Part shown: positions 1 through 64,000 of the stretch, piece by piece
Layout: every line of letters starts with the position of its first letter
Numbering within the stretch: the first letter of the stretch is position 1
DNA from: Paludibacteraceae bacterium
GTDB lineage: Bacteria; Bacteroidota; Bacteroidia; Bacteroidales; Paludibacteraceae
Length of the DNA: 64,000 nucleotides
Assembly (NCBI GenBank): GCA_045577965.1
Contig: JAZNJI010000002.1
Coordinates: 4,323-68,322, forward strand
Reading direction: 5' to 3'
Notes under the pieces: generated by a model
Database searches by the model: none
Told to the model about the DNA's origin: nothing
The model's input: the letters and a program-made list of their open reading frames with translations, nothing else
Position numbers and translations under genes: made by a program

Positions 1-421
1 TTAAGACTTCAGGGTGTTCTCCACTTACAAAATTCAACTCTGAAATTTCATCTATAAAGTCATTGGGTTCTTCACCATTTAGTGTTCTTTCCAATAGCCA
101 CAATAGCTTCTTGCATTCTTGGGGATTTTCATTCAACTTCTGAATAATATCTTCCAAAATTTGCTTGTGTGATATTTGCCATAACGTATTGTTGACCGGA
201 TTTTGTATAAAGACCAAAATATCTTCTCTTTTCAATGCTCCATAAACAGTTTTTCCGCCAGGCTTTGTGACTACTATTTTCAGACCATTCCCACACTGTT
301 CTACTTCATACCCTCTGTATGGCAAATCCACAATATGCTGTGCAAACAAATTCCGTTCCATATTGGATATGGAAATATCTTGTAAATCTATTGAATGTGT
401 GTAAATATTTTTACGAGCCAT
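1..421 (-). CDS. hypothetical protein (3' end outside window); third ORF of the methylase-endonuclease operon
   Basis: Manual minus-strand translation from ATG at 419-421 gives MARKNIYTHSIDLQDISISNMERNLFAQHIVDLPYRGYEVEQCGNGLKIVVTKPGGK... and stays open to base 1. It is absent from the ORF track because no stop lies in the window. It begins 4 nt after the REase stop. No family recognised. Confidence 0.45.
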   Translation of the reverse strand, partial: MARKNIYTHSIDLQDISISNMERNLFAQHIVDLPYRGYEVEQCGNGLKIVVTKPGGKTVYGALKREDILVFIQNPVNNTLWQISHKQILEDIIQKLNENPQECKKLLWLLERTLNGEEPNDFIDEISELNFVSGEHPEVL

Positions 422-425
422 TATG

Positions 426-1262
426 CTATATATTTTTTACAAAATCTTCTATTGAAGTCAAATTGTAAATATTGGGAATAATATTGAATGCCTCTTGCAG
501 TTTATTTTTTGCAGATTTCCAGCCGATGCCATCAGTAATCCAAACAAATTCAAATCCGTCAACAGCATTGATTTTAGGTGCAATCTCAGAGTATGCACGA
601 GCTACCTCATTAAGTTTTGAGCCACCGCCAGAATAGAAGTTCACCTCAATCAAATATGTTTTCTGAGATGTTTCGACAACAAAGTCAAAACGCTTTTCAT
701 CTTCACCCAATGCTTGTGCCAGTGCCGGCCATTCGCTGGAATACACTTCGGTACGATAACTGACTTCATTTTCCGCGAACAAATTTGCTATTACATTCTC
801 CATCACATGACCACTACGATTTTTCCGGGCATTAGAATCAAGACCTGTTTCAACACCAAATACATAATCAACCAAATTAGTAATTTTCCGAGTCTGGAAG
901 ACATCGGCTAATCCCGTATCCGTCAAAAATTCCATTACTCCATCTACAGAATGAAACAATGTATCAAGTACGATGCTTTCACCCAATGCATTCAACACTT
1001 TCTTTTTGCCCTCACTGCGAACAGCAATCAAAATATCCATTACATTAAATGCTGTTCTATCCCGATTCCAAATCGTTTCGACAGAAGCACGCAAGTTTGT
1101 AGAACCTATCAAACAATTTAGCATACAAAGACTAAGTTTAATATTTTCAACATTGTCGTTTATCTTGCCGAAGTCGCAAAAGAAATCCAATGTTTGATTC
1201 GTTTCTTTAAGTTGTGACATGAATGTCATAAACTCTTGTGGTGTGTGTGCTGCCATCATCAT
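426..1262 (-). CDS. type II restriction endonuclease, DpnII/MboI family (GATC)
   Basis: 278 aa. The blocks NLVDYVFGVETGLDSNARKNRSG, KRFDFV, YLIEVNFYSGGGSKLNEVARAY and FVWITDGIGW match my recollection of R.DpnII. There is a 4-nt overlap with the upstream Dam-type methylase. Confidence 0.85.
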   Translation of the reverse strand: MMMAAHTPQEFMTFMSQLKETNQTLDFFCDFGKINDNVENIKLSLCMLNCLIGSTNLRASVETIWNRDRTAFNVMDILIAVRSEGKKKVLNALGESIVLDTLFHSVDGVMEFLTDTGLADVFQTRKITNLVDYVFGVETGLDSNARKNRSGHVMENVIANLFAENEVSYRTEVYSSEWPALAQALGEDEKRFDFVVETSQKTYLIEVNFYSGGGSKLNEVARAYSEIAPKINAVDGFEFVWITDGIGWKSAKNKLQEAFNIIPNIYNLTSIEDFVKNI

Positions 1263-2131
1263 GCATAATTTCTAATTAATAATTCGGTTAGTTTTCCTCG
1301 TTTTTTAGGATTGGCATTGACACTTCTTGATGCCCAAACACGAATAATTTGATATTGCATATATAGGTCATCAAAAAAGCCATCCTTACAATCGGAATTA
1401 CTCAGCATAAACCGATGCCCAGCCGCTTGTACTTGGTCACAAAAGGCCTTCAACCGTTGTTGTGCCATATCATTGAATGATTCTTTTGTGTAATCATTAA
1501 AACTACTTGTATCATTCAAAGGTCTGTAGGGAGGGTCAAAATAAAAAAATGTATTGCCTGCTGCTTGTTCCAATGTTTGGGTATAGTCTCCTGTCAGGAT
1601 TTCAACCCTTTGCAACAATTCGCTATCTGCATAAATGGTATTTGCATCGCAAATGGTTGGTGTTTCATAACGCCCAAAAGGGACATTGAAAAGACCCGAC
1701 TTGTTCACTCGGTACAATCCGTTGAAGCATGTGCGGTTCAAGAAAAAGAACAAAGTTGTATTGCGTATCGGGTCAAGTGCTTTTGTATTAAATTCAGCAC
1801 GCATCAGCATAAAGAACTCTTTCCGACTATCTTCCGAACGAAGGGAATAATATTCTTTCTGAATCTGGCTAAGAGATTCAACCAAAAGTTGTGGAAACTG
1901 CTTTACCACTTTATAACAAGTAGTCAAATCTGCGTTGATATCATTAATGACTGCCGACCGGATGTTAGAGTGCCTTTGTAACATGTGGAAGAGCATTGCT
2001 CCTCCGCCCACGAAGGGTTCAATGTAAGTGACATTCTCCCATTGGTCAAAGTCAGCTGGAAGCTTCGCTTCGAGTTGGTCAATGAGTTGCGTCTTTCCGC
2101 CTACCCACTTGACAAATGGTTTCGCTTTCAT
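1259..2131 (-). CDS. DNA adenine methyltransferase, Dam/DpnM family
   Basis: 290 aa. N-terminal VKWVGGK, AdoMet motif EPFVGGGAM and catalytic FDPPYRPL (DPPY) are present. It is translationally coupled to the REase. Confidence 0.9.
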   Translation of the reverse strand: MKAKPFVKWVGGKTQLIDQLEAKLPADFDQWENVTYIEPFVGGGAMLFHMLQRHSNIRSAVINDINADLTTCYKVVKQFPQLLVESLSQIQKEYYSLRSEDSRKEFFMLMRAEFNTKALDPIRNTTLFFFLNRTCFNGLYRVNKSGLFNVPFGRYETPTICDANTIYADSELLQRVEILTGDYTQTLEQAAGNTFFYFDPPYRPLNDTSSFNDYTKESFNDMAQQRLKAFCDQVQAAGHRFMLSNSDCKDGFFDDLYMQYQIIRVWASRSVNANPKKRGKLTELLIRNYA

Positions 2132-2155
2132 TGTTGGTATTTTTTATTACGACTG

Positions 2156-2163
2156 CAAAGGTA
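2156..2163 (-). promoter_or_regulatory. -7 box TACCTTTG for the methylase-REase operon
   Basis: Matches the Bacteroidetes TAnnTTTG consensus, 25 nt before the ATG. A TTTGCA-like -33 element lies upstream. Confidence 0.7.
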
Positions 2164-2193
2164 GTGAATTATTTTGGATTGAGCAAGAATGGT

Positions 2194-2236
2194 GCAAATA
2201 AAAATGCCATTTATGCGGATTTTGCATAAATGGCAT
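2194..2236 (-). terminator. rho-independent terminator after the fic gene
   Basis: 13-bp stem atgccatttatgc/gcataaatggcat, followed on the minus strand by TTTTTATTT. Confidence 0.75.
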
Positions 2237-2307
2237 AGGAGTTTGGCTTATAACGCTATATTAAATCTATCCTTCTGTTTTTACGTCGGGGAGCGACGGT
2301 ATGTTAG

Positions 2308-3186
2308 TTAATCTTCTTGCTCGTAGTAATACGAGTAGTCTATACCTTTCATAAAGATCTCGCGGTCGTAAATCTGGTCAGTCATCGCACCGCGGAGTAA
2401 TTCGCGGATAGCAGAACTATCAGTCGTGCTCAGGCGCATGGCTTGCAGATAAGCCTTCTTGTCTATCTGGCTCCAATCCACACATTGTTTGATAGACGAC
2501 TTGAAAATCAAATCTAACCACAAACGGGTGCTTCTGCCATTACCCTCCATAAACGGATGAGCAATATTCATCTCAACATACTTGTCCACAATCTCATCAA
2601 AAGTAGTTTGAGGCATCTGCTCAATCTGTTCCAGATTATAACGCAAGTACTCTGCACGGCAAAAGAGCGTGCCGTCTTTCCAAATGGTTTTGGTGCGAAT
2701 CTGCCCCGCGAAATCATATAATCCACCAAAGAGATAAGCGTGTACCTGTTGCAACGATAGGATAGTGCCCGCTTGCATATCATCCAATATACCGCTCTCG
2801 AACAATGTATATGCCTTCTTGCGGCTCTGTCCGTCGATAGAGTTATCGGAGTATGTGAACCAATCAAGAAAGGCGGTTATGTTCTTGCTTGACAAAGTCT
2901 TAACAACCGCTGCAATATCCTCCTGCGCGAAGCAATCCGTTGCATAGCGCTTGCCGTCAGCTGACTTTAATTTCAGTTGTATACATTTTGAATACAACTC
3001 AGCATGCGTGTCTTTTTGGCGATTCTTGACAGTTCCCCAATAGACACGTGGACGAGGGCTATTGGTGATAACTGCTACAATATCCACGATAGAGAAGTAC
3101 CACTTGTTTTGCTCTTCGTTCCAAATGGCACGCACCTCTCGGTCGTTATAGAATCGTATGGATTGTTTCATGCTCATATGTCTCAT
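2308..3186 (-). CDS. Fic/DOC family protein with N-terminal Bro-N-like domain
   Basis: Canonical Fic motif HPFMEGNGRSTRLW is present. The N terminus IRFYNDREVRAIWNEEQNKWYFSIVDIVAVI resembles Bro-N/DinD-type DNA-binding domains. The true start may be M4 or M6 (3177 or 3171). Confidence 0.85.
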   Translation of the reverse strand: MRHMSMKQSIRFYNDREVRAIWNEEQNKWYFSIVDIVAVITNSPRPRVYWGTVKNRQKDTHAELYSKCIQLKLKSADGKRYATDCFAQEDIAAVVKTLSSKNITAFLDWFTYSDNSIDGQSRKKAYTLFESGILDDMQAGTILSLQQVHAYLFGGLYDFAGQIRTKTIWKDGTLFCRAEYLRYNLEQIEQMPQTTFDEIVDKYVEMNIAHPFMEGNGRSTRLWLDLIFKSSIKQCVDWSQIDKKAYLQAMRLSTTDSSAIRELLRGAMTDQIYDREIFMKGIDYSYYYEQED

Positions 3187-3200
3187 AGACCTTTGCGGTG

Positions 3201-3208
3201 CAAAGGTA
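3201..3208 (-). promoter_or_regulatory. -7 box TACCTTTG for fic
   Basis: The context ttcactacctttgca is identical to that of the methylase promoter. Confidence 0.65.
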
Positions 3209-3395
3209 GTGAATTTTTACGAGAAAAGCAAGAAAATGGCGAAAAAATCGCCATTTTCTGTTTAGAGGGGGCAGCAGAGCTGCTGTGTAAGGTGTAGAGA
3301 AGGATTTTAAGCGGAAGCGGGAAGTGGTATGCGAACTGACAAGAAAGATAAAAGAAATTCGCCACTCATGCTCGTTGTGAACACAAATGGCGAAG

Positions 3396-3423
3396 AAAAA
3401 GGCGGGATTATGACCCGCCTTTC
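3396..3423 (-). terminator. terminator hairpin overlapping the stop of the 109-aa ORF
   Basis: aaaggcggg-attatga-cccgccttt with flanking A and T runs. Confidence 0.65.
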
Positions 3424-3737
3424 ATGTGTTTGGAGATGAAGTAACCACGGATGGTTTTCTTGGCATCGGGCTGCGAGCGTTGAGCTAAGTACTCCTGCTC
3501 TAGGACGAGCCACTCGGGCGAGCCTTTGATCAGTTCGTTGTAGGCCGTTGTTGCGGCCGTAAGGCGCAAAGTGCCTGCCTTTTCTGCTTCAGACTGGGGT
3601 TTGAGACTATAGTCACGAGGATGATTTCTGTGACCGGTGAACTGAGTGCCATGGCGTTCCATGAGCCATGTATCGCTTTGGCTGTGGAGCTTGCCATGCA
3701 TAGATTTGATAGGATCAATGTAAGTTACTTTAGACAT
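3408..3737 (-). CDS. hypothetical protein
   Basis: 109-aa ORF whose stop lies in the loop of a terminator hairpin. No family recognised. Confidence 0.45.
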   Translation of the reverse strand: MSKVTYIDPIKSMHGKLHSQSDTWLMERHGTQFTGHRNHPRDYSLKPQSEAEKAGTLRLTAATTAYNELIKGSPEWLVLEQEYLAQRSQPDAKKTIRGYFISKHMKGGS

Positions 3738-3845
3738 ATTAATTTTAGGTTAAATGTTCATAATATGGGAGACGGGACACGCGAGGCAAGACACCGTAAT
3801 GTCTGCTACTATGTAGATATGGAAATCATTCGGAAATATATGCTT

Positions 3846-3958
3846 ATGAACCCGTCATGAACCCGTAATTGATAGTTTAGGGTTTAATGGACGCCCTTTG
3901 GGATATAGGTTATAGGTGATAGGTGAGGATTACTCGGCATGTACGCCGAGGGTAGGAC
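3846..3958. repeat. word-array / mini-hairpin repeat
   Basis: atgaacccgtc atgaacccgta..., then gacgccctttggg, ataggttataggtgataggtgagg and the hairpin ctcggcatgtacgccgag. Confidence 0.8.
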
Positions 3959-3993
3959 ATACACAGGAAATTGATGAGAAAATAAAGGTGCAG

Positions 3994-4062
3994 TTTCTGC
4001 GGTTATTGCGGTTTTAGCGGTTTTTGGAAAACCGCAATAACCGCAGAAACCGCTAAAACCGC
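3994..4062. terminator. long hairpin immediately after the DUF3987-like gene
   Basis: tttctgcggttattgcggtttt (3994-4015) pairs with aaaaccgcaataaccgcagaaa (4028-4049). An alternative pairing is gcggttttagcgg/ccgctaaaaccgc. Confidence 0.7.
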
Positions 4063-5343
4063 TTATGCAATTTCATCTATTATTTTGCTATATATTCCAT
4101 GTGCAACATGTTGGATTTCATGGCAATTGATGCTTTTCTGTAGCCAGCGATCAATCGTCTTCTTACCTACTCCAAGGACTTCCGCCTGCTTCACGGCGTC
4201 TTGCTTGGTGAAGTCCGCAGGAAGCATTTCGAAGAATTGTTTTTGGATCAAGGTATGACCGATTTCTCCAGGAGCAGCGTCTTTGTTTTCGGGCAACATC
4301 TGGAACATCATCGCGGCATGCATCAGCAATTTGTGACCAATCAAGAGCATCGTCTCAAAGTCATCCTCCGAACATACTACACGCTCTGGCAGCGGTTTAG
4401 AGATATCCAATCTGAGTCCCGTGAGAATCATCCCTATGCGCTTCATAATCACAGGCATACGCTTGAGGATAGAATCAAACTCATTGCCAAAAGCATGGCG
4501 CTGCGTCTCATACATGGCTCTAAACATGCGAGTGATGGTCTTGCGCTGAGCGTCCGTCAGATAGAAGAAGCAGCTGTGTTTCGCCTTGCGCATCCAACCA
4601 TATCGATGGCTTAGTTCGCGACCCAACTGCTCATATAGGGCGATCTCTTGTGGCACAGCGTCTTCTTCTGCGTCCAACCAAACGCGGTCGTCGAAGTCTT
4701 GCGTCTGCTTGACTACATAGCAGGCGAAGCGGCTCATGAGACCATTCTCTCGGCTCTTAATCAGAGGCTTAAGCTGGTTGTACGTACCTGAGATTAAGAC
4801 GGCAAAGTGGGGGTCAGGGATCTCGATAAGCTCTTCTTGGTTCTTGCGAAGTTTGCTGATGGTCTCGTGCTCAAACATACAGCGAAGCGTGTCGGAGAAA
4901 CCGCCTGTCGTGCTGCCAAGGGCTTTGCTCAGGGTGTCAATCTCCGTGGCCATCATGATACCTCGTCCCTTGAGCATTTTTAGATAACTCATCAGTGCAG
5001 CCGAGGAGGTGTTGGCGGGCAGGAAGATAAAGTCACCATGCTCATTCTCAATGCCTTTCAGCAATTGTTTGGCGTAGTTCATGATACCTTTGCCCGAAGC
5101 TGCAGGGGCGAGCACCATGGTCATGAGTTCGGGACCATAGACATGGTGTGGGAAGCCGTGGTACATACGCATGGCGGGCAGGGCGTAGGCATAATTGGTT
5201 AATAACGAAAGCAATAGCATGTCGCGCATCTCGCCCTCTGGGGCAATGCTGATGGCTTTCTCGACTTGCCAAGGGAGTTGTCCTTGGCGTAAATGGGTGG
5301 TGATGAGGGTGTCTGCACCCTCGGAAGAAATTAAGTTGGACAT
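4063..5343 (-). CDS. DUF3987-like P-loop protein with C-terminal HTH (mobile-element associated in Bacteroidetes)
   Basis: 426 aa. Walker-A-like LAPAASGKGIMNY is present, and the C terminus VLGVGKKTIDRWLQKS looks like an HTH. The overall layout recalls the DUF3987/VirE-associated proteins of Bacteroides integrative elements. Confidence 0.6.
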   Translation of the reverse strand: MSNLISSEGADTLITTHLRQGQLPWQVEKAISIAPEGEMRDMLLLSLLTNYAYALPAMRMYHGFPHHVYGPELMTMVLAPAASGKGIMNYAKQLLKGIENEHGDFIFLPANTSSAALMSYLKMLKGRGIMMATEIDTLSKALGSTTGGFSDTLRCMFEHETISKLRKNQEELIEIPDPHFAVLISGTYNQLKPLIKSRENGLMSRFACYVVKQTQDFDDRVWLDAEEDAVPQEIALYEQLGRELSHRYGWMRKAKHSCFFYLTDAQRKTITRMFRAMYETQRHAFGNEFDSILKRMPVIMKRIGMILTGLRLDISKPLPERVVCSEDDFETMLLIGHKLLMHAAMMFQMLPENKDAAPGEIGHTLIQKQFFEMLPADFTKQDAVKQAEVLGVGKKTIDRWLQKSINCHEIQHVAHGIYSKIIDEIA

Positions 5344-5649
5344 AAATTTAAATGGTTAAGGTTATTATTATATATAAGGTGTACCTCTCAATAGGCAACC
5401 TGAAGATCGCTCTTCACTCCTATATACACAAGAAATCAAAAAAACTGTACTTCTTTCACAATTTTTATATTATTTTTGTTTCAAAAAAAATTTTAGATAA
5501 TTTTAGATAATTTACTACAATTTTGGAAGTAAAAGGAGATTATTCATATCTCTACTTATATTATACCCAAAAAGCTAAAAATGTTTACGTTTTTTTTACT
5601 ATTTTGATAAAAAATTTAATTTTTGTAAAGTCGAAGTAGCAAAATAAGA

Positions 5650-5727
5650 GTATTGAGTGTAGAGTTTAGAAGACAGGAATACCTACAGGACGGCTACGCC
5701 TACGGTTTAGGATGTAAAGGATAGAGG
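5650..5727. repeat. word-array / mini-hairpin repeat
   Basis: gtattgagtgtagagtttag...cctacaggacggctacgcctacggtttaggatgtaaaggatagagg. It shares ctacaggacggc..cgcctac with 9013-9036. Confidence 0.75.
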
Positions 5728-5751
5728 AATGGCAAGTAACATCCCATAAAA

Positions 5752-5787
5752 TATCTACCGACGAGTACACAGACTCGTCGGTAGATA
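5752..5787 (-). terminator. clpB terminator
   Basis: 15-bp perfect stem tatctaccgacgagt/actcgtcggtagata, with a T-run on the minus strand. Confidence 0.85.
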
Positions 5788-5807
5788 CTACATTGTATTT
5801 TCTAACC

Positions 5808-7973
5808 TCAATTCTTAAACTGCAATTCGCCACCTAAGAGCTCCACAATCACAGGCTTTTGGTGATCCACCTTGCCCGCAATGATGGCTTTGCTGAGTTC
5901 GTTGAGCACGAGGCGCTGCAATGCACGCTTCACAGGGCGAGCACCGAACTGTGGATCGTAGCCCTCACGAGCGATATAGTCGATGGCATCGTCGGTAATA
6001 CGCAAGTCTATTCCACTCTGCATCAGCATCTTATGCACACCCTCAATCTGCAAGCCCACGATGTCACGAATCTGGCTCTCGTTGAGCGGAGTGAACATAA
6101 TCGTCTCATCGATACGGTTCAAGAACTCAGGGCGAATCGTCTGCTTCAATAGCTCCATCACCTGCTGACTCGTCTTCTCATGGTCAATGCCCTGCTCCTC
6201 ATTCTCGCGGATGAGTTGGCTACCGAGGTTCGAAGTGAAGATAATCAGGGTGTTCTTGAAGTTCACCGTGCGACCCTTGTTGTCGGTCAAGCGGCCATCG
6301 TCCAGCACTTGCAACAGCACGTTGAACACATCGGGATGCGCTTTCTCAATCTCGTCAAACAGCACCACGCTATAAGGTTTGCGGCGGATGGCTTCGGTGA
6401 GTTGTCCACCCTCGTCATAGCCCACATATCCCGGAGGCGCACCAATGAGACGGGTGGCAGCGAACTTCTCCTGATACTCCGACATATCGATGCGGGTCAT
6501 CATATTCTCGTCGTCAAAAAGATACTCCGCCAAGGCTTTCGCCAACTCCGTCTTACCCACACCCGTTGTGCCCAAGAAAATAAACGAACCGATAGGACGT
6601 TTAGGGTCTTGCAAGCCCGCACGACTGCGACGGATAGCGTCGCTAACTGCCTGAATAGCTTCGTCTTGACCCACAACACGCTTGTGCAGCTCCTCCTCCA
6701 AATGCAGGAGTTTATCTCGTTCGGATTGCATCATCTTCGTTACAGGGATGCCCGTCCAACGAGCCACTACTTCGGCAATATCGTCCTCATCAACCTCCTC
6801 CTTAATCAGACTCTCGCCTTGCATCGCATGCAGTGCCTCTTGCGCAGCTTTGATGTTCGCCTCTGCCTGCTGCAAACGACCATAGCGAATCTCCGCTACC
6901 TTGCCGTAGTTGCCCTCGCGCTCAGCGACCTCTGCTTCGTGTTTCATCTGCTCAATATGCGCTTTCTCGTTTTGGATAGTCGCCACATAGCCCTTCTCCT
7001 GCTCCCAACGCGCGTTCATCTCTTTCGCCTCGGCTTGCAGTTTGCTCAGTTGTTCCTCAATAGTAGCCAATTTAGCTTTGTCGTGCTCTTTCTTTATCGC
7101 CTCACGCTCGATTTGCAACTGCATGATTTGGCGGTTGAGGTTATCCAATTCTTCGGGCTTAGAGTCCACTTCTAGGCGTAGTTTAGCCGCCGCTTCGTCC
7201 ACCAAGTCAATGGCTTTATCAGGAAGAAAACGGTCTGATATATAGCGAGTTGAGAGTGTCACCGCAGCAATCAGTGCATCGTCTTTGATACGTACCTTGT
7301 GGTGAGTCTCGTAGCGCTCTTTCAATCCACGCAGAATAGAGATAGTAGCCGCCTCATCGGGCTCGTCCACCATCACCATCTGGAAGCGACGTTCGAGAGC
7401 TTTGTCGGTCTCAAAGTACTTCTGATACTCATCCAAAGTAGTCGCACCCACGGCACGCAGTTCGCCACGCGCCAAAGCAGGTTTGAGGATATTTGCCGCG
7501 TCCATCGCACCAGAGGTCTTGCCCGCGCCCACGAGCGTGTGTATCTCATCTATAAAAAGGATAATCTCGCCCGCTGCACTAGTCACCTCCGTGATGACAC
7601 CCTTGAGACGCTCCTCAAACTCACCTTGGTACTTCGCACCTGCGATCAGCGCACCCATGTCAAGGGAGTAGATTTGTTTCTTTTTGAGGTTCTCGGGCAC
7701 ATCACCACGGATGATACGATGTGCCAGCCCCTCCACAATAGCGGTCTTACCCACACCGGGTTCACCGATGAGGATAGGGTTGTTTTTTGTACGACGTGAG
7801 AGGATCTGCAAGACGCGACGAATCTCGTCGTCACGGCCAATCACAGGATCCAGTTTGCCCTGTTGGGCGCGTTCGCAAAGGTTAATAGCGAACTTCTGTA
7901 GGTTTTCGGTTTTGTTGTTCATTGTATTCATAGTTGTATGTTTTTTAGTCATTAAGCTCCTTAAGGTCGTCAA
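5808..7973 (-). CDS. clpB: ClpB disaggregase lacking the N-terminal Clp_N domain
   Basis: Two AAA+ modules (GEPGVGKT and GTTGVGKT) and a coiled-coil middle domain are present. [27 protein letters not shown] occurs at about residue 40 instead of about 160. The start may be M15 (7931). Confidence 0.93.
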
Positions 7974-8099
7974 AGACTTTAAGATTGTTACTAGGTTTTA
8001 GACAAAACCTGTACCAACATAGATATACTGACAAAATGGCAGTCATAGGATTTTTCATAAAAAAACGTAGAATTATTTGCAAATATGCAAAAAAAAAAG

Positions 8100-8107
8100 T
8101 AATTTTG
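8100..8107 (+). promoter_or_regulatory. -7 box TAATTTTG for ddl
   Basis: 27 nt before ATG 8134, preceded by an A-run and TTTGCA. Confidence 0.7.
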
Positions 8108-8133
8108 CAAGCAAAATTGATTTGACACATAAA

Positions 8134-9195
8134 ATGAAACGAAATATAGCCATTATAGCAGGAGGAGATAGCTCCGAATACGAGGTATCGCTGCGTAGCG
8201 CAGCGGGCATAGAGTCTTTTCTTGCTGACCAACAACAATACACCACTACCATCGTTCTCCTACAAGGTAACGATTGGAAAGCAAAAGTAAGCGAAAACGA
8301 GTGGGCTGAGATAGATAAGAATGATTTTTCGTACACCTACAACGGAGTTAAGCACAGCTTTGACTTCGCCTATATCACCATCCACGGCACACCCGGCGAG
8401 AATGGCGTACTGCAGGGCTACCTGGACATGATTGGTCTCCCCTACTCTTGCTGCGGTGTTTTGGCAGCTGCCATGACCTTCAATAAATACACTTGTAATC
8501 ACTATTTGAAGGGCTTTGGTATAAAAGTGGCGGAGAGTGTTTTGCTGCGCAAAGAGGCGATGAGGCGATTAGGCGATAAGGCGATAGGCGAAGATATTAT
8601 TGAGCAAGTGGGATTACCATGCTTCATTAAGACCAATGTGGGTGGTTCGTCCTTCGGTGTGACCAAAGTGAAGACCTTGGAGGAAGTGAAGCCTGCTATT
8701 GAGAAAGCATTTGCAGAAGGCGATGAGGTGATTTGCGAGGCATTTATGAAGGGTATTGAAATCACTTGCGGCGCATATAAGACCAAAGACAAAGCGGTTG
8801 CCTTTCCTATTACTGAAGTAGTGACTAGCAACGAGTTCTTTGATTACGATGCCAAATACAATGGTCAGGTGGACGAAATCACCCCTGCACGCATACCTGA
8901 TGAAGTACGCGATGCGGTGCAAGCCATGACATTGAAGATCTACGATATCCTCGGCTGCAAAGGCATTATTCGTGTGGATTATATATTAACTAGTTTAGAG
9001 GACGGCACTAAGTGCCTACAGGACGGCTGCGCCTACAGTTTAGAGGCGAAAGGCATGGAGATTAACCTCCTAGAGGTGAATACCACACCAGGTATGACCG
9101 CTACCTCCTTCATCCCACAGCAAGTGCGCGCAGCAGGATTGAATATTGGCCAGGTACTGAGTGAAATTATAGAGGACGCCGCAGAGCGGCTATAG
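8134..9195 (+). CDS. ddl: D-alanine--D-alanine ligase
   Basis: MKRNIAIIAGGDSSEYEVSLRSA, ATP-grasp blocks and LLEVNTTPGMTATSFIPQQ are present. The start was chosen 27 nt after a TAATTTTG box; the track start at 8077 lies in the promoter. Confidence 0.9.
   Translation: MKRNIAIIAGGDSSEYEVSLRSAAGIESFLADQQQYTTTIVLLQGNDWKAKVSENEWAEIDKNDFSYTYNGVKHSFDFAYITIHGTPGENGVLQGYLDMIGLPYSCCGVLAAAMTFNKYTCNHYLKGFGIKVAESVLLRKEAMRRLGDKAIGEDIIEQVGLPCFIKTNVGGSSFGVTKVKTLEEVKPAIEKAFAEGDEVICEAFMKGIEITCGAYKTKDKAVAFPITEVVTSNEFFDYDAKYNGQVDEITPARIPDEVRDAVQAMTLKIYDILGCKGIIRVDYILTSLEDGTKCLQDGCAYSLEAKGMEINLLEVNTTPGMTATSFIPQQVRAAGLNIGQVLSEIIEDAAERL
8554..8593 (+). repeat. possible in-frame word array inside ddl
   Basis: gaggcgat gaggcgat taggcgat aaggcgat aggcgaag encodes ..EAMRRLGDKAIGE.. 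in a linker that is shorter in the Ddl sequences I remember. Confidence 0.55.
8991..9056 (+). repeat. in-frame word-array/mini-hairpin insertion inside ddl
   Basis: 66 nt: agtttagaggacggcactaagtgcctacaggacggctgcgcctacagtttagaggcgaaaggcatg. It encodes SLEDGTKCLQDGCAYSLEAKGM just before the conserved LLEVNTTPG, and near-identical units occur in intergenic DNA at 9196-9221 and 5692-5717. Confidence 0.8.
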
Positions 9196-9296
9196 GACGG
9201 CACAAAATGCCTACAGGACGCTTGCGAGCGAGCTATAGGACGCGCTGATGGCGCTATAGGTTAAAGGTTAAAGGTTAGAGGCAAAAGGCGAGAGGC
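9172..9296. repeat. word-array / mini-hairpin repeat (includes the last codons of ddl)
   Basis: gaggacgccgcagagcggctatag gacggcacaaaatgcc tacag gacgcttgcgagcgagc tatag gacgcgctgatggcgc tatagg ttaaaggttaaaggttagaggcaaaaggcgagagg. Confidence 0.85.
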
Positions 9297-9297
9297 T

Positions 9298-10233
9298 ATG
9301 GATATAAATAAAGAGATACTTAATCTGGATTGGAAGCGTGAGCCATATGGCTTGTACGAACCTATCGAATATACCTTGGCGGCAGGCGGCAAGCGCGTGC
9401 GCCCACAGTTGGCGATGATTGCTAGTCAGATGTTTGGAGGCAAAGATGAAGAAGTGCTGCCTGCGGCATTGGCCTTGGAGGTATTCCATAACTTCACTCT
9501 CCTGCACGACGATGTGATGGACAAAGCGGATGTGCGTCGTAGTCGTCCAACCGTACATGTCAAGTGGAACGAGAACACCGCCATCCTGTCGGGTGATCAA
9601 ATGGTGATTGAAGCATACAAGTTGCTATCGGGTGTTCCCACCGACAAACTGCCAAAAGTATTGCAACTCTTCAACAAAATGGCGACAGAGATATGCGAGG
9701 GGCAGCAATACGATGTGGATTTTGAGAGTCAGGAGCACGTAACCATAGAAGAGTATCTCAAAATGATTCGTCTGAAAACCTCCGTACTACTAGCCAATGC
9801 ACTGCAAACAGGAGCATATATTGCTGGTGCAGATGATCAAGCACAAGAAACTCTGTATCAATTTGGTATCAACATCGGACTAGCCTTTCAAATACAAGAT
9901 GATATCCTAGATGTATGGGGCGACCCTAAAACATTCGGAAAAGCCGTTGGAGGTGATATCAGTTGCAATAAGAAGACGTTTGTATATCTAGAGGCGAAAA
10001 GGCGAGGAGGCGAGAGGCTAGAAGAATGGTACAGTCAAGTGCTAGAAGACAATACGGAGAAGATTGCAGCTGTAAAAGAGATATTTGAGCAACTAGAAGT
10101 GCGTGCGGTGTGCGAAAAGGTGGTTGAAGATTATACTCAAAAAGCACTTGCATTACTGGACCAACTACCTCAAAACGAAGCTACTGAGCAATTGCGTCAG
10201 CTTGCCAATAAACTCACCACCCGAAAGGATTAA
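9298..10233 (+). CDS. polyprenyl diphosphate synthase (short/medium chain, FPP/GGPP-type)
   Basis: First Asp-rich motif LLHDDVMDKADVRR and second motif QIQDDILDV are present. Confidence 0.85.
   Translation: MDINKEILNLDWKREPYGLYEPIEYTLAAGGKRVRPQLAMIASQMFGGKDEEVLPAALALEVFHNFTLLHDDVMDKADVRRSRPTVHVKWNENTAILSGDQMVIEAYKLLSGVPTDKLPKVLQLFNKMATEICEGQQYDVDFESQEHVTIEEYLKMIRLKTSVLLANALQTGAYIAGADDQAQETLYQFGINIGLAFQIQDDILDVWGDPKTFGKAVGGDISCNKKTFVYLEAKRRGGERLEEWYSQVLEDNTEKIAAVKEIFEQLEVRAVCEKVVEDYTQKALALLDQLPQNEATEQLRQLANKLTTRKD
9989..10021 (+). repeat. array-like segment inside the polyprenyl synthase gene
   Basis: tagaggcgaaaaggcgaggaggcgagaggctag resembles the aggcgaaaggcga words at 9280-9296 and 33904-33939. 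It is unclear whether this is an insertion or a replacement. Confidence 0.4.
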
Positions 10234-10273
10234 CATAATTTAAACACTTGAAACATTTTTAACCCCAAAACAT

Positions 10274-11029
10274 ATGCCTTACCGTCGATTACCCAAAACC
10301 GATCAAGCACGTTTGCATGCGCTGCAGAGAGCAGTACAACAAGCAGCTAATGCGCCTTACAACGAACAAGCCATCAATTATCGTACCTTGAGCGAGGCAC
10401 AGCGATTCTTGATGCAATTTGAAAATCAAGTTGCGCAATATCATGCGAATTTTGATAGCAAAGTGTCAGCCAACAGACAGTACCGACACCGTGTTCGCAA
10501 TGCCCGCATGTATATATCACACTTTATTCAAGTGCTCAACTTGGCTGTGGTTCGGGGTGAGATCAAACGCAACCAAAAAGAGTTGTACAAGCTCAACCCA
10601 AAGAGCAATGCACTACCCGACTTAACAACGGAAGAAGGTTTGTTGGAATGGGGACAGAATATTATTGATGGTGAAAATCAACGTATTGCAGCGGGAGGAT
10701 TTGCAATTTATAATCCAACCATCAATAAGGTAAAAGTGCACTACGAGATGTTTAAAGAGGATTATACCAATCATCAGTTACACAAGAAAACACATAGTCG
10801 CGTTTTTGAAGATACAGAAACATTACGCAAGCAAGCTGACACCATCATCTTGAGCATATGGGACCAAGTGGAAGCATTCTACAAAGACGAGTTACCCTAT
10901 GCTAAACTACAGAAATGTCAAGCCTATGGTATGATCTACTACTATCGAACTGGAGAAGCGAAACTCACACCACACACTGATGAGCAAATCATTGCTCAAC
11001 GCGCACAACAAACGAAACTAGATCTTTAA
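10274..11029 (+). CDS. hypothetical protein
   Basis: 251-aa ORF with good coding appearance. It is followed by a bidirectional terminator. No family recognised. Confidence 0.55.
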   Translation: MPYRRLPKTDQARLHALQRAVQQAANAPYNEQAINYRTLSEAQRFLMQFENQVAQYHANFDSKVSANRQYRHRVRNARMYISHFIQVLNLAVVRGEIKRNQKELYKLNPKSNALPDLTTEEGLLEWGQNIIDGENQRIAAGGFAIYNPTINKVKVHYEMFKEDYTNHQLHKKTHSRVFEDTETLRKQADTIILSIWDQVEAFYKDELPYAKLQKCQAYGMIYYYRTGEAKLTPHTDEQIIAQRAQQTKLDL

Positions 11030-11040
11030 GATGGGTACAT

Positions 11041-11072
11041 AAAAAGGGATTGATCGTGGTCAATCCCTTTTT
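11041..11072. terminator. bidirectional terminator between convergent genes
   Basis: aaaaagggattga-tcgtgg-tcaatcccttttt. Confidence 0.85.
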
Positions 11073-11677
11073 ATTGCAATCACCCCCGCTGTAGGAGTAA
11101 CTATATAATCCATTATTTTGTCTCTACGATTGGCTGGCACTTCTTCTATCAGCTGGAAATCATATCCAACTCCTATTAACGTTGTCTTTTTATTAACAGA
11201 TGCGATAAACTTATCGTAGTATCCTCCGCCACGGCCAAGGCGGTGCCCATCCTTGTCGAACCCAACTCCAGGTACAATAATCAAATCAATCTGACCTTTG
11301 AATGGAGCAGTAGTTGGCTCCGGTATTTTGTATCTTCCACGATGCATTTTCGCATTGCCTTCATACGGACAAGCATCCATGGAAGAGCGGTGGGTAACGG
11401 GGAAGAGAAAAGTCTTAGTCTTTTTGTATTTTTTTATCAACGACAGAACATCTACCTCGTTGTGGGTAGGATAATATATTAGAATAGTCTTAGCAGATTG
11501 GAATATAGGCATTTGCTCAAGCGTATCAACAATTAATGTGGATTGCTTCGCTATCTCTTCTTTGGTCAGCAATCTACGTTTCTGCGCCAATAGTTCTCGT
11601 ACCTGTTTCTTCTCTGCAAGCAGTTTATTACCCGGCAAAAGCCGTAAAAAATCTACAATTACTGATTCAAAAAGCAT
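11060..11677 (-). CDS. 5-formyltetrahydrofolate cyclo-ligase
   Basis: IIVPGVGFDKDGHRLGRGGGYYDKF is the characteristic MTHFS C-terminal block. Confidence 0.8.
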   Translation of the reverse strand: MLFESVIVDFLRLLPGNKLLAEKKQVRELLAQKRRLLTKEEIAKQSTLIVDTLEQMPIFQSAKTILIYYPTHNEVDVLSLIKKYKKTKTFLFPVTHRSSMDACPYEGNAKMHRGRYKIPEPTTAPFKGQIDLIIVPGVGFDKDGHRLGRGGGYYDKFIASVNKKTTLIGVGYDFQLIEEVPANRRDKIMDYIVTPTAGVIAIKRD

Positions 11678-11697
11678 AATTATTCAAAAAAACTATG

Positions 11698-11705
11698 CAA
11701 AATTA
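11698..11705 (-). promoter_or_regulatory. -7 box TAATTTTG for the 5-FCL gene
   Basis: 21 nt before the ATG. Confidence 0.6.
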
Positions 11706-11737
11706 CAACTTTATTTGCAGATTTGCAAATAAAGCAG

Positions 11738-11745
11738 TAACTTTG
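11738..11745 (+). promoter_or_regulatory. -7 box TAACTTTG for the lipoprotein / polyprenyl synthase unit
   Basis: 18 nt before ATG 11763. Confidence 0.65.
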
Positions 11746-11762
11746 TGCAAAATTTTGAAATT

Positions 11763-13127
11763 ATGCGTTATATTTTACCTATATTATTATCATTTTTGTG
11801 TTTGATTGGATGTGCATCCAAGAATAGCGAGACAATGGTGTCGTCCGAAGCAAGAGTATCTACCTTTACATTTCAATCAGACACAGCCAACCCTGGCCTG
11901 ACCGCTGCAATGTATACCATAGAGCATCGTGAAGATACAGGACTTATATATAGTAAGGATTCGCTGCGTTTTGGTACACAGTTGGATTCCGTAGTACCAT
12001 TGGTAACCTATAAGGCGACACCTGGTATAGTTCGATTCATATTACCTGATACCACAATCATTAGTACAGGTGCGGATACAATCAATTTCAACCAAAAGCC
12101 GATTTATCTGCATATCACAGCATCTGATATGCAAACCAACAAATGGTACTTGATTGATATTGCAGCCCACCAAGCAGATCCAGATTTGTACGTATGGACC
12201 TGCATGACAGAAAACATGTTTGCCCCACAACCTGTACAAAACTGCGAAACAAAAGCATTTCGTATTCACGATAATTTGGTAGTGTATGTCAACAACGGAT
12301 TATCGACAAGCATTTACCAATCTACCAATGGTGAGATATGGGCGCAACTAGCAGACAAGATCAACGATTTGCCAGTCCCATGTCATGTGCGCGATATTGT
12401 ACAGCATAATGATACTTTGTATTATATAGACGGCACGAGCCTATACAAATCGGCAGATTTGCTTACATGGTCAAAGACTGATTATGCTGCAGCTAGTTTC
12501 ACACCTATTAATATGCTGCTTGCATATAACAATCTACCATGGTGTATTGTGCAAGATAAAGAGAGCCAGCAGCTTATGCTAGCCACTATCATCGAAGACA
12601 GCATTCAAGTGGCAACTAATATTGCAGAGCTAAAGGATGGATTTTTACCAGCAGAATTCCCTATTAGCGATTTTTCTGCACTAGCGTTTAGCGGCAGTAG
12701 CGAGCGTCCACGTGCAATGATTGTAGGAGGTAGAACCATCAATGGTGATATTGTCAACTCTCGCTGGAACCTAGAATACGCATCTCAAACTGGTTATCGA
12801 CTGAAAGATTTCTCGATCTCTCAACCATCGTTTGAGTCATTGATAGGTGTCTCTATCATCCATTATGATAATCATTTCATTATGTTTGGCGGTACAGACA
12901 ACGACCTTACCCTACGTAGCGATATTCTCTACTCGGACGACGAAGGTATGAATTGGTATGTCCCTGATACTGCTAGTAACAAATTGCCAGCTACCTATCT
13001 ATCAAGAAGCAATCAAACAGTGCTTGTAGACGATCAAGACAATATCTACATAATCGGAGGACAATCTAAAACGCGAGCTTTTAGTGATGTATATCGCGGC
13101 TTCCGCAACGCAACAAAATGGGAATAA
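11763..13127 (+). CDS. lipoprotein, possible beta-propeller; function unknown
   Basis: Lipobox in MRYILPILLSFLCLIGCASK. Repeated W/Y-rich strands are present. The start was chosen 18 nt after a TAACTTTG box. Confidence 0.6.
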   Translation: MRYILPILLSFLCLIGCASKNSETMVSSEARVSTFTFQSDTANPGLTAAMYTIEHREDTGLIYSKDSLRFGTQLDSVVPLVTYKATPGIVRFILPDTTIISTGADTINFNQKPIYLHITASDMQTNKWYLIDIAAHQADPDLYVWTCMTENMFAPQPVQNCETKAFRIHDNLVVYVNNGLSTSIYQSTNGEIWAQLADKINDLPVPCHVRDIVQHNDTLYYIDGTSLYKSADLLTWSKTDYAAASFTPINMLLAYNNLPWCIVQDKESQQLMLATIIEDSIQVATNIAELKDGFLPAEFPISDFSALAFSGSSERPRAMIVGGRTINGDIVNSRWNLEYASQTGYRLKDFSISQPSFESLIGVSIIHYDNHFIMFGGTDNDLTLRSDILYSDDEGMNWYVPDTASNKLPATYLSRSNQTVLVDDQDNIYIIGGQSKTRAFSDVYRGFRNATKWE

Positions 13128-14110
13128 TGGATCGTATTCGTGCTGTCATACAAACGGAGTTTCGACAATTTGATCTAGAAATTGCGAAAGCACTCCACTC
13201 CGACAATCAACTACTCAATGACGCCTTAGATTATGTCCGCACTCAACGTGGCAAGCAACTGCGTCCTATCTTGGTGTTATTATCTGCAGGTATCTGCCGC
13301 GGTATCACCAATAAGACCATCAAGACAGCAGCATCACTGGAACTAATGCATACAGCATCACTCATTCATGATGACGTAGTGGATTGTTCTCCTATGCGCA
13401 GAGGTCAAAAGGCATTGCACGAACAGTGGAACAACAAGATTGCCGTCCTAGTAGGTGATTATATGTTGGCCAAATCAATCGAATTGCTAGCATCTACTCA
13501 TAGCAATACGATTCTGAATATTGCAGCCAATATGACAGCAGAACTAACTTCGGGCGAAATATTGCAATTGCATGCGAATCAATCCATGTGGATTAACGAG
13601 GAACAATACCTTCGCATCATTGAGAAAAAGACGGCATGTCTATTTGCTGCGTGTTGCGAATCTGGTGCTGCAAGTTCGGGAGCTACCACACGCCAACAAG
13701 CAGCGCTACAACAATTCGGTATGTACCTAGGTATGTGTTTTCAATTGAAAGATGATATTTTTGATTTCTCTGATATTGAAGATCTTGGCAAGCCAACCAT
13801 GAATGATATCCGAGACAGCAAGGCTACATTGCCAATCATCAAATCATTACAACGTGCTAGTAAAGAAGAAGTAACACATATCAAAGAGATTGCAGAGGCA
13901 TTAGCCAGCAAATCATCACATATTGATGTGTTTGAAGCGGAGCAAGAGATTCGATCATTTGTACTCCGATATGACGGCATACGTTATGCTACCCAATTGA
14001 TGGATAAATACCGCGCAAAAGCTATTGAAGCGCTTAAGATATTCCCTGAGAACGTGTACAAGAATAGCCTAATCTCCTTGCTAGATTATGCTATCAATCG
14101 CATGCATTGA
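13127..14110 (+). CDS. polyprenyl diphosphate synthase (long chain, octaprenyl-type)
   Basis: LIHDDVVDCSPMRRG and QLKDDIFDF motifs are present. TAATG start/stop overlap with the upstream gene. Confidence 0.85.
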   Translation: MDRIRAVIQTEFRQFDLEIAKALHSDNQLLNDALDYVRTQRGKQLRPILVLLSAGICRGITNKTIKTAASLELMHTASLIHDDVVDCSPMRRGQKALHEQWNNKIAVLVGDYMLAKSIELLASTHSNTILNIAANMTAELTSGEILQLHANQSMWINEEQYLRIIEKKTACLFAACCESGAASSGATTRQQAALQQFGMYLGMCFQLKDDIFDFSDIEDLGKPTMNDIRDSKATLPIIKSLQRASKEEVTHIKEIAEALASKSSHIDVFEAEQEIRSFVLRYDGIRYATQLMDKYRAKAIEALKIFPENVYKNSLISLLDYAINRMH

Positions 14111-14764
14111 TTGCTCGATCAATTGCTCCTTCTGATTTTCATCTGTGATAGTACGGAGTACATCATCAAAAAACGCACACAATAGGAGGCGATATGCTGT
14201 ATCGCGACCTATACCGCGCTGTTGCATATAGAAAATTGCAGACTCATCCAGTTGGCCCGTAGTAGCACCATGACTAGCTTTTACGTCATCTGCATAGATT
14301 TCCAATTGAGGTTCAGTAATCATCTCCGCATGACGAGAAAGTAATATATTGCGGTTAGTCTGATAAGCTTCCACATGCTGCGCATCAGGCATTATCTTCA
14401 ATTCTCCCTTGAACGATGCTTTAGAAGTACCCCCTAAGACCATTTTGATAAGTTGTGAAGAATATCCACCACCTACAGTATGCAACACCTTCGTTGTAAT
14501 ATCACAACGTTGCTCCCCGCCTAATAATCCCATTCCAAAAATCTCTGTTCGGCAGTCCTTTGCAACATGTTCTACTGTAATATTTACCACTTGTGCATTA
14601 GCAGTATCTTTCAAGTCTGGTAATGCAATTATATGCAACAACAACGATGAACCAGCTTCTTGTACGATATGCCAATCCACAGAAGGATCATTGATTAGAA
14701 TCCACTCACGTCTTTCTCCCGCAGGAATTATAATTTGCTTAGCACTGTTCATTGAGGAAAGCAT
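14081..14764 (-). CDS. sufD: Fe-S cluster assembly protein SufD (short form)
   Basis: [40 protein letters not shown] is the SufB/D C-terminal signature. At 227 aa it is shorter than the roughly 440-aa forms I remember. Confidence 0.8.
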
Positions 14765-15485
14765 AACCTTGTTCTTCTAGTTCTAGGGCAAGTTCTTTTC
14801 CAGCAGTACGCACAATCTTACCATCTGCTAGTACGTGCACAAAATCGGGTACAATATAGTCAAGCAAACGTTGATAGTGCGTAATCACAATAGAAGCTGT
14901 ATGAGGTGTCTTGAGAGCATTAACACCTTCAGCCACTACACGTAAAGCATCTATATCCAATCCAGAATCCGTCTCATCTAAGATAGAGAGGCATGGTTCG
15001 AGCATCGCCATTTGGAAAATCTCGTTACGTTTTTTCTCACCACCTGAAAATCCCTCATTCACAGAGCGTTTCGTAAGTTTATTATCCATGCCAACGAGTG
15101 CCTTTTTCTCGCGCATTAGTTTGAGAAAATCAGTAGCAGATAGCATAGGTTTGCCTTCATGTTTGCGTTTTTCGTTCACTGCGGTACGCATGAAATTTAC
15201 CATGGAAACACCAGGAATCTCCACTGGATATTGGAAGGAAAGAAACATGCCCTCGCGCGCACGTTCCTCTGGAGACATTTCTAACAGGTTCTTACCTCGA
15301 AAAATCACTTCACCAGCAGTGACTGTATAAGCGGGGTGTCCTGTCAGGACATTAGAGAGAGTAGATTTACCAGCTCCATTAGGGCCCATAATAGCATGCA
15401 CCTCGCCCTCTTTGACGGTGAGATTAAGCCCCTTGAGTATTTCTTTGCCTGCAATTGAGGCATGTAGATTCTTTATTTCGAGCAT
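14739..15485 (-). CDS. sufC: Fe-S cluster assembly ATPase SufC
   Basis: Walker [11 protein letters not shown], the ABC signature FSGGEKKR and LDETDSGLD are present. Confidence 0.92.
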
Positions 15486-16462
15486 ATCGTAGTTAATACA
15501 GTCTCTCCGACTGCATGCAATGTTTGTTTGTTAATATTTCGCATATCATCTTGCTGAGTATGCCACCACTCAGCAAATCCAGTTTCAGTATTTGGTTTGT
15601 AATCTATAATATCCACACAGGGAACACCCGCTATCGTGCTCACATAGTAATGATCATCCGTAATGGGGTAGAATGTAGGAGATTGCACAAAGTAACGTCC
15701 ATATCCTAGAGTATTTGCAGTACGCCATAATTGCTCCACGTAACTGTTCGCATACTGGATAGAAAAATATTCACGTGGGAAAGTAGCAGAAGGATCACCT
15801 ACCATATCCAGCAAAATACCATATTGGAGTTTTATGAGCGACTCTTGTGCATATTGCTTAGCCCAATACTGACTACCAAGACACCATGTATGCTCACGTT
15901 GCACTCCTGTATAATGGTTGGGAGTACCCATATCTTCACAATCAAAGAAAACCACCTGTATGGAAGTAACAGGCTCTCCTTGAGCCTTTCGGATGGATAG
16001 TTGGCGAATAATCTCAAGTATTACCCCTACCCCACTCGCACCATCATTGGCACCCAACACAGGATGAAAGCGGTCGTTATAATCAACTTCCTCATCACTC
16101 CATGGACGAGAGTCCCAATGCGCACAGAGCAGAATAGCATGTGGCGTATTTCCTTCGAAGAAGGCTACAATATTACGAAGTTCTTGCTTCTTGCCCGCAT
16201 AGTTGATCATACTGCCATATTGACTCTTGACCTGTGCTCCATGACGAGCCAACTCCCTTATCAACCAATCGCCACATTGCTCATGCGCCAAACTACCTGG
16301 CACGCGTGCGCCGAAAGCCACTTGCTGTGCGATATACGCATATGCAGAGTCCGCCGAGAAAGTCGACTGTTTACGATTGGTAGTTGAAGACTGTTGCTGT
16401 TTTACGCAGGACGCGCATAACAGCAACAGCACTAGTATACTATATTGAATTATTCGGAACAC
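15473..16462 (-). CDS. M28-family zinc peptidase-like protein, probable glutaminyl-peptide cyclotransferase
   Basis: A signal peptide is present, with [11 protein letters not shown] and [14 protein letters not shown] metal-ligand blocks typical of the type II glutaminyl cyclases reported in Porphyromonas and Prevotella. Confidence 0.7.
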
Positions 16463-16498
16463 CTACCCCCTAATCACTATACCCTGATCACTAAACCC
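16460..16498. repeat. word array (G-poor)
   Basis: cacctaccccctaatcactataccctgatcactaaaccc. Confidence 0.6.
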
Positions 16499-17461
16499 TT
16501 AGTGTATATTCAATTCGCTAACTGAACGATGATTTTGGATAGCAAGGATCGTCTCAGCAATTGGTTTAGCCATAGAAACGACACTCACCTTCGAGCAACG
16601 CTCCTTATTGAATGGAATAGAGTCTGTGTAAACTAGCTCCTCAAGGGCCGAGTTAGCAACGCGCTCACAAGCAGGACCTGACATCAAACCATGGCTTACC
16701 AGCGCACGAACAGACTTAGCACCAGCGGCCTTCATCACTTCAGCAGCTTTGCAGAGAGTACCTGCTGTATCTGCAATATCATCAATAATAACCACATTCT
16801 TATCTTTCACATCACCCAAAACGCGCATTTCGCCAATTTGGTTCGCATTTGGACGATGCTTGTAGCAAATCACCATTGGTACATCCTGCTTTGTAAGCGC
16901 AGTAAGCTTCTTTGCAAAAACAGAAGCACGCTTGGTGCCACCTACATCGGGAGATGCCACAATCAAGTTGTCAAGTTTAAGGCTTTGCACATAATCAGCC
17001 AATACGTTAGCACCGTAGAGGTGATCAACAGGGACATCAAAGAATCCCTGAATCTGGTCTGCGTGAAGATCCACTGTGATAACACGATCAACGCCAACGC
17101 CTTGTAACAAATTCGCACACACCTTAGCACCGATTGATACACGTGGTTTGTCCTTGCGGTCTTGACGTGCCCAACCAAAATATGGAATTACAGCAATCAC
17201 CTTGTATGCACTTGCACGCTTAGCAGCATCGATAGCCAGCAAGAGCTCCATAATATTGTCGCTATTAGGACATGTAGATTGCACGATGTAAACAGACTGA
17301 CCACGAACAGACTCTTCGAAACTTACGGCGAACTCACCGTCAGAGAAACGAGCAACTTGGATATTACCCAATGAACATCCTAAATACTCACAAATACGCT
17401 TAGCGAGCTCACCTCCTTGAGAAAGAGCAAAAACCTTGTACGGACTGGTTTCAACAATCAT
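16499..17461 (-). CDS. prs: ribose-phosphate pyrophosphokinase
   Basis: DLHADQIQGFFDVPVDHLY and the PRPP loop IIDDIADTAGT are present. Confidence 0.92.
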   Translation of the reverse strand: MIVETSPYKVFALSQGGELAKRICEYLGCSLGNIQVARFSDGEFAVSFEESVRGQSVYIVQSTCPNSDNIMELLLAIDAAKRASAYKVIAVIPYFGWARQDRKDKPRVSIGAKVCANLLQGVGVDRVITVDLHADQIQGFFDVPVDHLYGANVLADYVQSLKLDNLIVASPDVGGTKRASVFAKKLTALTKQDVPMVICYKHRPNANQIGEMRVLGDVKDKNVVIIDDIADTAGTLCKAAEVMKAAGAKSVRALVSHGLMSGPACERVANSALEELVYTDSIPFNKERCSKVSVVSMAKPIAETILAIQNHRSVSELNIH

Positions 17462-17499
17462 GACAAACAGAATTTATTGGTTATTTTTAAATTAAAGTG

Positions 17500-17507
17500 C
17501 AAAAGTA
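17500..17507 (-). promoter_or_regulatory. -7 box TACTTTTG for prs
   Basis: 39 nt before the ATG. Confidence 0.65.
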
Positions 17508-17560
17508 CTGCTTTTTTTTCAATTTTGCAAGTCTTATTTGCATATTTCAACAAAAAATCG

Positions 17561-17568
17561 TATCTTTG
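17561..17568 (+). promoter_or_regulatory. -7 box TATCTTTG for the FemAB-like / GT4 unit
   Basis: Preceded by ttgcatatttcaacaaaaaa. Confidence 0.7.
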
Positions 17569-17583
17569 CAGTCGATTTGTATA

Positions 17584-18552
17584 ATGGGAAGTATGACCAA
17601 CAAAGAAAGATATCGTGCATTTTGCCAAAATAATCCATCCCTACCTATCTTTATGATGGATTGGTGGATGGATGCCGTATGTGCAGGCAAACAATGGGAT
17701 GTATTGCTCAGTTTGGACCAAGATGGAGAAATTCAAGCCGCATTACCCTATTTGCTACGCAAGCGCGCGCGGATGAAATACATCATCATGCCTCAGCAAA
17801 CGCAAATCGGCGGTATCTGGCTGCGCGACGACATCAAGGTCAACATCGAAGGCACCAAACGTGTATGTCAAGTTTTTACACAAGAGTTGGCAGCTTTGGG
17901 AGTATGTTATTACTACCAGCATTATCCTATTAAAAGTCCGGCTGTATTTGTCATGCAGGCATTGGGATTCAAGACGACTCCACGCATCACCTATCGCATC
18001 GAAAATACAGCTGATCTAGAAAAGATTGTTCAATCATTTTCTAAAAACAAGAAACGCCAACTGCAAAAAGCAGAAAACTTGCATGTAAAACTGGATATGA
18101 ATATAGAAGATTTCTATCGTTTTCATGCATCATGCCTACAAAATCAAGGCAAAAAAATCAGCTATACCAGAGAATTTTTACTAGTTTTAGAGCGCAAGAC
18201 TCATCGCTTAGACCAATCTCAAATCCTATCGATTTGTAATGCGGATAATCAAATACTAGCCGCAGCATTTCTAGTATGGGACAAGCAGAGCATGTACTAC
18301 CTTATCCCTTGTTACGATCCCACATATAGAGCATCGGGAGCCAGCGCACGCCTCGTACTAGAATCAATCAAATTAGCACAACAGAAGGGGCTTGCCTTTG
18401 ACTTTGAAGGTAGCATGATCACAGGAGTTGCTGAGCATTACAAGCAATTTGGCAGTACTGCTACGTGCTACTACAGTGTTGAAAAGTATTACAAGTGGTA
18501 TTTTTGGTTTGCAAATGCCTACAACAAACTTAGAGAAAGGATCTTGTCATGA
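17584..18552 (+). CDS. FemAB/GNAT-like acyltransferase-fold protein (cell-envelope glycan locus)
   Basis: About 320 aa. The call rests on recall of the Acetyltransf_6/FemAB-like fold and its position upstream of a GT4 gene. The start was chosen 16 nt after a TATCTTTG box. Confidence 0.5.
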   Translation: MGSMTNKERYRAFCQNNPSLPIFMMDWWMDAVCAGKQWDVLLSLDQDGEIQAALPYLLRKRARMKYIIMPQQTQIGGIWLRDDIKVNIEGTKRVCQVFTQELAALGVCYYYQHYPIKSPAVFVMQALGFKTTPRITYRIENTADLEKIVQSFSKNKKRQLQKAENLHVKLDMNIEDFYRFHASCLQNQGKKISYTREFLLVLERKTHRLDQSQILSICNADNQILAAAFLVWDKQSMYYLIPCYDPTYRASGASARLVLESIKLAQQKGLAFDFEGSMITGVAEHYKQFGSTATCYYSVEKYYKWYFWFANAYNKLRERILS

Positions 18553-19613
18553 AAGTGCTGTTCCTAAGTGCATGGTATCCCACCGAGCGCGATGCAATGG
18601 CAGGACTATTTGTCAAGAAACACGCAGAGGCAGTCGCACAACAGGGGCATGATGTGCGTGTCTTGTTTTCCGAAAAAACGGGATTGAGTTGGGCAAGGGA
18701 TATGTATAAATCGTGGAAACGACTCAAAAAGGATTGGGGCAAGCCCGACATTGTACAAATGAATGTGCTGGACAAAAATGGCCTGATAGCACTATGGTTA
18801 AAACAACGCTACCACATTCCTTACACAATAATAGAACACTGGTCAGGATATCTACCAGCCAACTTCGCTTTTCGTGGCGGATGGCATGGATGGATTATGC
18901 GCAAGATAGCACAAGAAGCTTCATGTATTTTACCCGTCAGCCAGATGCTAGAAGATGCCATGAAAAATTGTGGCATTACCAATACGCATTGGCAACGCAT
19001 CCACAATGTGGTGGACGACTTTTTCTACCAACCGATCACCCCTATAACTATTACACCTAAGGGAAATAAGTTTCGCTTTCTACACGTAAGTTGCTTTGAT
19101 GAAAAAGCCAAAAACATACAAGGCATGCTGCGAGCAGTGCGTATAGTAGCCAAACAAAGACAAGATTTCGAGTTAATTTGCGTGGGGACAGGGATAGACT
19201 ATGCAGAAGATGTTGCATACGCTCAAACACTTGATTTTCCCAAGGGACTACTGACCTTCACGGGCGAACAGACACCTCATGAAGTGGCACAATGGATGCA
19301 GCAAAGCGATTGCTTCTTATTTTTTTCTAGATACGAAAATGCACCTGTTGTGCTCTCGGAATGCCTCGCTATTGGCTTGCCAATCATTAGTAGCAACGCA
19401 GGAGGAATACCTGAAATGATCGACCATGAATGCGGTATATTGGTACCATCAGAAGACGAAATAGCACTTGCGAATGCAATGCTAGAAATGATTGATAATC
19501 ATAGTACTTACACAGCAAACACAATCCGAAAAAGGGGCGCAAAATACACCTATCAAAACATTGGGAAGCAGTTATCCGACACGTACCAAAGATTGGTCAT
19601 ATCTGCGAACTAA
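18549..19613 (+). CDS. glycosyltransferase family 4
   Basis: C-terminal GT-B block FFSRYENAPVVLSECLAIGLPIISSNAGGIPEMI (EX7E-like). 4-nt overlap with the upstream gene. Confidence 0.75.
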   Translation: MKVLFLSAWYPTERDAMAGLFVKKHAEAVAQQGHDVRVLFSEKTGLSWARDMYKSWKRLKKDWGKPDIVQMNVLDKNGLIALWLKQRYHIPYTIIEHWSGYLPANFAFRGGWHGWIMRKIAQEASCILPVSQMLEDAMKNCGITNTHWQRIHNVVDDFFYQPITPITITPKGNKFRFLHVSCFDEKAKNIQGMLRAVRIVAKQRQDFELICVGTGIDYAEDVAYAQTLDFPKGLLTFTGEQTPHEVAQWMQQSDCFLFFSRYENAPVVLSECLAIGLPIISSNAGGIPEMIDHECGILVPSEDEIALANAMLEMIDNHSTYTANTIRKRGAKYTYQNIGKQLSDTYQRLVISAN

Positions 19614-20858
19614 CGAGGCCAACCATATCAATTGCGCCAACACAGCAATGGCGCTACCTATGGAGTAGGCTGCAATGGCTATGGTAAAATCATTCACAAC
19701 AATGCCTATACATAGCCCCGCCGCACGACACACAGCCAATAATATCTCAAAAAACAGCCCTTTCTTCTGCTGCATAAATACATCCGATAAAAAGCACACA
19801 CTACCCGTTAGCAACGAGACGTACAACCATGGCAGCATCCAGCGGATATACTTGCCTACTATTCGCCATTCTTCGCCTAACAACCATGCGGTGATAGTTG
19901 GCAGCACCACTCCTAATCCCACAAAAAGTGGCACGATAACTATAGTAGCATATCCTACAAAACGACCAAACACATCACCTATCTTTGTCGCAGCATGCAC
20001 ACGCGAAGTTGTATGCTGATACAATACTTGATAGAATGCACGCGTGATGGTGCCTATCGGAGTATATCCCAGCAATAACGCCATACTCAACAAACCTACA
20101 TACTCCGCCCCAAAAAATGGAGTCAGCAACAAAACAGGCAACTGAGTTGCTAGAACATTGATAAAACTACGAGGTAGCACATACAACGGGAAATTGCGAT
20201 ATTGCTTAGCAGTCGCAATTACATGGGAATAGTCAAACCGATCAAAACACCTAAATTTAGCCGACTTCACACCACGCCACAGTGATATCATCAATGATAT
20301 AAACGGCGCTATCACCATGGAATAGATCATTCCTCCATGTAATATACCTGCATACCCAAATCCAATCTTACTGCCTGCAGAGAGCACACTCTGAGAAATC
20401 TGATAGCCACTAATTCCGCCAAACGCCTTTTGACGAATATACCAATAATTCAATATATTCCAAGCACCCATCACAAACACATACAATGGCATCATCCAAT
20501 AATATTTAGCCAAATCAGGCGACTTAAATAATATGCTTATTGGCTGCGAGAATATGATTGTAATGGCAGTCAAAAGAGTGGTTATTATCAATAGTGACAA
20601 CGACACATACGTCAGCGACGTCGCATCCTTTTCCTCCTTAGGCAAAACGATTGCATAGTAGTAATCAGCAATTGATAATACAATGAGCACATTACCAATG
20701 CTCAAAAACAAATTCTGCAGACCAAAATCTTCGGGCGCGTAGATGCGCGTTAGTATAGGATATACCACCAACCCGATGACCTGAGCCACCACATTGGCTG
20801 AGAGCAATTTGGCAAAATTGCGAGCCCCAGATGATTTTATTATACTACGGACATCCAT
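19572..20858 (-). CDS. polysaccharide flippase (Wzx/MOP family)
   Basis: About 428 aa with about 12 hydrophobic segments. It is convergent with the GT4 gene. The start was chosen at MDVRSIIKSS, 29 nt after a TACTTTTG box. Confidence 0.7.
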   Translation of the reverse strand: MDVRSIIKSSGARNFAKLLSANVVAQVIGLVVYPILTRIYAPEDFGLQNLFLSIGNVLIVLSIADYYYAIVLPKEEKDATSLTYVSLSLLIITTLLTAITIIFSQPISILFKSPDLAKYYWMMPLYVFVMGAWNILNYWYIRQKAFGGISGYQISQSVLSAGSKIGFGYAGILHGGMIYSMVIAPFISLMISLWRGVKSAKFRCFDRFDYSHVIATAKQYRNFPLYVLPRSFINVLATQLPVLLLTPFFGAEYVGLLSMALLLGYTPIGTITRAFYQVLYQHTTSRVHAATKIGDVFGRFVGYATIVIVPLFVGLGVVLPTITAWLLGEEWRIVGKYIRWMLPWLYVSLLTGSVCFLSDVFMQQKKGLFFEILLAVCRAAGLCIGIVVNDFTIAIAAYSIGSAIAVLAQLIWLASLVRRYDQSLVRVG

Positions 20859-20886
20859 TTCGTGTGCAAAAGTACTACTTTTATCC

Positions 20887-20894
20887 CAAAAGTA
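20887..20894 (-). promoter_or_regulatory. -7 box TACTTTTG for the flippase gene
   Basis: 29 nt before ATG 20858. Confidence 0.6.
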
Positions 20895-20957
20895 CAACTA
20901 TTTTCTAAAAAAATCGTAAAAAACATGGAATATATTTGCTCATTTCAAAAAAAAGCA

Positions 20958-20965
20958 GTAAATTT
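20958..20965 (+). promoter_or_regulatory. -7 box TAAATTTG for tonB
   Basis: Preceded by atttgctcatttcaaaaaaaa. Confidence 0.7.
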
Positions 20966-21028
20966 GCACGCTGAAAGAGAAGGTATATCTCAATTGTAAA
21001 ATTGACTGAATTTTAAATTTAATAGTAT

Positions 21029-21709
21029 ATGCAACTGAAAAAATCTCCTAAAGCGAGCTTGGAAGACAAAAAGTTTACCTATGTCCTCATGGGGCTCGTG
21101 CTCGTATTGAGCATTTGCTACGTCGCTTTCGAATGGACTGAGAAAGAAGTGACCAAGTACGAAGTTTCGGACACAGATTTCTTCTTTGAAGAGGAAATTG
21201 ACATCCAGCAAACCACTCAAGAAACTCCTCCACCACCTCCACCACCAGCAGTACAAGAAGTTGAAGTGCTCAACGTGGTAGAAGATGACGTAGAAGTAGA
21301 GGAAATCGAGATCAACACCGAGGATGACAAGGATGTTGAGGTAGTGATTGCTCCTCCAGTAGAAGCTCCTGTAGAGGAAGAGGAGGAAGAGGTTATCTTT
21401 ATGGTTGTAGAGACTATGCCTGAATTCCCAGGTGGTCAACAGGCGCTCTTCAAGTACCTCGGCGATAACGTTAAGTACCCAGTTATCGCACAAGAGAATG
21501 GTATCCAAGGTCGTGTTATCTGCCAATTTGTGGTAAATAAAGATGGTAGTATCGTAGACGTGGTAGTTGTTCGTTCTTCTGGCGAACCATCTTTGGACAA
21601 AGAGGCGCTCCGCGTGATCAACTCAATGCCTAAATGGAAACCAGGTAAACAACGTGGTAAACCAGTACGCGTGAAGTACACCGTACCTGTAAACTTCCGT
21701 TTGCAATAA
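21029..21709 (+). CDS. tonB: energy transducer TonB
   Basis: N-terminal TM segment, a PPPPPPP/acidic linker, and the C-terminal TonB domain YPVIAQENGIQGRVICQFVVNKDGSI...VNFRL. Confidence 0.85.
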   Translation: MQLKKSPKASLEDKKFTYVLMGLVLVLSICYVAFEWTEKEVTKYEVSDTDFFFEEEIDIQQTTQETPPPPPPPAVQEVEVLNVVEDDVEVEEIEINTEDDKDVEVVIAPPVEAPVEEEEEEVIFMVVETMPEFPGGQQALFKYLGDNVKYPVIAQENGIQGRVICQFVVNKDGSIVDVVVVRSSGEPSLDKEALRVINSMPKWKPGKQRGKPVRVKYTVPVNFRLQ

Positions 21710-21713
21710 TATT

Positions 21714-21756
21714 CTCGCCTTTAGCCTAATCGCCTATAGCCTTTAGCCTAATTGCG
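21714..21756. repeat. word array
   Basis: ctcgcctttagcctaatcgcctatagcctttagcctaattgcg, between tonB and recG. Confidence 0.7.
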
Positions 21757-21763
21757 ATACGAA

Positions 21764-23863
21764 ATGGATTTATCCATTCAAAACATAGAATTTTGTAAGG
21801 GTGTCGGCGCAAAACGTGCCGACATTCTTCGTAAAGAGCTCGGGGTAAAGTCCGCGCTCGATATGCTATACCAGTTTCCGTACAAGTATATCGACCGCAG
21901 CCGATTCTATTTCATACATGAGATAGATGACGAAGACACCTACGTACAAATCATTGGCCATATCACGGAATGGCATACTATTGGCACGGGAGCTGCCGCA
22001 CGATTATCTGCCACTTTTACCGATGGACGTCATACCATTGAATTAGTATGGTTCAAAGGAATCAAATACCTCAAATTAGAGCGCAACATACAATACCTGC
22101 TATTTGGCAAACCCTCGCGCTTCAATCATCAGTATAATTTCGTCCATCCCGAACTAACCCCCATGTCGAAGGTCAAGCCCGAGATGACACAAGGGCTTGA
22201 ACCATACTACAATACCACGGAAGGTATGAAACGAGCAGGGCTAAACTCCAAGGCCATACGCAATATCACTTCCGAACTCATGCCACTGCTACGTCAAAAT
22301 GGTGTACGAGAGACTTTGGGCATTGACCTCATTGAGCAGCAACATCTAATGCCACTCAGCGAGGCACTAGCAAACATTCATTTCCCTAAGGATCATATTG
22401 CTATACAAAAAGCACGCGAACGACTCAAGTTTGAAGAGCTATTCTATATCCAATTGCAGATCCTTCGTCAGATGAAGCGCCGCGAGCAAAACGAAGGCTT
22501 CCGCATGCCGATTGTCGGCAAAGCATTTCACGCACAATATAACGATCTCCCCTTCCCACTCACCAATGCACAAAAACGTGTACTGCGCGAGATACAAACC
22601 GACCTGAAATCTGGTAGACAGATGAATCGCTTGCTGCAAGGTGATGTAGGTAGTGGAAAAACAATTGTGGCGCTGCTCACAACTTTACTAGCAGTGGATA
22701 ATGGGTATCAAGCCTGTATCATGGCACCTACCGAGATCCTCGCCAACCAGCATTACGAGACTATCACTCAGCTTTTGGGACTATCTGCCAAAGGGACCTC
22801 CGTCAATTGTAAGTTATTAACAGGTTCTACCACCACCAAACAACGCCAGCCACTGCACGAGCAACTCCGTAACGGCGAAATCAATATTCTTATCGGCACA
22901 CACGCGCTCATTGAGAAGGATGTCCAATTTGCCAACCTCGGACTATGTATCATCGACGAACAACATCGTTTTGGCGTGGCACAACGTGCTAAATTGTGGG
23001 AAAAGAACATCCGCCCCCCTCATGTCCTCGTGATGACTGCAACCCCTATCCCACGTACTTTGGCTATGACTGTGTATGGTGATCTGCATGTGAGTATCAT
23101 CGACGAACTTCCACCTGGTCGCAAACCAGTGCAAACTCTTCATTACAATATTGAGAGACGCACAACTATCAATCAATTTATCACCCAGCAAATTGACCTT
23201 GGGCGACAAGTATATGTGGTGTATCCACTTATACAAGAAAACGAGAAGCTGGACCTACAAGACCTCCAAAACGGCTACAACACCTTATGCCAAACGTTCC
23301 CGCAGTACCGCATCTCCATGGTACACGGACAGATGCGTGCCAAAGACAAAGACGAGCAGATGCAGCGTTTTGCTAGTGGTCAAACACAAATACTCGTAGC
23401 AACTACGGTCATTGAGGTAGGTGTAAACGTGCCCAACGCCAGTGTGATGATCATTGAGAACGCCGAGCGCTTTGGTCTGAGCCAATTACACCAGTTGCGC
23501 GGACGGGTGGGTCGTGGTGCGGATCAAAGTTATTGCCTACTCCTTACAAAACTAGAGATTAGCAAAGACACACGCAAACGCATGGATATCATGGTGGCCA
23601 CCAACGATGGCTTTCGCATTGCCGAAGCCGACCTACAACTGCGCGGACCTGGTGATCTAGAGGGTACACAACAATCCGGGTTGCCATTCGATTTGCGAAT
23701 AGCGTCTCTCACTCAAGATGGGCAAATTCTTGATCTTGCACGCCAAGTAGCACTATCTATCCTAGATGCCGACCCTCTGCTCGAAAATACACACAATCGT
23801 ATATACAAGCAACGGCTTGACTTTCTTCGTCAAACCGTCGTCAATTGGGGAGAAATATCTTAG
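21764..23863 (+). CDS. recG: ATP-dependent DNA helicase RecG
   Basis: GDVGSGKT, DEQHRFG, the TATPIPRT motif and QLRGRVGRG are present. Confidence 0.92.
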   Translation: MDLSIQNIEFCKGVGAKRADILRKELGVKSALDMLYQFPYKYIDRSRFYFIHEIDDEDTYVQIIGHITEWHTIGTGAAARLSATFTDGRHTIELVWFKGIKYLKLERNIQYLLFGKPSRFNHQYNFVHPELTPMSKVKPEMTQGLEPYYNTTEGMKRAGLNSKAIRNITSELMPLLRQNGVRETLGIDLIEQQHLMPLSEALANIHFPKDHIAIQKARERLKFEELFYIQLQILRQMKRREQNEGFRMPIVGKAFHAQYNDLPFPLTNAQKRVLREIQTDLKSGRQMNRLLQGDVGSGKTIVALLTTLLAVDNGYQACIMAPTEILANQHYETITQLLGLSAKGTSVNCKLLTGSTTTKQRQPLHEQLRNGEINILIGTHALIEKDVQFANLGLCIIDEQHRFGVAQRAKLWEKNIRPPHVLVMTATPIPRTLAMTVYGDLHVSIIDELPPGRKPVQTLHYNIERRTTINQFITQQIDLGRQVYVVYPLIQENEKLDLQDLQNGYNTLCQTFPQYRISMVHGQMRAKDKDEQMQRFASGQTQILVATTVIEVGVNVPNASVMIIENAERFGLSQLHQLRGRVGRGADQSYCLLLTKLEISKDTRKRMDIMVATNDGFRIAEADLQLRGPGDLEGTQQSGLPFDLRIASLTQDGQILDLARQVALSILDADPLLENTHNRIYKQRLDFLRQTVVNWGEIS

Positions 23864-23897
23864 CCTTTGAATCGGGAGTCGGGAATCACGACACCAA

Positions 23898-26801
23898 TCA
23901 TCTTGGAGGTCCCATTGGCGGACGACCACCGCTCTCAATCATCTGTTGTTGCCATGCAGCAGCACCTTTGGCCCTTAAATCACCCATACGATTAAGCTTG
24001 TAGGTGTAGGTTAACATACAATAGGTGGGTAAGGTGTTGAATTTTTGGTAACTCACACTTGTCTCATTCACCATCTGTACAATATTTTTCTTGTCATTCA
24101 ACAGGTCATACACCTTTAATGTCAAAGTAGAATTTTTCCAGGTTTTATCTACCGAGAAGTTCCAAATCAACTCATTCACATCATTCAATCCCTCATAGCC
24201 AGAACGCGAAGTATAACTTAGGTCCGTAGCTATATTCCATGACCCAGGCAAGTGGAAAGTGATATCCCCAGAAATAATCCAATCGCCGACATGGCTAATA
24301 TTCTTCTTATTTAGCGAGTTATGCGTCAAGGAATAGATATTGGTATTCTTCACACCCACATCCACCAACTTGTGTGTAAAACGCAAGGCCAAATCACTAC
24401 TCATACGGAAGGTACCCGTTTTAGATGCATCACCCAATGGCAATTGATTAACTGCTATCATCTGCGCTATAGCATCTGCATCTTGCTCACGCAATACGTA
24501 CGCCACTCGTTGATTGTAGCTCACTGCGGTGCGAGAGTGGAATTGGAACATCTTCTTATAAAATGGGGTATTCGACATCAAGTCTGCACCAATATCCCAT
24601 GGCAGCATGTCAGCATTCACTGTTTGCATATATCGTTTGCCTGTTTGATCATAGATCGTATTATTTACCAATGCATCCTGGGTAATACTAGCGCGCAAAC
24701 CTGTCATCAAACTCGAGAATTTCTCTTGATTAAATCGCGAGTACATCGCAAATATATTGTGATTAAACGCTGGGTTTAAGGCTAGATTTCCCACAGTCTC
24801 ATTCATCGCATCGGAATTATTACGTACAGGTTCTAGTTGTTGAATAGATGGTTGGTTCACATTACCGCGATACACTATACGTGCAAATTCTTTTCTACCA
24901 AACTTATATCGGAAACGCAGATTCGGAGACCAATTCCATCTATTATATAAGGTATCGCGCGCGAGCAAACCGCCATAATACGTTTTCGAATGGTTTTGTA
25001 TTGCCAACACACGTGCACCTGCTGTCAAATCAATTTTCTCAGTTACCCAACGATAATTTAGCTCCAACTGCTCGGTATACATATTATTGCTCAATTCATT
25101 AGAGAACACACTATCATATTGATAGTCATCTGTTAATGAATTCATCGAATATTGATCCTTCACTGAATTACGGTTGCTACCCGAAAGCAAAAGTGCCGTT
25201 TCCAAGAAATGATTCTTGCCATAAATTGGTTCTACATATGAAGTACGCAACGAATAATTCAATGCATTATTCCCAGATAATGTATATTGATCCACCAACG
25301 CTCTATTCGTCATTCTATCCCACGCATATGTATCGGTTTCTCCTTTCGTATTCTTGAAACTAACATTTCCTTGCATCGTCAGTGCACGACCTGCTTTGGC
25401 AAATTTATGGTTATATATAGCTCGTATCGAAGCATTTATCTCCTCTTGTAAACTATTCTTATTTTGATAACCATCATTGATTCGCACCGAATCACGATCA
25501 TAAGTATAGTCATTCATTTGAGCAGAGTTTGTGTGCGTATAACCAATTTGCGGACGAAGAATAATCTTGTTCATCGAGTCTATCTGATATTCCATCTCCA
25601 AACGCATTTGTGCATCCCAGGATTGAGTCAGTTTATTGGTAGAGTCCTTGTCTATATAGGTAGCCTCTTCGCTATAACTATCTCTTTGTGAGATGGTTCT
25701 GGTGTCATTATTAGAATGATTTATCGTAGCATCGCCTCCTAGCAGCAAACTCGTCTTTTCATCTTTTTTATCCAATTTACTTGTGAAATCGAGGTTGGTA
25801 TTCACACCCAGATTTTCCGAAGCAGTTACACCCGCATTCTGTCCGCCAAACCAGCCACGTCCTCGTCCCGAACGTATCTCGTTTGTATTATTTGCACCAC
25901 CTACAATAGTGGTTTGACTCTCTCCTAATAGTATATTGGTAAACACATTCGCATTATAGCGAAAATCATTCTCAAAGAAATGTTTAGCTTGATCGGCCGA
26001 TGTTGCGCCATAAGCAGGATTAGCATAGTCAAACCATCCACCATTATCAGTCACCATATCCGTACCCAAAGCACCTGAGTAGTTTCCAAACACACCTTTC
26101 TTGCGGTTTTTCTTGAGGCTCAGGTTGATGATACGCTCGCTATCGTCATCTTCAAAGCCAGTGAGCTTCGCCATATCGCTCTTCTCATCAATCACCTGAA
26201 TCTTCTCCACCATCTCCGCAGGGATATTCTTGGTCGCTGTTTGTACGTCATTACCAAAGAATTTCTTGCCATCTATGCGTACAGCCTTGATCTCTTCTCC
26301 GTTGATTGTGACCTTACCCTCTTTGTCCACCTCCACACCATTCATCTTTTTGAGAAGTTCCTCTACTGTAGCTGTCTCAGACACTTGATAAGCAGCAGTA
26401 TTATACTCTATTGTATCTCCCTTCACAGTCATCTCGGCAGCCTTTCCCTGCACACTCACTTCTGCAAGATGTTGTACTTGCTCAGACAGTCGAATAGATG
26501 GCAAATCCATATCGGCATTATTCATCTCTACCCATTGAGCATGCTCATTGTATCCAACCGACGATACTATCAAGCGGTATTTTCCCCCTTTGATATTGTT
26601 CAAAATAAATAAACCATCGTGATAGGTCTGCGCACCTTGCACCAAAGTAGAATCACCATCTTGATACGCGAACAAACGCACGGTGGCCATCTCTATAGGA
26701 CGACCATCTGTCTTCGAAAGTATTGTTCCAGATAATGTTTTTTGTGCCATTGCCACCATAGCAAATACACACAATATCAATATAAGACTAAACCGTTTCA
26801 T
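23898..26801 (-). CDS. outer-membrane beta-barrel protein with N-terminal carboxypeptidase-regulatory-like domain (TonB-dependent-receptor-like)
   Basis: 967 aa. A signal peptide is followed by a GTILSKTDGRPIEMATVRL CarbopepD_reg-like domain, a plug-like region and a long beta-strand-rich C terminus. Confidence 0.75.
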   Translation of the reverse strand: MKRFSLILILCVFAMVAMAQKTLSGTILSKTDGRPIEMATVRLFAYQDGDSTLVQGAQTYHDGLFILNNIKGGKYRLIVSSVGYNEHAQWVEMNNADMDLPSIRLSEQVQHLAEVSVQGKAAEMTVKGDTIEYNTAAYQVSETATVEELLKKMNGVEVDKEGKVTINGEEIKAVRIDGKKFFGNDVQTATKNIPAEMVEKIQVIDEKSDMAKLTGFEDDDSERIINLSLKKNRKKGVFGNYSGALGTDMVTDNGGWFDYANPAYGATSADQAKHFFENDFRYNANVFTNILLGESQTTIVGGANNTNEIRSGRGRGWFGGQNAGVTASENLGVNTNLDFTSKLDKKDEKTSLLLGGDATINHSNNDTRTISQRDSYSEEATYIDKDSTNKLTQSWDAQMRLEMEYQIDSMNKIILRPQIGYTHTNSAQMNDYTYDRDSVRINDGYQNKNSLQEEINASIRAIYNHKFAKAGRALTMQGNVSFKNTKGETDTYAWDRMTNRALVDQYTLSGNNALNYSLRTSYVEPIYGKNHFLETALLLSGSNRNSVKDQYSMNSLTDDYQYDSVFSNELSNNMYTEQLELNYRWVTEKIDLTAGARVLAIQNHSKTYYGGLLARDTLYNRWNWSPNLRFRYKFGRKEFARIVYRGNVNQPSIQQLEPVRNNSDAMNETVGNLALNPAFNHNIFAMYSRFNQEKFSSLMTGLRASITQDALVNNTIYDQTGKRYMQTVNADMLPWDIGADLMSNTPFYKKMFQFHSRTAVSYNQRVAYVLREQDADAIAQMIAVNQLPLGDASKTGTFRMSSDLALRFTHKLVDVGVKNTNIYSLTHNSLNKKNISHVGDWIISGDITFHLPGSWNIATDLSYTSRSGYEGLNDVNELIWNFSVDKTWKNSTLTLKVYDLLNDKKNIVQMVNETSVSYQKFNTLPTYCMLTYTYKLNRMGDLRAKGAAAWQQQMIESGGRPPMGPPR

Positions 26802-26845
26802 GCATATAAATTATAAACAACGTTTATACTACAAAAATTATGCCA

Positions 26846-26853
26846 CAAAAATA
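26846..26853 (-). promoter_or_regulatory. -7 box TATTTTTG for the OM barrel gene
   Basis: 45 nt before the ATG. Confidence 0.55.
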
Positions 26854-26901
26854 GTATCGCATATTTTTTGCATATTTATTGCATATATGCCTTTTTTTTT
26901 G

Positions 26902-26909
26902 TACCTTTG
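26902..26909 (+). promoter_or_regulatory. -7 box TACCTTTG for the DUF1599-DoxX-tpiA unit
   Basis: Preceded by ttgcatatatgccttttttttt. Confidence 0.7.
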
Positions 26910-26965
26910 CAGGCTAATTCTTTTTTAGCAAAAAATGCATATAAGATTTATACTATCACACAATA

Positions 26966-27511
26966 ATGAATACACCAGAGCAATTTGATATTGTGGCAGG
27001 TAAATGCCGCCGCATATATGGCCTCAAGATGAAGGACTACGGACCTAGTTGGCGCATTATGCGTCCACAAACGGTCAACGATCAACTATTTATCAAAGCC
27101 AAACGTGTTCGCGAGATTGAGCTAACAGGCGTCAACATGGTAGGCGAAAGCATCGAAGGAGAAATGATGGCTATCGTCAATTATAGCATCATCGGACTCA
27201 TCCAATTGCACGAGGGATTTGCCGATTCTGTAGATATGACCGCTGAGCGAGCTATTGAGCTATACGATCACTATATGGCAGAGGCTAAGGCGCTGATGCT
27301 CAAGAAGAATCACGACTACGGAGAAGCATGGCGTGATATGTTTGCATCCAGCCTAACGGATATCATCCTCACCAAGATTAATCGCAATAAGTCCATTACT
27401 GCCAACGATAATCAGACGCTGATTTCCGAAGGGGCAGATGGCAATTATTTCGACATGCTCAACTATGCAGTATTTTACCTCATAAAAGTAATGGAAAATG
27501 AAACGCGCTAA
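26966..27511 (+). CDS. DUF1599-like protein
   Basis: 181 aa. The call rests on the recalled Bacteroidales arrangement DUF1599 - DoxX-like membrane protein - tpiA. Confidence 0.55.
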   Translation: MNTPEQFDIVAGKCRRIYGLKMKDYGPSWRIMRPQTVNDQLFIKAKRVREIELTGVNMVGESIEGEMMAIVNYSIIGLIQLHEGFADSVDMTAERAIELYDHYMAEAKALMLKKNHDYGEAWRDMFASSLTDIILTKINRNKSITANDNQTLISEGADGNYFDMLNYAVFYLIKVMENETR

Positions 27512-28646
27512 AACTATCATGGCCGCTTTCAGTCGTACGCTGTTGGGCCTAGTATTTATCTTCTCAGGAGCGGTTAAGGCGATTGATCCTCTGGGAACGG
27601 TTTATAAAATTGAGGACTACCTCAAAGCTTTCGGTGGATTCTTCACCGACTTATTACCTGCAGCGGAAGCAGCAGCATGGATCTTAATCATACTGGAACT
27701 GATGCTTGGAGTATGCATGGTATTAAATGTTCGTACAAAATGGACATCATGGATTGCACTACTATTCTACTGCGTAATGACTCCGCTAACGCTATATATC
27801 GCTCTCACCAACCCGGTGAGTGATTGCGGATGCTTTGGTGATGCGATTGTATTAACCAATTGGCAAACATTCTGGAAGAATGTCGTACTAATTATTTTGG
27901 CTATCCTATTAGTAATCTTGCGCAAAAGCACACGTCCACTCTGGCGTGGATGGATGGAACTAGTGATTGCCGCTACTACTATCGCTGCTGCTATCTCCTT
28001 CATGACATGGACAAAACAACATTTGCCAATCGCGGATTTTCGCCCATATAAAGTTGGTAATCACCTGCCTACCATTATGGAGGATTACGAACCAGATCAA
28101 TACGAATATACGTATATTTGTGCGAAAGATAGTATCGAACAGGCATTTACTGCTGAAAATTATCCGGATAGCACATGGACCCTCGTTCGCTACGAGTCCA
28201 AACTGATCAAGAAGGGGTACGATTCGCCTATTCACGATCTAGAGATCATCAACACATACGGGGATGATCTTACATGGGATATCCTAGAGAGCGAAGAGCC
28301 TGTGACGCTGGTCATCATGTACGACCTAACTAAAACAGATAAATCACAAATGGCGAAGGTAGAGGCATTGTATAGCAGCCTAGCACAATCCTATACCACC
28401 CCTGTAGATACTATACAATCCGACACAACACTATACGATACTACACCAGATTATACCACACCTTTCTATATCATCACAGGTTCTAGCGACGAGGTAAGCA
28501 CATTTGCCCAGGAATACCCTACATTGGGCGAATGCATTTGTACGTGCGACCCTGTCACTTTGAAGACTATTGTACGCGCAAACCCAGGTGTGATTGTCCT
28601 ACAAAATGGTACCGTCATTGACAAATATAATATCAGGAATAGATAA
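27498..28646 (+). CDS. DoxX-domain membrane protein with C-terminal extracytoplasmic domain (BT_3928-like)
   Basis: Four N-terminal TM helices are present. 14-nt overlap with the upstream gene. It carries an in-frame word array at 28386-28462. Confidence 0.6.
   Translation: MKRAKTIMAAFSRTLLGLVFIFSGAVKAIDPLGTVYKIEDYLKAFGGFFTDLLPAAEAAAWILIILELMLGVCMVLNVRTKWTSWIALLFYCVMTPLTLYIALTNPVSDCGCFGDAIVLTNWQTFWKNVVLIILAILLVILRKSTRPLWRGWMELVIAATTIAAAISFMTWTKQHLPIADFRPYKVGNHLPTIMEDYEPDQYEYTYICAKDSIEQAFTAENYPDSTWTLVRYESKLIKKGYDSPIHDLEIINTYGDDLTWDILESEEPVTLVIMYDLTKTDKSQMAKVEALYSSLAQSYTTPVDTIQSDTTLYDTTPDYTTPFYIITGSSDEVSTFAQEYPTLGECICTCDPVTLKTIVRANPGVIVLQNGTVIDKYNIRNR
28386..28462 (+). repeat. in-frame G-poor word array inside the DoxX-like gene
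   Basis: caatcctataccacccctgtagatactatacaatccgacacaacactatacgatactacaccagattataccacacc encodes QSYTTPVDTIQSDTTLYDTTPDYTTP. Confidence 0.7.
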
Positions 28647-28700
28647 TTCATTCCATTAAAACTTTTAGAACATTTAAAACTTTTAAAACGATAATAGATT

Positions 28701-29450
28701 ATGAGAACAAAAATGGTTGCAGGCAACTGGAAAATGAACATGACCCTGCAAGAAGGTGTAGCTCTTGCTACCGAGTTGAAAAATCAAGTTGTAAACCCAT
28801 CATGCGCTGTAGTTATCGGCACTCCATTCATCCACTTGGCTACCGTGGCTGAGTTGTTGAAAGACAGCCCAATCGCTGTAGCAGCTGAGAACTGCGCCGA
28901 CAAGGAAAAAGGTGCATACACTGGTGAGGTAAGCGCTGCTATGGTAGCCTCTACTGGTGCTGAGTATTGCATCCTCGGTCACTCTGAGCGTCGTGCATAC
29001 TATGGTGAGACATACGAGATCTTGAAGGACAAAGTAGAGCTCGCACTCGCTAACAACCTCAAACCAATTTTCTGCATCGGTGAGGTAAAAGAGGAGCGCG
29101 AAGCTGGCCAACAAAACGAGGTTGTTAAGGCTCAACTCGAGGGTTCTGTATTCCACCTCAGCGCTGAGGACTTTGGCAAGATCGTATTGGCATATGAGCC
29201 AGTATGGGCTATTGGTACTGGTCTTACCGCTACTCCTGAGCAAGCACAAGAGATCCACGCATACATCCGCAGCCTCGTAGCTGAGAAATATGGTGAGCAA
29301 GTAGCTGACGATTGCACCATCCTTTACGGTGGTAGCTGCAACGCTAAGAACGCTGCTGAGCTCTTCGCTAACCCAGACGTAGATGGTGGTCTTATCGGTG
29401 GCGCATCATTGAAGGCTGCTGACTTCTGCGCTATCATCGCTGCACGATAA
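28701..29450 (+). CDS. tpiA: triosephosphate isomerase
   Basis: [16 protein letters not shown] and [11 protein letters not shown] are present. Confidence 0.95.
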
Positions 29451-29640
29451 GCAAACGAAGTTTGCGTAAATGGTCGCTCATGAGCGATGAATGATGGCTA
29501 AGGCGACAGTGGCAGCAGGGCTGCGAAAATGGCTCAAGCGTGATAACGTGAAACCACTTTCGCGAGCGTAGCGAGCCATAAACGCAAAGCCACTTTCGTG
29601 AGCGCAGCGAACCATGAACGTGAGCAAAGCGAACAAAGAT
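29451..29640. repeat. word-array / hairpin repeat downstream of tpiA
   Basis: The palindrome tcgctcatgagcga is followed by repeated (aaatgg/cacttt/catgaa)+cgtgagcg.agcga units. A 33-nt block is about 90 percent identical to 49355-49387. Confidence 0.85.
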
Positions 29641-29641
29641 T

Positions 29642-30166
29642 ATGGCACTTATTGTTCCTGTACGCGGATTTACCCCGCAAATAGGCAAGGATTGCTTTCT
29701 GGCTGAGAATGCAACTATCGTTGGTGACACCGTCATCGGCGATGGTTGCTCCATTTGGTTCAACGCCGTTTTGCGCGGTGATGTCAATTGGATCAAGATT
29801 GGCAACCACGTGAATATCCAAGACGGCTCCGTCTTGCACACCCTCTACGAGAAAAGCACCATCACTATTGGTGACTATGTGTCGGTAGGACACAACGTCA
29901 CTATCCACGGCGCAGATGTACATGACTACGCACTCATCGGTATGGGCTCAACCCTGCTTGACGGCGTGGTAGTTGGCGAAGGTGCGATCGTAGCAGCAGG
30001 TTCGTTGGTACTGAAAAACACACAAATTGGCCCATACGAAGTATGGGGCGGTGTGCCAGCCAAATTCATCAAGAAGGCGGATCCTGAACAAACCAACGAG
30101 ATCAATCGCAAGATAGCGCACAACTATGCGATGTACGCTTCTTGGTACAAAAACGACGAGGAATAA
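29642..30166 (+). CDS. gamma-carbonic-anhydrase / hexapeptide-repeat family protein
   Basis: Left-handed beta-helix repeats and the N terminus P.IGKDCFLAENATIVGDV.IG..CSIWFNAVLRGD are present. Confidence 0.85.
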   Translation: MALIVPVRGFTPQIGKDCFLAENATIVGDTVIGDGCSIWFNAVLRGDVNWIKIGNHVNIQDGSVLHTLYEKSTITIGDYVSVGHNVTIHGADVHDYALIGMGSTLLDGVVVGEGAIVAAGSLVLKNTQIGPYEVWGGVPAKFIKKADPEQTNEINRKIAHNYAMYASWYKNDEE

Positions 30167-30176
30167 ATACATTGGT

Positions 30177-31055
30177 ATGAAAAAGAATGCATTATTGCTG
30201 ATCCTGATCGCATGCGTATCCCTAGTATATGCGCAGACTCATATACATGTATGGGTCAATGGTGTGGAGACCTCTTTTCCTATTGCCAGCGTAGATAGTA
30301 TCACCTTTAATAGCGCAGAACCAGATTATTCTCATGGCATAGGCACTTTCTCTGTGAGTGATACTAGCCAAGTGACTTTCTCCAAAGGTAACCTACAGTA
30401 TCATCCCAAGAACGATGAATGGCGTTTTGCTGAGCAACAAACAGATTATGTGGGTAATGCCAACACAAACATCTCACCGACCTACGACGGATGGATCGAC
30501 CTGTTTGGCAAGGGCACAGGTGATAATCCCACATGTTGCTCCAATGTTCATGCCGACTATTATACCAGTGTAGAATGGGGTGTCAATGCGATTGGCGAAG
30601 ATGCTCCTAACACATGGCGCACGCTTACTTATGCAGAGTGGCAATACCTGCTCGACTTGCGCAACAACGCTAGCGAGTTGCGCGGTGTGGCACAAGTGAA
30701 TGGCGTGAATGGCATGGTCTTTTTGCCAGATGATTGGGTATGTCCTAGCGACATCACTTTCAAGGCGGGTTACCACGCTAGTTGGGGAAAGGCCAACTAT
30801 GCTGCCTATCAAACCATCACCGCTGATCAGTGGAATAAAATGCAAGAAGCTGGCGCTATCTTTTTACCAGCGGCAGGCTATAGAGGCGAAAAGAAAGTAA
30901 TTGATTTACAAGATATTGGTCGCTATTGGTCAGCCACAAATGATCCATATTCGGATTTCATGGCAGGCTATATCACCATGTATTCGGATGATGCATTCAT
31001 GATGTACAGCATGCGCTACTATGGCATGTCAGTACGTTTGGTGAAAGATTTATAA
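30177..31055 (+). CDS. secreted protein with FISUMP-like (Fibrobacter paralogous) domain
   Basis: Signal peptide MKKNALLLILIACVSLVYAQ. WRTLTYAEWQYLL, LPAAGYRG, YWSAT and the terminal SVRLVKD resemble the TIGR02145-type domain as I recall it. Confidence 0.5.
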   Translation: MKKNALLLILIACVSLVYAQTHIHVWVNGVETSFPIASVDSITFNSAEPDYSHGIGTFSVSDTSQVTFSKGNLQYHPKNDEWRFAEQQTDYVGNANTNISPTYDGWIDLFGKGTGDNPTCCSNVHADYYTSVEWGVNAIGEDAPNTWRTLTYAEWQYLLDLRNNASELRGVAQVNGVNGMVFLPDDWVCPSDITFKAGYHASWGKANYAAYQTITADQWNKMQEAGAIFLPAAGYRGEKKVIDLQDIGRYWSATNDPYSDFMAGYITMYSDDAFMMYSMRYYGMSVRLVKDL

Positions 31056-32188
31056 ATCGTAGCGATCAGTTCATGCCATGCCAGATCGGGAAACAATTTG
31101 CCCATCTGCCAGGCGTCAAACAGCAATCTACATGCAGTATATCCGACCTGCAACACACGATGTCGTTCAGGTCGCTCCCATGGAAATCGCCTCATCAGGG
31201 CGATTTCTTGTATATTTAGTTTAGCTGGTCGCGCGCCATGTCCATCGCGCAGTAGTTGGCGCAATAGTCGCTCGGCACGGCCTTTGTACTTAGTCGTATA
31301 TAGCGGCATAGCCTCAGCCGGCAAATGCAACTGATCCACCATCACATACCCAAAGGTCTGCCAAGCTGTCTTCATATGCAGCGCCTGCAATATGCAGTCT
31401 ATCTCTTGGCACAACGCTTGCCAATCCTCCACCGACAATTGCTCATGCGCCTTGTGGAGAGCTAGTGCCCAATCGGCTAACGGACGAAAGCCCACACCCG
31501 TACTCTCGAAGTGATGCCATGCGTGCATAAACACATACAAGGCGTTGTAGGCTGCACTAGGCACAGGCAATTCCACCCCCTTCCATGCCACACTACTCCT
31601 TCCTACTCTACTGCTACTCCCCAAATACTTATGGGTAAAGGCCTGATAGAGTGCATCGGCTTTCTTATCACGAAACTCCATGGTCACGCGGTGCAGTTCC
31701 ACCACGCGATCTAGATTCTCATCGATCACCAAGATATAATGTATTCCTCCGTAAGTCGCTGAATGCCAATGTGCATCGGGGTAAGCAGCGGTCACAATCT
31801 CTGCCGCGCGCAAGTAGTTCTCTTCGCCCACATAGATATCCACATCGCCGAAGTCGCGCATGTCGGCATCGGGGTAGAGGGCGGATAGACTATATCCTTT
31901 GATCAGGGTCGAGGGTATATCGTGCTTCGCGAGCAATGTGATCACGTCGGCCGCCAAATGATTCAGCCGAGCAGTTCGTCCCATCACCGCGAAGATGGCA
32001 GGTTGCAGTTTCTTGTCGAAAGGAGTAACGATCTTGTGAGATTTAGTCCACATGCTAAAGGCGTGCAGACATTTTTGGCGTGCTGCCAAGTTCAGCACCC
32101 CTCGCCAGTCGGTGTCAGCAGGCACTTCCACCGTCGTGCCCCACATCACCGAGCGTAATATCGAGAAAAATATCTGAGCTTGTTTCAT
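31019..32188 (-). CDS. nucleotidyltransferase family protein (NTP_transf_5-like)
   Basis: The GDVDIYV...VELHRV pattern fits a pol-beta-fold NTase. It is the last gene of the kinase-peptidase-PqqD operon. The track start at 32242 lies inside a word array, so M19 was chosen. Confidence 0.65.
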   Translation of the reverse strand: MKQAQIFFSILRSVMWGTTVEVPADTDWRGVLNLAARQKCLHAFSMWTKSHKIVTPFDKKLQPAIFAVMGRTARLNHLAADVITLLAKHDIPSTLIKGYSLSALYPDADMRDFGDVDIYVGEENYLRAAEIVTAAYPDAHWHSATYGGIHYILVIDENLDRVVELHRVTMEFRDKKADALYQAFTHKYLGSSSRVGRSSVAWKGVELPVPSAAYNALYVFMHAWHHFESTGVGFRPLADWALALHKAHEQLSVEDWQALCQEIDCILQALHMKTAWQTFGYVMVDQLHLPAEAMPLYTTKYKGRAERLLRQLLRDGHGARPAKLNIQEIALMRRFPWERPERHRVLQVGYTACRLLFDAWQMGKLFPDLAWHELIATIYKSFTKRTDMP

Positions 32189-32211
32189 ATCTGTATCCGG
32201 TCTCCCGACTT

Positions 32212-32300
32212 CCCATATTAGGCGAAGCCGTCCAATACCCATTAGGCGGAACGCCGTCCATTACCCATTAGGCGAAGCCGTCCAATAGCGAAGCGTCCAC
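32212..32300. repeat. word-array / mini-hairpin repeat
   Basis: attaggcgaagccgtccaataccc attaggcggaacgccgtccattaccc attaggcgaagccgtccaatagc gaagcgtcc. Confidence 0.85.
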
Positions 32301-32566
32301 TAAACAATAATCCCCACTTCCTTCCAATCCTCGATGGTAGCTTGTGCATCTTTGCGAGCGATCTCTTCGCTCACCTCATACTCTGCTAGTAGGAGTTGGG
32401 TGAGGGTTTCCACATCAAACTCCTTGCCCTCAACCTGCTGCCACAGGTATGCGGCTGCCTCGTTGAAGGTGATGAGATTATTGAAATTCACGAGTTCGGC
32501 GCTCTCGCCAATCAGTATATAATCGCCGCCTAATTCGCGCAGGCGAAATCCCTCCTTAGTCTTCAT
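32300..32566 (-). CDS. PqqD-family protein (RiPP recognition element-like)
   Basis: 88 aa. ITFNEAAAYLWQQVEGKEFDVETLTQLLLAEYEVSEEIARKDAQATIEDWKEVGII fits the PqqD pattern. Confidence 0.75.
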   Translation of the reverse strand: MKTKEGFRLRELGGDYILIGESAELVNFNNLITFNEAAAYLWQQVEGKEFDVETLTQLLLAEYEVSEEIARKDAQATIEDWKEVGIIV

Positions 32567-32996
32567 ATTTCATTGATTGTAAGACAACTACTACACGATG
32601 TATCTTCAGATACAATCGCTTGATAAATGTTGGTAAATGACGCCAGACACATCCGCTAGTTACACGTTTGCGTTTGCCTATCACTTTTATTTGTACCACA
32701 CGTCCGATAATATCGTTGGCCGTACAAGTCTCCGAGCCTTTCAGGTTGCCATCACCACGAAGGATGATCTCCTCACCCTTGATCTTGTAGATACGGTGCA
32801 GTACGAAGGATTTTCCCACTCTGGCGAGTACGATCATTCCCACTTGTGGATCATTACATGTCTTGAGAATCACCTTATCACGACCTCCCTCGATGAAAGG
32901 TCGCATACTCACTCCTCGTGGACTAAACTCCACCATATGGCCCTCTTTGAGCAATCGCTCAAACTCTGGCATCAATATATCATTGCTTTTCTTCAT
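32556..32996 (-). CDS. S24/S26-family peptidase, SipW/ER-type signal-peptidase-like
   Basis: GVSMRPF (Ser box), VLHRIY and LRGDGN boxes are present. 11-nt overlap with the PqqD gene. Confidence 0.65.
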   Translation of the reverse strand: MKKSNDILMPEFERLLKEGHMVEFSPRGVSMRPFIEGGRDKVILKTCNDPQVGMIVLARVGKSFVLHRIYKIKGEEIILRGDGNLKGSETCTANDIIGRVVQIKVIGKRKRVTSGCVWRHLPTFIKRLYLKIHRVVVVLQSMKYED

Positions 32997-33000
32997 AATC

Positions 33001-33168
33001 TTGTTGTAGCGCTGTGTAGCGGTTGTGTAGTAGCGCTGCGCGCTGTGTAGCAGTTGTGTAGGGTTGTGTAGCAGTTGTTATTCTAGGATTCCATCCTATA
33101 CCACTCTATACCACCCTATACCATGCTATACCATCCTACACCATCCTATACCATCCTACACCATCCCC
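33001..33168. repeat. inverted word arrays (gtgtag words, then ctatacc/ctacacc words) with hairpin agcgctgcgcgct
   Basis: A C-poor half (33001-33090) is followed by a G-free half (33095-33168), between the kinase and peptidase genes. Confidence 0.85.
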
Positions 33169-34202
33169 CTCTGGGCGACCTCTGCCGCCTCCACATTCGG
33201 CAGACAGTCCAGATGATAGCATTTCACATGCGTGATCACGTGCTTGATGCTCTCGTACATGCAGTCGGCCATCTGTCGGTCCATTTTCAGTCCCGACGCC
33301 GATGACAGCATATACGCATATGCCTCTGGCAGTGAGAGGATTCGCATCTTATTATGCGGTGCCTGACTCAGTTTGATGATTCCTCCTACGCGTGCGCACG
33401 CATTCTTGTAGCAAGGTGTCTTGCCGCTCCATGGCGAACCATAGACGCGCACTTCACCGTCCTCCATCACGCGCAAGATTGGATTGTCGTCGTTGAGCAG
33501 CCATGCGTCATCGAAGGCCGCCAACCACTGCCGCGCATGCGTGGACTTACCCGTCCCGCTATGCCCCAAAAACAAGTACCCTTTCGCCTCGTCCCTCACC
33601 ACCACCGCAGCGTGCATCTCTAGGGTCATCAGTGGGGCGGTGCGGAAAGCAAATAGCAGCATCAGCGCATTGTCGATGCAGAACCTAACATCCTGACAAT
33701 CAGGCATTATGTATAGCACACCTTCCGTAAAATTCTCACTACATTCCATCTCGCAGCAGATAGGCGCGTTGGCCACCATCGCCACGCGGAACAACCAAGT
33801 GTGTGGTATAGGGTTGTTTAGGGTTGTATAGGATTGTGAAGAGTGGTACACTTCGATCCTAGGCATATCTTCCTCTGCATTATCGGTCAGCACATGGGTC
33901 CACTCCTCGCCTATTTGCCTTTCGCCTTTCGCCTCTTCCATTTCCACGCTGAGCGTGAAGATAGGAGTTGAATGCTTCTCGCATTCCATATCTTTGTCGC
34001 GGCAGGGAGTTCTTATCTCACTTTCGTTCGAACGATCTGCTTCGCCGTACGATTGCCGCGAAATGTTGTCTATATTGTCGTTGTTATTTATCTCCACGGC
34101 AAATGGCAGATAATTCGTCATACATGACAACAGCGCACCGTCGCTGCATTCCACAGCGAACAGATGCTCCGCTACGCGGTAGTATGTACGACTAAACGCC
34201 AT
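33156..34202 (-). CDS. HPr-kinase-like P-loop kinase (HprK-related)
   Basis: YLFLGHSGTGKSTHARQW P-loop within an HprK C-terminal-like fold. The start MAFSRTYYRV lies 21 nt after a TACTTTTG box. It contains two in-frame word arrays. Confidence 0.7.
   Translation of the reverse strand: MAFSRTYYRVAEHLFAVECSDGALLSCMTNYLPFAVEINNNDNIDNISRQSYGEADRSNESEIRTPCRDKDMECEKHSTPIFTLSVEMEEAKGERQIGEEWTHVLTDNAEEDMPRIEVYHSSQSYTTLNNPIPHTWLFRVAMVANAPICCEMECSENFTEGVLYIMPDCQDVRFCIDNALMLLFAFRTAPLMTLEMHAAVVVRDEAKGYLFLGHSGTGKSTHARQWLAAFDDAWLLNDDNPILRVMEDGEVRVYGSPWSGKTPCYKNACARVGGIIKLSQAPHNKMRILSLPEAYAYMLSSASGLKMDRQMADCMYESIKHVITHVKCYHLDCLPNVEAAEVAQRGMV
33801..33850 (-). repeat. in-frame word array inside the HprK-like gene
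   Basis: Plus strand gtgtggtatagggttgtttagggttgtataggattgtgaagagtggtaca encodes ..YHSSQSYTTLNNPIPHT.. on the minus strand. Confidence 0.7.
33904..33939 (-). repeat. in-frame word array inside the HprK-like gene
   Basis: Plus strand tcctcgcctatttgcctttcgcctttcgcctcttcc encodes ..EEAKGERQIGEE.. on the minus strand. Confidence 0.65.
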
Positions 34203-34222
34203 TGTGCAGTTGAAATTTTCTG

Positions 34223-34230
34223 CAAAAGTA
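34223..34230 (-). promoter_or_regulatory. -7 box TACTTTTG for the kinase-peptidase-PqqD-NTase operon
   Basis: 21 nt before ATG 34202. No room for an upstream ORF. Confidence 0.7.
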
Positions 34231-34304
34231 GCAAAAAATACGCACATACGCAAATAAATTCAAAGAAACTCTCATTTTCCTTTGCATATTTGCAAAAAAA
34301 GCCG

Positions 34305-34312
34305 TAACTTTG
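34305..34312 (+). promoter_or_regulatory. -7 box TAACTTTG for the AlbA_2 gene
   Basis: Preceded by tttgcatatttgcaaaaaaa. Confidence 0.7.
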
Positions 34313-34334
34313 CAGGCTATTTCGAAAGAAGACA

Positions 34335-35828
34335 ATGACTGCGAAAGTACTACATACGCTCATCTCTAATGGCGAACGTGCCAATTTAGAGTGCAAGAGA
34401 GCGCAGCGGAGTATCCCTAATTCGATTTGGGAAACCTATTCTGCTTTCGCCAACACGTATGGTGGCACTATTTTATTGGGCATTGAAGAGAACTTACAAG
34501 AGACAGAACTCGCAAAACGCTTTTCGGTCGGTGGTGTGGAAGATGCGCATAAAATTTGCGCTGACTTTTGGAATATTATTAATAGCAAGGAGAAAGTCAA
34601 CTGCAATATCCTCCAAGACAGCGATGTGCAGATTATAGATGTGGCTGACAAGCAGATTGTTAAAATCTCTGTTCCACAAGCCAGTTACTCAGTCCGTCCT
34701 ATATACATTAATAATAACCTCACAAGAGGTACTTTCAAACGCAACCACGAGGGCGACTACCACTGCTCGGAGCAAGAAATCAAACTCATGTTGCGCGATT
34801 CGAACGAGGGAGGAAACGACCGTGCTATCTTGGAGCATTACACGATGAACGATATAGACATCCCTTCATTGGAGCGTTATCGTATGTTGTTTAATATAAA
34901 CAACCCTGAGCATGTCTGGAAAGATTTGAGTCATCAAGAATTTCTCATGCAGTTGGGTGGATATGCTCAAGACCGCGCGACTGGCATAGAGGGATTGACT
35001 ATTGCAGGATTGCTTATGTTTGGCCAAGGACTGCCTATCCGCGATCGTTTTGATAATCTTCGCATGGATTATATTGATAAAACTAATCTCATAGGAGAGC
35101 AGCGATATAGTGACCGATTGACATACGATGGTACTTGGGAGAATAATTTGCTGAATTTTATTCGTATCGTACTACCTCGTTTGACTCGCGACCTGCCCCG
35201 TCCTTTTGCTATGGAGGGCATGGAGCGAAAAGACGACACGCCACAACACAAAGCGGTACGCGAGGCTGTGACCAATGCAATCATTCATGCTGATTTTACG
35301 CTGAATGGCATTTTGAAAATTGAGAAATATGACGACCGTTTCGTCTTGACTAATCCTGGCTTGTTGAAATTGCCATTGGAGCAAATCTACGCTGGTGGTG
35401 AGTCTAAGGCGCGCAATCAACGCATACAATCTATGTTGCGCATGATTGGTTATGGAGAGAACTTAGGTTCGGGCTTCCCGATGATTCTCAATGCTTGGAA
35501 TGAAAAACATTGGCTCAAACCAGTACTTACCGAGCAACCTGAGTTGCTACAAGTCAAGCTGACATTGTTTGTACAAACTGATGATATCCCTCAAGAACCT
35601 ACAGGTAGAAGTACGGTAGAAACTATGGAGAAAAGTTCGGAGAAAAGTTCGGAGAAAATTATAGATATTATAAAACAATCTCCTAAAATTACAGCTAAAG
35701 AAATATCCATAGTTTTAGGTATTTCTAGTAGAGGTGTAGAAAAACAAATTAAAAATCTTCGAGAGCAAGGCATCCTTCGCCGCATAGGCCCTGACAAGGG
35801 TGGACACTGGGAGGTTCAAGAAATCTAA
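34335..35828 (+). CDS. AlbA_2 (Schlafen-like) / HATPase_c_4 protein with C-terminal winged-helix domain
   Basis: N terminus GERANLECKR...FANTYGGTILLGIEE fits the AlbA_2 signature. The C terminus ITAKEISIVLGISSRGVEKQIKNLREQGILRRIG looks like an HTH. Confidence 0.7.
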   Translation: MTAKVLHTLISNGERANLECKRAQRSIPNSIWETYSAFANTYGGTILLGIEENLQETELAKRFSVGGVEDAHKICADFWNIINSKEKVNCNILQDSDVQIIDVADKQIVKISVPQASYSVRPIYINNNLTRGTFKRNHEGDYHCSEQEIKLMLRDSNEGGNDRAILEHYTMNDIDIPSLERYRMLFNINNPEHVWKDLSHQEFLMQLGGYAQDRATGIEGLTIAGLLMFGQGLPIRDRFDNLRMDYIDKTNLIGEQRYSDRLTYDGTWENNLLNFIRIVLPRLTRDLPRPFAMEGMERKDDTPQHKAVREAVTNAIIHADFTLNGILKIEKYDDRFVLTNPGLLKLPLEQIYAGGESKARNQRIQSMLRMIGYGENLGSGFPMILNAWNEKHWLKPVLTEQPELLQVKLTLFVQTDDIPQEPTGRSTVETMEKSSEKSSEKIIDIIKQSPKITAKEISIVLGISSRGVEKQIKNLREQGILRRIGPDKGGHWEVQEI

Positions 35829-36061
35829 TTTTGCCTAATTTTGTCTAATATACTATAATTTTTGTAACATCATGACCTGCGAGCTATACATAAAATCTTT
35901 GATTTTAGCCCTCCAAAATAGGGGGGGGGTATCGCTGCCATGCGGTCATAGATAATCCCTCAGACAGAATATATCATGCATTGTCGTGGCTTTTTGCCGC
36001 GGCATCTGCTTTTGTGCGTACCGCGTATCGGTTCAACTCTCGGCTTTGCCGAGTATTCGCG

Positions 36062-36213
36062 CCTTTACACCTTACACCCTACACTTTACTCCCTACCTGC
36101 CACCACATTCCATTGGAACCTCATTGGAACCTCATTGGAACCTGATTGGAACCTCACCGAAGGGTTACCGAAGGAACACAAGGAGACATATAGGGGATGT
36201 ATAAGGGATATAA
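36062..36213. repeat. word arrays upstream of the surface-protein gene
   Basis: cctttacaccttacaccctacactttactccc, then cattggaacc x4, ccgaagg x2 and ataggggatgtataagggatataaatag. Confidence 0.8.
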
Positions 36214-36341
36214 ATAGAACAAACATCGCGGCTCTGCCGCATACTATAGCGCTGTTATTGCGCCAAAACTCCCTTCCTTTTAGGGAAGGGTTGGGGTTAG
36301 GCTTATTAAACTAAAATATTAACTTATAAATCAAAACATTT

Positions 36342-39300
36342 ATGAAAAAATCAATCTTATTTTTGCTGGCACTATTTAGTGTCACGATGACAACCCAAGC
36401 CGCCGATTATTATTATCGTGGCGAGAAAAATGGTTGGGGGGAAGGTATTAAACTAACCCTATCTACTGATGGAAGTTACTATTATTATGAGGCAACTGCT
36501 GGAACCCATGCTTTTAAGATCATGGAGAATGCTACAGAATGGAGCGCAAAACAATATAGAGGTGAAAATATCAAAAATGGATATAATGGCACAAATGTTA
36601 ATCTAACTGATTTAGGCGGAAGTGATCACAACTGTCAATCTAAAAGTGCATCAAAACATTATATCCTACTTTATTTGGGAAATAATGATAAAACTGCTGT
36701 AGTTTGTGCATCTACCACTCTCCCTACAGGCCTTAACGAAGTTTGGATTAAGCACCCTTGGGGAGGAGGGTCTTGGTCATACAAGCAAGCTACAGATAAT
36801 GGCGATGGTACTTTCTCTCTCTCTGCAAAGTATGGAGAAAGTGGATGTAACCTGAATGCTTATAATGGAGAAAATGCACAATGGTGGTATGGCCTTGCTG
36901 AAATAGAGGTAGAGGCAGGTCTCAATAAAGGTGATGATGCTGTATTTACAGTTGATGCTGTGACTCGTAAAATTTCTGTTACCAAAAAAGTAAGCAAGAA
37001 TCTTGGCGATATCACAATCACTATGAATTGTACTCAACAACCTAAAATATTCTTCTGGGACGTTGAAGGAAAAACTTGTGCAGCATGGCCTGGTGAGGAT
37101 ATGGTTGCAGCAGGTGCAAATACATACACCTATACCTTCGAAGATGTAGATGTTGATCTTGGCGTAAACTACAAGATTAACTTGAAAGAAGTTAACGAAA
37201 ACGAGTGGAATACTGGTGACTTACATACTACAACTGATGTTACCCATGATGTAAGCGATTTGAATATCCCAAAAATCGTGGTATTAGGTGTTAATGGAGA
37301 TTGGGGAAGTACAAATACACTTACAGAACTCTCTAACGACTATTTGACCGTTTCTAAAACTATTTCGGTAGAAGAAGTTAAAACACATGATATTAAAATG
37401 CATGTTGGCAATAATGAATACCAAGGTGGAAATGTGGTTGATATAACACGAGCAAACCCATCTTCGGAAAAGTTTGATCAGAACTATAGTTATGAAAACG
37501 GAAAATTTACCGCTGACATTGCGGGCGACTATGTATTTACGTACACTTATAAAACGCATACTCTCACCGTTACTTATCCAGAGTTACCAACTCCAGAGTA
37601 TAAAGATATTACTGTAACTGTTTACGCAAAAGAGGTTCCAAATATCTGGTGGTGGAATGGTGGCGACCTATGCCCTTCTACTGAAGACATTGTTAATCCT
37701 TCTACGGGAAATAAATATAAATGGGAAGAAGCTCCTGCGATGGAGAAAGTTGCTGGCGAAGACAATTGGTACACCAAGACTTTTGCTCAAGTAGATATTA
37801 CAAAGGGTGGTATTAAGTTCAAATTGCGATCTGCCGACTACAGTACATCTACTACTAACGAGGTTGTTACAACCGAAGATAAGTGCTATGACGCTCGCGT
37901 TATCGCAACCGTAACAGAAACCACATGTGGCGAACTTCCTGATGGTGAGGTTCCAACTGTGACTTACAACGTTACTGTTCCTACTGGAACTCCAGCTTGC
38001 TATATCGCAGGTGCGATGAATGGTTGGTCACACCAAGCAATGACTAAAGTTGATGAGACACACTACACTATCACTATTGAAGGTGCAGAAAAAACACAAG
38101 AATATAAATACTCTGCAAGCAATAATTGGGATTGTGTTGAGCTAAACGAGGATGGTTCTGAGAAATCTAATCGTACCTGGACTGAAAACGACGTAGTAGC
38201 TAAATGGGCTACTCCTGCCGCTCCAGTTCCTACCACCTACACTGTTGCTGGTGATAGCGAAGCTGCTTTTGGCACAACTTGGGATCCTACTAATACTGCT
38301 AATGACATGGCTCTTGACGGTGAACTCTACAAATGGACCAAGACCAATGTAGCTTTATCTGCTAATACTGAAATCAAATTCCAAGTGGTTAAAAATCACG
38401 ATTGGAATCAAGGTCAATGGCCAGGAAATGGCAATGACTGGGTACTGAATACTATTACTGAAGACGGTCTCTACACTATCACTATCACTTTTAAAGAAGA
38501 TGATAAGACAATCAATGCTACAGCCACCAAGACTGGTGATGTCGTTACAAAAGACTTCTCTAACCAACCAGCTACTCTCTACTTCCACCCAAGCTTCCAC
38601 TGGACATCTGATCATGCACAATTTGCTGCATATTTCTATAACAATGGTCCTGGTGCAGATGCTGAGCCAACATGGGCTAATATGACCGATAGTGATGGTG
38701 ATGGCGTTTACGAAGTAGCCAACGCTAAGCAACACGAGTATGTTATCATCTGTCGTATGAACCCAGACCGTACAGAAAACAAGTGGGATGATGATGTAAT
38801 GTGGAACCAAATCGAACATGGTATCACAATTCCTAATACCGCAGGTGATCTCAATACTTGCTTGGCATTCTGGACAAACTGCCAAGGTGATGTTCCTACT
38901 AGCGAGTGCACATGGGTAGCTCCAACTCCTCTCACTGACAAGAACTGGGGTGATTTCATTGCTGCTTACAATGGCAAAACTATTAATGCTGTAGTAGAGC
39001 GCTCATTCAAATCAAGTCAATTGCACACTCTATGCTTGCCATTTGATTTACAAACAAGTTGGCTTGGCGATGGAGCAAAAGCATACCAAATAACAAGTGT
39101 AGTTAGTAGAACAGCAGAAGAGTTAGAACTCAAAACTACTCAATGCAACTCACTACTTGCTGGCCAACCATACATAATCCAGCCTATCAAGGGCGGAGAA
39201 TACGAGCATATCATCGTTTCTGATGTAACAGTAGAAAATGTAACTGCTCAAGATTATACTGTTTCAGGAGGTGATTGCCAAGTAACAATGCAAGCTGTTG

Positions 39301-39593
39301 CAGCTACAGATGGAACAAAAACCGATGGTACTACCGAATATTATATCGGTGCAGAAGATGGTAAATTATACAAAGGAGTTGTTGATAAACTTGGCCTACG
39401 TGCACTCGTTATAATGACTGACACCGAGGGACAACCACTATCTGTTCGCGCTCGCGTAGTAGTTGGTGAGAACGAAGCTACTGGTATTGAAGATCTCTTC
39501 ACTACCGACGCTCCTGTTAAAGTTATTGAGAACGGTCAACTCATCATCATCCGTGGTGGCGAGAAGTTTAACGCACAAGGCGTGCGCCTTTGA
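36342..39593 (+). CDS. large secreted/cell-surface protein with multiple CBM/Ig-like beta-sandwich repeats
   Basis: 1083 aa. Signal peptide MKKSILFLLALFSVTMTTQA. Repeated aromatic-rich modules (e.g. AGAMNGWSHQAMTKVDETHYTITIEG..YKYSASNNWD) resemble starch/glycan-binding modules. Function not assignable. Confidence 0.7.
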   Translation: MKKSILFLLALFSVTMTTQAADYYYRGEKNGWGEGIKLTLSTDGSYYYYEATAGTHAFKIMENATEWSAKQYRGENIKNGYNGTNVNLTDLGGSDHNCQSKSASKHYILLYLGNNDKTAVVCASTTLPTGLNEVWIKHPWGGGSWSYKQATDNGDGTFSLSAKYGESGCNLNAYNGENAQWWYGLAEIEVEAGLNKGDDAVFTVDAVTRKISVTKKVSKNLGDITITMNCTQQPKIFFWDVEGKTCAAWPGEDMVAAGANTYTYTFEDVDVDLGVNYKINLKEVNENEWNTGDLHTTTDVTHDVSDLNIPKIVVLGVNGDWGSTNTLTELSNDYLTVSKTISVEEVKTHDIKMHVGNNEYQGGNVVDITRANPSSEKFDQNYSYENGKFTADIAGDYVFTYTYKTHTLTVTYPELPTPEYKDITVTVYAKEVPNIWWWNGGDLCPSTEDIVNPSTGNKYKWEEAPAMEKVAGEDNWYTKTFAQVDITKGGIKFKLRSADYSTSTTNEVVTTEDKCYDARVIATVTETTCGELPDGEVPTVTYNVTVPTGTPACYIAGAMNGWSHQAMTKVDETHYTITIEGAEKTQEYKYSASNNWDCVELNEDGSEKSNRTWTENDVVAKWATPAAPVPTTYTVAGDSEAAFGTTWDPTNTANDMALDGELYKWTKTNVALSANTEIKFQVVKNHDWNQGQWPGNGNDWVLNTITEDGLYTITITFKEDDKTINATATKTGDVVTKDFSNQPATLYFHPSFHWTSDHAQFAAYFYNNGPGADAEPTWANMTDSDGDGVYEVANAKQHEYVIICRMNPDRTENKWDDDVMWNQIEHGITIPNTAGDLNTCLAFWTNCQGDVPTSECTWVAPTPLTDKNWGDFIAAYNGKTINAVVERSFKSSQLHTLCLPFDLQTSWLGDGAKAYQITSVVSRTAEELELKTTQCNSLLAGQPYIIQPIKGGEYEHIIVSDVTVENVTAQDYTVSGGDCQVTMQAVAATDGTKTDGTTEYYIGAEDGKLYKGVVDKLGLRALVIMTDTEGQPLSVRARVVVGENEATGIEDLFTTDAPVKVIENGQLIIIRGGEKFNAQGVRL

Positions 39594-39696
39594 TAGTTAT
39601 AAACTATGAGTGATAAGTGATGAGGCAAGAATTGCGGCGCAAGCCGCATTCTCCCCGCCTTTACACTTTACACCTTACACTTTACACTATACACTA
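39594..39696. repeat. word-array / mini-hairpin repeat
   Basis: gtgataagtgatgagg, the hairpin gaattgcggcgcaagccgcattc, then cctttacactttacaccttacactttacactatacac. Confidence 0.8.
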
Positions 39697-39714
39697 AAAC
39701 AAAAAACAGAATTT

Positions 39715-39837
39715 ATGAAAAAAGTATATATCGCGCCTCAAACAGAGGCAATTGAGCTCCTAGGAGAAAACGCCATCATGGTAGGCAGTTCCCTAATTAT
39801 TGGATCTGGCGAAGGTGATGGTGGCGGCATGGGCTAA
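39715..39837 (+). CDS. possible 40-aa peptide with Gly-rich C terminus
   Basis: MKKVYIAPQTEAIELLGENAIMVGSSLIIGSGEGDGGGMG. It lies between a hairpin after the surface-protein gene and the first conserved cassette hairpin. No TAnnTTTG box lies in front of it. Confidence 0.3.
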   Translation: MKKVYIAPQTEAIELLGENAIMVGSSLIIGSGEGDGGGMG

Positions 39838-39882
39838 TCCCGCCCTCCCAAAATTGATTTATTAGCCTTCGGGCTTATCTTA

Positions 39883-39915
39883 CACCACAACCGCTCACTC
39901 TGGGCGGTTGTGGTG
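39883..39915 (+). repeat. conserved cassette hairpin, copy 1
   Basis: caccacaaccgc-tcactctgg-gcggttgtggtg. The 3' flank ttagtccactctttcagaaaaaa is shared with copy 2. Confidence 0.85.
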
Positions 39916-39976
39916 TTGTTAGTCCACTCTTTCAGAAAAAATAAGCCCAATAGTTGCATATTTCAAAAAAAAACAT

Positions 39977-39984
39977 TACCTTTG
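39977..39984 (+). promoter_or_regulatory. -7 box TACCTTTG, cassette 1
   Basis: Preceded by ttgcatatttcaaaaaaaaa, directly after hairpin copy 1. Confidence 0.7.
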
Positions 39985-40034
39985 CAGCGAAAATCTGTAG
40001 CATGATACAAAAATATTAAATAAAACTATGTTTT

Positions 40035-40166
40035 ATGAGTGCAACCGATTACTTAAATAATGCACAAGAGTGGTTAGCTCAGCAATCTCAAAGAACGATT
40101 GATTACCAATGGGAGATTCAGCATCACAACCAAATGCACAAAGCCTACGAAACCTCACTAGTATAA
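40035..40166 (+). CDS. possible 43-aa protein (cassette 1)
   Basis: Manual translation gives MSATDYLNNAQEWLAQQSQRTIDYQWEIQHHNQMHKAYETSLV. It starts 51 nt after a TACCTTTG box and is followed by conserved hairpin copy 2. Confidence 0.25.
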   Translation: MSATDYLNNAQEWLAQQSQRTIDYQWEIQHHNQMHKAYETSLV

Positions 40167-40202
40167 AGCCATCATTCTACTACACACCATTTGATATTCC
40201 AT

Positions 40203-40234
40203 CTCACAACCGTTCTCTCAGGGCGGTTGTGGTG
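40203..40234 (+). repeat. conserved cassette hairpin, copy 2
   Basis: ctcacaaccg-ttctctcagg-gcggttgtggtg, followed by tttagtccactctttcagaaaaaa. Confidence 0.85.
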
Positions 40235-40326
40235 TGTTTAGTCCACTCTTTCAGAAAAAAACATATCGAATAATACTAAATTGCATAAATTTTGTACAAT
40301 AATTTTCAAATTTCAAAAATTTATTG

Positions 40327-40334
40327 TATCTTTG
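40327..40334 (+). promoter_or_regulatory. -7 box TATCTTTG, cassette 2
   Basis: 28 nt before the DUF4160-like ATG. Confidence 0.7.
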
Positions 40335-40361
40335 CAAGCGAAAACAAGAAAATAACATGCC

Positions 40362-40652
40362 ATGCCTAAAGTTCTACAGTATATTACTGCTTATTTTACT
40401 TGGGTTTTTCTCTTCTACGGAACAGATGTCAACGAGAATCGTGCTCATGTACATGTCGGTAAACGTGGCGTAGATAAATTTTGTAAAATTTGGTTAGAAC
40501 CGTTTATTAGTATCGCGGATGCTGGCGATTTAACTCTATCGCAACAAAAGCAAGTTTTACAAATTGTTGAGGAGCAACAAGATAAACTATTGAAGCAATG
40601 GGCATTATTCAAAGAGGGGAAACCTATTAAAATGTTAACCATTAAACGCTAA
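40362..40652 (+). CDS. DUF4160-like protein
   Basis: 96 aa. The N terminus with the NENRAHVHVGKRG His-rich block resembles DUF4160. It is paired with a DUF2442-like gene 7 nt downstream. Confidence 0.55.
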   Translation: MPKVLQYITAYFTWVFLFYGTDVNENRAHVHVGKRGVDKFCKIWLEPFISIADAGDLTLSQQKQVLQIVEEQQDKLLKQWALFKEGKPIKMLTIKR

Positions 40653-40659
40653 TATAACT

Positions 40660-40923
40660 ATGTGTAAAGTAGAAGGATATTGGAATATTACTCCAAAAAT
40701 CAAATGTGTATCTTTCCCTATCCGTGGAAAGATGTCTGTAAAGTTGGAAGATGGTCGTGTGATTATTGTTCCTCTTTCTTCGTTTCCATCCATAAAAAAG
40801 GTTCCTGTCAAGGACCGCTCTAAATGGTATTTAATGGGCGGTGGAGTGACATGGGATAGTTGTCCTGAAGTTATTCATATTGAGCAGATATTAGGTAATT
40901 ATCAGAATTATCAACACGAGTAA
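40660..40923 (+). CDS. DUF2442-like protein
   Basis: 87 aa. VKLEDGRVIIVPLSSFPSIKKVPVKDRSKWYLMGGGVTWDSCPEVIHIEQIL fits the DUF2442 pattern as I recall it. Confidence 0.6.
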   Translation: MCKVEGYWNITPKIKCVSFPIRGKMSVKLEDGRVIIVPLSSFPSIKKVPVKDRSKWYLMGGGVTWDSCPEVIHIEQILGNYQNYQHE

Positions 40924-40985
40924 AAACTGCGTTTCTCCACGCAATCACAAAAACCTGTGCACACCACAGATCTTATAACCCCATC

Positions 40986-41016
40986 CCACAACCGCTCACT
41001 CTGGGCGGTTGTGGTG
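40986..41016 (+). repeat. conserved cassette hairpin, copy 3
   Basis: ccacaaccgc-tcactctgg-gcggttgtggtg, followed by tttttagga. Confidence 0.85.
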
Positions 41017-41090
41017 TTTTTAGGAGTAGCACTTTGTGAAATAATAGGCACTTATTTTATATAACACTTGCATATTTCATTTTTTTTCTG

Positions 41091-41098
41091 TACTTTTG
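41091..41098 (+). promoter_or_regulatory. -7 box TACTTTTG, cassette 3
   Basis: Preceded by cttgcatatttcatttttttt, 30 nt before ATG 41128. Confidence 0.7.
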
Positions 41099-41127
41099 CA
41101 CGGATTTTGTAGATTAATTATTAGACT

Positions 41128-41343
41128 ATGAATACACAAACATTAAACTTTACCATATTCTGTATTGGTAATGTAGCAGAATATCTCAAGATAAATGCCC
41201 GCGATGTATATCATAAAATGCAACAAGCGGACATGATATCTTCTTATATCGTGCCATGCTACGATGTCCTACATTCATTCTCTAAAGAATATATCGTCGA
41301 GGATCTTGTTAACCACATGAAGCAGAAAGGAGTATTACAATGA
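41128..41343 (+). CDS. DUF3791-like small protein
   Basis: 71 aa. It overlaps the downstream DUF3990-like gene by 4 nt, and a paralogous small ORF follows that gene. Confidence 0.5.
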   Translation: MNTQTLNFTIFCIGNVAEYLKINARDVYHKMQQADMISSYIVPCYDVLHSFSKEYIVEDLVNHMKQKGVLQ

Positions 41344-41813
41344 TTACTCTTTATCACACATCCAATCAAGAAGTGCCACAACCTGATGTTCTGCATTCTA
41401 GACAGCACCTCGACTTCGGACGAGGTTTCTACCTAACACCTATCTACGAACAAGCTAAGAAATATGGCGAACGCTTCTTACGCAAAGGCGAAGAAGCATA
41501 CATCAATGTGTATGAACTCGACGAAGATTTAACTGGCTTTACCAAAAAAGTATTTGAGCAATACGACAATCAATGGTTGGATTTTGTTACTGCTTGCAGA
41601 AAAGGACATGACCATCCTCACTATGACATTATAGAAGGAGGTATTGCAGATGACCAAGTGTTCAACACTATAGATTTGTATTTTGCAGGAATATACACTT
41701 ATGAACAAGCCCTTGATCAACTGCGCTACAAGAAACCCAATCATCAGATGTGTATAACAAATGCTAATCTTCTAAAAGAGAAATTACATTTTATTGAATC
41801 GATCAAACTTTAA
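41340..41813 (+). CDS. DUF3990-like protein with PARP/ART-like H-Y-E signature
   Basis: 157 aa. LYHTS (His), GRGFYLT (Tyr) and DIIEGGIADD (Glu) occur in the order and spacing typical of H-Y-E ADP-ribosyltransferases. Confidence 0.55.
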   Translation: MITLYHTSNQEVPQPDVLHSRQHLDFGRGFYLTPIYEQAKKYGERFLRKGEEAYINVYELDEDLTGFTKKVFEQYDNQWLDFVTACRKGHDHPHYDIIEGGIADDQVFNTIDLYFAGIYTYEQALDQLRYKKPNHQMCITNANLLKEKLHFIESIKL

Positions 41814-41818
41814 CTACT

Positions 41819-42028
41819 ATGGAAGCTAATCCGATTATTCTTCAACAGAAATACGCACGTATTGTACAATTGTTCGCAAATAAAGCCGGTTATTCATATG
41901 AGCAAGCGTTGGGAATGTTCTACGACTCCAAAACTTTTGAATTAATCAGCGAAGGAGTAGCTGATATGCATTGCCTAAGCGATGAATACCTCGCTGACGA
42001 ACTCTGCATTGAATATAATATCCACTAG
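41819..42028 (+). CDS. DUF3791-like small protein (second copy)
   Basis: 69 aa. It begins 5 nt after the DUF3990-like gene and is followed by conserved hairpin copy 4. Confidence 0.5.
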   Translation: MEANPIILQQKYARIVQLFANKAGYSYEQALGMFYDSKTFELISEGVADMHCLSDEYLADELCIEYNIH

Positions 42029-42053
42029 ACATCAAAACTCTTTGAACTTATCT

Positions 42054-42083
42054 CCCAACCGCTCACTCAGGGCGGTTGTGGTG
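42054..42083 (+). repeat. conserved cassette hairpin, copy 4
   Basis: cccaaccgc-tcactcagg-gcggttgtggtg, followed by tgtttagga. The left arm is 2 nt shorter. Confidence 0.8.
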
Positions 42084-42100
42084 TGTTTAGGAATATACTG

Positions 42101-42138
42101 CGTGATTGAGTGATGAGTGATAAACTATGAGTGATGAG
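42101..42138. repeat. word array (C-poor)
   Basis: cgtgattgagtgatgagtgataaactatgagtgatgag. Confidence 0.7.
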
Positions 42139-42240
42139 TTTCTACGGACTTTTTGAAAACCTATCAGAAAATGTCCGTAGGAATTCATTACAAAATCATA
42201 AGTCACTCATTATCAAATAAAACCTTTTGTTAAGTAAGCA

Positions 42241-42310
42241 TAGGATATTTAGGAAATTTAGGAATTTCGGGAATTTAATTTCCTAAAATTCCTAAAATTC
42301 CTAATGTTCC
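42241..42310. repeat. palindromic word array
   Basis: taggatatttaggaaatttaggaatttcgggaattt-aa-tttcctaaaattcctaaaattcctaatgttcc. Confidence 0.85.
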
Positions 42311-42864
42311 TTACTTATATTTAGCCGAAAGGATAAGTATGGTATATGAATCATATAGTTATCATATACTAATCTCATAGTAATGTCATAGTATGAACCC
42401 GTCAAGAACCCGTAATTGGTAGTTAATTCAGTAATTCTCCTTGCCTTCGGCAGAAATCTTATTAAATCCTATTGCGCAGATGCCACCCATTTCAAAGCAC
42501 TCCGTGATAAATTGCAACCGCTAGCACTCGCTTTTAGCTCGTCCGCTTAATCTTACAGAATGTGAAGGAGAAACTACTGACAGTGTCAACAAGTATATAA
42601 ATCCCATTCAAAATATTGTTGTACCTTCGAACATCTGCCTGCCTATCGGCATTCCCTCGTAGCCACGTTCGCACAATGCCGGACATACTTCAAACCACTC
42701 GCATTTTTTTGAATGCGGCTTCGCCTTTTATTGAGTTAAAGCTAATGCGCTCTATTGTGAGTAAACTCTCTCCGAGCGCTTAGATTTAACTCAATTGATA
42801 TATAAAATATATCTCCATTCAAAAAAAAATTGCTCGCTTATTTGCGTATGTGCATTTTTTGTTG

Positions 42865-42872
42865 TACCTTTG
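42865..42872 (+). promoter_or_regulatory. -7 box TACCTTTG for pyrH
   Basis: 62 nt before the ATG. Confidence 0.7.
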
Positions 42873-42933
42873 TAGCGGTAATAGTATATTACGCATACCA
42901 CACCCAAAGTTAGAACCATAAAAAAAGACAGAT

Positions 42934-43638
42934 ATGAACAACCGAATACTACTGAAACTTTCAGGCGAAAGCCTCATGGGCGCACAGCAATACGGTATTG
43001 ATCCTCAACGCCTATCTGACTATGCCAACCAAATTCACAACATCGCTAACACTGGCCTACAAGTAGCTATCGTCATCGGTGGAGGCAATATCTTCCGCGG
43101 ACTCAGCGGCGCACAAAAAGGCTTTGACCGCGTCAAAGGCGACCAAATGGGCATGCTAGCCACCGTGATCAACTCGCTCGCACTCTGCTCCGCATTGGAG
43201 GCTGTAGGACAAAAAGCACGCGTGATGACTAGCGTACGCATGGAGCCAATCGGCGAACTATACACAGCTGACAAAGCACTTCGCCTATTGAGCAAAGGAT
43301 ATGTAGTGATCGTGGCTGGTGGCACTGGCAACCCATACTTCACTACCGACACCGCTTCCGTACTCCGCGCCATCGAACTCAAAGCAGATGTGATGATGAA
43401 GGGCACACGCGTGGACGGCATCTACACCGCTGACCCAGAGAAAGACCCTACGGCTACCAAATACACTCAGATCACCTACGACGAGATCCTGGAGATGAAG
43501 CTCAAGGTCATGGACCTCACAGCCATCACCATGTGCCGTGAGAACAACATGCCAATCTATGTTTTTGACATGGACACCGTAGGCAACCTCGAAAAAGTAA
43601 TCAACGGACAACAAATAGGAACACTGGTCAAGCCATAG
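42934..43638 (+). CDS. pyrH: UMP kinase
   Basis: ILLKLSGESL, VIGGGNIFRG and TTDTASVLRAIE are present. Confidence 0.95.
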   Translation: MNNRILLKLSGESLMGAQQYGIDPQRLSDYANQIHNIANTGLQVAIVIGGGNIFRGLSGAQKGFDRVKGDQMGMLATVINSLALCSALEAVGQKARVMTSVRMEPIGELYTADKALRLLSKGYVVIVAGGTGNPYFTTDTASVLRAIELKADVMMKGTRVDGIYTADPEKDPTATKYTQITYDEILEMKLKVMDLTAITMCRENNMPIYVFDMDTVGNLEKVINGQQIGTLVKP

Positions 43639-43642
43639 GCTT

Positions 43643-43716
43643 GGTGTAGAATGGTATAGGATAGTATAGAAGTGGTATAGGATGGTATAGAATAGTATAG
43701 AAGTGGTATAGGATGG
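43643..43716. repeat. C-free word array upstream of four-helix-bundle gene 1
   Basis: ggtgtagaatggtataggatagtatagaagtggtataggatggtatagaatagtatagaagtggtataggatgg. Confidence 0.9.
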
Positions 43717-44117
43717 TTGGATTTGCTACGAAAATAGAAGATTTGAGGATATGGCAAAATGCTCGTACTATCAGTAAAGCTATATACAGCCTCACTTACC
43801 ATGATAACTTTGAGAAAGATTATCGCTTTGTACAACAAATTCGCGCCGCTGCAGGATCTATAATGGATAATATTGCAGAAGGATTCGGAAGAAGTGGAAG
43901 CAAAGAATTTATACAATTTCTTTATATTGCAAGAGGCTCTTGCCAAGAAGTTATTAGCCAACTATACCGTGCATGGGATATTCAATATATTTCTGAGGAA
44001 GAATTCACAGAAACTAAAAAACAGGTCGAGACAACTTCTGTTATGATTTATAACCTAATAGATAATCTCAAGCAATCAGAAAACAAAGGTCCCAAGTACA
44101 GCCCTACACCCCACTAA
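43713..44117 (+). CDS. four-helix-bundle protein (23S rRNA IVS protein / Avd-like family)
   Basis: IEDLRIWQNA...FVQQIRAAAGSIMDNIAEGFGRSGSKEFIQFLYIARGSCQEV is the family signature. A paralog lies at 62361-62762. Confidence 0.8.
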   Translation: MVGFATKIEDLRIWQNARTISKAIYSLTYHDNFEKDYRFVQQIRAAAGSIMDNIAEGFGRSGSKEFIQFLYIARGSCQEVISQLYRAWDIQYISEEEFTETKKQVETTSVMIYNLIDNLKQSENKGPKYSPTPH

Positions 44118-44251
44118 ACCACCCTATACAACCCTACACAGCGCGAAGCGCTACTAAACAACCCTATACAATACTACACAGCGCAAAGCGCTACTAAACA
44201 ACCCTAAACAACCCTACACAACCCTATACAACCCTATACAACCCTATACAA
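44103..44251. repeat. G-free word array with two GCGAAGC-type mini-hairpins downstream of four-helix-bundle gene 1
   Basis: ccctataca/ccctacaca words plus agcgcgaagcgct and agcgcaaagcgct. It runs up to the frr ATG. Confidence 0.9.
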
Positions 44252-44252
44252 T

Positions 44253-44813
44253 ATGATCGAACCTAAAGTTATTTTGAACGACGCAGAGGAATTGATGGAA
44301 TCTGCTGTCATGTACCTCGACGACGCTTTGGCGCGCATCCGCGCAGGCAAAGCCAGTGCACGAATCTTGGATGTAGTCAAGGTGGAATACTACGGACAAA
44401 TGTCGCCACTATCCAATGTGGCTACTATCACCACCCCTGACGCTCGCACCATCCAAATCCAACCTTGGGAGAAGAAAATGCTCTCCGACATCGAACGCGC
44501 ATTGATCAACTCCAGCATTGGTTTGGCTCCAAACAACAATGGCGAGTGCATCCGACTCATGATACCACCATTGACCGAGGAACGCCGTAAAGAACTCGCT
44601 AAGCAATGCAAAGGCGAAGCCGAGAACGCAAAAGTGAGCGTACGCAACGCACGCCGCGATGCCATCGACACCCTCAAAAAGCAAATCAAAGAAGGTTTGC
44701 CAGAGGACGCTGAGAAAGATGCGGAGAACGATGCACAAAAACTTCACGACAAATATGTGAAGCGCATCGACGAAATCTACGCAGCCAAGGAGAAAGAAAT
44801 CATGACTGTGTAA
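44253..44813 (+). CDS. frr: ribosome recycling factor
   Basis: 186 aa. IRAGKASARILD..V.VEYYG, PPLTEERRKEL and RNARRDA are present. Confidence 0.95.
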   Translation: MIEPKVILNDAEELMESAVMYLDDALARIRAGKASARILDVVKVEYYGQMSPLSNVATITTPDARTIQIQPWEKKMLSDIERALINSSIGLAPNNNGECIRLMIPPLTEERRKELAKQCKGEAENAKVSVRNARRDAIDTLKKQIKEGLPEDAEKDAENDAQKLHDKYVKRIDEIYAAKEKEIMTV

Positions 44814-44934
44814 GTTTAGGTTAAAGGTTAGAGGTTAAAGGTTAGAGGTTAAAGGCTAGAAATACCACCCTATACCACCCTACACAACACTACTCTACTG
44901 CTAAACTACTATCGCAAAGCGATCACTCATACTG
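44814..44934. repeat. word arrays (C-free, then G-free) with mini-hairpin
   Basis: gtttaggttaaaggttagaggttaaaggttagaggttaaagg, then ataccaccctataccaccctacacaacactactctactgctaaactact, then atcgcaaagcgat. Confidence 0.9.
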
Positions 44935-44949
44935 ACAATAGCATGGGCA

Positions 44950-46077
44950 TTGGCTATCCCAATGTCTCATGCTATTTCGCTAGATAGCCTGCTTAACCTG
45001 CCCGCTATGGGCATACCTGTCATCAACTACTCACCCGAATCAACATGGGAGTTTGGCGCCGCAGCGCAAGGCTACTTCCGCCTGCCCAACCAAGAGCGTA
45101 CCTCCATCGTGCAACTCGATGGTACCTACTCGCTCAACCACCAGTGGTATATCAATGCGCAAGGGACGCTGTATTTCGGGAATCGGGAGTCCGAAGTCCG
45201 GAATAAAGGAGTAAGCTCTTGGCAACTGCAATTCCGCGCCGGCTATAGCGACCGACCAGCCACCTACTACGGCATCTACCACGACTCCCACTTTGCCAAC
45301 GAAGGCAACACCGGCATCGGCATGCTGCGTCAGGGAACACCCTACCAACTGCAGCGCGGCTATCTCAATATCCAAACACCGATCTATGTGGGCAAAAACA
45401 TAGCTGTCGGGCCAATGGCAGACATGCTCATCGCACGATTCAGCATCCAGGACACCTACACCACCGTCAATCCGCTAGTGCAACTGGCACTGGGTGCTGT
45501 AGCCCAATACGACTCGCGAGACAATGTCTTCTACCCTACCAAGGGTATCTTTGCCAAAGTCACCGCAGCCGCCGCATATACCAACCAGATAGACATACCC
45601 CAAGGACAACAAGCCACCGTCAATGGCCTACTATCTGCTGATTTGCGACACTATGTACCATTGCCCTGTGACCTCGTCTTTGCTTGGCAATTCAAGGCAC
45701 AACTGATGCTATCACCATACCACATCTCCCACCTCACCCTCTACCCTATGCTTCCACGCCTAGGCGGACAAGACGGTATTAGAGGTATCAATAGCGACAT
45801 GTTTCGCGACGACATCATGCTCGCTCTCCAAGCCGAGCTCCGCATACCCATCTGGAGTATCTTCCGCGCCGCTGTATTCGCAGGCATAGGCGATGTGTAC
45901 GACTACCACAACTGGCACTGGGCTGTGCCCAAAGTGGGCTATGGACTCGGACTAAGAGCCGCCATCAACAAAGCCAAAGTAAACATCCGCTTCGACATAG
46001 CCCGCAGCAACATTGACCCACGATGGAATAATATCAATGCCTACAGTTTCTACCTCACCGCCACCGAAGCATTTTAA
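44950..46077 (+). CDS. Omp85/BamA-family outer-membrane beta-barrel protein; start codon uncertain
   Basis: Beta-barrel strands and the terminal aromatic ...YSFYLTATEAF are present. The frame is open upstream to 44905 and encodes a signal-peptide-like KRSLILTIAWALAIPMSHA, but no ATG, GTG or TTG precedes it. Confidence 0.6.
   Translation: MAIPMSHAISLDSLLNLPAMGIPVINYSPESTWEFGAAAQGYFRLPNQERTSIVQLDGTYSLNHQWYINAQGTLYFGNRESEVRNKGVSSWQLQFRAGYSDRPATYYGIYHDSHFANEGNTGIGMLRQGTPYQLQRGYLNIQTPIYVGKNIAVGPMADMLIARFSIQDTYTTVNPLVQLALGAVAQYDSRDNVFYPTKGIFAKVTAAAAYTNQIDIPQGQQATVNGLLSADLRHYVPLPCDLVFAWQFKAQLMLSPYHISHLTLYPMLPRLGGQDGIRGINSDMFRDDIMLALQAELRIPIWSIFRAAVFAGIGDVYDYHNWHWAVPKVGYGLGLRAAINKAKVNIRFDIARSNIDPRWNNINAYSFYLTATEAF
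45177..45209 (+). repeat. array-like segment inside the Omp85-like gene
   Basis: cgggaatcgggagtccgaagtccggaataaagg shares gaatcgggagtc words with the intergenic segment at 23871-23892. Confidence 0.45.
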
Positions 46078-46122
46078 CCACACTACACAATATTGAACAA
46101 CGTTGAACCATTTTGAACCAAC
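46078..46122. repeat. word array
   Basis: ccacactacacaatattgaacaacgttgaaccattttgaaccaac. The ttgaac words also occur at 62.3-62.8 kb. Confidence 0.75.
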
Positions 46123-46126
46123 TTTT

Positions 46127-47119
46127 ATGCGAGGACTAGTTATAAAATCTACTGGTACGAGTTACGGCGTACACTTCGAGGACGGAACAACCGCCGAATG
46201 TCATGTCAAGGGCAATTTCCGCATTCGTGGTATTCGCTCTACTAACCCTATTGCCATAGGCGACCATGTTGAGGTGACGCAACTAGAGGACGGTACCAAT
46301 TGGATCACCGAACTATACGACCGCAAAAACTACATCATCCGCCGCTCCACCAACCTGAGCTATGCCTCACATATCATAGCAGCCAATGTAGATATGGCGG
46401 CATTGATCGTCACACTCCGTCACCCCGAGACATCAACCACCTTTATTGATCGCTTCCTAGCGACCTGCGAAGCTTATCGCGTGCCCGCGTGCATAATATT
46501 TAATAAGGTGGATCTGCTCACCGAAGATGAACTGGAGCAACTATCTACCCTCCGCCAATTATACGAGTCATTGGGCTATCCTACCTACGCTATCTCTGCA
46601 ATAACCCTCACTTCTTCGCCTGATAGCCCAATCGCCCAATCGCCTAATCACCTCATCTCTGCCATCTTTGATGGCAAAGTTACTCTCCTCTCTGGCAATT
46701 CTGGCGTAGGAAAATCTACCCTTTTGAACGCCATTTTAGGCAAAGATGTTGCTCGAACAGGCGCCATCTCCTCTGCCCACCACAAGGGTATGCACACCAC
46801 CACCTTCTCCGAGATGTACCCGCTACACAACACTACACAACACTACACAACACTACACAACACTACCCCACATTCCTGGCTCATCGACACCCCAGGCATC
46901 AAGGGATTTGGTCTGCTAGACATTGAAAAAGAGGAAGTAGGGCACTATTTCCGAGAGATTTTTGAGGTAGCACGCGAATGCCGCTACTCCAACTGCTTGC
47001 ACACGGGCGAGCCTGGATGTGCGGTATATCAAGCAGTGGTAGATGGCAAGATCGCCCTCTCACGCTACGAGAGTTACCTCAGTATCCTAGACGACACCAA
47101 CGAAGGGAAGTATCGTTGA
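46127..47119 (+). CDS. rsgA: ribosome small-subunit-dependent GTPase A
   Basis: OB-fold N terminus, NKVDL, GNSGVGKSTLLNAI, DTPG and Zn knuckle CRYSNCLHTGEPGCAV are present. It contains two in-frame word arrays. Confidence 0.88.
   Translation: MRGLVIKSTGTSYGVHFEDGTTAECHVKGNFRIRGIRSTNPIAIGDHVEVTQLEDGTNWITELYDRKNYIIRRSTNLSYASHIIAANVDMAALIVTLRHPETSTTFIDRFLATCEAYRVPACIIFNKVDLLTEDELEQLSTLRQLYESLGYPTYAISAITLTSSPDSPIAQSPNHLISAIFDGKVTLLSGNSGVGKSTLLNAILGKDVARTGAISSAHHKGMHTTTFSEMYPLHNTTQHYTTLHNTTPHSWLIDTPGIKGFGLLDIEKEEVGHYFREIFEVARECRYSNCLHTGEPGCAVYQAVVDGKIALSRYESYLSILDDTNEGKYR
46614..46652 (+). repeat. in-frame word array inside rsgA
   Basis: cttcgcctgatagcccaatcgcccaatcgcctaatcacc encodes SSPDSPIAQSPNH. 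Confidence 0.7.
46823..46869 (+). repeat. in-frame 10-nt-period word array inside rsgA
   Basis: The unit ctacacaaca is repeated 4 times, followed by ctacccc. It encodes LHNTTQHYTTLHNTTP between the conserved HTTT..E and IDTPG blocks. Confidence 0.85.
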
Positions 47120-47156
47120 TTTATAGTTTATAATTTAAAGTTTAAAGGCTCAGATC

Positions 47157-47771
47157 ATGAAAAAGATTTTATTATTGCCATTTTTGGCATTTGCAATGCT
47201 GTCATGTACAGCTCCTAAAACACAAGAACCTATGCAAAACGAAGTAATCAACGCCATCATGTCACGCCGCAGCATTCGCCAATACCATGCTACTCCTGTG
47301 GCTCGCGACACCATGATGCAAATCATGACCTGCGGAATTAATGCAGCCAACGGTCAAAACAAACAGTCTTGGGAAGTGCGTATCATTGACAACCCAGACA
47401 AGATGCAACAGATTCAAGACCTGATGGTAGCAGGTAACCCTGCTCTACAACCAGAGATGGTACGCGGTTGCATGCGCGGTGCACCAGTGATGACCTTTAT
47501 TGCTCGTGACCTCGGCTACGATTTCTCAGCGTACGACTGCGGCCTACTCGCTGGTAACATGATGTTGGCTGCTCAATCATTGGGCGTAGGTAGCATCTGC
47601 CTCGGTAGCCCCGTGCGTTTTATCAATGACGCAGAGAATAGCGCTGAGATCCTAGCCCTATTAGGCTTTAGCGAAAACTACGAACTCTGCCTCTGTGTGG
47701 GCTTTGGCTATGCCAACGAATCACCCGAAGCTAAACCACGCGACATCAACAAAGTGCAGTATATCGACTAA
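47157..47771 (+). CDS. nitroreductase-family lipoprotein
   Basis: Lipobox AMLSCTAP, the RRSIRQY motif and a nitroreductase fold are present. A strong terminator follows. Confidence 0.8.
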   Translation: MKKILLLPFLAFAMLSCTAPKTQEPMQNEVINAIMSRRSIRQYHATPVARDTMMQIMTCGINAANGQNKQSWEVRIIDNPDKMQQIQDLMVAGNPALQPEMVRGCMRGAPVMTFIARDLGYDFSAYDCGLLAGNMMLAAQSLGVGSICLGSPVRFINDAENSAEILALLGFSENYELCLCVGFGYANESPEAKPRDINKVQYID

Positions 47772-47792
47772 TCTCCCGTCCCAACAATCCCA

Positions 47793-47825
47793 GCCCTCAC
47801 ATCACAACTGTGAGGGCTTTTTATT
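47793..47825 (+). terminator. terminator after the nitroreductase gene
   Basis: gccctcaca-tcacaac-tgtgagggc, followed by tttttatt. Confidence 0.9.
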
Positions 47826-47827
47826 TC

Positions 47828-47910
47828 CCCATATCTATAACCTATAGCCCAAAGGGCGTCCTATAGGCGCCTCGCGCCGTCCTATAGCGGCTCTGCCGCG
47901 TCCTCTAAAC
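47828..47910. repeat. word-array / mini-hairpin repeat
   Basis: ccatatctataacctatagcccaaagggcgtc ctataggcgcctcgcgccgtc ctatagcggctctgccgcgtcc tctaaac. It is an inverted match to 3890-3916. Confidence 0.85.
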
Positions 47911-47983
47911 TAAAAAATGCACTTTTCCACAAAAAAAGTGCATTTTTTCTTACATACTGACAAGTTTTAGCAGTTTGACGCAG

Positions 47984-47991
47984 TACCTTTG
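47984..47991 (+). promoter_or_regulatory. -7 box TACCTTTG upstream of the 32-aa ORF
   Basis: 50 nt before ATG 48041. Confidence 0.55.
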
Positions 47992-48040
47992 CACCCGATT
48001 TCAAGAAATTGCATGTTTAACTACTAAAAAACTTACTCGT

Positions 48041-48139
48041 ATGAACCTATTACTCACATTACTTATCAGTTTAGCTTCGGCTACAATCATTACCTTTTGT
48101 ATTGACATTATCGCACAATTATGGCATGGCCAAGCATAA
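48041..48139 (+). CDS. possible 32-aa hydrophobic peptide
   Basis: Manual translation gives MNLLLTLLISLASATIITFCIDIIAQLWHGQA. It has its own TACCTTTG box 50 nt upstream and lies immediately upstream of the recA promoter. Confidence 0.3.
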   Translation: MNLLLTLLISLASATIITFCIDIIAQLWHGQA

Positions 48140-48186
48140 AGATGCAAAAAAAATAATGACTATTTGCATAAATGCAAAAAAAATAC

Positions 48187-48194
48187 TACCTTTG
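48187..48194 (+). promoter_or_regulatory. -7 box TACCTTTG for recA
   Basis: Preceded by tttgcataaatgcaaaaaaaa. The leader is a G-poor word array. Confidence 0.75.
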
Positions 48195-48206
48195 CAGTCG
48201 CGTTAG

Positions 48207-48255
48207 TAATACAACGCTACACAACACAACACTAACCATTCTAAACAACACTACT
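48207..48255. repeat. G-poor word array forming the recA leader
   Basis: taatacaacgctacacaacacaacactaaccattctaaacaacactact, followed directly by ATG. Confidence 0.8.
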
Positions 48256-49263
48256 ATGGCTGAAGAAAAGAAAAATCCGTCCGTAGAGAAACTCAAGGCA
48301 TTGCAACTCGCAATGGAAAAAATTGATAAGCAATTTGGTAAAGGCGCCATCATGAAATTGGGTGATGACAAAGTAGAAGATGTACCTGTAATACCATCTG
48401 GTTCAGTAGGTCTCAACGTCGCACTCGGCGTAGGCGGTTACCCTCGCGGACGTATCGTAGAGATTTATGGTCCAGAGTCTTCTGGTAAAACCACCCTCGC
48501 CATCCATGCTATGGCAGAGGTGCAAAAGCAAGGCGGTATCGCTGCTATCATCGATGCCGAGCACGCATTCGACCGCTTCTATGCAGAGAAACTAGGAGTC
48601 AACACCAACGACTTGCTCATCGCCCAACCAGACTGCGGCGAGCAAGCACTCGACATTGCAGACGAACTCATCCGCAGTGCGGCAGTGGACCTTGTAGTCA
48701 TCGACTCTGTAGCTGCCCTCACCCCAAAAGCTGAGATTGAAGGCGATATGGGCGACAACAAAGTGGGTCTGCATGCGCGACTCATGTCGCAAGCGCTCCG
48801 CAAACTGACAGCTACCATCAACAAGACCAACACCACCTGTATCTTTATTAACCAGTTGCGTGAAAAGATTGGCGTGATGTTTGGTAACCCAGAGACCACA
48901 ACGGGTGGTAACGCGCTGAAGTTCTATGCTTCAGTTCGCCTCGACATTCGCAAATCTACCGCTATTAAGGACGGAGACGAGATTCTTGGTAACCAAGTTC
49001 GCGTGAAAGTCATCAAGAATAAGGTGGCTCCTCCATTCAAGAAAGCGGAGTTCGACCTCATGTTCAACGAAGGTATCTCTCGCGTAGGCGAACTCGTGGA
49101 TATGGGTGTAGAGAAAGGTGTCTTGACCAAGTCTGGCTCATGGTATAGCTACGAGGGCAACAAACTTGCTCAAGGTCGCGATGCGGCTAAGAACGTTCTC
49201 CGCGACAACCCAGACCTCGCCGAAGAGATCGAGAACAAGATCATGGAAGCGCTGAAGAAATAG
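48256..49263 (+). CDS. recA: recombinase RecA
   Basis: [29 protein letters not shown] and [28 protein letters not shown] are present. The track start at 48172 runs through the promoter and a word array. Confidence 0.96.
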
Positions 49264-49440
49264 TCGCTGAGCGACGTAAATGGCGGCAAAGCCGCGAAAA
49301 TGGTCTTCGACGAAAATGGCACCTCTGGTACGAAAATGGTCTTCGACGTAAATTACGTGAAACCACTTTCGTGAGCAAAGCGAGCCACTTTCATGAACGA
49401 AGTGAATCACTTTCGTGAGCGATAGCGAACCATTTAACAT
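49264..49440. repeat. word-array / hairpin repeat downstream of recA
   Basis: The palindrome gtcgctgagcgac, (g)aaaatgg words and cactttcgtgagc..agcga units are present. It is related to 29451-29640. Confidence 0.85.
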
Positions 49441-51031
49441 GAACGAAGTGAACCAAACAACTCTCATATTATCCCCTGAGAAAGCTTACGACGCGGAGCA
49501 ACGCTACCGCGTCGTAAAGCGTTCTATTGATGCCCGCCAGCGTGCGCTCAAGGTCCACCTCACCGTACTTACCGACGAGCATGGTGCACCACTGCCCAAG
49601 GATGCACCTATCCCGCTGTACGAGCCACCACATTTCCAAGATGTACACAACGCCGAGCATAGTGTGGCTATCATCGGCGCAGGCCCGGCGGGCCTATTTG
49701 CTGCGCTCACGCTCATTGAACACGGCATCCGTCCAATCATCTACGAGCGTGGTAAAGAGGTTGCTGAGCGCAAGAAGGACATCGCCACGCTCAACCGTAA
49801 TCAGGGGCTGAATGCCGAGTCCAACTACTGCTTTGGCGAAGGCGGTGCAGGTACTTTCTCCGATGGCAAACTCTTCTCACGTAGCAAGAAACGCGGCAAT
49901 ATGCAACGCGTCATGGAGCTCTTCCACCATTTCGGTGGTGACGACCGCCTATTGTATGAAGCCCATGCCCATATCGGTAGCGACCGCCTGCCCACCATCA
50001 TCCGCCGCATGCGCGAGTGCATCCTCGAACATGGTGGCGAGATCCACTTCTCTACCTGCGTAGATGAACAACTCTTCCGTAGCCTTATCGCCAATAGCCA
50101 ATATCCAATAGGCGGAACGCCGTCCAATAGCCCGTTAGGGCGTCCTGCCCTCTTGGGCGTCATCCTCGCCATTGGTCACTCCGCACATGATACCTACCAC
50201 ATGCTGCATGCCAACGGTGTTGCCCTGGCAACAAAAGGTTTCGCTATGGGCGTGCGCGCAGAGCACCCACAGGCGCTGATCAATAAACTGATGTACCACG
50301 ATCCATCGCCCGAACTCATCCGTTTGGTAGGCAATGCTTCGTATTCGTTGGTGACGCAGGTGCAAGGTCGTGGTGTTTATTCCTTCTGTATGTGCCCAGG
50401 CGGACATATCGTCCCAGCAGGCAGTGCGCTGAATAGTTGTGTAGTTAATGGTATGTCTGCCAGCCACCGCAACTCTCCATACGCCAATTCGGGTATGGTC
50501 GTAGAAATTCGTCCCGAAGACTTGCTCGTCAATAACAATACTACACCACACTACACAATTCTACACCATACTACCCCTGCTCTTGCAGGCCTAACATTCC
50601 AGCAAGAGCTCGAACGCCTTGCCTTTGAATACGGTGGCGAACCATCCTTAGCTCCTGCTCAACGCTTACGCGATTTCGTGGAGGGCAAGGCAAGTAAGAC
50701 GCTACCTGCATGTAGCTATCTGCCAGGCACGGTGTCCAGCCGCCTTGACCAATGGTTACCCGAACATATCGGCAAACGCTTGCAACAGGGATTCCGCGAT
50801 TTCGACCGCAAATATCGAGGTTTCTTGACCAACGAAGCCGTTATCCTTGGCGTAGAGAGCCGCAGTAGTAGCGCTGTGCGTATTCCTCGCGATCCCGAGA
50901 CACTGCAATCTATATCCACGCCTCACCTTTATCCTTGTGGTGAAGGAGCAGGCTACGCAGGCGGCATCACCTCCTCCGCACTCGACGGCATCAATGTCGC
51001 CCTCAAAATCGCCGAACGCATTACCCACTAA
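49439..51031 (+). CDS. FAD-dependent oxidoreductase (COG2509-like)
   Basis: VAIIGAGPAGLFAAL dinucleotide fold and CFGEGGAGTFSDGKL are present. It contains two in-frame word arrays. The track start at 49415 lies in an array. Confidence 0.75.
   Translation: MNEVNQTTLILSPEKAYDAEQRYRVVKRSIDARQRALKVHLTVLTDEHGAPLPKDAPIPLYEPPHFQDVHNAEHSVAIIGAGPAGLFAALTLIEHGIRPIIYERGKEVAERKKDIATLNRNQGLNAESNYCFGEGGAGTFSDGKLFSRSKKRGNMQRVMELFHHFGGDDRLLYEAHAHIGSDRLPTIIRRMRECILEHGGEIHFSTCVDEQLFRSLIANSQYPIGGTPSNSPLGRPALLGVILAIGHSAHDTYHMLHANGVALATKGFAMGVRAEHPQALINKLMYHDPSPELIRLVGNASYSLVTQVQGRGVYSFCMCPGGHIVPAGSALNSCVVNGMSASHRNSPYANSGMVVEIRPEDLLVNNNTTPHYTILHHTTPALAGLTFQQELERLAFEYGGEPSLAPAQRLRDFVEGKASKTLPACSYLPGTVSSRLDQWLPEHIGKRLQQGFRDFDRKYRGFLTNEAVILGVESRSSSAVRIPRDPETLQSISTPHLYPCGEGAGYAGGITSSALDGINVALKIAERITH
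50084..50145 (+). repeat. in-frame word-array/mini-hairpin insertion inside the FAD oxidoreductase gene
   Basis: cttatcgccaatagccaatatccaataggcggaacgccgtccaatagcccgttagggcgtcc uses the same words as the intergenic array at 32212-32300. Confidence 0.8.
50530..50577 (+). repeat. in-frame G-free word array inside the FAD oxidoreductase gene
   Basis: caataacaatactacaccacactacacaattctacaccatactacccc encodes NNNTTPHYTILHHTTP. Confidence 0.8.
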
Positions 51032-51112
51032 CCACCCTACGCAACACAACACTACACTATACTACCCTACACTACACTATACTACACCACACTACACAAT
51101 ACTACACAACCC
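51030..51112. repeat. G-free word array forming the tcdA leader
   Basis: accaccctacgcaacacaacactacactatactaccctacactacactatactacaccacactacacaatactacacaaccc. Confidence 0.9.
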
Positions 51113-51114
51113 TT

Positions 51115-51798
51115 ATGTTTACACGAACGATACAACTCATAGGCGAAGACGGCTTTCGCGCGTTGCAGAATGCTCGCGTGATACTCTTCGGCGTGGGCGG
51201 CGTGGGCGGTTGGTGCGCAGAGACACTCCTGCGCACAGGCATCGGACACCTGACCCTGGTGGATTTCGACAAAGTGGACACTACTAACCTCAACCGTCAA
51301 GTGGTAGCTACCCACAATAATATCGGACAAAGCAAAGTCCTCGAGATGCAAAAGCGCCTTCTCAATATCGCTCCTGAAGCAGATATTCAAGCCATTGACC
51401 GACAATACAATGCCGATACAGCAGACTCCTTCGACCTCACGCAATACGACATCGTGATTGATGCCATCGACATGGTGGAGTGCAAAGCACTACTGCTCTA
51501 CCGTGCGACACAAGCGGGTTGCAGAGTGTATTCTAGCATGGGTGCAGGTCGCAAAACCGATCCACAAAAGATTCGCACCGCAGAGTTTTGGAAGGTACAA
51601 GGCTGCCCTCTCGCGCGTGCCTTACGTACCAAAATGAAAAAGGCAGGACTAATGCCTGCCTCTAAGATTCAATGTGCCTATTCCGAAGAGATCAGTGGAG
51701 ACCAAGGTACCCTCGCCCCTGTCGTGGGCGTATTTGGCATGACCCTCGCCAGCTTGGTAATCAATGACCTAAATAATCATTCGAACTGCTCCGCGTAG
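51115..51798 (+). CDS. tcdA: tRNA threonylcarbamoyladenosine dehydratase (ThiF/E1-like)
   Basis: ARVILFGVGGVGGWCAETLLRTGIGHLTLVDFDKVDTTNLNRQ is present. Confidence 0.8.
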   Translation: MFTRTIQLIGEDGFRALQNARVILFGVGGVGGWCAETLLRTGIGHLTLVDFDKVDTTNLNRQVVATHNNIGQSKVLEMQKRLLNIAPEADIQAIDRQYNADTADSFDLTQYDIVIDAIDMVECKALLLYRATQAGCRVYSSMGAGRKTDPQKIRTAEFWKVQGCPLARALRTKMKKAGLMPASKIQCAYSEEISGDQGTLAPVVGVFGMTLASLVINDLNNHSNCSA

Positions 51799-53705
51799 GT
51801 GCATCCCTCGCGCCAGCGCGAGCAACCATAGCGCGTCCGACCGCGAATAATTGTTCCCTTTCCACAGACAGGGCAACGCATACCTGCCTTATCGGCTTTC
51901 ACCTCATACACCACTTCCGTTGTCATTTGCTTGAGTTCGTCTAAGAACTGCTGCGCCGTGAAGCTACCACGCTCTATCTCGCGCAATTTCTTCTCCCAGC
52001 GTCCTGTGAGTTCTGCCGACTTGAGCAAAGGAGAGATAATAGTTTGTATCAGATTAATACCCAACTCCGTAGCATGGATATTCTTCTTTTCGCGCACAAT
52101 ATACTTGCGTTGGAAGAGCTTCTCAATAATCGCTGCACGCGTACTTGGGCGACCAATTCCGTTCTCCTTCATCGCATCGCGCAACTCCTCATCCTCCACC
52201 GTCTTGCCTGCCGTTTCCATTGCACGTAGCAAGGTAGCTTCGGTGTAATACTTGGGAGGAGTCGTCGTTTTCTCTTGCAGCTGTGGCTCGTGAGGTCCCG
52301 ACTCGCCTTTCACAAAAGCAGGTAAGCTCTTTTGCTCCTCTTGTGGCTCATCCTCCTGCTTCTCCTTGGCGAAGATCTCGCGCCAACCCATCTTGAGGAT
52401 TTGGCGACCTGTTACCTTGAAATCCACATCTCCCGCCTTGGCCAGCACGGTCGTATTGGACACCTCACAATCGGGATAGAACGCCGCAATAAAGCGCAAC
52501 GCTACCAGATTATACACCTTGCGCTCCAACTCCGAGAGATTATCTGGTCGTTGTCCTGTAGGGATGATTGCATGGTGGTCAGTCACCTTCTTATTATCGA
52601 AAACCTTCTTTGACTTTGGCAAACTACCTGCACCTTTCTTGCCATCCGCCTTAAGGGGAAGCAATGGGGCTACTTGTGGGAAATAATCCTTTATCCCCTG
52701 CAAGGTCGCAGGTACTTTCGGATAAATATCGTCGCTCAGATAAGTAGTATCTACACGCGGGTAGGTGGTTACATGCTTCTCATACAAGCTTTGTATTACC
52801 TTCAGTGTATCATCTGCCGACAGACTAAACTTCTTGTTACACTCCACCTGCAAGGAGGTCAAATCAAACAATCGAGGTGCAAACTCCGTGCCTTTCTTCT
52901 TCTCCACCGAAGTAATTTCCAATGGCAAATCCTTGATTGAATCCACCAACGCTTGACCTTTTTCGAGCGAAGTGATTGCATAATCATCCTCCTCAACAGG
53001 CAATTGCGCCGAGAAGGTCGTATCTCGGTAAATTGTTTTCAGTTCCCAATAGGTGCGTGGCACAAAATGCTCAATTTCGTGCTGACGCTTGACAATCAAT
53101 GCCAAGGTAGGGGTCTGCACACGACCAATACTCAGCACCTGCCGATCCTTGCCCACACCTTTTGCATAACGCAGCGTGTACGCGCGCGTAGCATTCATGC
53201 CTAGTAGCCAATCGCCAATCGCACGCATCATACCTGCCTCATAGAGGCGTTGGTATTCGCTTTGATCTTTTAGCTTCTGAAATCCCTCTCGTATCGCATC
53301 TTCGGTCAACGAAGAAATCCACAATCGCTTCACGGGCACCTTGCAGCCCGCCTTCTGATACACCCATCGCTGTATCAACTCTCCCTCTTGCCCAGCATCA
53401 CCGCAGTTGATCACCTCATCCGCCTTGGCAATCAGGTTCTTAATCGTATTAAATTGCTTCTGCACACCCTTGTCATCCGTGACCTTGATACCAAATCGCG
53501 TAGGCACCATAGGCAGCGATGACATGTTCCAACCCTTCCATTGCTCGCTGTATTCGTGTGGATCAAGCAAGGCACAGAGGTGGCCAAAGGTCCATGTAAC
53601 ACAATAACCATTGCCCTCCATAAAACCGTCGTGCTGGGTATTAGCCCCCAGCACGCGCGCTATATCTCGTCCTACTGACGGTTTCTCTGCGATGCAAACA
53701 ATCAT
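51777..53705 (-). CDS. topB: DNA topoisomerase III
   Basis: Toprim MIVCIAEKPSVGRDIA, type IA core blocks and a C-terminal Cys4 zinc finger MRCPVCGKG...YGCS are present. Confidence 0.9.
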   Translation of the reverse strand: MIVCIAEKPSVGRDIARVLGANTQHDGFMEGNGYCVTWTFGHLCALLDPHEYSEQWKGWNMSSLPMVPTRFGIKVTDDKGVQKQFNTIKNLIAKADEVINCGDAGQEGELIQRWVYQKAGCKVPVKRLWISSLTEDAIREGFQKLKDQSEYQRLYEAGMMRAIGDWLLGMNATRAYTLRYAKGVGKDRQVLSIGRVQTPTLALIVKRQHEIEHFVPRTYWELKTIYRDTTFSAQLPVEEDDYAITSLEKGQALVDSIKDLPLEITSVEKKKGTEFAPRLFDLTSLQVECNKKFSLSADDTLKVIQSLYEKHVTTYPRVDTTYLSDDIYPKVPATLQGIKDYFPQVAPLLPLKADGKKGAGSLPKSKKVFDNKKVTDHHAIIPTGQRPDNLSELERKVYNLVALRFIAAFYPDCEVSNTTVLAKAGDVDFKVTGRQILKMGWREIFAKEKQEDEPQEEQKSLPAFVKGESGPHEPQLQEKTTTPPKYYTEATLLRAMETAGKTVEDEELRDAMKENGIGRPSTRAAIIEKLFQRKYIVREKKNIHATELGINLIQTIISPLLKSAELTGRWEKKLREIERGSFTAQQFLDELKQMTTEVVYEVKADKAGMRCPVCGKGTIIRGRTRYGCSRWREGCTYAEQFE

Positions 53706-53706
53706 G

Positions 53707-55998
53707 CTATTTCTTATTCACATTCACGCTATTCAGCACTGCCACCATCTTTGGCAAACGTCCTTGTTCAAAGGTTTGATTTAAGAAGTGTACTGAATCA
53801 TACGTGGTGTACTTGGCACGAGCCACAATCAAGGTCAGATCTGCCACTCGATTGAGCAAGAAGGTATCACTCACCTCACCCAATGAAGCAGTATCCACTA
53901 TCACATAATCATAGCGCTGACGCAATTCAGCAAACATCAAATCCAATCGCTCACTTTGCAATAACTCACTTGGATTGGGTGGTACGATACCTGCTGGCAA
54001 CGCTACCAAATTTTGAATGGATGTAGGCACTACCACATCATCCAAAGTATATGTATCATCCGATAAATAAGACGTCAAGCAACCTTCTGATGACAAATGC
54101 ATATAATTGTCTATCATCGGATTACGAAGATCCAAACCTACCAAAGCCACCTTTTTTCCAAGCATAGCCATAGATGCAGCCAAGTTAGTAGCCACATAGG
54201 ATTTACCCTCGTTGTCAACACAGGATGTCACCAACAACACCGAAGATTGCCCCTTCGATGGCAGCATAAAACCTATATTCGTACGCAATGTGCGGAATAA
54301 TTCGGCTGAAGTCGAATTCGCCCCCTCACGTACTACTACACTAGCACCAGAAGTGTCTTTTGCTAAATTTCCCAACAATGGCATCTTGGTGCGAGCCTCC
54401 CAATCCTTGCTAGTTAGCACACGATTATTCAACACATCGAAAATAATTATCACGCCTAGTGGCAATAGCAACCCAAGAATCAAGAACACCAATATCGTCT
54501 TATAGCTTGGACTCACAAGCCGTGGATTGATTTGAGGGGTGGTGATTACTTTGATTGGCATTACATTCGAAGCTAATAGCAATGCATTTTCTTCATACTC
54601 CTCACACATAAACAAATACAAATCCTCCTTCAGATTCTTCTCTCTAACCAGCTTTTCATAATTTCTCACATGATCTGGCAAATTCTTTCGTTGCTCATCA
54701 GCTACCAGAAAATGCTTATCTAAATCTTGTTTCGAAATCAACAAAGCCTTGCGAATATTATTAACTGTAGACAATATATTCGCACGCAATACTACTAGCT
54801 CTGCATCTATTTGATCCACTTGAGGTCCCTCCGTAGCACCAAGACGCATCTTCTTCATTATCAGCGTATTATAGTCCTCAGCAGCAGTAATCAAGGAGAG
54901 ACCTGAGACACCTGAGGAAGATGATTTTGCATCCTCTTGTTTCGACTGATATGTGGTAATCATAAACATGGCTGGCAACAAATCATCCGTATTGGATTTA
55001 TCCTCCATAAACTCACACAAATAATCCATCATCTTGATTTGTGTTTCCACATCCGCCAACTGCTTACGATATTCCACATCCTCCTCCAAGAACAACTGAC
55101 GTTCCGCCGTTGGAGCTACTAAGCCATGCTTTTCTAGATACTGAACAGTGGTTTCCTCGGCTTGCATCAAATCCATTTCCATCACGCGCAAACGCTCTTC
55201 AATAAAGGCTGCAGTATTTTGCGCAATCAGATTTTTATCTGCAACAGCATCCGCATTGTACAAATCGATTATTTTTTGAATGTAATCCTTTGCACGTTGT
55301 GGAACATCCGTAGTCGAAGTAATCGAAATTACCTTCGAATCTTTTCTAAGTGCACTCACACCTACGCGATTCTTATACAATGCTATTGCTGATAGACGAG
55401 AATATATCTTTACTTGGTATTGAGCTCCCGCGATCACTTTTTCAGGATTACGAACATCAAACTGCAAGTCGCCTGCACAAGTCGTAATTGGTTTTGACAA
55501 ATCTGTCACTATGTGTTTACTACTCAAGCGCTTACCTACTTTCACCTTCACCACATAGTCATTCTTACGCACCTTGATATCAATCTTGGTGGTCATTGAT
55601 AGCGTATCCAAATAACTAGGAGAACATACTACCGCAATATCACTCTGAGGGTACTGACCTTTCCAGCGCAAATGATGCTTCTTACTATATTCAACCTGCA
55701 AATTCAAGTCCTGAACCACTTGCCAAATCATGTCACGCGATGTCAGCAAAGCAATCTCATCATCCACCTGCTTCGATCCCTTCATACCCAACATATCCAA
55801 CATATCCGTTTGGATAAAGGCATTACCATCTTTGTCACGAAGCATAATCTCCGACTCTACCGTAAAGGTATTGTTCGTTGACAAATATTTCAGCGTACCT
55901 AGCAGGCCAAATACAGCAGCACTCAGTACAAACCAATACCAATTTTTCAGTATTCGCAGCATCCAAACACGGATATCTAATTCTTTTTTCTCTTGCAT
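53707..55998 (-). CDS. polysaccharide chain-length determinant / tyrosine autokinase (Wzc/GumC-like)
   Basis: N-terminal Wzz domain with TM segments, a coiled coil, and a C-terminal P-loop SCVDNEGKSYVATNLA with VIVDTAS are present. Its stop lies 1 nt before the topB start. Confidence 0.8.
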   Translation of the reverse strand: MQEKKELDIRVWMLRILKNWYWFVLSAAVFGLLGTLKYLSTNNTFTVESEIMLRDKDGNAFIQTDMLDMLGMKGSKQVDDEIALLTSRDMIWQVVQDLNLQVEYSKKHHLRWKGQYPQSDIAVVCSPSYLDTLSMTTKIDIKVRKNDYVVKVKVGKRLSSKHIVTDLSKPITTCAGDLQFDVRNPEKVIAGAQYQVKIYSRLSAIALYKNRVGVSALRKDSKVISITSTTDVPQRAKDYIQKIIDLYNADAVADKNLIAQNTAAFIEERLRVMEMDLMQAEETTVQYLEKHGLVAPTAERQLFLEEDVEYRKQLADVETQIKMMDYLCEFMEDKSNTDDLLPAMFMITTYQSKQEDAKSSSSGVSGLSLITAAEDYNTLIMKKMRLGATEGPQVDQIDAELVVLRANILSTVNNIRKALLISKQDLDKHFLVADEQRKNLPDHVRNYEKLVREKNLKEDLYLFMCEEYEENALLLASNVMPIKVITTPQINPRLVSPSYKTILVFLILGLLLPLGVIIIFDVLNNRVLTSKDWEARTKMPLLGNLAKDTSGASVVVREGANSTSAELFRTLRTNIGFMLPSKGQSSVLLVTSCVDNEGKSYVATNLAASMAMLGKKVALVGLDLRNPMIDNYMHLSSEGCLTSYLSDDTYTLDDVVVPTSIQNLVALPAGIVPPNPSELLQSERLDLMFAELRQRYDYVIVDTASLGEVSDTFLLNRVADLTLIVARAKYTTYDSVHFLNQTFEQGRLPKMVAVLNSVNVNKK

Positions 55999-56053
55999 AT
56001 TAAACTATGTTTTGGGCAAACAAATATTATTCAATTTCATATTTTTAAGCCTG

Positions 56054-56061
56054 CAAAGATA
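56054..56061 (-). promoter_or_regulatory. -7 box TATCTTTG for the Wzc-like / topB unit
   Basis: 56 nt before the ATG. Confidence 0.65.
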
Positions 56062-56118
56062 CTGCTTTTTTTTAATATAACCAAATCTCGTACCTTTTTT
56101 CAACCTTTTATTTCAATT

Positions 56119-56175
56119 CAGTTAGTGATTAGTTAGTGATTAATTAGTGATTAGTTAGATATTAGTTAGTGATTA
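56119..56175. repeat. C-free word array
   Basis: cagttagtgattagttagtgattaattagtgattagttagatattagttagtgatta. Confidence 0.85.
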
Positions 56176-56271
56176 TAAAATAAATAGAGAAAAGAAGAAA
56201 TAAAAAAAACAGCATTATCATTTTTTCTACGAAAATTCCACAAATTATTTTGCCATTTCAAAAAAAAATAG

Positions 56272-56279
56272 TACCTTTG
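56272..56279 (+). promoter_or_regulatory. -7 box TACCTTTG for rplU-rpmA, followed by a leader of about 125 nt
   Basis: Preceded by ttttgccatttcaaaaaaaaa. The leader is unusually long and relatively GC-rich. Confidence 0.7.
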
Positions 56280-56410
56280 CACGCTTTTTCGGCTTTTGGG
56301 CTCCAAAGTAGCGCTGCTGAGGGGACGGATGATACCATTTTCAGGTATGCCAACGTCGAGGACTCCGCATCTCGCCTGACCGATGTAATTAATTAAAAAC
56401 ATTTAAGTAA

Positions 56411-56728
56411 ATGTACGCAATTGTAGAAATGCAAGGCCTCCAATACAAAGTTGAGGCTGGCAAAAAACTCTTTGTTAACCGCATGGCAGCTGAGAAGGGT
56501 GCTGAGGTAACATTCGAGAAGGTGCTCCTCGTAGACAACGACGGAGAGGTAAAAGTAGGTGCTCCTGTTGTAGAGGGTGCTAAGGTGGTATGCGAAGTAC
56601 TCGACAACGAGTGCCGTGGCGAGAAAGTTCTCGTTTTCCACAAAAAACGCCGCAAAGGCTATCGTAAATTGAACGGCCATCGTCAAGATTTGACCAATCT
56701 CATTGTTAAAGAGATCGTTTTGGCTTAA
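56411..56728 (+). CDS. rplU: 50S ribosomal protein L21
   Basis: [24 protein letters not shown] is present. Confidence 0.95.
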
Positions 56729-56763
56729 TTGTTTAACCTTTTTAAAAGCAAAGTTTAAGAGAT

Positions 56764-57027
56764 ATGGCACATAAGAAAGGTGTCGGTAGTTCCAAGAACG
56801 GCCGTGAATCAGAAAGCAAACGACTTGGTGTAAAGATCTTTGGTGGTCAATTCGCTAAAGCTGGTAACATCATCGTACGTCAACGTGGTACTGTACACAA
56901 CCCAGGCGAGAACATCGGTATGGGTTCTGACCACACTCTTTTCGCTCTTACAGATGGTATCGTATGCTTCCAAAAGAAGCGTAACAACAAATCATACGTT
57001 TCCATCCAACCGATTGCAGAGGCGTAA
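56764..57027 (+). CDS. rpmA: 50S ribosomal protein L27
   Basis: [24 protein letters not shown] is present. Confidence 0.95.
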
Positions 57028-57050
57028 TCGGCAAGAGAAAACTAACTATA

Positions 57051-57098
57051 ATTTCTCCTACCGATTGCTTCGGCAGTTGGCAGGAGAAATTTGTTTTT
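57051..57098 (+). terminator. rplU-rpmA terminator
   Basis: atttctcctaccgattgc-ttcg-gcagttggcaggagaaat, followed by ttgttttt. Confidence 0.85.
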
Positions 57099-57100
57099 AA

Positions 57101-57149
57101 TACAATACTACACCACTCTAAACAACACTACACTATCCTACACAACCCC
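57101..57149. repeat. G-free word array forming the serS leader
   Basis: tacaatactacaccactctaaacaacactacactatcctacacaacccc, followed by ATG. Confidence 0.85.
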
Positions 57150-57150
57150 T

Positions 57151-58503
57151 ATGCTTACACTCAAACAAATATACGACAACAAAGCAGCCATTGTCGCTGG
57201 CTTAGAGAAAAAACATTTCGCTAATGCAGCTGAAACTATTGAGCAAGTCATCGCTCTTGACGCTGAACGCAAAGCTGCACAACAAAAGAAGGACGCTGCG
57301 TCTGCCGAGATGAACAAGATCTCCAAGTCGATTGGTGCACTCATGGCGCAAGGCAAAAAAGACGAAGCAGAGGCGGCCAAAGCACAAACAGGTGCACTCA
57401 AGCAAGCCATCCCTGGCTACGAACAAGAGATGGCAAAGGCTGAAGAGGCTTTGACAACACTTCTTCTCACCATCCCTAACGTACCTTATGACCTCGTACC
57501 AGAAGGTGGCAGTGCAGAGGATAACCTCGTCGTGAAAATCGGCAACTGGGCTAACCAACCGATGCTTGACAAACTCGCTGCCGAAGGCACTATCGCAATC
57601 CGCGATTGGGATAACGCCACCGACGAACAACTTGCCAACAACGATAAACTCCCACATTGGGAACTCGCAAAAAAATACAATCTTATTGACTTCGATTTAG
57701 GTGTCAAAATTTCTGGCGCTGGCTTCCCTGTATACATAGGTTTAGGCGCGCGCTTGCAACGCGCGTTGATTAACTTTTTCCTCGCAGAAGCAAACAAAGC
57801 AGGATACACCGAGATTATGCCTCCTACAGTAGTCAACCAAGCCAGCGGTTATGGTACAGGCCAACTACCTGATAAAGAGGGACAAATGTACCACTGCCAA
57901 TTGGACGACCTATACTTGATTCCTACAGCAGAGGTACCTGTAACCAATATCTACCGCGATGTAATTCTCGAAGAGGCACAACTCCCAATCAAGAACTGCG
58001 CTTACACCCAATGTTTCCGCCGCGAAGCGGGTTCATACGGCAAAGATGTACGCGGACTCAACCGCCTGCACGAGTTCAGCAAAGTGGAGATCGTTCGTAT
58101 CGATACCCCTGAACACTCCGACAAGAGCCACAAAGAGATGTTAGAGCACGTAGAAGGCCTTCTCCAAAAACTCGAACTCCCTTATCGTGTACTACGCTTG
58201 AGTGGTGGTGACATGTCATTTACCGCTGCCCTCTGCTACGACTTTGAAGTGTATTCCGAGGCACAACATCGTTGGTTAGAGGTGTCGTCAACTTCGAATT
58301 TTGACACCTATCAAGCCAACCGTTTGCACTGCCGCTATCGTCGTGCAGAAGACAAGAAAGTCACTCTAGCTCACACACTTAACGGCTCTGCACTTGCTCT
58401 CCCTCGTATCGTGGCTGCCCTTTTGGAGAACAACCAAACACCCGAGGGTATCCGCATACCTGCCGCACTCCAACCATACATGGGATGCGACATGATTAAG
58501 TAA
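57151..58503 (+). CDS. serS: seryl-tRNA synthetase
   Basis: Coiled-coil N terminus and class II motifs (FRREAGS, GSALA.PR) are present. The track start at 57091 lies in the terminator and word array. Confidence 0.93.
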   Translation: MLTLKQIYDNKAAIVAGLEKKHFANAAETIEQVIALDAERKAAQQKKDAASAEMNKISKSIGALMAQGKKDEAEAAKAQTGALKQAIPGYEQEMAKAEEALTTLLLTIPNVPYDLVPEGGSAEDNLVVKIGNWANQPMLDKLAAEGTIAIRDWDNATDEQLANNDKLPHWELAKKYNLIDFDLGVKISGAGFPVYIGLGARLQRALINFFLAEANKAGYTEIMPPTVVNQASGYGTGQLPDKEGQMYHCQLDDLYLIPTAEVPVTNIYRDVILEEAQLPIKNCAYTQCFRREAGSYGKDVRGLNRLHEFSKVEIVRIDTPEHSDKSHKEMLEHVEGLLQKLELPYRVLRLSGGDMSFTAALCYDFEVYSEAQHRWLEVSSTSNFDTYQANRLHCRYRRAEDKKVTLAHTLNGSALALPRIVAALLENNQTPEGIRIPAALQPYMGCDMIK

Positions 58504-58525
58504 GAAAAATACTACAATAAAATCA

Positions 58526-58573
58526 AATCGCACATTTTGTAAGGCAAAGCCTTGCATATGTGCGATTTTTTTT
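58526..58573 (+). terminator. serS terminator
   Basis: aatcgcacat...atgtgcgatt with inner hairpin aaggcaaagcctt, followed by tttttt. Confidence 0.85.
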
Positions 58574-58574
58574 G

Positions 58575-58582
58575 TAACTTTG
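58575..58582 (+). promoter_or_regulatory. -7 box TAACTTTG for the 58607-60226 unit
   Basis: 25 nt before ATG 58607. Confidence 0.65.
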
Positions 58583-58606
58583 CACCCAAATTTTATTTGG
58601 GTGATT

Positions 58607-59119
58607 ATGATAGAGATTTTAAAATACTGCATTCCTGCTCTTTGCGTCCTTCTAGCGACGTGGCTCGTCATGCATAAGTTCTATAAAAGCGAGACAGAAA
58701 AGCGCCTTTGGGAGCTCAAACGAATTTCACAAAAAGAGATTTCTCCCCTGCGTATGCGAGCGTACGAGCGCTTGGCATTGCTGCTTGAGCGTACTACGCC
58801 CGAACACATGCTGATTGATCTCAACTTGGCAGAGATGACTCCTCTCCAAGTGCAAGCACAACTTATGCATACTATTCGCCAAGAATTTGACCACAATCTC
58901 AGCCAGCAGATTTATGTCAGCGACGAGGTTTGGGGGATGATAGAAAACGCTAAACAGCAAACTGTGGCTTTCGTGAATAGTATCGCACAACAGATGCCCG
59001 AAGGGAGTAGCGCATTGGACTATGCTAAAACGCTTATTACTGCCTACCGCACCAATGGCGATACTCCAAACGATATTGCACTGCAAGCACTGCGCAACGA
59101 GGCAAAGACATTAATCTGA
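58607..59119 (+). CDS. membrane-anchored hypothetical protein
   Basis: It starts 25 nt after a TAACTTTG box and has an N-terminal TM helix IEILKYCIPALCVLLATWLVM. Confidence 0.5.
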   Translation: MIEILKYCIPALCVLLATWLVMHKFYKSETEKRLWELKRISQKEISPLRMRAYERLALLLERTTPEHMLIDLNLAEMTPLQVQAQLMHTIRQEFDHNLSQQIYVSDEVWGMIENAKQQTVAFVNSIAQQMPEGSSALDYAKTLITAYRTNGDTPNDIALQALRNEAKTLI

Positions 59120-59589
59120 TGCAGAGAAAGTGGTATATATTAATATGTTTGATATTAGGACTTGCAGCTTGTGAGCCTGATACCACATGCCACCAAGAAT
59201 TAGGATCTGCTGTACAAATAACCCTATCCGCAGATTCTATCAATTCGGTAGGCGATACGGTTCACTATGCCCAGTGGGATAGCATAATGGTTGTTGGAAT
59301 CGGTAGCGACATAGGTATACTAAGCAGAGGTATCAAGACCATGGGATTAGAGTTGCGGCCTGATACCAATCAGACTGCCTACTTGATGCTCTACCACAAT
59401 CAGATAGATACACTTTACATTCAACATACCCCTCGCCAGCAGTTCATCAGTCTGGCATGTGGCTGTGCAGTGTACCACACCATCACTGCAGCGTGGTCCA
59501 GTGATCCACGCGTAGATAGCGTAAGTATCATTAATGCCACAGTTGAATCCGTTGCACAAAATAATCTTTGTATCTACCTACATGAATAG
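59119..59589 (+). CDS. hypothetical lipoprotein
   Basis: Lipobox LGLAACEPD is present. TGATG overlap with the upstream gene. Confidence 0.5.
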   Translation: MQRKWYILICLILGLAACEPDTTCHQELGSAVQITLSADSINSVGDTVHYAQWDSIMVVGIGSDIGILSRGIKTMGLELRPDTNQTAYLMLYHNQIDTLYIQHTPRQQFISLACGCAVYHTITAAWSSDPRVDSVSIINATVESVAQNNLCIYLHE

Positions 59590-60226
59590 ACTATTGCTCA
59601 TAGTATCCTTATGCTGTCTCGCGTTATGCGCGAGCGCGCGAGAGTATGCAGATACCGCACTCTATCAAGGTATGAGCATAAAACTAGATATCGGTACACC
59701 TATTCTTGAAATAGCACGTTCCAAGGGAAAGATACAAAATTACGAAGCAGCTATCAATGTACGCCTTGCAAAACGCTTCTACCCAACACTTGAAGCAGGA
59801 TATGCTTTTGCAGAACGCGGGGTCGATGGCGGATTACACAAAGGACATGGTGGTTTTGGTCGCCTAGGAGTGGATATGGCTGTAGTGAAGAAAGGTACAA
59901 CAGAAAATAATATGCTCATTGGTTTGCGCTTTGGTGGAGCATACCAAAACTACGATCTTACAAATGTGAAACTATATAGTGAATATTGGGGAGAAAAACA
60001 ACTGAATTTCTACGACCAACATCGTTTTGATTGTTGGGGTGAAATAGTAGCTGGCTGTCAAGTGCAAATATACAAAGGCTTTCAGATGGGATGGTATATC
60101 CGTATGAAACTACTGTTTACACGTAATGCAAAAGAGGGAGAAGTGATGCCGTACTATGTGCCAGGGTTAGGTTTCCGAAAGGATTTCAACTGGGGATTCA
60201 ATTACTACCTTGCATATAAATTTTAA
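59582..60226 (+). CDS. hypothetical secreted protein, probable small OM beta-barrel
   Basis: Signal peptide MNRLLLIVSLCCLALCASA, alternating beta pattern and terminal YYLAYKF are present. Confidence 0.5.
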   Translation: MNRLLLIVSLCCLALCASAREYADTALYQGMSIKLDIGTPILEIARSKGKIQNYEAAINVRLAKRFYPTLEAGYAFAERGVDGGLHKGHGGFGRLGVDMAVVKKGTTENNMLIGLRFGGAYQNYDLTNVKLYSEYWGEKQLNFYDQHRFDCWGEIVAGCQVQIYKGFQMGWYIRMKLLFTRNAKEGEVMPYYVPGLGFRKDFNWGFNYYLAYKF

Positions 60227-60296
60227 CAACACCAAACAATACTACACAGCCCGCTTGCGGGCACTACACAACGCTAAACAATATAACACGATACAA
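60225..60296. repeat. G-poor word array with mini-hairpin forming the tkt leader
   Basis: aacaacaccaaacaatactacac, then agcccgcttgcgggc, then actacacaacgctaaacaatataacacgatacaatc. Confidence 0.85.
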
Positions 60297-60298
60297 TC

Positions 60299-62311
60299 AT
60301 GAATTCAAAACAACTAATGACAAAAGCGGCAGATAACATCCGTATCCTCGCCGCAGCAATGGTCGAGAAGGCCAAGAGTGGTCACCCAGGTGGCTCTATG
60401 AGTGGAGCTGACTTTGTACAAGTGCTTTACTCTGAGTTCCTTATCCACGACCCAGAGAACCCATGTTGGGAGGCGCGCGACCGTTTCTTCCTTGATCCTG
60501 GTCACATGTCACCAATGCTCTATGCACAACTCTGCATGACAGGCCACTTCACCATGGACGAACTCAAGCAACTCCGTCAATGGGGCAGCGTCACTCCTGG
60601 TCACCCAGAGCGCAATGTAGAGCGTGGCATCGAAAACACCTCTGGTCCTCTTGGTCAAGGTCACACTTTTGCTGTTGGTGCGGCTATTGCGGCTAAGTGG
60701 TTCAACGCTCGTTACGGCGAGATCCACAACCCTACAATCTACGCTTTCATCTCTGATGGTGGTATCCAAGAGGAGATTAGCCAAGGTGCTGGCCGTATGG
60801 CAGGTCACCTCAAACTCAACAACCTCATCATGTACTACGACTCCAACGAGATTCAGCTCTCTACCTCTTGCAACGAGGTAAGTTCCGAGAACGTAGCCAT
60901 GAAGTACGAGGCATGGGGTTGGTATGTTCAAGACATCGATGGTCATGATCCTGACGCTATCCGCCAAGCTATCATCAACGCACAAGCAGAGAAGAATCGC
61001 CCATCGCTCATCATCGGTCATACTTCTATGGGTAAAGGCTGCGTGAATGCCGAAGGCGAGAGTTGGGAAGGTAAGACCTCTACCCATGGTCAACCACTCA
61101 GCAAGTCTGGTGCATCGTTTGAAGCTACTGTCAAGAACCTTGGCGGAGACCCTGAGAACCCATTCCAAATTTTCCCTGACGTACAAGCGCTCTTCGACAA
61201 ACGCGCTGAGGAACTTCGTGAGATAACCAACCAACGCTATGCCGCTTATCACGAATGGAAAGAGGCTAATCCATTGGCTGCCAATGAGTACGAGACCTTT
61301 ATGAGCGGCGAGACACCTTGCCTTGACTGGAGTTTGCTCCAACAGAAAGACAATGTCGCAACCCGTACAGCTTCCGCTTCTGCCCTCTCCTTCCTCTCTG
61401 AGCATGTCGGCAACATGATTGTATCCTCCGCCGACCTTTGCAACTCAGATAAGACCGACGGCTTCCTCAAGCATACCCATGTCATCACAGCCGATGACTT
61501 CACCGGTCGCTTCCTCCAATCAGGTGTGAGCGAGCTCACCATGGCGTGCGTCTGCATTGGTATGGCGCTCCACGGCGGTATCATTCCTGCTTGTGGTACC
61601 TTCTTCGTCTTCTCTGACTACATGAAACCTGCTATCCGTATGGCAGCCCTCATGGAGATTCAGATGATGTTCGTTTGGAGCCACGATGCTTTCCGTGTAG
61701 GTGAGGATGGTCCTACCCACGAGCCAGTGGAGCAAGAGGCACAAATCCGTCTCATGGAGAAACTCCACAACCATTCTGGTCGTCCAAGCGTGATGGTACT
61801 CCGTCCTGCTGACGCAGAGGAGACTACTGCTGCATGGAAGATGGCAATGGAGAATATCTACACCCCAACTGCCCTTATCTTCTCTCGCCAAGATGTTACC
61901 TCTGTGCCTAACACCTCAGAGGCTGGCGTGAAGAAAGGTGCGTATATCGTAAGCAAAGACGAGAGCCCACAAGTGGTGATGATCGCTTCTGGTAGCGAGG
62001 TATCTACCCTTATGGCTGGTGCTGAACTCCTCCGCGCCGAGGGTATCCGCCTTCAAATCGTGAGCGTTCCTTCAGAAGCGATCTTCCGTCAACAAAGCAA
62101 GGAGTACCAAGCAGAGGTGTTGCCACAAGGTGTTACTCGCTTTGGTTTGACCGCAGGCTTGCCATGTAACCTCGAAGGCCTCGTAGGCGAACACGGTACA
62201 GTTTGGGGACTCAATTCCTTCGGTTTCTCCGCACCATACAAAGTGCTCGACGAGAAACTCGGCTTCACCGCAGAGAATGTATATAACCAAGTTAAAGCGT
62301 TGCTTTCGTAG
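60299..62311 (+). CDS. tkt: transketolase
   Basis: SGHPGGSMS, GPLGQGH and the TPP/pyrimidine-binding blocks are present over 670 aa. Confidence 0.95.
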   Translation: MNSKQLMTKAADNIRILAAAMVEKAKSGHPGGSMSGADFVQVLYSEFLIHDPENPCWEARDRFFLDPGHMSPMLYAQLCMTGHFTMDELKQLRQWGSVTPGHPERNVERGIENTSGPLGQGHTFAVGAAIAAKWFNARYGEIHNPTIYAFISDGGIQEEISQGAGRMAGHLKLNNLIMYYDSNEIQLSTSCNEVSSENVAMKYEAWGWYVQDIDGHDPDAIRQAIINAQAEKNRPSLIIGHTSMGKGCVNAEGESWEGKTSTHGQPLSKSGASFEATVKNLGGDPENPFQIFPDVQALFDKRAEELREITNQRYAAYHEWKEANPLAANEYETFMSGETPCLDWSLLQQKDNVATRTASASALSFLSEHVGNMIVSSADLCNSDKTDGFLKHTHVITADDFTGRFLQSGVSELTMACVCIGMALHGGIIPACGTFFVFSDYMKPAIRMAALMEIQMMFVWSHDAFRVGEDGPTHEPVEQEAQIRLMEKLHNHSGRPSVMVLRPADAEETTAAWKMAMENIYTPTALIFSRQDVTSVPNTSEAGVKKGAYIVSKDESPQVVMIASGSEVSTLMAGAELLRAEGIRLQIVSVPSEAIFRQQSKEYQAEVLPQGVTRFGLTAGLPCNLEGLVGEHGTVWGLNSFGFSAPYKVLDEKLGFTAENVYNQVKALLS

Positions 62312-62351
62312 TTCAATATAGTTCAACGTTGTTCAAAATAGTTCAACATTG
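62311..62351. repeat. gttcaa word array upstream of four-helix-bundle gene 2
   Basis: gttcaatatagttcaacgttgttcaaaatagttcaacattg. Confidence 0.85.
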
Positions 62352-62360
62352 TATACTTGA

Positions 62361-62762
62361 ATGGCAGATATTCGTAAGATAGAAGACTTGCGCGTTTGGC
62401 AGAGTGCACGTGTGATTTGCAAAGATGTATATGTGCTGACACGCAAGGAAGAATTTGAAAAAGATTTTCGCTTTGTTCAACAAATCCGTTCTGCAGCAGG
62501 ATCTATTATGGATAATATCGCAGAAGGATTTGGACGAGGTGGAAACAAAGAGTTCTTGCAATTCTTGACTATTGCGCGAGGATCTATTCAAGAGGTATTA
62601 AGCCAGTTATACAGAGCTTTTGATGTTGGCTATATTACAGAAGATGAATTGGAAGTAGTTAAACAGAATGTTAATTCTACAGCTATTATGATTCATAACT
62701 TAATTGAAGCTATCAAAAAATCCGATATGAAAGGTTCTAAATACAACACTGAACCACACTGA
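62361..62762 (+). CDS. four-helix-bundle protein (23S rRNA IVS protein / Avd-like family), paralog 2
   Basis: IEDLRVWQSA...FVQQIRSAAGSIMDNIAEGFGRGGNKEFLQFLTIARGSIQEV is present. By eye it is about 60 percent identical to the 43713-44117 product. Confidence 0.8.
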   Translation: MADIRKIEDLRVWQSARVICKDVYVLTRKEEFEKDFRFVQQIRSAAGSIMDNIAEGFGRGGNKEFLQFLTIARGSIQEVLSQLYRAFDVGYITEDELEVVKQNVNSTAIMIHNLIEAIKKSDMKGSKYNTEPH

Positions 62763-62830
62763 ACAACTCTGAACCACAACATTGAACAGCGCGCAGCGCT
62801 ATTGAACCATATTGAACAATTTTGAACCAA
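62744..62830. repeat. tgaacc/ttgaac word array with mini-hairpin downstream of four-helix-bundle gene 2
   Basis: caacactgaaccacactgaacaactctgaaccacaacattgaac, then agcgcgcagcgct, then attgaaccatattgaacaattttgaacc. Its words are the reverse complement of the upstream gttcaa words. Confidence 0.9.
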
Positions 62831-62841
62831 ATAATAAAATT

Positions 62842-64000
62842 ATGGACTATAATTTTTCCGATATTGAAAAGAAATGGCAAGCCGAATGGGCTAAAGCAGG
62901 TACTTACAAGGTAAGTAACCAAAGCGACAAAAAGCCCTTCTATGTCCTCGACATGTTCCCTTATCCATCGGGCGCGGGCTTGCACGTAGGTCACCCCCTC
63001 GGCTATATCGCCAGTGACATTTACAGCCGCTACAAACGCCTTCAGGGATTCAATGTCCTCCACCCAATGGGCTTCGACTCCTACGGTCTGCCTGCGGAGC
63101 AATATGCTATCCAAACAGGTCAACACCCAGAAAAGACCACTATGGAGAATATCGCTCACTATATCGAGCAACTCCAAAAGATTGGTTTCAACTACGATTG
63201 GGATCGCGAAGTAAAAACTTGCAACCCAGACTTCTACAAGTGGACACAATGGGCATTTATCCAAATGTTCAACTCCTACTTCGATACCTCTTTGCAGAAG
63301 GCACAACCTATCAGCAAACTGATTGAGAAGTTCGAGACTACCGACCCAACATGGGCAACCCTCTCCGAGAAAGAGCAACAAGAGCGCCTCATGAACTACC
63401 GTATCGCGTACCTCGCTGATACCAAAGTGAACTGGTGCCCACAACTCGGTTGTGTGCTCGCCAATGACGAAGTGAGCGAAGGCCTTTCTGTTCGTGGTGG
63501 CTACCCAGTTGAGCAACGCGTCATGCGCCAATGGAACCTCCGTGTAAGTGCCTACGCACCACGCCTGCTCCAAGGACTTGATACTGTGGATTGGACAGAC
63601 TCCCTCAAGGAGACCCAACGCAACTGGATCGGTCGCAGCGAAGGTGCTGAGATGCGCTTTGCTATCAAAGGACAAGACGAACCATTCACTATCTTTACTA
63701 CCCGTGCAGATACAGTGTATGGCGTGACCTTTATGGTATTGGCTCCAGAGAGCGAGTATGTAGCGCGTGTGACTACCGAGGAGCAAAAAGCAGAGGTAGA
63801 GGCGTACCTCCAAATGGTGAAGAACCGTACCGAGCGTGAGCGTATTGCTGACCGCCGTGTGACAGGTGTGTTCACAGGTTCGTATGCTATCAACCCTCTC
63901 ACCAAAGCTGAGATACCTATCTATATAAGTGACTATGTATTGAGCGGTTATGGCACAGGTGCTATCATGGCTGTGCCTGCACACGATAGTCGTGACTATG
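62842..64000 (+). CDS. leuS: leucyl-tRNA synthetase (N-terminal part; continues beyond window)
   Basis: [34 protein letters not shown] (HIGH motif) and the editing-domain entry are present. It is not in the ORF track because no stop lies in the window. Confidence 0.93.

Follow-up and report, generated by a model that had tools for sequence, protein, structure and literature searches.

The rsgA gene in the 64,000-nucleotide stretch of DNA analysed here (the window) probably carries a hypermutable 10-nt coding microsatellite at the tip of a hairpin between the G2 and G3 motifs of its GTPase, where the gene passes between an in-frame (ON) and a frameshifted (OFF) state as whole units are gained or lost, and it would be a local case of word arrays that occur genome-wide. 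Natural alleles from sister lineages support this on/off reading.

That the gene had been called rsgA proved right: its product scores 184.4 bits against the curated family model TIGR00157 (cutoff 100), which places it in the RsgA/YjeQ family, and matches PDB entries 1u0l, 2yv5, 2rcn and 5no2 with E = 1e-37 to 1e-41. The exact protein is found in NCBI on a 71.8-kb contig, and PF03193 and PF16745 are on record for close homologs. The motif order is that of a circularly permuted GTPase, G4-G1-G2-G3 (NKxD, GxxGxGKS, T, DxxG), and CRYSNCLHTGEPGC fits the RsgA zinc-finger signature Cx(F/Y)xxCxHxx(E/D)xxC (PMC9032327). The gene and its features, all on the forward strand, are as follows.

46127-47119: rsgA (ribosome small-subunit-dependent GTPase A), 330 aa, in the ON (in-frame) state; from TIGR00157 and PDB matches.
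46502-46513: G4 motif NKVD, ahead of G1; from the translation.
46616-46657: degenerate array of the 8-nt words TCGCCTNA / CCCAATCG, encoding SPDSPIAQSPNHLI in the loop ahead of the beta strand running into the P-loop.
46694-46717: G1 / P-loop GNSGVGKS; from the translation, at positions invariant in the RsgA alignment.
46793-46804: G2 / switch I HTTT; from the translation, aligned with the T250/T251 region of E. coli RsgA (PMC5499641).
46823-46872: decamer array of four perfect CTACACAACA units (46823-46862) and the terminal variant CTACCCCACA, encoding LHNTTQHYTTLHNTTPH.
46886-46897: G3 motif DTPG, the start of switch II, shifted out of frame when the array has 3 or 4 units.
46979-47020: zinc-finger motif CRYSNCLHTGEPGC (residues 285-298), 3' of the array and missing in OFF alleles; from the translation.

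The encoded protein has the same domain order (OB fold, circularly permuted GTPase, zinc finger) as RsgA/YjeQ of E. coli, Salmonella, T. maritima, A. aeolicus and B. subtilis (5no2, 2rcn, 1u0l, 2yv5 and 1t9h), with all motifs intact, but unlike those structures it has about 13 extra residues at the beta12/13 tip and about 10 before the P-loop strand, both encoded by repeats. Compared with the structures 1u0l (T. maritima), 2yv5 (A. aeolicus) and 2rcn (Salmonella), both arrays are lineage-specific insertions, the decamer array showing as a 13-aa gap in the alignments. In E. coli RsgA, the segment between G2 (T250) and G3 (G269) forms the beta12/13 hairpin, which moves with the OB domain and closes the GTP pocket (PMC5499641). 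Judged by sequence alignment to the PDB entries and by that study, on which its placement rests, the decamer insert is at the tip of this hairpin; AlphaFold2, given an alignment of 47 close relatives only, returned a mean pLDDT of 44.6, too low for a spatial placement of the insert.

Tandem Repeats Finder (TRF) analysis of the decamer array gives period 10 at 46823-46866, with 4.4 copies, 100% matches and consensus CTACACAACA; the variant unit CTACCCCACA follows at 46863-46872. The decamer contains no G, has a stop codon in none of its sense frames and is read in all three phases to give PLHNTTQHYTTLHNTTPHSW, so that the first-pass annotation was correct about the 10-nt array and its three-phase reading, as it was in placing the array between the HTTT and DTPG blocks. 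The other word array that it had reported in rsgA is also present, in imperfect form: TRF finds period 8 at 46626-46649 (3 copies, 93% matches), and period 16 too, in DNA that codes for SPDSPIAQSPNH about 40 nt 5' of GNSGVGKS and makes up the insertion of about 10 aa. In relatives, the segment from YAISA to TLLSG that holds it has a length of 51, 60, 75 or 84 nt and always keeps the frame. As a degenerate array that was in frame throughout the alleles examined, this first array is not a switch; it is probably an older, degenerate member of a second family, of 8-nt words, and simply a tolerated loop extension. The 8-nt words also occur in Ddl and polyprenyl synthetase, with no insertion there, so this family need not add length.

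Loci for rsgA in relatives were collected by a scan of metagenome contigs confirmed by tblastn, and truncated proteins through the members of 90% clusters; every allele sequence is a consensus from a MAG or metagenome assembly, and the source samples include ERZ27317815, ERZ27316918 and ERZ27297597. The decamer array is not invariant among them. In aligned DNA, two units are found in L002-4, three in L031, L152 and L153, four in L044, L156, L157 and L158, and five in the window, L001, L136, L150, L151, L154, L155 and L159. Since the unit is 10 nt long, only 2 or 5 units encode full-length RsgA: these alleles (G2-G3 segment of 75 or 105 nt) are in frame with products of 319-330 aa, and a 2-unit and a 5-unit in-frame allele occur within one 90% cluster (P0204, P0210). 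Alleles of 3 or 4 units are frameshifted, with DTPG in another frame and an early stop, and their products of 256-272 aa are without G3/switch II and the zinc finger. At the DNA level, frameshifted alleles were found on seven contigs; these derive from seven samples and were not all assembled by one pipeline. An eighth such allele is known as protein only. These OFF alleles are recent events and not decayed pseudogenes, because the downstream ORF is intact in the shifted frame and there are no other lesions.

The suggestion that the array is a potential slipped-strand on/off switch is borne out by the backgrounds on which the frameshifts occur. Three ON/OFF pairs differ by one or two units, all from sister lineages and not from the window's own strain: L155 and L152 have 0 substitutions in 3470 nt and differ solely by a 20-nt deletion in the array; L159 and L157 have 0 substitutions in 5781 nt and differ solely by one unit; and the rsgA genes of L151 and L153 have 0 substitutions. 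That the array differs where point substitutions are absent is, at most, an indirect sign of high-frequency switching. The window's own unit CTACACAACA and terminal unit CTACCCCACA also occur in an OFF allele, L156, from a sister lineage. In the window rsgA is ON, as are all known 4+1-unit alleles of its own lineage, and no OFF allele was found among the alleles nearest to it or among 59 metagenome loci gathered without regard to frame. A protein search with the two out-of-frame tails gave 0 matches, truncated proteins being concealed as members of 90% clusters.

Frameshifts occur only in alleles with a perfect tract. Across all alleles they affect 4 of 14 with a perfect tract of at least 25 nt vs 0 of 128 without one, and in the unbiased subset 2 of 7 vs 0 of 128 (p = 0.002). 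The 90% clusters whose arrays are degenerate, or whose inserts are of another type, show no length variation and contain no truncations, and lineages with a 21-nt unit (10 + 11) vary in length in frame (87 or 108 nt).

The array most likely gains and loses whole units through slipped-strand mispairing in replication, a mechanism that we infer from the alleles. ON alleles would be tolerated given a unit with no stop in its sense frames, an extra 10-13 residues of low complexity and an insertion point at a loop whose length varies widely across the RsgA family. The product of 3- and 4-unit alleles is presumably null. The first-pass annotation had described the GTPase as essential, which does not hold where it has been tested: yjeQ/yloQ knockouts in model bacteria are viable, though slow-growing (PMC9032327). 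OFF alleles are plausibly viable for this reason, and would be tolerated at the price of slower growth. Rescue of OFF alleles as split proteins was considered and rejected as a general explanation, because five of the seven have no start codon 5' of DTPG in the shifted frame. A canonical slippery heptamer for programmed ribosomal frameshifting was not seen on inspection of the array; a low-level +1 slip at CCC-U may occur in 3-unit alleles and would restore their frame.

The words of the array are not confined to rsgA. Short word arrays number 32 in the 64-kb window vs 0-1 in shuffles. Sites that match CTACACAACA with at most one mismatch number 29 in the window vs 4.65 expected, a count reached by 0 of 100 shuffles, and CCCAATCGCC occurs at the same tolerance 11 times vs 2.8 expected. 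The first-pass claim that rsgA and the intergenic arrays have words in common is thus upheld, with CTACACAACA-like sites at 46083, 48217-48250, 51037-51111 and 57118-57147, among others. Arrays and in-frame words of the decamer family or adjoining rsgA include the following.

44098-44251, forward strand: large intergenic array of the decamer word family (CTAYACAACC), with TRF scores of 95-181.
46078-46126, forward strand: intergenic word array directly 5' of rsgA, CTACACAAT followed by TTGAAC-type decamers.
51026-51111, forward strand: intergenic array of the decamer word family, from TRF and word search.
50535-50574, forward strand: decamer words in frame (NNTTPHYTILHHTT) in the gene of an FAD-dependent protein (49439-51031).
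33806-33837, reverse strand: decamer words in frame (SQSYTTLNNPIP) in ORF 33156-34247.

In the FAD-dependent protein the words make up a 14-aa insertion, seen as a gap in the alignment to PDB 3nlc, and decamer words are also in frame in a MauE/DoxX protein and in Omp85 of L148. The proposed origin is that word arrays populate the DNA between genes and have in addition invaded loops of other proteins that can accommodate them, with the array in rsgA as a by-product. This is supported by the 32 arrays in the window vs 0-1 when shuffled, by the in-frame words elsewhere and by the enrichment of insert words in the flanking DNA of each species itself. A purely local origin of the array words is disfavoured, given the recurrence of these words elsewhere in the window and in further genes; seeding in situ would fit L005 and L019, which hold a single CTACACAAC at the baseline loop length.

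It is also possible, albeit unlikely, that rsgA is a true contingency locus, in which selection keeps the decamer tract perfect and reversible ON/OFF switching of RsgA yields a slow-growing or stress-tolerant bet-hedging subpopulation with altered ribosome maturation. OFF is the assembled, and hence majority, allele in at least seven independent samples and on four or more backbones that have no further mutation close by, which is unexpected for a strongly deleterious null, and every intermediate state between the two ON lengths was found. The window and L150 have array blocks of 100% identity in genes that are 77% identical overall, and the perfect array is the longest exact match over 9 kb between these two genomes, which are 23% diverged; selection for mutability would give such a pattern. 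It is not obviously predicted by a purely neutral hypermutable tract, and points to possible concerted evolution, cassette exchange or selection on the DNA. Selection is harder to reconcile with the like arrays that occur in many genes and intergenic regions with no sign of purpose, with the many lineages that have degenerate, locked-ON arrays or no insert, and with the overall predominance of ON alleles. A related and similarly tentative proposal is that rsgA of this clade is a selected contingency gene whose repeat was seeded by a genome-wide process that makes switches and loop diversity in many genes; such a process may spread species-typical word arrays into intergenic DNA and protein loops alike.

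A functional, lineage-specific extension of beta12/13, for example as a contact with the 30S subunit or a partner, which is stable here and for which the frameshifted relatives are uninformative dead-end pseudogenes, appears improbable. GTPase activation involves mechanical coupling to the hairpin (PMC5499641), so the hairpin loop may not be functionally inert; the identical peptide HNTTQHYTTLHNTTP occurs in many alleles of 84-91% overall identity, and an insert of some kind is present at the site in many species. Against this, the inserts are unrelated in sequence, charge and length. From a baseline G2-G3 loop of 63-66 nt, other Paludibacteraceae species have unrelated repeat families in the same loop (CTACACAAC words, GGAGTTYAG words, CAATGCAC words with further hairpin-bearing sequence, and others), and the close relatives L005, L010, P0165 and P0029 have no insert. 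The peptide is whatever the three-phase reading of the DNA repeat yields, and the OFF alleles are recent. The insert residues are not conserved in related genera, where conservation would have spoken against the first-pass reading. Glycosylation, through NTT/NxT sequons or the Bacteroidetes D(S/T)x O-glycosylation motif, was considered as a reason for the peptide and rejected by reasoning, because RsgA is cytoplasmic and the peptide is a mere three-phase reading of the DNA unit.

That the frameshifted alleles are assembly or sequencing artefacts of a repetitive and really invariant tract is very improbable: the evidence does come wholly from short-read metagenome assemblies, in which repeats are a classic source of error, but the tract of at most 50 nt is shorter than the reads and than the k=141 that the 'k141' names of the contigs imply. 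The indels all comprise whole units exactly, an OFF allele can be shared by more than one sample (L157 and L158; L152 and L153, which have different backbones), ON L155 and OFF L152 come from the same study and assembler, and the control clusters with degenerate arrays show 0 truncations.

A hypermutable microsatellite in rsgA would resemble several known systems in part. SSR contingency loci underlie phase-variable genes in Haemophilus, Neisseria, Campylobacter and Helicobacter, and repeat-driven phase variation is textbook knowledge for surface antigens and restriction systems, usually with units of 1-5 nt, at times slightly longer, and in a few pathogens. To our knowledge, phase variation in the Bacteroidales is mainly by DNA inversion. 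Like SSR contingency loci, rsgA has a perfect tandem tract inside the ORF with a unit length not divisible by 3, its frame switches as whole units come and go, and its ON and OFF alleles lie on otherwise identical backgrounds. It is unlike them in its target, a cytoplasmic ribosome-assembly GTPase and not a surface or restriction-modification gene, in its host, an uncultured gut Bacteroidales, and in its 10-nt unit, set against the 1-5 nt units to which PMC4692102 ascribes phase variation, describing SSRs of 6-9 nt as rarely reported.

The dispersal of the word family recalls two further cases. Cyanobacterial STRR sequences are heptamer arrays; the window resembles them in form, with many short tandem arrays (units of about 7 nt) of lineage-typical words across its intergenic DNA, but belongs to another phylum, and its units are mostly of 7-11 nt and are also read in frame within proteins. 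Rickettsia palindromic elements (RPEs) are palindromic, about 100-150 bp long, and not tandem arrays. They were reportedly described by Ogata et al. in 2000 as inserted in frame in protein-coding genes. As with RPEs, the word family of rsgA is dispersed, both between genes and in frame in several unrelated conserved proteins, at sites that tolerate extra residues. Unlike RPEs, the rsgA array is a 50-nt direct tandem repeat of G-free decamers with no hairpin or inverted repeat and with changing copy number. The human-gut relatives L110-L114 and L140, which have a hairpin-containing insert in the same rsgA loop, come closer to the RPE picture.

What sets this case apart is a 10-nt unit in a conserved ribosome-assembly GTPase, in natural gut populations of uncultured Bacteroidales, with ON and OFF alleles that are otherwise identical over several kb. 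In practical terms, the annotation of MAGs will register genes of this kind as pseudogenes or split genes. The abundance of short word arrays in Paludibacteraceae genomes is not known to have been described before, and their origin is open to study with public data. If the switching of rsgA is selected, it would provide a heritable and reversible change of ribosome maturation and growth rate. If it is not, it would be a natural example of how genome-wide repeat spreading makes fragile sites in housekeeping genes, and would show a non-essential gene moving between in-frame lengths of 2 and 5 units by way of null intermediates.

The window carries an rsgA reading frame with two word arrays inside it:

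46127-47119, + strand: rsgA ORF (TIGR00157 at 184 bits, cutoff 100; matches in the PDB)
46626-46649, + strand: imperfect array of period 8, GCCCAATC x3 (TRF)
46823-46866, + strand: perfect decamer array of period 10, CTACACAACA x4.4 (TRF)

The predicted protein matches the solved structures 1u0l, 2yv5, 2rcn and 5no2 with E-values of 1e-37 to 1e-41, and its motifs follow the circularly permuted order NKVD (G4), GNSGVGKS (G1), HTTT (G2), DTPG (G3) and the zinc finger CRYSNCLHTGEPGC. The 10-nt tandem repeat read in three frames that the first-pass annotation had described was recovered by TRF with period 10; its unit is read in all three phases between G2 and G3, and its translation is LHNTTQHYTTLHNTTPH. 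In pairwise alignments with three solved RsgA structures, this segment (insert 2, 46823-46872) falls in a 13-residue gap, and the degenerate 8-nt word array before the P-loop (insert 1, 46616-46657) in a gap of about 10 residues. The beta12/beta13 hairpin of E. coli RsgA lies between T250, the threonine of G2, and G269, the glycine of G3; on 30S binding it shifts together with the beta6/7 hairpin and the OB domain by 6.4 A and 22 degrees, carrying G3/switch II to the gamma-phosphate (PMC5499641). Because this moving hairpin is the G2-G3 element, insert 2 occupies the turn of a hairpin that matters mechanically. Insert 1, judging from the alignments, lies in the loop preceding the strand into the P-loop. 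An AF2 model of RsgA from close relatives (pLDDT 44.6) was too poor for use.

Among genomes, the nearest are MAGs of uncultured Paludibacteraceae from the guts of ruminants and other herbivores, and our ortholog set comprised 80 genome loci, 69 metagenome loci and 10 further contigs. Alignment of the orthologs, a check proposed in the first-pass annotation, revealed that the insert differs between species and that the unit number varies (2, 3, 4 or 5), with a series of aligned rsgA alleles differing in decamer unit number alone. The window allele, with 4 perfect units and a terminal variant unit, is counted as having 5.

Decamer unit number and reading frame of rsgA alleles
2 units: in frame; L002-4
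3 units: frameshifted; L031, L152, L153
4 units: frameshifted; L044, L156, L157, L158
5 units: in frame; window, L001, L136, L150, L151, L154, L155, L159

The earlier expectation that each unit gained or lost would shift the frame is thus realized in natural 3- and 4-unit alleles, and in pairs of in-frame (ON) and frameshifted (OFF) alleles on the same backbone. L155 (ON) and L152 (OFF) have 0 substitutions in 3470 nt, the sole change being a 20-nt array deletion. On a backbone 43 substitutions away from theirs, L151 (ON) and L153 (OFF) again have 0 substitutions in rsgA and the 20-nt array deletion, and L159 (ON) and L157 (OFF), with 0 substitutions in 5781 nt, are one 10-nt unit apart. These three pairs are decisive evidence of frame switching on identical backgrounds. 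A further OFF allele, L156, has the unit CTACACAACA and the terminal unit CTACCCCACA as in the window, minus one unit. It is unlikely that the OFF alleles are assembly artefacts, since the OFF contigs derive from seven samples, both states (L155 and L152) come from one study and one assembler, and the array tract is shorter than the reads and than k=141, the value that 'k141' in the contig names implies.

Frameshifts were confined to perfect tracts. Among 142 alleles with DNA, a set that included some fetched on purpose, all 4 OFF alleles then in hand belonged to the 14 whose perfect non-triplet tract reaches 25 nt or more; in unbiased sets, tested separately, 2 of 7 alleles with a perfect tract were frameshifted versus 0 of 128 otherwise (p = 0.002). 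No length variants were found among the listed members of clusters P0034 (degenerate arrays) and P0003 (other insert type). Where the unit has grown to 21 nt (10 + 11), between-species steps are in frame (87 vs 108 nt), and both in-frame lengths occur inside one protein cluster (2 units in P0204, 5 in P0210). Insert 1, with words TCGCCTNA and CCTCATCG, is also lineage-specific; the YAISA-to-TLLSG segment that holds it measures 51, 60, 75 or 84 nt and keeps the frame in every allele, and the whole G4-G1 segment spans 183-216 nt. The behavior of the decamer tract is what would be expected of slipped-strand mispairing filtered by reading frame, and slippage is the probable mechanism.

In the 3- and 4-unit alleles DTPG is out of frame and a stop follows after 256-272 residues, the rest of the ORF being intact in the shifted frame; the truncated products surfaced as members hidden in protein clusters built at 90% identity. 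Both G3/switch II and the zinc-finger domain are missing from OFF alleles, and because 5 of the 7 have no start codon upstream of DTPG in the shifted frame, a two-piece RsgA is not generally possible. The first-pass annotation had called RsgA essential, which does not hold in the organisms where this has been tested; knockouts there survive but grow slowly (PMC9032327). OFF alleles would be expected to confer a null phenotype on viable cells, and a walk between 2 and 5 units via null intermediates fits the four states seen in nature.

The window and L150 share a 59-nt array block (46814-46872) at 100% identity, compared to 77% for rsgA and 76.7% for the 9-kb syntenic region, in which it is the longest exact run, exceeding any in recA. 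Whether a unit has A or C at position 10, which defines the array type, does not track gene divergence. Comparison of P0003, P0004, P0009, P0029, P0151, P0165, P0193, P0194 and P0199 with the window rsgA revealed mosaic alleles, in which near-identical backbones have differing insert-1 blocks or insert-2 types; P0199 has a chimeric insert joining PIESLGDN to PTPSSW, and in one allele a decamer word occupies the place of insert 1. Such mosaicism suggests frequent recombination around both loops. These features may reflect concerted evolution (contraction followed by renewed expansion out of a conserved seed), an exchange of loop cassettes over short tracts, or selection on the DNA.

Short word arrays are a general property of this genome. 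With a TRF score of at least 40, 32 arrays with periods of 7-12 were counted in the window, compared to 0-1 in dinucleotide shuffles, covering 7.7% of intergenic and 0.71% of coding bases, and the majority have one strongly G-poor strand. Words of the rsgA arrays have 29 matches in the window (<=1 mismatch) where 4.65 are expected, a number reached in 0 of 100 shuffles, and they recur in the intergenic arrays that the first-pass annotation had named. CTAYACNAYN words lie in frame in three further ORFs, where the sense strand is without exception the G-poor one, stop-free in every frame. Coding arrays outside rsgA include:

8554-8591 (Ddl) and 9990-10022 (polyprenyl synthetase): GAGGCGAT-type word arrays, the reverse complement of rsgA insert-1 words
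28408-28443: in-frame array DTTLYDTTPDYTT, CDS 27498-28646
33806-33837 and 33907-33934, - strand: in-frame arrays SQSYTTLNNPIPHTW and EAKGERQIGE, ORF 33156-34247
50535-50574: in-frame array NNTTPHYTILHHTT of the decamer word family, FAD-dependent protein CDS 49439-51031; 14 residues cleanly inserted when compared with PDB 3nlc

In Ddl and the polyprenyl synthetase, both housekeeping genes, the 8-nt words stand in for variable segments with little or no length change. The Omp85-family gene upstream of rsgA has a CTACACAAC-type array (NHTTQPYTTLHHTTPHSW) at L148:1501-1560, on a metagenome contig from a relative, while its window ortholog (44962-46077) is without it. At 24 of 35 loci, insert 8-mers were commoner in own-species than in other-species flanks (p = 0.003). 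A literature search found no paper on tandem repeats in Paludibacteraceae.

Several other repeats were observed in the window. At 3989-4062 (intergenic), TGCGGTTTT x4 is directly followed by its reverse-complement unit AAAACCGCA x4, and at 42241-42304 (intergenic) TAGGAAATT by TTCCTAAAA; each pair is predicted to form a long hairpin of repeats. The listed recA ORF begins within a word array (48172-48255); the ATG at 48256 (MAEEKK) is probably where the gene really starts, in which case the array would belong to the 5' leader. A class of intergenic repeats separate from the short word arrays has longer units, of 21-46 nt (32217-32287, 44113-44220, 47856-47904, 49272-49452), and some of these contain internal palindromes, for example CAGCGCAAAGCGCT.

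We consider it probable that the rsgA tract is a hypermutable coding microsatellite, which the genome-wide array habit would have generated as a by-product and which is tolerated because loop and gene are permissive. A contingency switch under selection is a serious rival reading, though we regard it as less likely. The mechanics resemble those of SSR phase-variable genes, and the three structural features that could be checked were all found: a perfect non-triplet tract, unit polymorphism in near-identical backgrounds, and a full-length or truncated product. The rsgA array stands apart in its 10-nt unit, its target (a cytoplasmic ribosome-assembly GTPase) and its host group; according to PMC4692102, phase variation is known from units of 1-5 nt and SSRs of 6-9 nt are seldom reported. 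Rickettsia RPEs are alike in concept, as in-frame 'selfish' DNA, but unlike in structure.

Many species have a G2-G3 segment of 63-66 nt, which we took as the baseline, while others have inserts made of unrelated short repeats:

CTACACAAC decamers: window, L001-4, L031, L044 and others
GGAGTTYAG-type words: L014, L021, L106 and others
AACTCTAAACTCT: L052, L059
GTACAAGG words: L051, L056
CAATGCAC x4, then about 70 nt including a G+C-rich hairpin (CCCCCTCTTTGAGGGGG): human-gut relatives L034, L110-L114, L140

The human-gut insert, about 100 nt long, is wholly in frame. Since unrelated repeats have entered the same position across species, the G2-G3 loop of RsgA is a recurrent landing or expansion site for repeats throughout the family.

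Follow-up and report, generated by a model that had tools for sequence, protein, structure and literature searches.

Dispersed DNA repeats as probable translated loop extensions in an FAD-dependent protein of a Paludibacteraceae bacterium

Results

The host gene and its protein

The host gene was located at 49439–51031 on the + strand of the window, which is the whole analysed stretch of 64,000 nucleotides from a Paludibacteraceae bacterium. It encoded an FAD-dependent protein of 530 amino acids. The ORF listing started at a GTG (49415–51031, + strand), and the ATG at 49439 was the likeliest start. recA was found on one side of the gene and a ThiF-family gene on the other. The protein matched the Pfam profile PF21688 (FAD-depend_C) with an E-value of 3.7e-65 over profile positions 2–197 of 197, and the FAD-binding Rossmann motif GAGPAG was present at residues 80–85. 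It also matched PDB entry 3NLC with an E-value of 5.8e-94; this entry is VP0956 of Vibrio parahaemolyticus, a protein that is solved and uncharacterised. With the Rossmann motif, the FAD-depend_C domain and the 3NLC fold all present, the protein was assigned to the PF21688/VP0956 type. Neither a signal peptide nor a membrane domain was detected in the Pfam scan, and the protein was therefore considered probably cytoplasmic. In 11 DNA sequences with both insert sites masked, dN/dS was 0.042 (median dN 0.033, dS 0.856). These values indicated that the gene is intact and under strong purifying selection outside the two sites.

Two repeat arrays in the reading frame

The original prediction placed two arrays in frame inside this protein, and both were confirmed from the sequence and the open frame. 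The position of site 1 was correct, and only its end was moved, from 50145 to 50146. The segment 50084–50146 was LIANSQYPIGGTPSNSPLGRP. Reading of the sequence located the insert itself at 50090–50146 (+ strand), where CCAATAG/CCAATAT words and two mini-hairpins, referred to as family A, were translated as ANSQYPIGGTPSNSPLGRP. The mini-hairpin GGCG-GAA-CGCC (GGCGGAACGCC) was read at 50111–50121 (+ strand) and was followed by GTCC. After one further word came the second mini-hairpin, CCC-GTTA-GGG (CCCGTTAGGG, 50131–50140), which with its CGTCC tag extended over 50131–50145 (+ strand). In other copies of family A, the place of the second hairpin was taken by hairpins of different sequence (GCGAAGC, CCCAACGGG or CCGCAGGG), each followed by CGTCC.

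The words of site 1 had also been said to match an intergenic array at 32212–32300, hairpin included. This was borne out, as the 21-mer TAGGCGGAACGCCGTCCAATA of site 1 occurred again at 32243–32263 with one mismatch (0.00 expected from shuffles), and the hairpin GGCG-GAA-CGCC was found inside the array at 32246–32256. The array belonged to family A, was on the + strand, and was detected by TRF at 32217–32287 with a period of 26 and 2.9 copies. Stretches of 28–35 nt in the site 1 core recurred without a mismatch at no fewer than six unlinked loci of the same genome, mostly within other genes. A family A 17-mer had 16 copies at no more than one mismatch in this genome. Eleven of the 16 lay within called ORFs belonging to unrelated genes; in one of these (C9) the copy was at the very 5' end. 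The 17-mer had no copy in 5 congeners. Among 115 other genomes of the family it was all but absent, with a single match of one mismatch in each of 2.

At site 2, the predicted array stood and its coordinates did not: it was located at 50531–50578 (+ strand) and not at 50530–50577. It was a YACTACACNN word array, referred to as family B, with the DNA segment and its translation both given as NNNTTPHYTILHHTTP. TRF gave a period of 10 and 3.7 copies, and the units were imperfect (77–90% matches). The claim that the array is free of G held for 50531–50578. The G-free run of about 50 nt was not significant by itself; the 10-bp periodicity and the family membership were significant. The two-unit ACTACAC pattern ACTACACNNYACTACAC matched the window 13 times, on the + strand in every case (0.01 expected). 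Among them were an array in rsgA (46823–46866), which was a perfect repeat of the same word family according to TRF, and an array just past the stop of the gene. The latter was identified from the sequence, pattern statistics and TRF as an intergenic ACTACAC-family array at 51044–51107 (+ strand), between the gene stop and the ThiF-family gene. The site 2 core showed 24–29 nt of exact identity with unlinked arrays, the variable 4-nt spacers between CTACAC words included. Three-unit CTACAC arrays had 126 matches in the window's genome. Of 24 congeners, 8 had such arrays, at 2 to about 150 matches per genome, and there was none in 16 genomes from 16 other families of the order. Since the family A 17-mer was absent from 5 congeners and the CTACAC arrays were restricted to 8 of 24 congeners and 0 of 16 other families, both repeat families were lineage-specific and patchy within the genus. 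In the deduced protein, the stretches spanning the two inserts were ...YPIGGTPSNSPLGR... and ...TTPHYTILHHTTPALAGL...

The spacers on both sides of the gene carried arrays as well. TRF detected word and hairpin arrays of a different word family at 49272–49452 (+ strand), which filled the spacer from recA to the gene and extended past the start of the listed ORF. This spacer was missing in the relatives L001, L003 and L009, with 2 nt between the stop of recA and the start of the gene, and it contained other words in L005 and L008. The spacer at 51044–51107 was missing in L002, L003, L005, L006 and L009, with 0–8 nt between the two genes.

Arrays in the genome and their reading frames

TRF was applied to the whole genome of the window (2.2 Mb in 36 contigs, 99.5% complete) and found 785 short tandem arrays, or 354 per Mb. 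Their periods peaked at 7, 10–11, 14 and 20–22. The non-coding part, about 10% of the genome, contained or overlapped 486 of the 785 arrays. A further 217 were deep inside long ORFs, and the period was not a multiple of three in 125 of these. The inserts of this gene were thus one case among a couple of hundred. This meant that array insertion is genome-wide and not special to this gene.

When the period of an array is not a multiple of three, its word is read in each of the three frames in turn, and survival of the array within an ORF then requires a word free of stop trinucleotides. For CTACAC arrays, all three sense frames were open and all antisense frames were closed, and 15 of 15 in-ORF loci were in the sense orientation. 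The G-free appearance of the site 2 array was explained by this stop filter. In family A, one of three sense frames was open and two antisense frames were open. Since only one sense frame is open, the same peptide, PIGGTPSNS, appeared at both sites and in other genes; this recurrence was seen for family A only and followed from the stops that close its remaining sense frames. The clear in-ORF copies of family A were nevertheless all in the sense orientation (10/10), despite the larger number of open antisense frames. The stop filter failed to explain this bias. It could reflect either selection at the peptide level for a loop-friendly sense peptide or a strand-specific step in copying.

Adjacent arrays shared 9-mers 47 times, compared with 21.1 ± 4.4 expected from label-shuffled arrays. 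The same words were also found in sites 1, 2 and/or the adjoining spacer of one gene, as in the window (site 2 and the spacer after the stop), L004 and L005. Because neighbouring arrays share 9-mers and words, copying over short range occurs alongside dispersal over long range.

Fillings of the two sites in relatives

The 120 best-scoring relatives listed from a protein search were compared. They were 88–97% identical to the host protein outside the sites, most of them 94–97%. Each site carried at least seven unrelated types of filling among the 120 relatives listed, and site 2 was empty (L-x-DQDP-LAGL) in about one third of them. The filling of site 2 consisted of ACTACAC words in some relatives; others had a family A module there (QYPIGGTPSNSQYP), read in the frame that is used at site 1. 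Further fillings of this site were CCATTACC words with GCGAAGC and CCGCAGGG hairpins, ATAGTTCAAN words, GGAGTTCA words, a CCCTCCC-TTCAA-GGGAGGG hairpin, and other sequences. Site 1 was filled by family A, by ACTACAC words, by CCGATAGC words, by GGTCCAACAG words with GCGAAGC hairpins, or by the short SSPHRHIAT. One module could therefore occupy site 1 in some lineages and site 2 in others. Length variants of one array were also present among the relatives and were in frame, such as a 5-residue deletion in P0084.

DNA was compared for 10 relatives. Each filling followed the same grammar of word arrays and mini-hairpins that also filled the spacers around the gene, and these spacers were present, absent or different by lineage. 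Relatives that shared an insert shared it at the nucleotide level. Their DNA was 84–88% identical although the proteins were 94–97% identical, and dS was about 0.85. The protein identity had suggested strains of one species, and this was ruled out by the DNA values. The relatives were therefore regarded as related lineages or species, and fillings are not necessarily replaced quickly. The identity profile of the gene was mosaic and ranged from 72 to 100%. It was 94–100% around shared fillings, tracts of 98–100% included, compared with 85–90% in the background, and other tracts of 95–100% identity were located elsewhere along the gene. Constraint on the shared inserts at the nucleotide level was considered and set aside, because the whole gene was mosaic with other tracts of 95–100% identity, which recombination fits better. 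The pattern pointed to homologous recombination that moves loop alleles between lineages.

Ancestral state of the two sites

Orthologs from other genera of the family contained a canonical strand-turn-strand (beta-hairpin) at site 1, with the consensus ..GV....G.......VILATGHSA. The same beta-hairpin was present in 60 further relatives, nearly all Bacteroidota, and the canonical segment was LHMEDGQITGVTLSNGEEIKSRH in 3NLC. At site 2, these orthologs and the 60 relatives had a short loop (..Y..YG.LAGL.FQ), and 3NLC aligned to the host protein with a gap of 14 residues. The insert at site 2 was also missing in the relatives L001–L003. Thus, the homologs did not have these segments at the protein level in the absence of the repeat: other genera had a beta-hairpin or a short loop in their place.

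The canonical hairpin of site 1 was lacking in all sampled members of the window's genus (L012–L015), which carried short unrelated sequences instead. The idea that repeats of intergenic type were inserted in frame was supported. A simple insertion at site 1 was not, since the genus had earlier lost the canonical hairpin; site 1 is rather a loop that remained after an older deletion and has since been refilled. Inserts at site 2 were also found in unrelated Bacteroidales, and some of them were word arrays, namely GCGAAGC-type modules in L042 and TGTCAAY words in L066 and L090. On the basis of these alignments, site 2 is an insertion hotspot well beyond the genus.

Predicted structure

The AlphaFold2 model of the window allele was built on a 71-sequence alignment and had a mean pLDDT of 88 and a pTM of 0.90. 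Its best PDB match in Foldseek was 3NLC (TM 0.80, E 1.3e-44). In blocks of ten residues, pLDDT was 62 and 75 at site 1, with 92 and 86 in the neighbouring blocks, and 69 and 75 at site 2, with 94 and 93 beside it. The relative P0114, in which site 1 is short and site 2 is empty, was modelled with the same alignment. It kept a pLDDT of at least 85 through both regions, and its secondary-structure elements were in the same order as in the window allele. The dips in confidence were thus confined to the inserts and did not occur in the insert-free relative. These results agreed with a model in which the inserts are flexible surface excursions and the core fold is unchanged.

Discussion

A proposed origin of the inserts

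The two inserts are copies of dispersed repeats, and we consider it probable that they have been kept as translated passengers in permissive loops. The repeats would have been copied as DNA into two tolerant places, a module of words and CGTC-tagged hairpins into one and a 10-bp word array into the other. Both segments would then be translated as flexible loop extensions rich in Pro, Thr, Ser, Asn and His, with no role of their own. We infer their translation from the intact frame and the purifying selection on the gene, and their functional neutrality is likewise presumed. Selection may act only as a filter, so that an insert persists if it lies in a permissive surface loop, is a multiple of three bases long and has no stop codon in the frame in which it is read. 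Lineages carry different fillings from one repertoire, and homologous recombination may shuffle the alleles. The copying itself might be a template switch linked to replication or repair, or a short-patch recombination, after which slippage could alter the copy number. That such copying, rather than transposition, took place is a tentative suggestion to which we assign clearly less than an even chance.

Two further ideas about the arrival of the inserts were examined and rejected. A small natural hairpin was present in the P-L-A-G codons directly 3' of site 2, and targeting to mini-hairpins was considered as a general rule. The values for arrays and matched controls were 0.18 vs 0.16 in coding and 0.20 vs 0.17 in non-coding sequence, in a test with 4-bp stems that misses the 2–3-bp stems of the GCGAAGC type, and this rule was dropped. 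A phage origin was also rejected. The family A 17-mer had two exact matches in IMG/VR, and these were taken as chance because the flanking words were missing in both. The CTACAC x4 pattern had 26 matches in IMG/VR, scattered across contigs, giant-virus records included.

Alternative explanations

The tandem arrangement of site 2 with its period of 10 and the in-frame length variants among relatives, such as that of P0084, could also be produced by replication slippage of local sequence, with arrays grown in place and nothing copied from elsewhere. Slippage is the classical explanation for repeats of 5–11 nt (Mrazek 2007, as summarised in PMC4679880). It would not give exact matches of 28–35 nt to unlinked loci that lie in unrelated genes, matches in which variable spacers and a specific hairpin are included, nor would it place one module at site 1 or site 2 depending on the lineage. 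Slippage can alter the copy number after arrival and cannot account for the origin, and we regard growth in place as highly improbable. Movement by a transposase, as miniature elements of the REP, REPIN or MITE type, would suit a family that is dispersed, multi-copy and lineage-specific. The hairpins with a CGTC tag also resemble the CGTC-REP superfamily, which includes RPE-4 and RPE-6 of Rickettsia (PMC3733652). The PF01797 profile (Y1, IS200/RAYT) nevertheless had no match in the 99.5% complete genome, whereas 6 of 14 control genomes scored; this search was limited to the one Y1/RAYT profile, and by it the genome has no Y1 transposase gene such as mobilises RAYT-dependent REPs or REPINs. The reverse transcriptase profile PF00078 had no match in the same genome either, and control genomes scored. 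With both profiles negative, RAYT or DGR-type machinery was rejected. The junctions of the inserts were not clear and showed neither terminal inverted repeats nor target-site duplications. The stems were 3–4 bp long compared with 8–9 bp in CGTC REPs, which themselves have no known transposase (PMC3733652). Taken together, we judge transposase-driven movement to be quite unlikely. Six genes for PF05635 four-helix-bundle proteins were found in the genome, and no link between them and the two inserts was found.

The presence of many unrelated alleles at two sites on a highly conserved background, together with site 2 inserts in unrelated Bacteroidales, raised the question of whether selection favours the loops for their variability or for a function, for instance altered partner binding or inhibitor escape, with the repeats as a means of diversification. 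Against this, the protein is probably cytoplasmic, as the Pfam scan showed neither a membrane domain nor a signal peptide. Insert-free alleles were common, the same repeats filled nearby non-coding spacers, and such arrays occurred in more than 200 other ORFs of the genome. Moreover, 40 of 435 windows elsewhere in the protein were as variable as the family A insert. Selection of this kind therefore seems very improbable to us. Site 2 might also be a contingency switch, in which gain or loss of one 10-bp unit shifts the frame of the gene. Its period is not a multiple of three, and the rsgA array of the same word family is a perfect repeat. The units at site 2 are imperfect, however, and the variants seen among the 120 relatives listed, which are the best-scoring protein matches, were all in frame. 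We regard such a switch as very unlikely here. The copying of dispersed repeats into permissive loops remained the reading that we prefer.

Relation to known repeat systems

Rickettsia palindromic elements (RPE) are described as dispersed repeats that interrupt many housekeeping genes in frame, at places where the protein fold can accommodate them (PMC10969869, PMC3733652; Ogata et al. 2000/2002). RPE are the closest functional counterpart of the inserts. Like RPE as described there, the repeats formed dispersed multi-copy families that were found between genes and in frame in unrelated ORFs, with no known transposase. By the models, the inserts were also compatible with the fold, at presumed surface positions. 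Unlike RPE, which in these accounts are single palindromic units of about 100–150 bp, the inserts were composites of 25–60 nt, built from words of 7–11 nt and hairpins of 3–4 bp; those of this gene, at 48–57 nt, did not form a long palindrome of that length with a conserved peptide. In addition, one loop here had many alternative fillings in related lineages, and the lineage consists of free-living gut Bacteroidales, in contrast to the obligate intracellular host of RPE.

CGTC-tagged REPs, to which RPE-4 and RPE-6 belong, are found in Bacteroidetes and are sometimes intragenic, with no known transposase (Di Nocera et al. 2013, PMC3733652). Their families have stems of 8–9 bp and loops of 4–5 nt and are mostly head-to-head dimers (PMC3733652). 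Family A was similar in that a hairpin was followed by an unpaired CGTC(C) tag (GGCGGAACGCC-GTCC and CCCGTTAGGG-CGTCC, and GCGAAGC-GTCC elsewhere). It differed in its stems of 3–4 bp, its loops of 3–4 nt and its direct orientation, alternating with CCAATAG words. A tagged stem-loop was thus present, whereas the longer stem, the loop of 4–5 nt and the dimers were not. Family A was not classified as a CGTC REP because its stems are far below the defining 8–9 bp.

The arrays were also compared with long simple sequence repeats (LSSR; 5–11 nt, Mrazek 2007) and with the cyanobacterial STRR or TAACTGA-type heptamer arrays, as these are outlined in the summary of PMC4679880. As in that summary, tandem units of 7–11 nt, within the 5–11-nt range and beyond chance, were abundant in few lineages and mostly intergenic, with the orientation in ORFs set by stops. 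In the surveys summarised there, coding repeats are mostly multiples of three, whereas 125 of the 217 in-ORF arrays here were non-triplet and were combined with hairpin modules. In Nostoc, Elhai et al. (2008) reportedly described small dispersed repeats that lie within heptamer arrays.

Borg tandem repeats are pervasive in ORFs and between genes, form disordered protein segments and have hotspots in homologous proteins (Schoelmerich et al. 2023, PMC9879509). The present arrays resembled them in occurring in ORFs and between genes and in hotspots that recur in homologous proteins. The Borg ORF repeats have perfect units divisible by three and are nearly all unique, hence locally formed (PMC9879509). 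In contrast, the units here were non-triplet, imperfect and drawn from dispersed families: site 2 had a period of 10 and shared 24–29 nt of identity with unlinked arrays, and so was neither divisible by three nor unique to its locus.

Significance

The general phenomenon has already been documented in other bacteria, and the gain is incremental in this respect. A literature search found no paper on such repeats in Paludibacteraceae. For annotation, the results call for caution, because length differences and low-complexity loops in Bacteroidales proteins are often due to DNA repeats and not to functional domains. The gene also provides an allelic series: the structure of a homolog has been solved, one natural allele is free of inserts, and each loop has at least seven fillings in a protein background that is 94–97% identical. 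This series is ready for testing how a flavoenzyme tolerates foreign loop sequence. It could also help to trace how the repeats are copied, because the same modules are found at different sites by lineage.

A bolder reading would be that a host-encoded process, independent of a transposase, actively copies word arrays and mini-hairpin modules in a strand-specific manner into new sites, coding loops included, in this Paludibacteraceae clade and more widely in gut and rumen Bacteroidales. We consider this unlikely at present. If it were true, permissive loops of housekeeping enzymes would be hotspots that are repeatedly refilled. The process would then be a mutational mechanism that has yet to be described, and nature would have provided a large-scale experiment on the tolerance of protein loops.

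Insert sites and the recA spacer

At site 1 (50090-50146), where the enzyme gene carries an in-frame insert of CCAATAG words and mini-hairpins, the FAD domain has lost a canonical beta-hairpin. This beta-hairpin was missing from every sampled species of the window's genus (window 50060-50160, compared with orthologs L012-L040), whereas it was retained in other genera and in the solved homolog 3NLC. Since the enzyme without it was still under strong purifying selection, the beta-hairpin appears to be dispensable in this genus.

Other fillings of the two sites were observed. The loop at site 2, which holds the ACTACAC array in the window (50531-50578), carried separate inserts in the orthologous genes of unrelated Bacteroidales (L042, L066, L080 and L090). 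In L042, CCAACCATCC words were found with GCGAAGC and GCGCAGC modules. In L066, GACAATGGACAGT words stood opposite their own reverse complement, TGTCAATTGTCAAC, and L090 had TGTCAAY words. In addition, the hairpin CCCTCCC-TTSAA-GGGAGGG was identified as a third dispersed module, which occupied site 1 in the relative L003 and site 2 in L010.

The spacer between recA and the FAD gene varied by lineage (window 49272-49452; positions about 1300-1500 in the ten relatives, L001-L010). There was no spacer in L001, L003 and L009, where only 2 nt separated the recA stop from the FAD gene start. Hairpin words CGACGTAAATGG / GAAAATGGTCTTCG occupied it in the window, L002, L006 and L010. However, the spacers of L005 and L008 contained ATCTACAG and ATCTAACAG, respectively, each with hairpins, and both were very unlike the words of those four.

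Array periods and effects on annotation

Across the whole genome containing the window, the periods of tandem arrays peaked at 7, 10-11, 14 and 20-22 bp. The 10-11 bp peak corresponded to a single helical turn of DNA and the 20-22 bp peak to two, and this match might reflect phased protein binding or DNA curvature.

The longest recA ORF began 5' of the true start and ran through an ACTACAC-type array (window 48172-48260). RecA as called in relatives was 335 aa, and recA here could be over-extended by gene callers. In a protein search of the genome, the enzyme also matched an unrelated locus, G000:C23:537-704 (E 1.2e-4, residues 328-390). This match arose only because the same ACTACAC array was present in both, which meant that shared arrays of this type were a cause of false homology in such genomes.

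Follow-up and report, generated by a model that had tools for sequence, protein, structure and literature searches.

The four-helix-bundle (4HB) gene that lies between tkt and leuS in a Paludibacteraceae bacterium (locus 2) is enclosed by two tandem arrays of short words that are complementary to each other, and it belongs to a phylum-wide class of promoter-less PF05635 cassettes found at the junctions of co-directional, mostly housekeeping genes. Cassettes of this class are built to one plan, with a G/T-rich short-period array 5′ of the gene and a complementary C/A-rich array 3′ of it. Our best explanation, to which we give about an even chance, is that locus 2 is an mRNA analogue of the 23S rRNA intervening sequence (IVS), with arms that would pair in the transcript and a function that would be exerted at the RNA level. 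Throughout, 'the window' denotes the whole stretch of DNA analysed, 64,000 nt in length.

Few small proteins of unknown function are as abundant in the Bacteroidota as the PF05635/TIGR02436 members. They have been puzzling since 1993, when they came to light inside 23S rRNA intervening sequences, and we know of no role for them outside the Avd proteins of diversity-generating retroelements (DGRs). The explanation given above would put hundreds of 4HB genes in protein-coding operons within the same stem-enclosed topology, with arms that covary as whole arrays, and would join the rRNA and non-rRNA members of PF05635 in one architecture and in a model that can be tested directly. The association also links a particular gene family with the poorly understood short tandem arrays that precede start codons in bacteria, and identifies hypervariable, strain-discriminating loci beside essential genes.

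Genes and arrays in the window

Table 1. Positions of the two cassettes, their host genes and related arrays in the window
Feature	Position	Strand	Basis
tkt (transketolase), upstream host gene of locus 2	60299..62311	+	ORF call; Pfam on L001
Locus 2 5′ arm, G/T-rich, four GTTCAA words	62311..62351	+	Sequence; inverted-repeat search; TRF (62307-62352)
Locus 2 4HB gene, 133 aa	62361..62762	+	ORF; PF05635 23S_rRNA_IVP / TIGR02436
Locus 2 3′ arm, proximal, four TGAAC words, C/A-rich	62746..62787	+	Inverted-repeat search; TRF
G+C mini-hairpin AGCGCGCAGCGCT (AGCGC-GCA-GCGCT) within the locus 2 3′ arm	62788..62800	+	Sequence
Locus 2 3′ arm, distal, TTGAAC at 62802, 62812 and 62822	62801..62830	+	Inverted-repeat search; fold
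leuS (LeuRS), downstream host gene, start; continues beyond the window	62842..64000	+	Sequence; translation; Pfam on L001
Locus 1 5′ arm, ~7 units GGTATAG(G/A)A(T/G), directly 3′ of pyrH	43642..43717	+	Sequence; inverted-repeat search; TRF
Locus 1 4HB paralogue, 134 aa	43713..44117	+	ORF; alignment
Locus 1 3′ arm, ~14 units CTA(T/C/A)ACAACC	44098..44251	+	Sequence; inverted-repeat search; TRF; fold
'Empty' cassette-like architecture, no gene inside	32997..33155	-	Array scan
Third array of the locus 2 word, TTGAAC x3, 10-nt period	46093..46118	+	Array and pattern scan

The host genes of locus 2 were identified through the near-identical genes of a related contig (L001), where Pfam matched Transketolase_N/pyr/C in tkt, and tRNA-synt_1 and tRNA-synt_1_2 in leuS. 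The tkt stop codon (TAG, 62309-62311) is overlapped by the first copy of GTTCAA, a word that starts at 62311, 62321, 62331 and 62341 with a period of exactly 10 nt, and a linker of 9 nt separates this 5′ arm from the ATG of the 4HB gene. The 4HB protein is a PF05635/TIGR02436 member with scores above the curated thresholds: E=2.7e-33 and 114.8 bits (cut-off 33.8) for PF05635 23S_rRNA_IVP, its sole Pfam match, and E=4e-31 and 107.4 bits (cut-off 24) for TIGR02436 'four helix bundle protein'. Its relative in the PDB is 2GSC.

Downstream of the gene, TGAAC starts seven times (62750, 62760, 62770, 62783, 62803, 62813 and 62823) and TTGAAC at 62782, 62802, 62812 and 62822. The first two of these 3′ units contain the last five codons and the stop of the ORF (AAC ACT GAA CCA CAC TGA, NTEPH-stop), and the C terminus is therefore encoded by the array, as an earlier reading of the sequence alone had claimed. 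The proximal 3′ arm, which overlaps the ORF end, differs in unit count among strains. The distal 3′ arm is the best partner for the 5′ arm (31 nt at 81%), and the leuS ATG (62842) begins 11 nt past its end. The sequence-only reading had described a 4HB paralogue between tkt and leuS with GTTCAA words upstream and TTGAAC/TGAACC words plus a hairpin downstream, and this observation was confirmed.

That the flanking words are reverse complements of each other, as also claimed, was evident from a count of shared 6-mers. Inverted 6-mer sharing between the flanks of locus 2 was 24, whereas 200 shuffles averaged 4.2 and never exceeded 11, and direct sharing was only 4. The pattern GTTCAA-N4-GTTCAA-N4-GTTCAA, for which shuffles gave an expectation of 0.00, occurred four times in the window: twice upstream of the locus 2 4HB gene, once downstream of it as the reverse complement, and once at 46093. 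Next to the 31-nt arms, the best inverted match at locus 2 was 16 nt at 94%; at both window loci the arms are imperfect (79-85%).

The two 4HB proteins of the window align at 64.8% identity over 128 aa, close to the 60% that had been estimated by eye. At locus 1, the 3′ arm carries the mini-hairpins AGCGCGAAGCGCT (44140-44152) and AGCGCAAAGCGCT (44180-44192) and is bounded by the frr ATG (44253).

Other arrays in the window share words with the two cassettes. CTACAC/CTATAC words occur in intergenic arrays at at least eight sites, and the TTGAAC array at 46093 stands immediately 5′ of the ATG of another gene (46127), with no 4HB gene there. On the minus strand at 32997-33155, seven copies of GGTATAGGAT are followed directly by a CTACACAAC array bearing AGCGCGCAGCGCT, with no gene between; the 146-aa protein adjoining this 'empty' array was looked up and is not on record. 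At least 10 further word families lie in the 64-kb window with no visible cognate gene, G/T-rich and C/A-rich arrays are also found singly, with no partner, and tkt and frr each lie between two arrays that do not complement one another. Short tandem arrays are frequent in the intergenic regions of this genome and in the phylum; arrays by themselves are thus not special, and only their complementary pairing is specific to 4HB genes. Searches of Rfam gave no match in the whole window at gathering thresholds nor at the locus at E≤1, there is no rRNA in the window, and neither PADLOC (anti-phage defence) nor PHROGs (phage proteins) gave a match.

Locus 2 and its close relatives

All five independent 4HB loci in the clade have complementary flanks, each with a word of its own. 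Beyond the two window loci these are L029/L203, L033-L037 and L198/L200, and the five word pairs are GTTCAA/TTGAAC, GGTATAG/CTATAC, TTGAGTAG/CTACTCAA, GGGTAG/CTACCC and GTGTAG/CTACAC. The claim that complementarity is kept while the words differ, drawn originally from two loci, was thereby extended to five. Paralogues lacking inverted flanks, which would have made the two window cases a coincidence, were looked for, and the sole apparent case (L021) is one in which the 3′ array has been lost: the L021-L028 sublineage keeps the 4HB gene and no longer has the 3′ array, and since the L198 and L200 orthologues still carry a complementary 3′ array, the absence is secondary. We therefore rejected L021-L028 as a counter-example.

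Orthologues of locus 2 at 82% amino acid identity retain the words, the period, the phase and the mini-hairpin, the last unchanged in the L011 orthologue (82% identical). In three lineages the GTTCAA words stand at -50, -40, -30 and -20 from the 4HB ATG. Among L001-L010 the proximal 3′ arm shows indels of 10-nt units; the distal 3′ arm of the window is 100% identical to that of L001 and 94% identical to that of L011. Comparison of the window ORF with that of L011 gave a pN of 0.10 and a pS of 0.78, which shows that the 4HB gene is under purifying selection. Between the same two sequences the arrays are 80% (5′) and 94% (3′) identical, against 47% at the 4-fold degenerate sites of the 4HB gene and 63-64% at those of tkt and leuS; the arrays are conserved above synonymous sites and the neutral rate. 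Among the strains at the tkt locus the few substitutions in the 5′ arm have no visible compensation in the 3′ arm: one A>G change gives rise to a G.U pair, and a pair is broken by one T>A change. In a contig scan, the relatives among the matches listed reached at most 54% identity, in a sample drawn from outside the window's own genus.

The cassette has a history at odds with that of its flanks. Against L001, the ORF is 99.0% identical and the 3′ array 100%, but the 3′ end of tkt is only 86% and leuS 92% identical; against L011, the ORF is 76% and the flanks 86-90% identical. This pattern shows allele exchange. The cassette is also polymorphic for presence. The tkt|leuS site is empty in L119, where tkt is 97% identical (aa), and the pyrH|frr site is occupied in L037 and empty in L033-L036 and L038. 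Comparison of the empty L119 site with the occupied one showed no target-site duplication, and the whole spacer differs. In L005 an identical 4HB gene has another upstream context; we rejected this as a second insertion site, as the last ~30 nt of tkt are retained and the coverage is 1x, and regarded the L005 contig as chimeric or rearranged.

Both the presence/absence polymorphism among close relatives and the conflict of histories would fit a DNA-level element, in which the arrays are the inverted termini of a cassette that moves or is exchanged, an insertion site at a hairpin or cruciform apex, or homology arms for recombination, and the complementarity, rather than being selected in RNA, is a by-product of cassette arrival or of gene conversion between the arms. 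Such an element could also leave 'empty' palindromic arrays made of the words of nearby cassettes, as at 32997-33155 in the window and at L049 7513-7758, where a G/T-then-C/A array has the words of a nearby cassette. The 23S IVSs, too, replace hairpin apices, in helices 9, 25 and 45 (PMC4990558). We nevertheless judge a DNA-level origin to be somewhat unlikely. No transposase, recombinase or target-site duplication was found, the words differ at each locus, although a mobile family would be expected to have conserved ends, and lineages with cassettes 24% diverged carry them at the same site, so cassettes seldom move from one site to another. Even without evident exchange, the arrays are more conserved than synonymous sites.

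Survey of the Bacteroidota

Homologues of the locus 2 4HB protein are numerous (7,925 at E≤1e-10). We compared 75 distant Bacteroidota 4HB loci with 246 control genes from the same loci, scoring a pair of flanks as positive when inverted 6-mer sharing was at least 15. Positive flanks were found at 69% of the 4HB loci and 17% of the controls (p=5e-16); when only genes with both flanks periodic were considered, 85% and 44% passed. Two of the control 'positives' were themselves PF05635 genes. Direct sharing equalled inverted sharing in the controls, whereas at 4HB genes inverted sharing far exceeded direct. Complementary flanks are therefore specific to 4HB genes, and the original proposal of either a selected structure or a common insertion mechanism, put as alternatives, generalises well beyond the two window loci.

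The arms have a median length of 26 nt and 88% identity. The period is the same on both sides in 27 of 34 loci, and in 24 of 34 an exact inverted match extends over more than one period, so that a continuous duplex is possible. The polarity G/T-rich then C/A-rich was seen in 52% of 4HB loci and the reverse in 3%, against 19% and 19% in controls. The upstream neighbour is co-oriented at 75 of 77 loci and the downstream neighbour at 65 of 74; the gaps to them have medians of 84 and 58 nt, and the cassettes have no promoter. Co-orientation and polarity are explained most simply at the level of the transcript or of translation, which argues against a DNA-level element.

The controls also bear on whether the pairing is a by-product of G/T-rich arrays being simply common after stops and C/A-rich arrays before starts, with no link to 4HB genes. 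Periodic sequence was indeed present in 27-34% of other co-directional gaps and in 0.7% of coding samples, the window has many arrays, and intergenic heptamer arrays 5′ of start codons have already been described in some Bacteroidetes (PMC4679880). Such a coincidence is very unlikely, and is largely refuted by the control comparison: it would not produce the excess at 4HB loci over same-locus controls, nor an excess of inverted over direct sharing at 4HB genes only, and the arrays on both sides of tkt and frr in the window are not complementary.

Of the other arrays within ±4 kb of a cassette, 29% have 7-mers in common with the 4HB flanks; in comparisons across genomes the figure is 3%. This sharing would be expected if the words were iterated RNA or DNA sites for the 4HB protein or for another factor, each 4HB gene lying between inverted copies of a word family that its protein reads or propagates. 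The strict 10-nt period, fixed phase, conserved 6-nt words and more variable spacers of locus 2 are consistent with binding sites, as is the recurrence of both cassette words in other window arrays. Avd binds nucleic acid and a reverse transcriptase, and would be a precedent. It belongs to the same four-helix-bundle family (PMC10053308). We consider protein-binding arrays quite improbable, however, as proteins of 65-82% identity are flanked by unrelated words, at least 10 word families in the window have no visible cognate gene, complementarity spans whole units in most loci and not the core word alone, and the family is not known to have any specificity for a DNA or RNA sequence.

Predicted pairing of the arms and comparison with known systems

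In both the minimum free energy (MFE) and the centroid folds, paired arms enclose the ORF (z=-4.7 at locus 2, -2.6 at locus 1); in the fold predicted for locus 2 the mini-hairpin branches off from the long stem. By MFE, shuffling or reversing the 5′ arm made the fold 10-45 kcal/mol less favourable in 19 of 20 cassettes. Comparison of sense and antisense duplex energies gave no sense-strand signal of G.U wobble pairs; the antisense duplex was better by an average of 3 kcal/mol (p=0.01). This is probably because the 3′ arrays are poor in G and T on independent grounds, which makes the comparison uninformative or mildly negative. With no sense-strand signature the pairing could equally be a property of the DNA, as a DNA-level element would have it.

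On the IVS-like model, the transcript of the host operon (tkt-4HB-leuS) would carry the cassette, and the two arrays would pair within it. Because both arrays are tandem and have the same period, several pairing registers would be available and the gain or loss of units would be tolerated. A duplex of about 25-30 bp would enclose the ORF, in the topology of the 23S rRNA IVSs, after which the protein family is named. The paired arms are a probable substrate of RNase III, and the median arm length is compatible with this. The stem would then be processed, or would otherwise insulate the cassette, such that the 4HB mRNA could be expressed with the flanking essential genes unharmed. The C/A-rich 3′ arm may also serve as an unstructured leader of the downstream gene, and this double role would explain the near-constant polarity of G/T upstream and C/A downstream. 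Any effect on the neighbouring genes we infer only.

Several observations fit the IVS-like model less well. Unless it were cut or melted, the stem would tie up the leader of the essential gene that follows. The imperfect arms, the uncompensated 5′-arm changes, the loss of the 3′ array in L021-L028, the partnerless arrays and the lack of a G.U signature also count against it, and the ORF of the Coxiella IVS is reported as probably not translated (PMC4990558).

The closest known counterparts are the 23S rRNA IVSs with an 'S23p'/4HB ORF in Leptospira and Coxiella burnetii, which have the PF05635 ORF in common with the cassettes. The Coxiella IVS is 428 nt long and has an ORF of the same family, and its inverted repeats form a 28-bp stem that is cut by RNase III (PMC4990558). 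IVSs and cassettes are alike in being units of ~430-600 nt in which complementary termini enclose the ORF in a long stem, predicted in the cassettes; at locus 2 the 31-nt arms give a predicted long-range stem in both MFE and centroid folds. Neither has a promoter of its own, both are carried in a highly expressed host transcript, and both occur sporadically, with evidence of horizontal transfer (PMC4990558). Locus 2 is not a true 23S rRNA IVS, a possibility we rejected on location: its host is a protein-coding operon junction (tkt/leuS), not helix 9, 25 or 45. The arms of the cassettes also differ from those of IVSs in being imperfect tandem arrays of variable copy number, made of 7-14-nt units whose word is particular to the locus; the 3′ arm extends to the start codon of the next gene, and RNase III cleavage is here putative.

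The forward arrays resemble the heptamer direct repeats (TAACTGA and others) of Beggiatoaceae, Cyanobacteria and some Bacteroidetes, for which a role in translation was proposed (MacGregor 2015, PMC4679880), and also the prokaryotic 'long simple sequence repeats', in standing directly 5′ of start codons, in variable copy number and in sporadic occurrence. PMC4679880 covers direct arrays only, and the terms 'helix bundle', 'S23' and 'intervening' have no occurrences there. In the literature we found no earlier description of complementary array pairs around 4HB genes, an arrangement that is apparently undescribed. A CRISPR array was rejected on the period of 10 nt (a 6-nt word and a 4-nt spacer), against repeats of ~24-48 nt with unique spacers of similar length. 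An IS element or MITE was rejected because there is no transposase and the words differ at every locus.

In DGRs the Avd gene is bracketed by the VR and TR repeats, and the likeness to the cassettes lies in the homologous four-helix-bundle fold and in a gene bracketed by repeats. We rejected a DGR at locus 2, as no reverse transcriptase is adjacent and the neighbours are tkt and leuS; its repeats are inverted short-period arrays, whereas VR and TR are direct copies of ~100 bp that differ specifically at adenines.

RAYT transposase genes are flanked by their REP sequences, and the cassettes resemble REP/REPIN-RAYT systems in having a small gene within inverted copies of a repeat family that populates other intergenic regions of the genome. 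A two-component system, in which each 4HB paralogue is the trans partner (binder, chaperone or propagator) of one genome-specific array family, seems to us a doubtful proposition. If true, it would amount to a RAYT/REPIN-like partnership founded on an Avd-like binder, would give the '23S IVS protein' family a function, and would involve the arrays of Bacteroidota intergenic leaders and perhaps the heptamer arrays of Cyanobacteria and Beggiatoaceae. The cassettes differ from REP/RAYT systems in that the protein is a 4HB protein and not an HUH/Y1 (IS200/IS605-like) transposase, and in that the repeats are 7-14-nt tandem words, with many word families per genome, and not palindromic REPs of 20-40 nt.

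Complementary arrays at the tkt–leuS junction and in related genomes

The four-helix-bundle (4HB) gene between tkt and leuS (locus 2) encodes a protein that matches PF05635 ('23S rRNA-intervening sequence protein', E = 2.7e-33) and TIGR02436 ('four helix bundle protein'). By sequence, its only solved relative is the pentameric XCC0516 (PDB 2GSC). The gene lies between two short tandem arrays, the 5′ and 3′ arms, which together with the ORF we call a cassette. The sequence-only reading had proposed that the C terminus is encoded by the array, and indeed the N-T-E-P-H-stop codons come from the first units of the downstream array. In shuffled sequences, 0.00 matches to the triple-word pattern of locus 2 were expected, compared with four found, and inverted 6-mer sharing between the flanks was 24 against a shuffle mean of 4.2. 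An alignment of the two arms gives 81% identity over 31 nt and 94% over 16 nt. This arrangement is far from chance. The locus 1 paralogue, estimated by eye to be about 60% identical, is 65% identical at the amino acid level.

Features of the 4HB loci in the window and of related loci (L handles: other genomes or metagenome contigs)
Feature	Position	Description
tkt	60299–62311	Stop codon TAG adjoins first GTTCAA word
Locus 2 5′ array	62311, 62321, 62331, 62341	Four GTTCAA words
Locus 2 linker		9 nt between 5′ array and ORF
Locus 2 4HB ORF	62361–62762	133 aa
Locus 2 3′ array	62750, 62760, 62770, 62783, 62803, 62813, 62823	TGAAC words
Locus 2 mini-hairpin	62788–62800	AGCGC-GCA-GCGCT, interrupts 3′ array
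leuS start	62842	
Locus 1 4HB paralogue	43713–44117	Between pyrH and frr
Locus 1 5′ array		About seven GGTATAG units, upstream of 4HB gene
Locus 1 3′ array		About fourteen CTATACAACC units, downstream of 4HB gene
Locus 1 3′ mini-hairpins		Two: AGCGCGAAGCGCT and AGCGCAAAGCGCT
L029/L203		rplS / DAPDH; 5′ GGGTAG/GTGTAG; 3′ CTACCC/CTACAC
L033–L037		TIM / hexapeptide transferase; 5′ TTGAGTAG; 3′ CTACTCAA
L037		pyrH / frr; 5′ and 3′ words as window locus 1
L198/L200		WbqC / aminotransferase; 5′ GTGTAG; 3′ CTACAC/CTAAAC

The source organism is a Paludibacteraceae MAG. Exact or near-exact copies of the locus 2 protein were found between tkt and leuS in ten metagenome contigs, and a second lineage has an 82%-identical orthologue at the same site. 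All of these loci retain GTTCA at −50, −40, −30 and −20 from the ATG and TGAAC at −13, −3 and +7 from the stop codon, together with an identical mini-hairpin; between strains, the number of 3′ units changes in 10-nt steps. As the sequence-only reading had claimed, complementarity persists while the words differ, since independent loci of the clade are again complementary with other words (Table). At the WbqC site of L021–L028 the downstream gap is only 13 nt; the 3′ array is retained in their orthologues, so its absence is a secondary loss.

The 3′ arrays at pyrH–frr and tkt–leuS vary by whole units between strains, and behind WbqC there are about 25 upstream GTGTAG units in L200 (1240–1495) compared with about six in L021 (2915–2990). 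These loci would serve well as strain markers.

A scan of species-representative genomes gave at least 79 4HB loci, with 45–54% identity among the matches listed, from Flavobacterium, Paludibacter, Mariniphaga, Chitinophagaceae, Hymenobacter, Lewinella, Cyclobacteriaceae and others. By eye, most of the listed 4HB genes are preceded by a G/T-rich array and followed by its complement, with periods of 7, 8, 10 or 14 and a different word at every locus (e.g. GTTTCAA/TTGAAAC, GGTTTGGG/CCCAAACC, GTTCCGT/ACGGAAC, GGTTGCG/CGCAACC and TTCCAGG/CCTGGAA). Paralogues without inverted flanks would have marked the window loci as coincidental; instead, inverted sharing of at least 15 6-mers was found for 69% of 75 listed 4HB genes, compared with 17% of 246 other genes from the same loci (p = 5e-16). 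Median inverted and direct sharing were 20 and 8 for 4HB genes and 7 and 8 for controls. Where both flanks were periodic, the threshold of 15 was reached by 85% of 4HB genes and 44% of controls. These comparisons essentially exclude pure coincidence, to which we give hardly any credence. Two of the control 'positives' were themselves further PF05635 genes.

In L060 (2737–3126) and L114 (2712–3071) a second PF05635 gene, also with inverted flanks, precedes the queried one by about 1 kb, so 4HB cassettes can cluster.

An arm polarity of G/T upstream with C/A downstream was seen for 52% of 4HB genes and the reverse for 3%, against 19% and 19% for controls. The upstream neighbour is co-oriented with the 4HB gene in 75 of 77 listed loci and the downstream neighbour in 65 of 74 (adjacent-pair baseline 74%), across short gaps (medians 84 and 58 nt, respectively). 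The best ungapped inverted alignment of the flanks has a median of 26 nt and 88% identity. Of 34 loci, 27 have equal periods in both arrays and 24 have an exact inverted match spanning more than one period; complementarity thus extends through whole units. Complementary flanks are a property of the 4HB family. A different, distant subfamily (33% identical) found right behind tkt in L139 (3336–3650), L161 and L178 likewise has complementary flanks, in which purine-rich GGAGTAAGGA precedes the gene and TTATTCC heptamers come after it. These three loci are from other Bacteroidales, and the gene downstream of the 4HB gene differs from that in the window.

Arrays elsewhere in the window

In the 64-kb window, Tandem Repeats Finder gave 88 rows for short-period arrays, and an inspection of all intergenic gaps showed that many co-directional junctions contain arrays repeating about every 10 nt. 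Typically the coding strand is C/A-rich and G-poor up to the next ATG, as in the arrays that precede tkt, serS and frr and in the one at 51032–51114. In Beggiatoaceae, Cyanobacteria and five Bacteroidetes, TAACTGA heptamers are known to form short tandem arrays ahead of start codons (PMC4679880). Because short arrays are common here and known elsewhere, it is the complementary pairing around the 4HB gene that needs explaining; no description of such flanking arrays was found in a non-exhaustive search of the full-text literature.

Arrays of 7–11-nt period largely fill the co-directional gaps at 9258–9296, 44118–44252, 44814–44860, 46078–46126, 47120–47156, 51032–51114, 57100–57150, 60227–60298 and 62763–62841. 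Most gap arrays are C/A-rich and G-poor up to the next start codon, and some stop codons precede G/T- or G/A-rich arrays. The serS ORF with a TTG start at 57091 runs through an array, the real start being the ATG at 57151. The 365-residue ORF at 33156–34253 (−) reads in frame through an array of AACCCTATAC words (∼33800–33850) and is probably two fused genes; its C-terminal part bears a P-loop kinase-like motif, GHSGTGKST.

The locus 2 word TTGAAC is reused at 46078–46126, and the family CTACAC/CTATAC recurs at eight or more window junctions. One possibility is that the 4HB protein, or some other factor, recognises the arrays as repeated sites, a partnership similar to that of RAYT and REPIN. 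Conserved words in fixed phase would fit this, as would word families common to cassette flanks and nearby arrays (29% versus 3% across genomes). However, unrelated words stand beside very similar proteins, and for many words no partner gene can be seen; we regard such a role as distinctly unlikely.

Mini-hairpins with G+C clamps lie between array units at 62788–62800, 44140–44152, 44180–44192, 33035–33047 (−) and 60252–60265, and also in L119, L033, L064, L110 and L116. Read on the coding strand, most of their 3-nt loops are GNA or AAA (GCGAAGC, GCGCAGC, GCAAAGC); sense-strand loops were AAA or GNA in nine cases and TTT or TNC in two. Density is 2.7 per kb in co-directional gaps and 0.9 in coding sequence, a roughly three-fold difference. 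The DNA mini-hairpin d(GCGAAGC) is unusually stable.

Another repeat class occupies the intergenic stretches 29451–29641 and 49264–49438, where arrays of GCGAAAATGG(T/C)-like units give way to complementary CCACTTTCGTGAGC(A/G)AAGCGA units (periods 16–46). Four near-identical CACAACCGCTCACTC(T/A)GGGCGGTTGTGGTGT hairpins (∼39880–39915, 40205–40245, 40985–41020 and 42055–42090) each come after a short ORF or a non-coding stretch, within a region with few long ORFs (39.6–42.9 kb). They resemble terminators belonging to a small unit that is repeated.

Empty sites and exchange of cassettes

'Empty' palindromic arrays, in which a G/T-rich tandem array runs straight into its complement and the loop contains no gene, occur at 3989–4062, 42241–42304 and 32997–33155 (−), and also in L104 (1667–1769) and L049. 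The third has the locus 1 architecture without the central gene (GGTATAGGAT ×7, then CTACACAAC units with AGCGCGCAGCGCT). The first, a ∼33-bp stem and T-rich run right behind a gene end, resembles a terminator built from inverted arrays.

In close relatives, whole sites can also be empty. L119, whose tkt segment is 97% identical in amino acids, has an empty tkt–leuS site with a 45-nt spacer of CACTAAAC words around the hairpin GTACC-AAA-GGTAC, and the pyrH–frr site is occupied in L037 and empty in L033–L036 and L038. Comparing empty and occupied sites at both junctions revealed no target-site duplication; the whole spacer differs. The empty pyrH–frr junctions of L033–L036 contain 10-nt-period arrays of other words (TCTAGA, TTAGAAC), with a central GCCC-TTT-GGGC hairpin in L033, and the L038 gap is only 5 nt. 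Among genomes whose 4HB proteins at the TIM locus are identical, the content of this junction is hypervariable.

Between the window and L011, which carries the 82%-identical orthologue, pN was 0.10 and pS 0.78 for the 4HB ORF, so the ORF encodes a functional protein under purifying selection. Identity at four-fold sites is 47% for the 4HB gene and 63–64% for tkt and leuS. The arrays exceed this (5′ 80%, 3′ 94%, mini-hairpin unchanged) and are thus conserved above neutral expectation, which could stem from either selection or continual homogenisation.

The ORF is more diverged from L011 (76%) than its flanks are (86–90%). Against L001, the ORF is 99.0% and the 3′ array 100% identical, compared with 86% for the last 450 nt of tkt and 92% for leuS. 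On these identities the history of the ORF is at odds with that of its flanks, and cassette alleles have evidently been exchanged horizontally between lineages, the left breakpoint lying close to where the 4HB gene begins. L002 and L004 resemble L001 in having a nearly unchanged ORF and 3′ array between much more diverged tkt and leuS ends.

The arms might act in DNA, as inverted ends, a hairpin target or homology arms for cassette exchange. Presence/absence polymorphism, discordant histories and empty arrays with the same words (window 32997–33155; L049 7513–7758) are in keeping with such a role, which we nevertheless consider somewhat improbable: there is no recombinase or duplication, the words are locus-specific, and polarity and co-orientation make most sense for a transcript.

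Predicted folding and comparison with 23S intervening sequences

In the RNA from the tkt stop to the leuS start, the 5′ array is predicted to pair with the distal 3′ array in both MFE and centroid structures (z = −4.7), with the mini-hairpin as a side branch. Locus 1 is predicted to fold likewise (z = −2.6). In predicted folds of 20 cassettes, the intact 5′ arm outperformed a shuffled or reversed arm by 10–45 kcal/mol in 19, the sole exception being L021, which has no 3′ arm.

The predicted folds, together with the topology of 23S rRNA intervening sequences (IVSs), favour a model of co-transcription and arm pairing, every RNA-level step of which we infer. Cassette and host genes would share one transcript and the arms would pair, the tandem structure keeping pairing robust to slippage. 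The duplex may be cut by RNase III or insulate the insertion in some other way. The C/A-rich 3′ arm would double as an unstructured leader of the next gene, which would explain the near-exclusive polarity; translation initiation in Bacteroidota is largely independent of Shine-Dalgarno pairing. In a variant, a ribosome terminating on the upstream gene would melt the 5′ arm and free the downstream leader, restoring translational coupling across the insertion. Three observations count against the model: the window arms are only 79–85% complementary; the arms carry no sense-strand G.U signature, antisense duplexes being on average 3 kcal/mol better; and no clear compensatory substitutions were seen in arms among strains.

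The nearest literature mentions, 4HB genes between cas genes such as cmr3 and cmr2 (PMC3936711) and between gmk and nadD in Flavobacterium columnare (PMC5524665), fit an 'operon-riding' picture. The closest precedent is the 23S IVS, after which the protein family is named. In Coxiella it is a 428-nt unit with a PF05635 ORF, and the inverted repeats at its borders pair into a 28-bp stem that RNase III cleaves; IVSs occur sporadically in place of hairpin tips and show horizontal transfer (PMC4990558). The 4HB cassettes have the same topology but lie inside mRNA operons. They may reasonably be classified as IVS-like, stem-enclosed cassettes of protein-coding operons, with locus-specific tandem arrays as arms.
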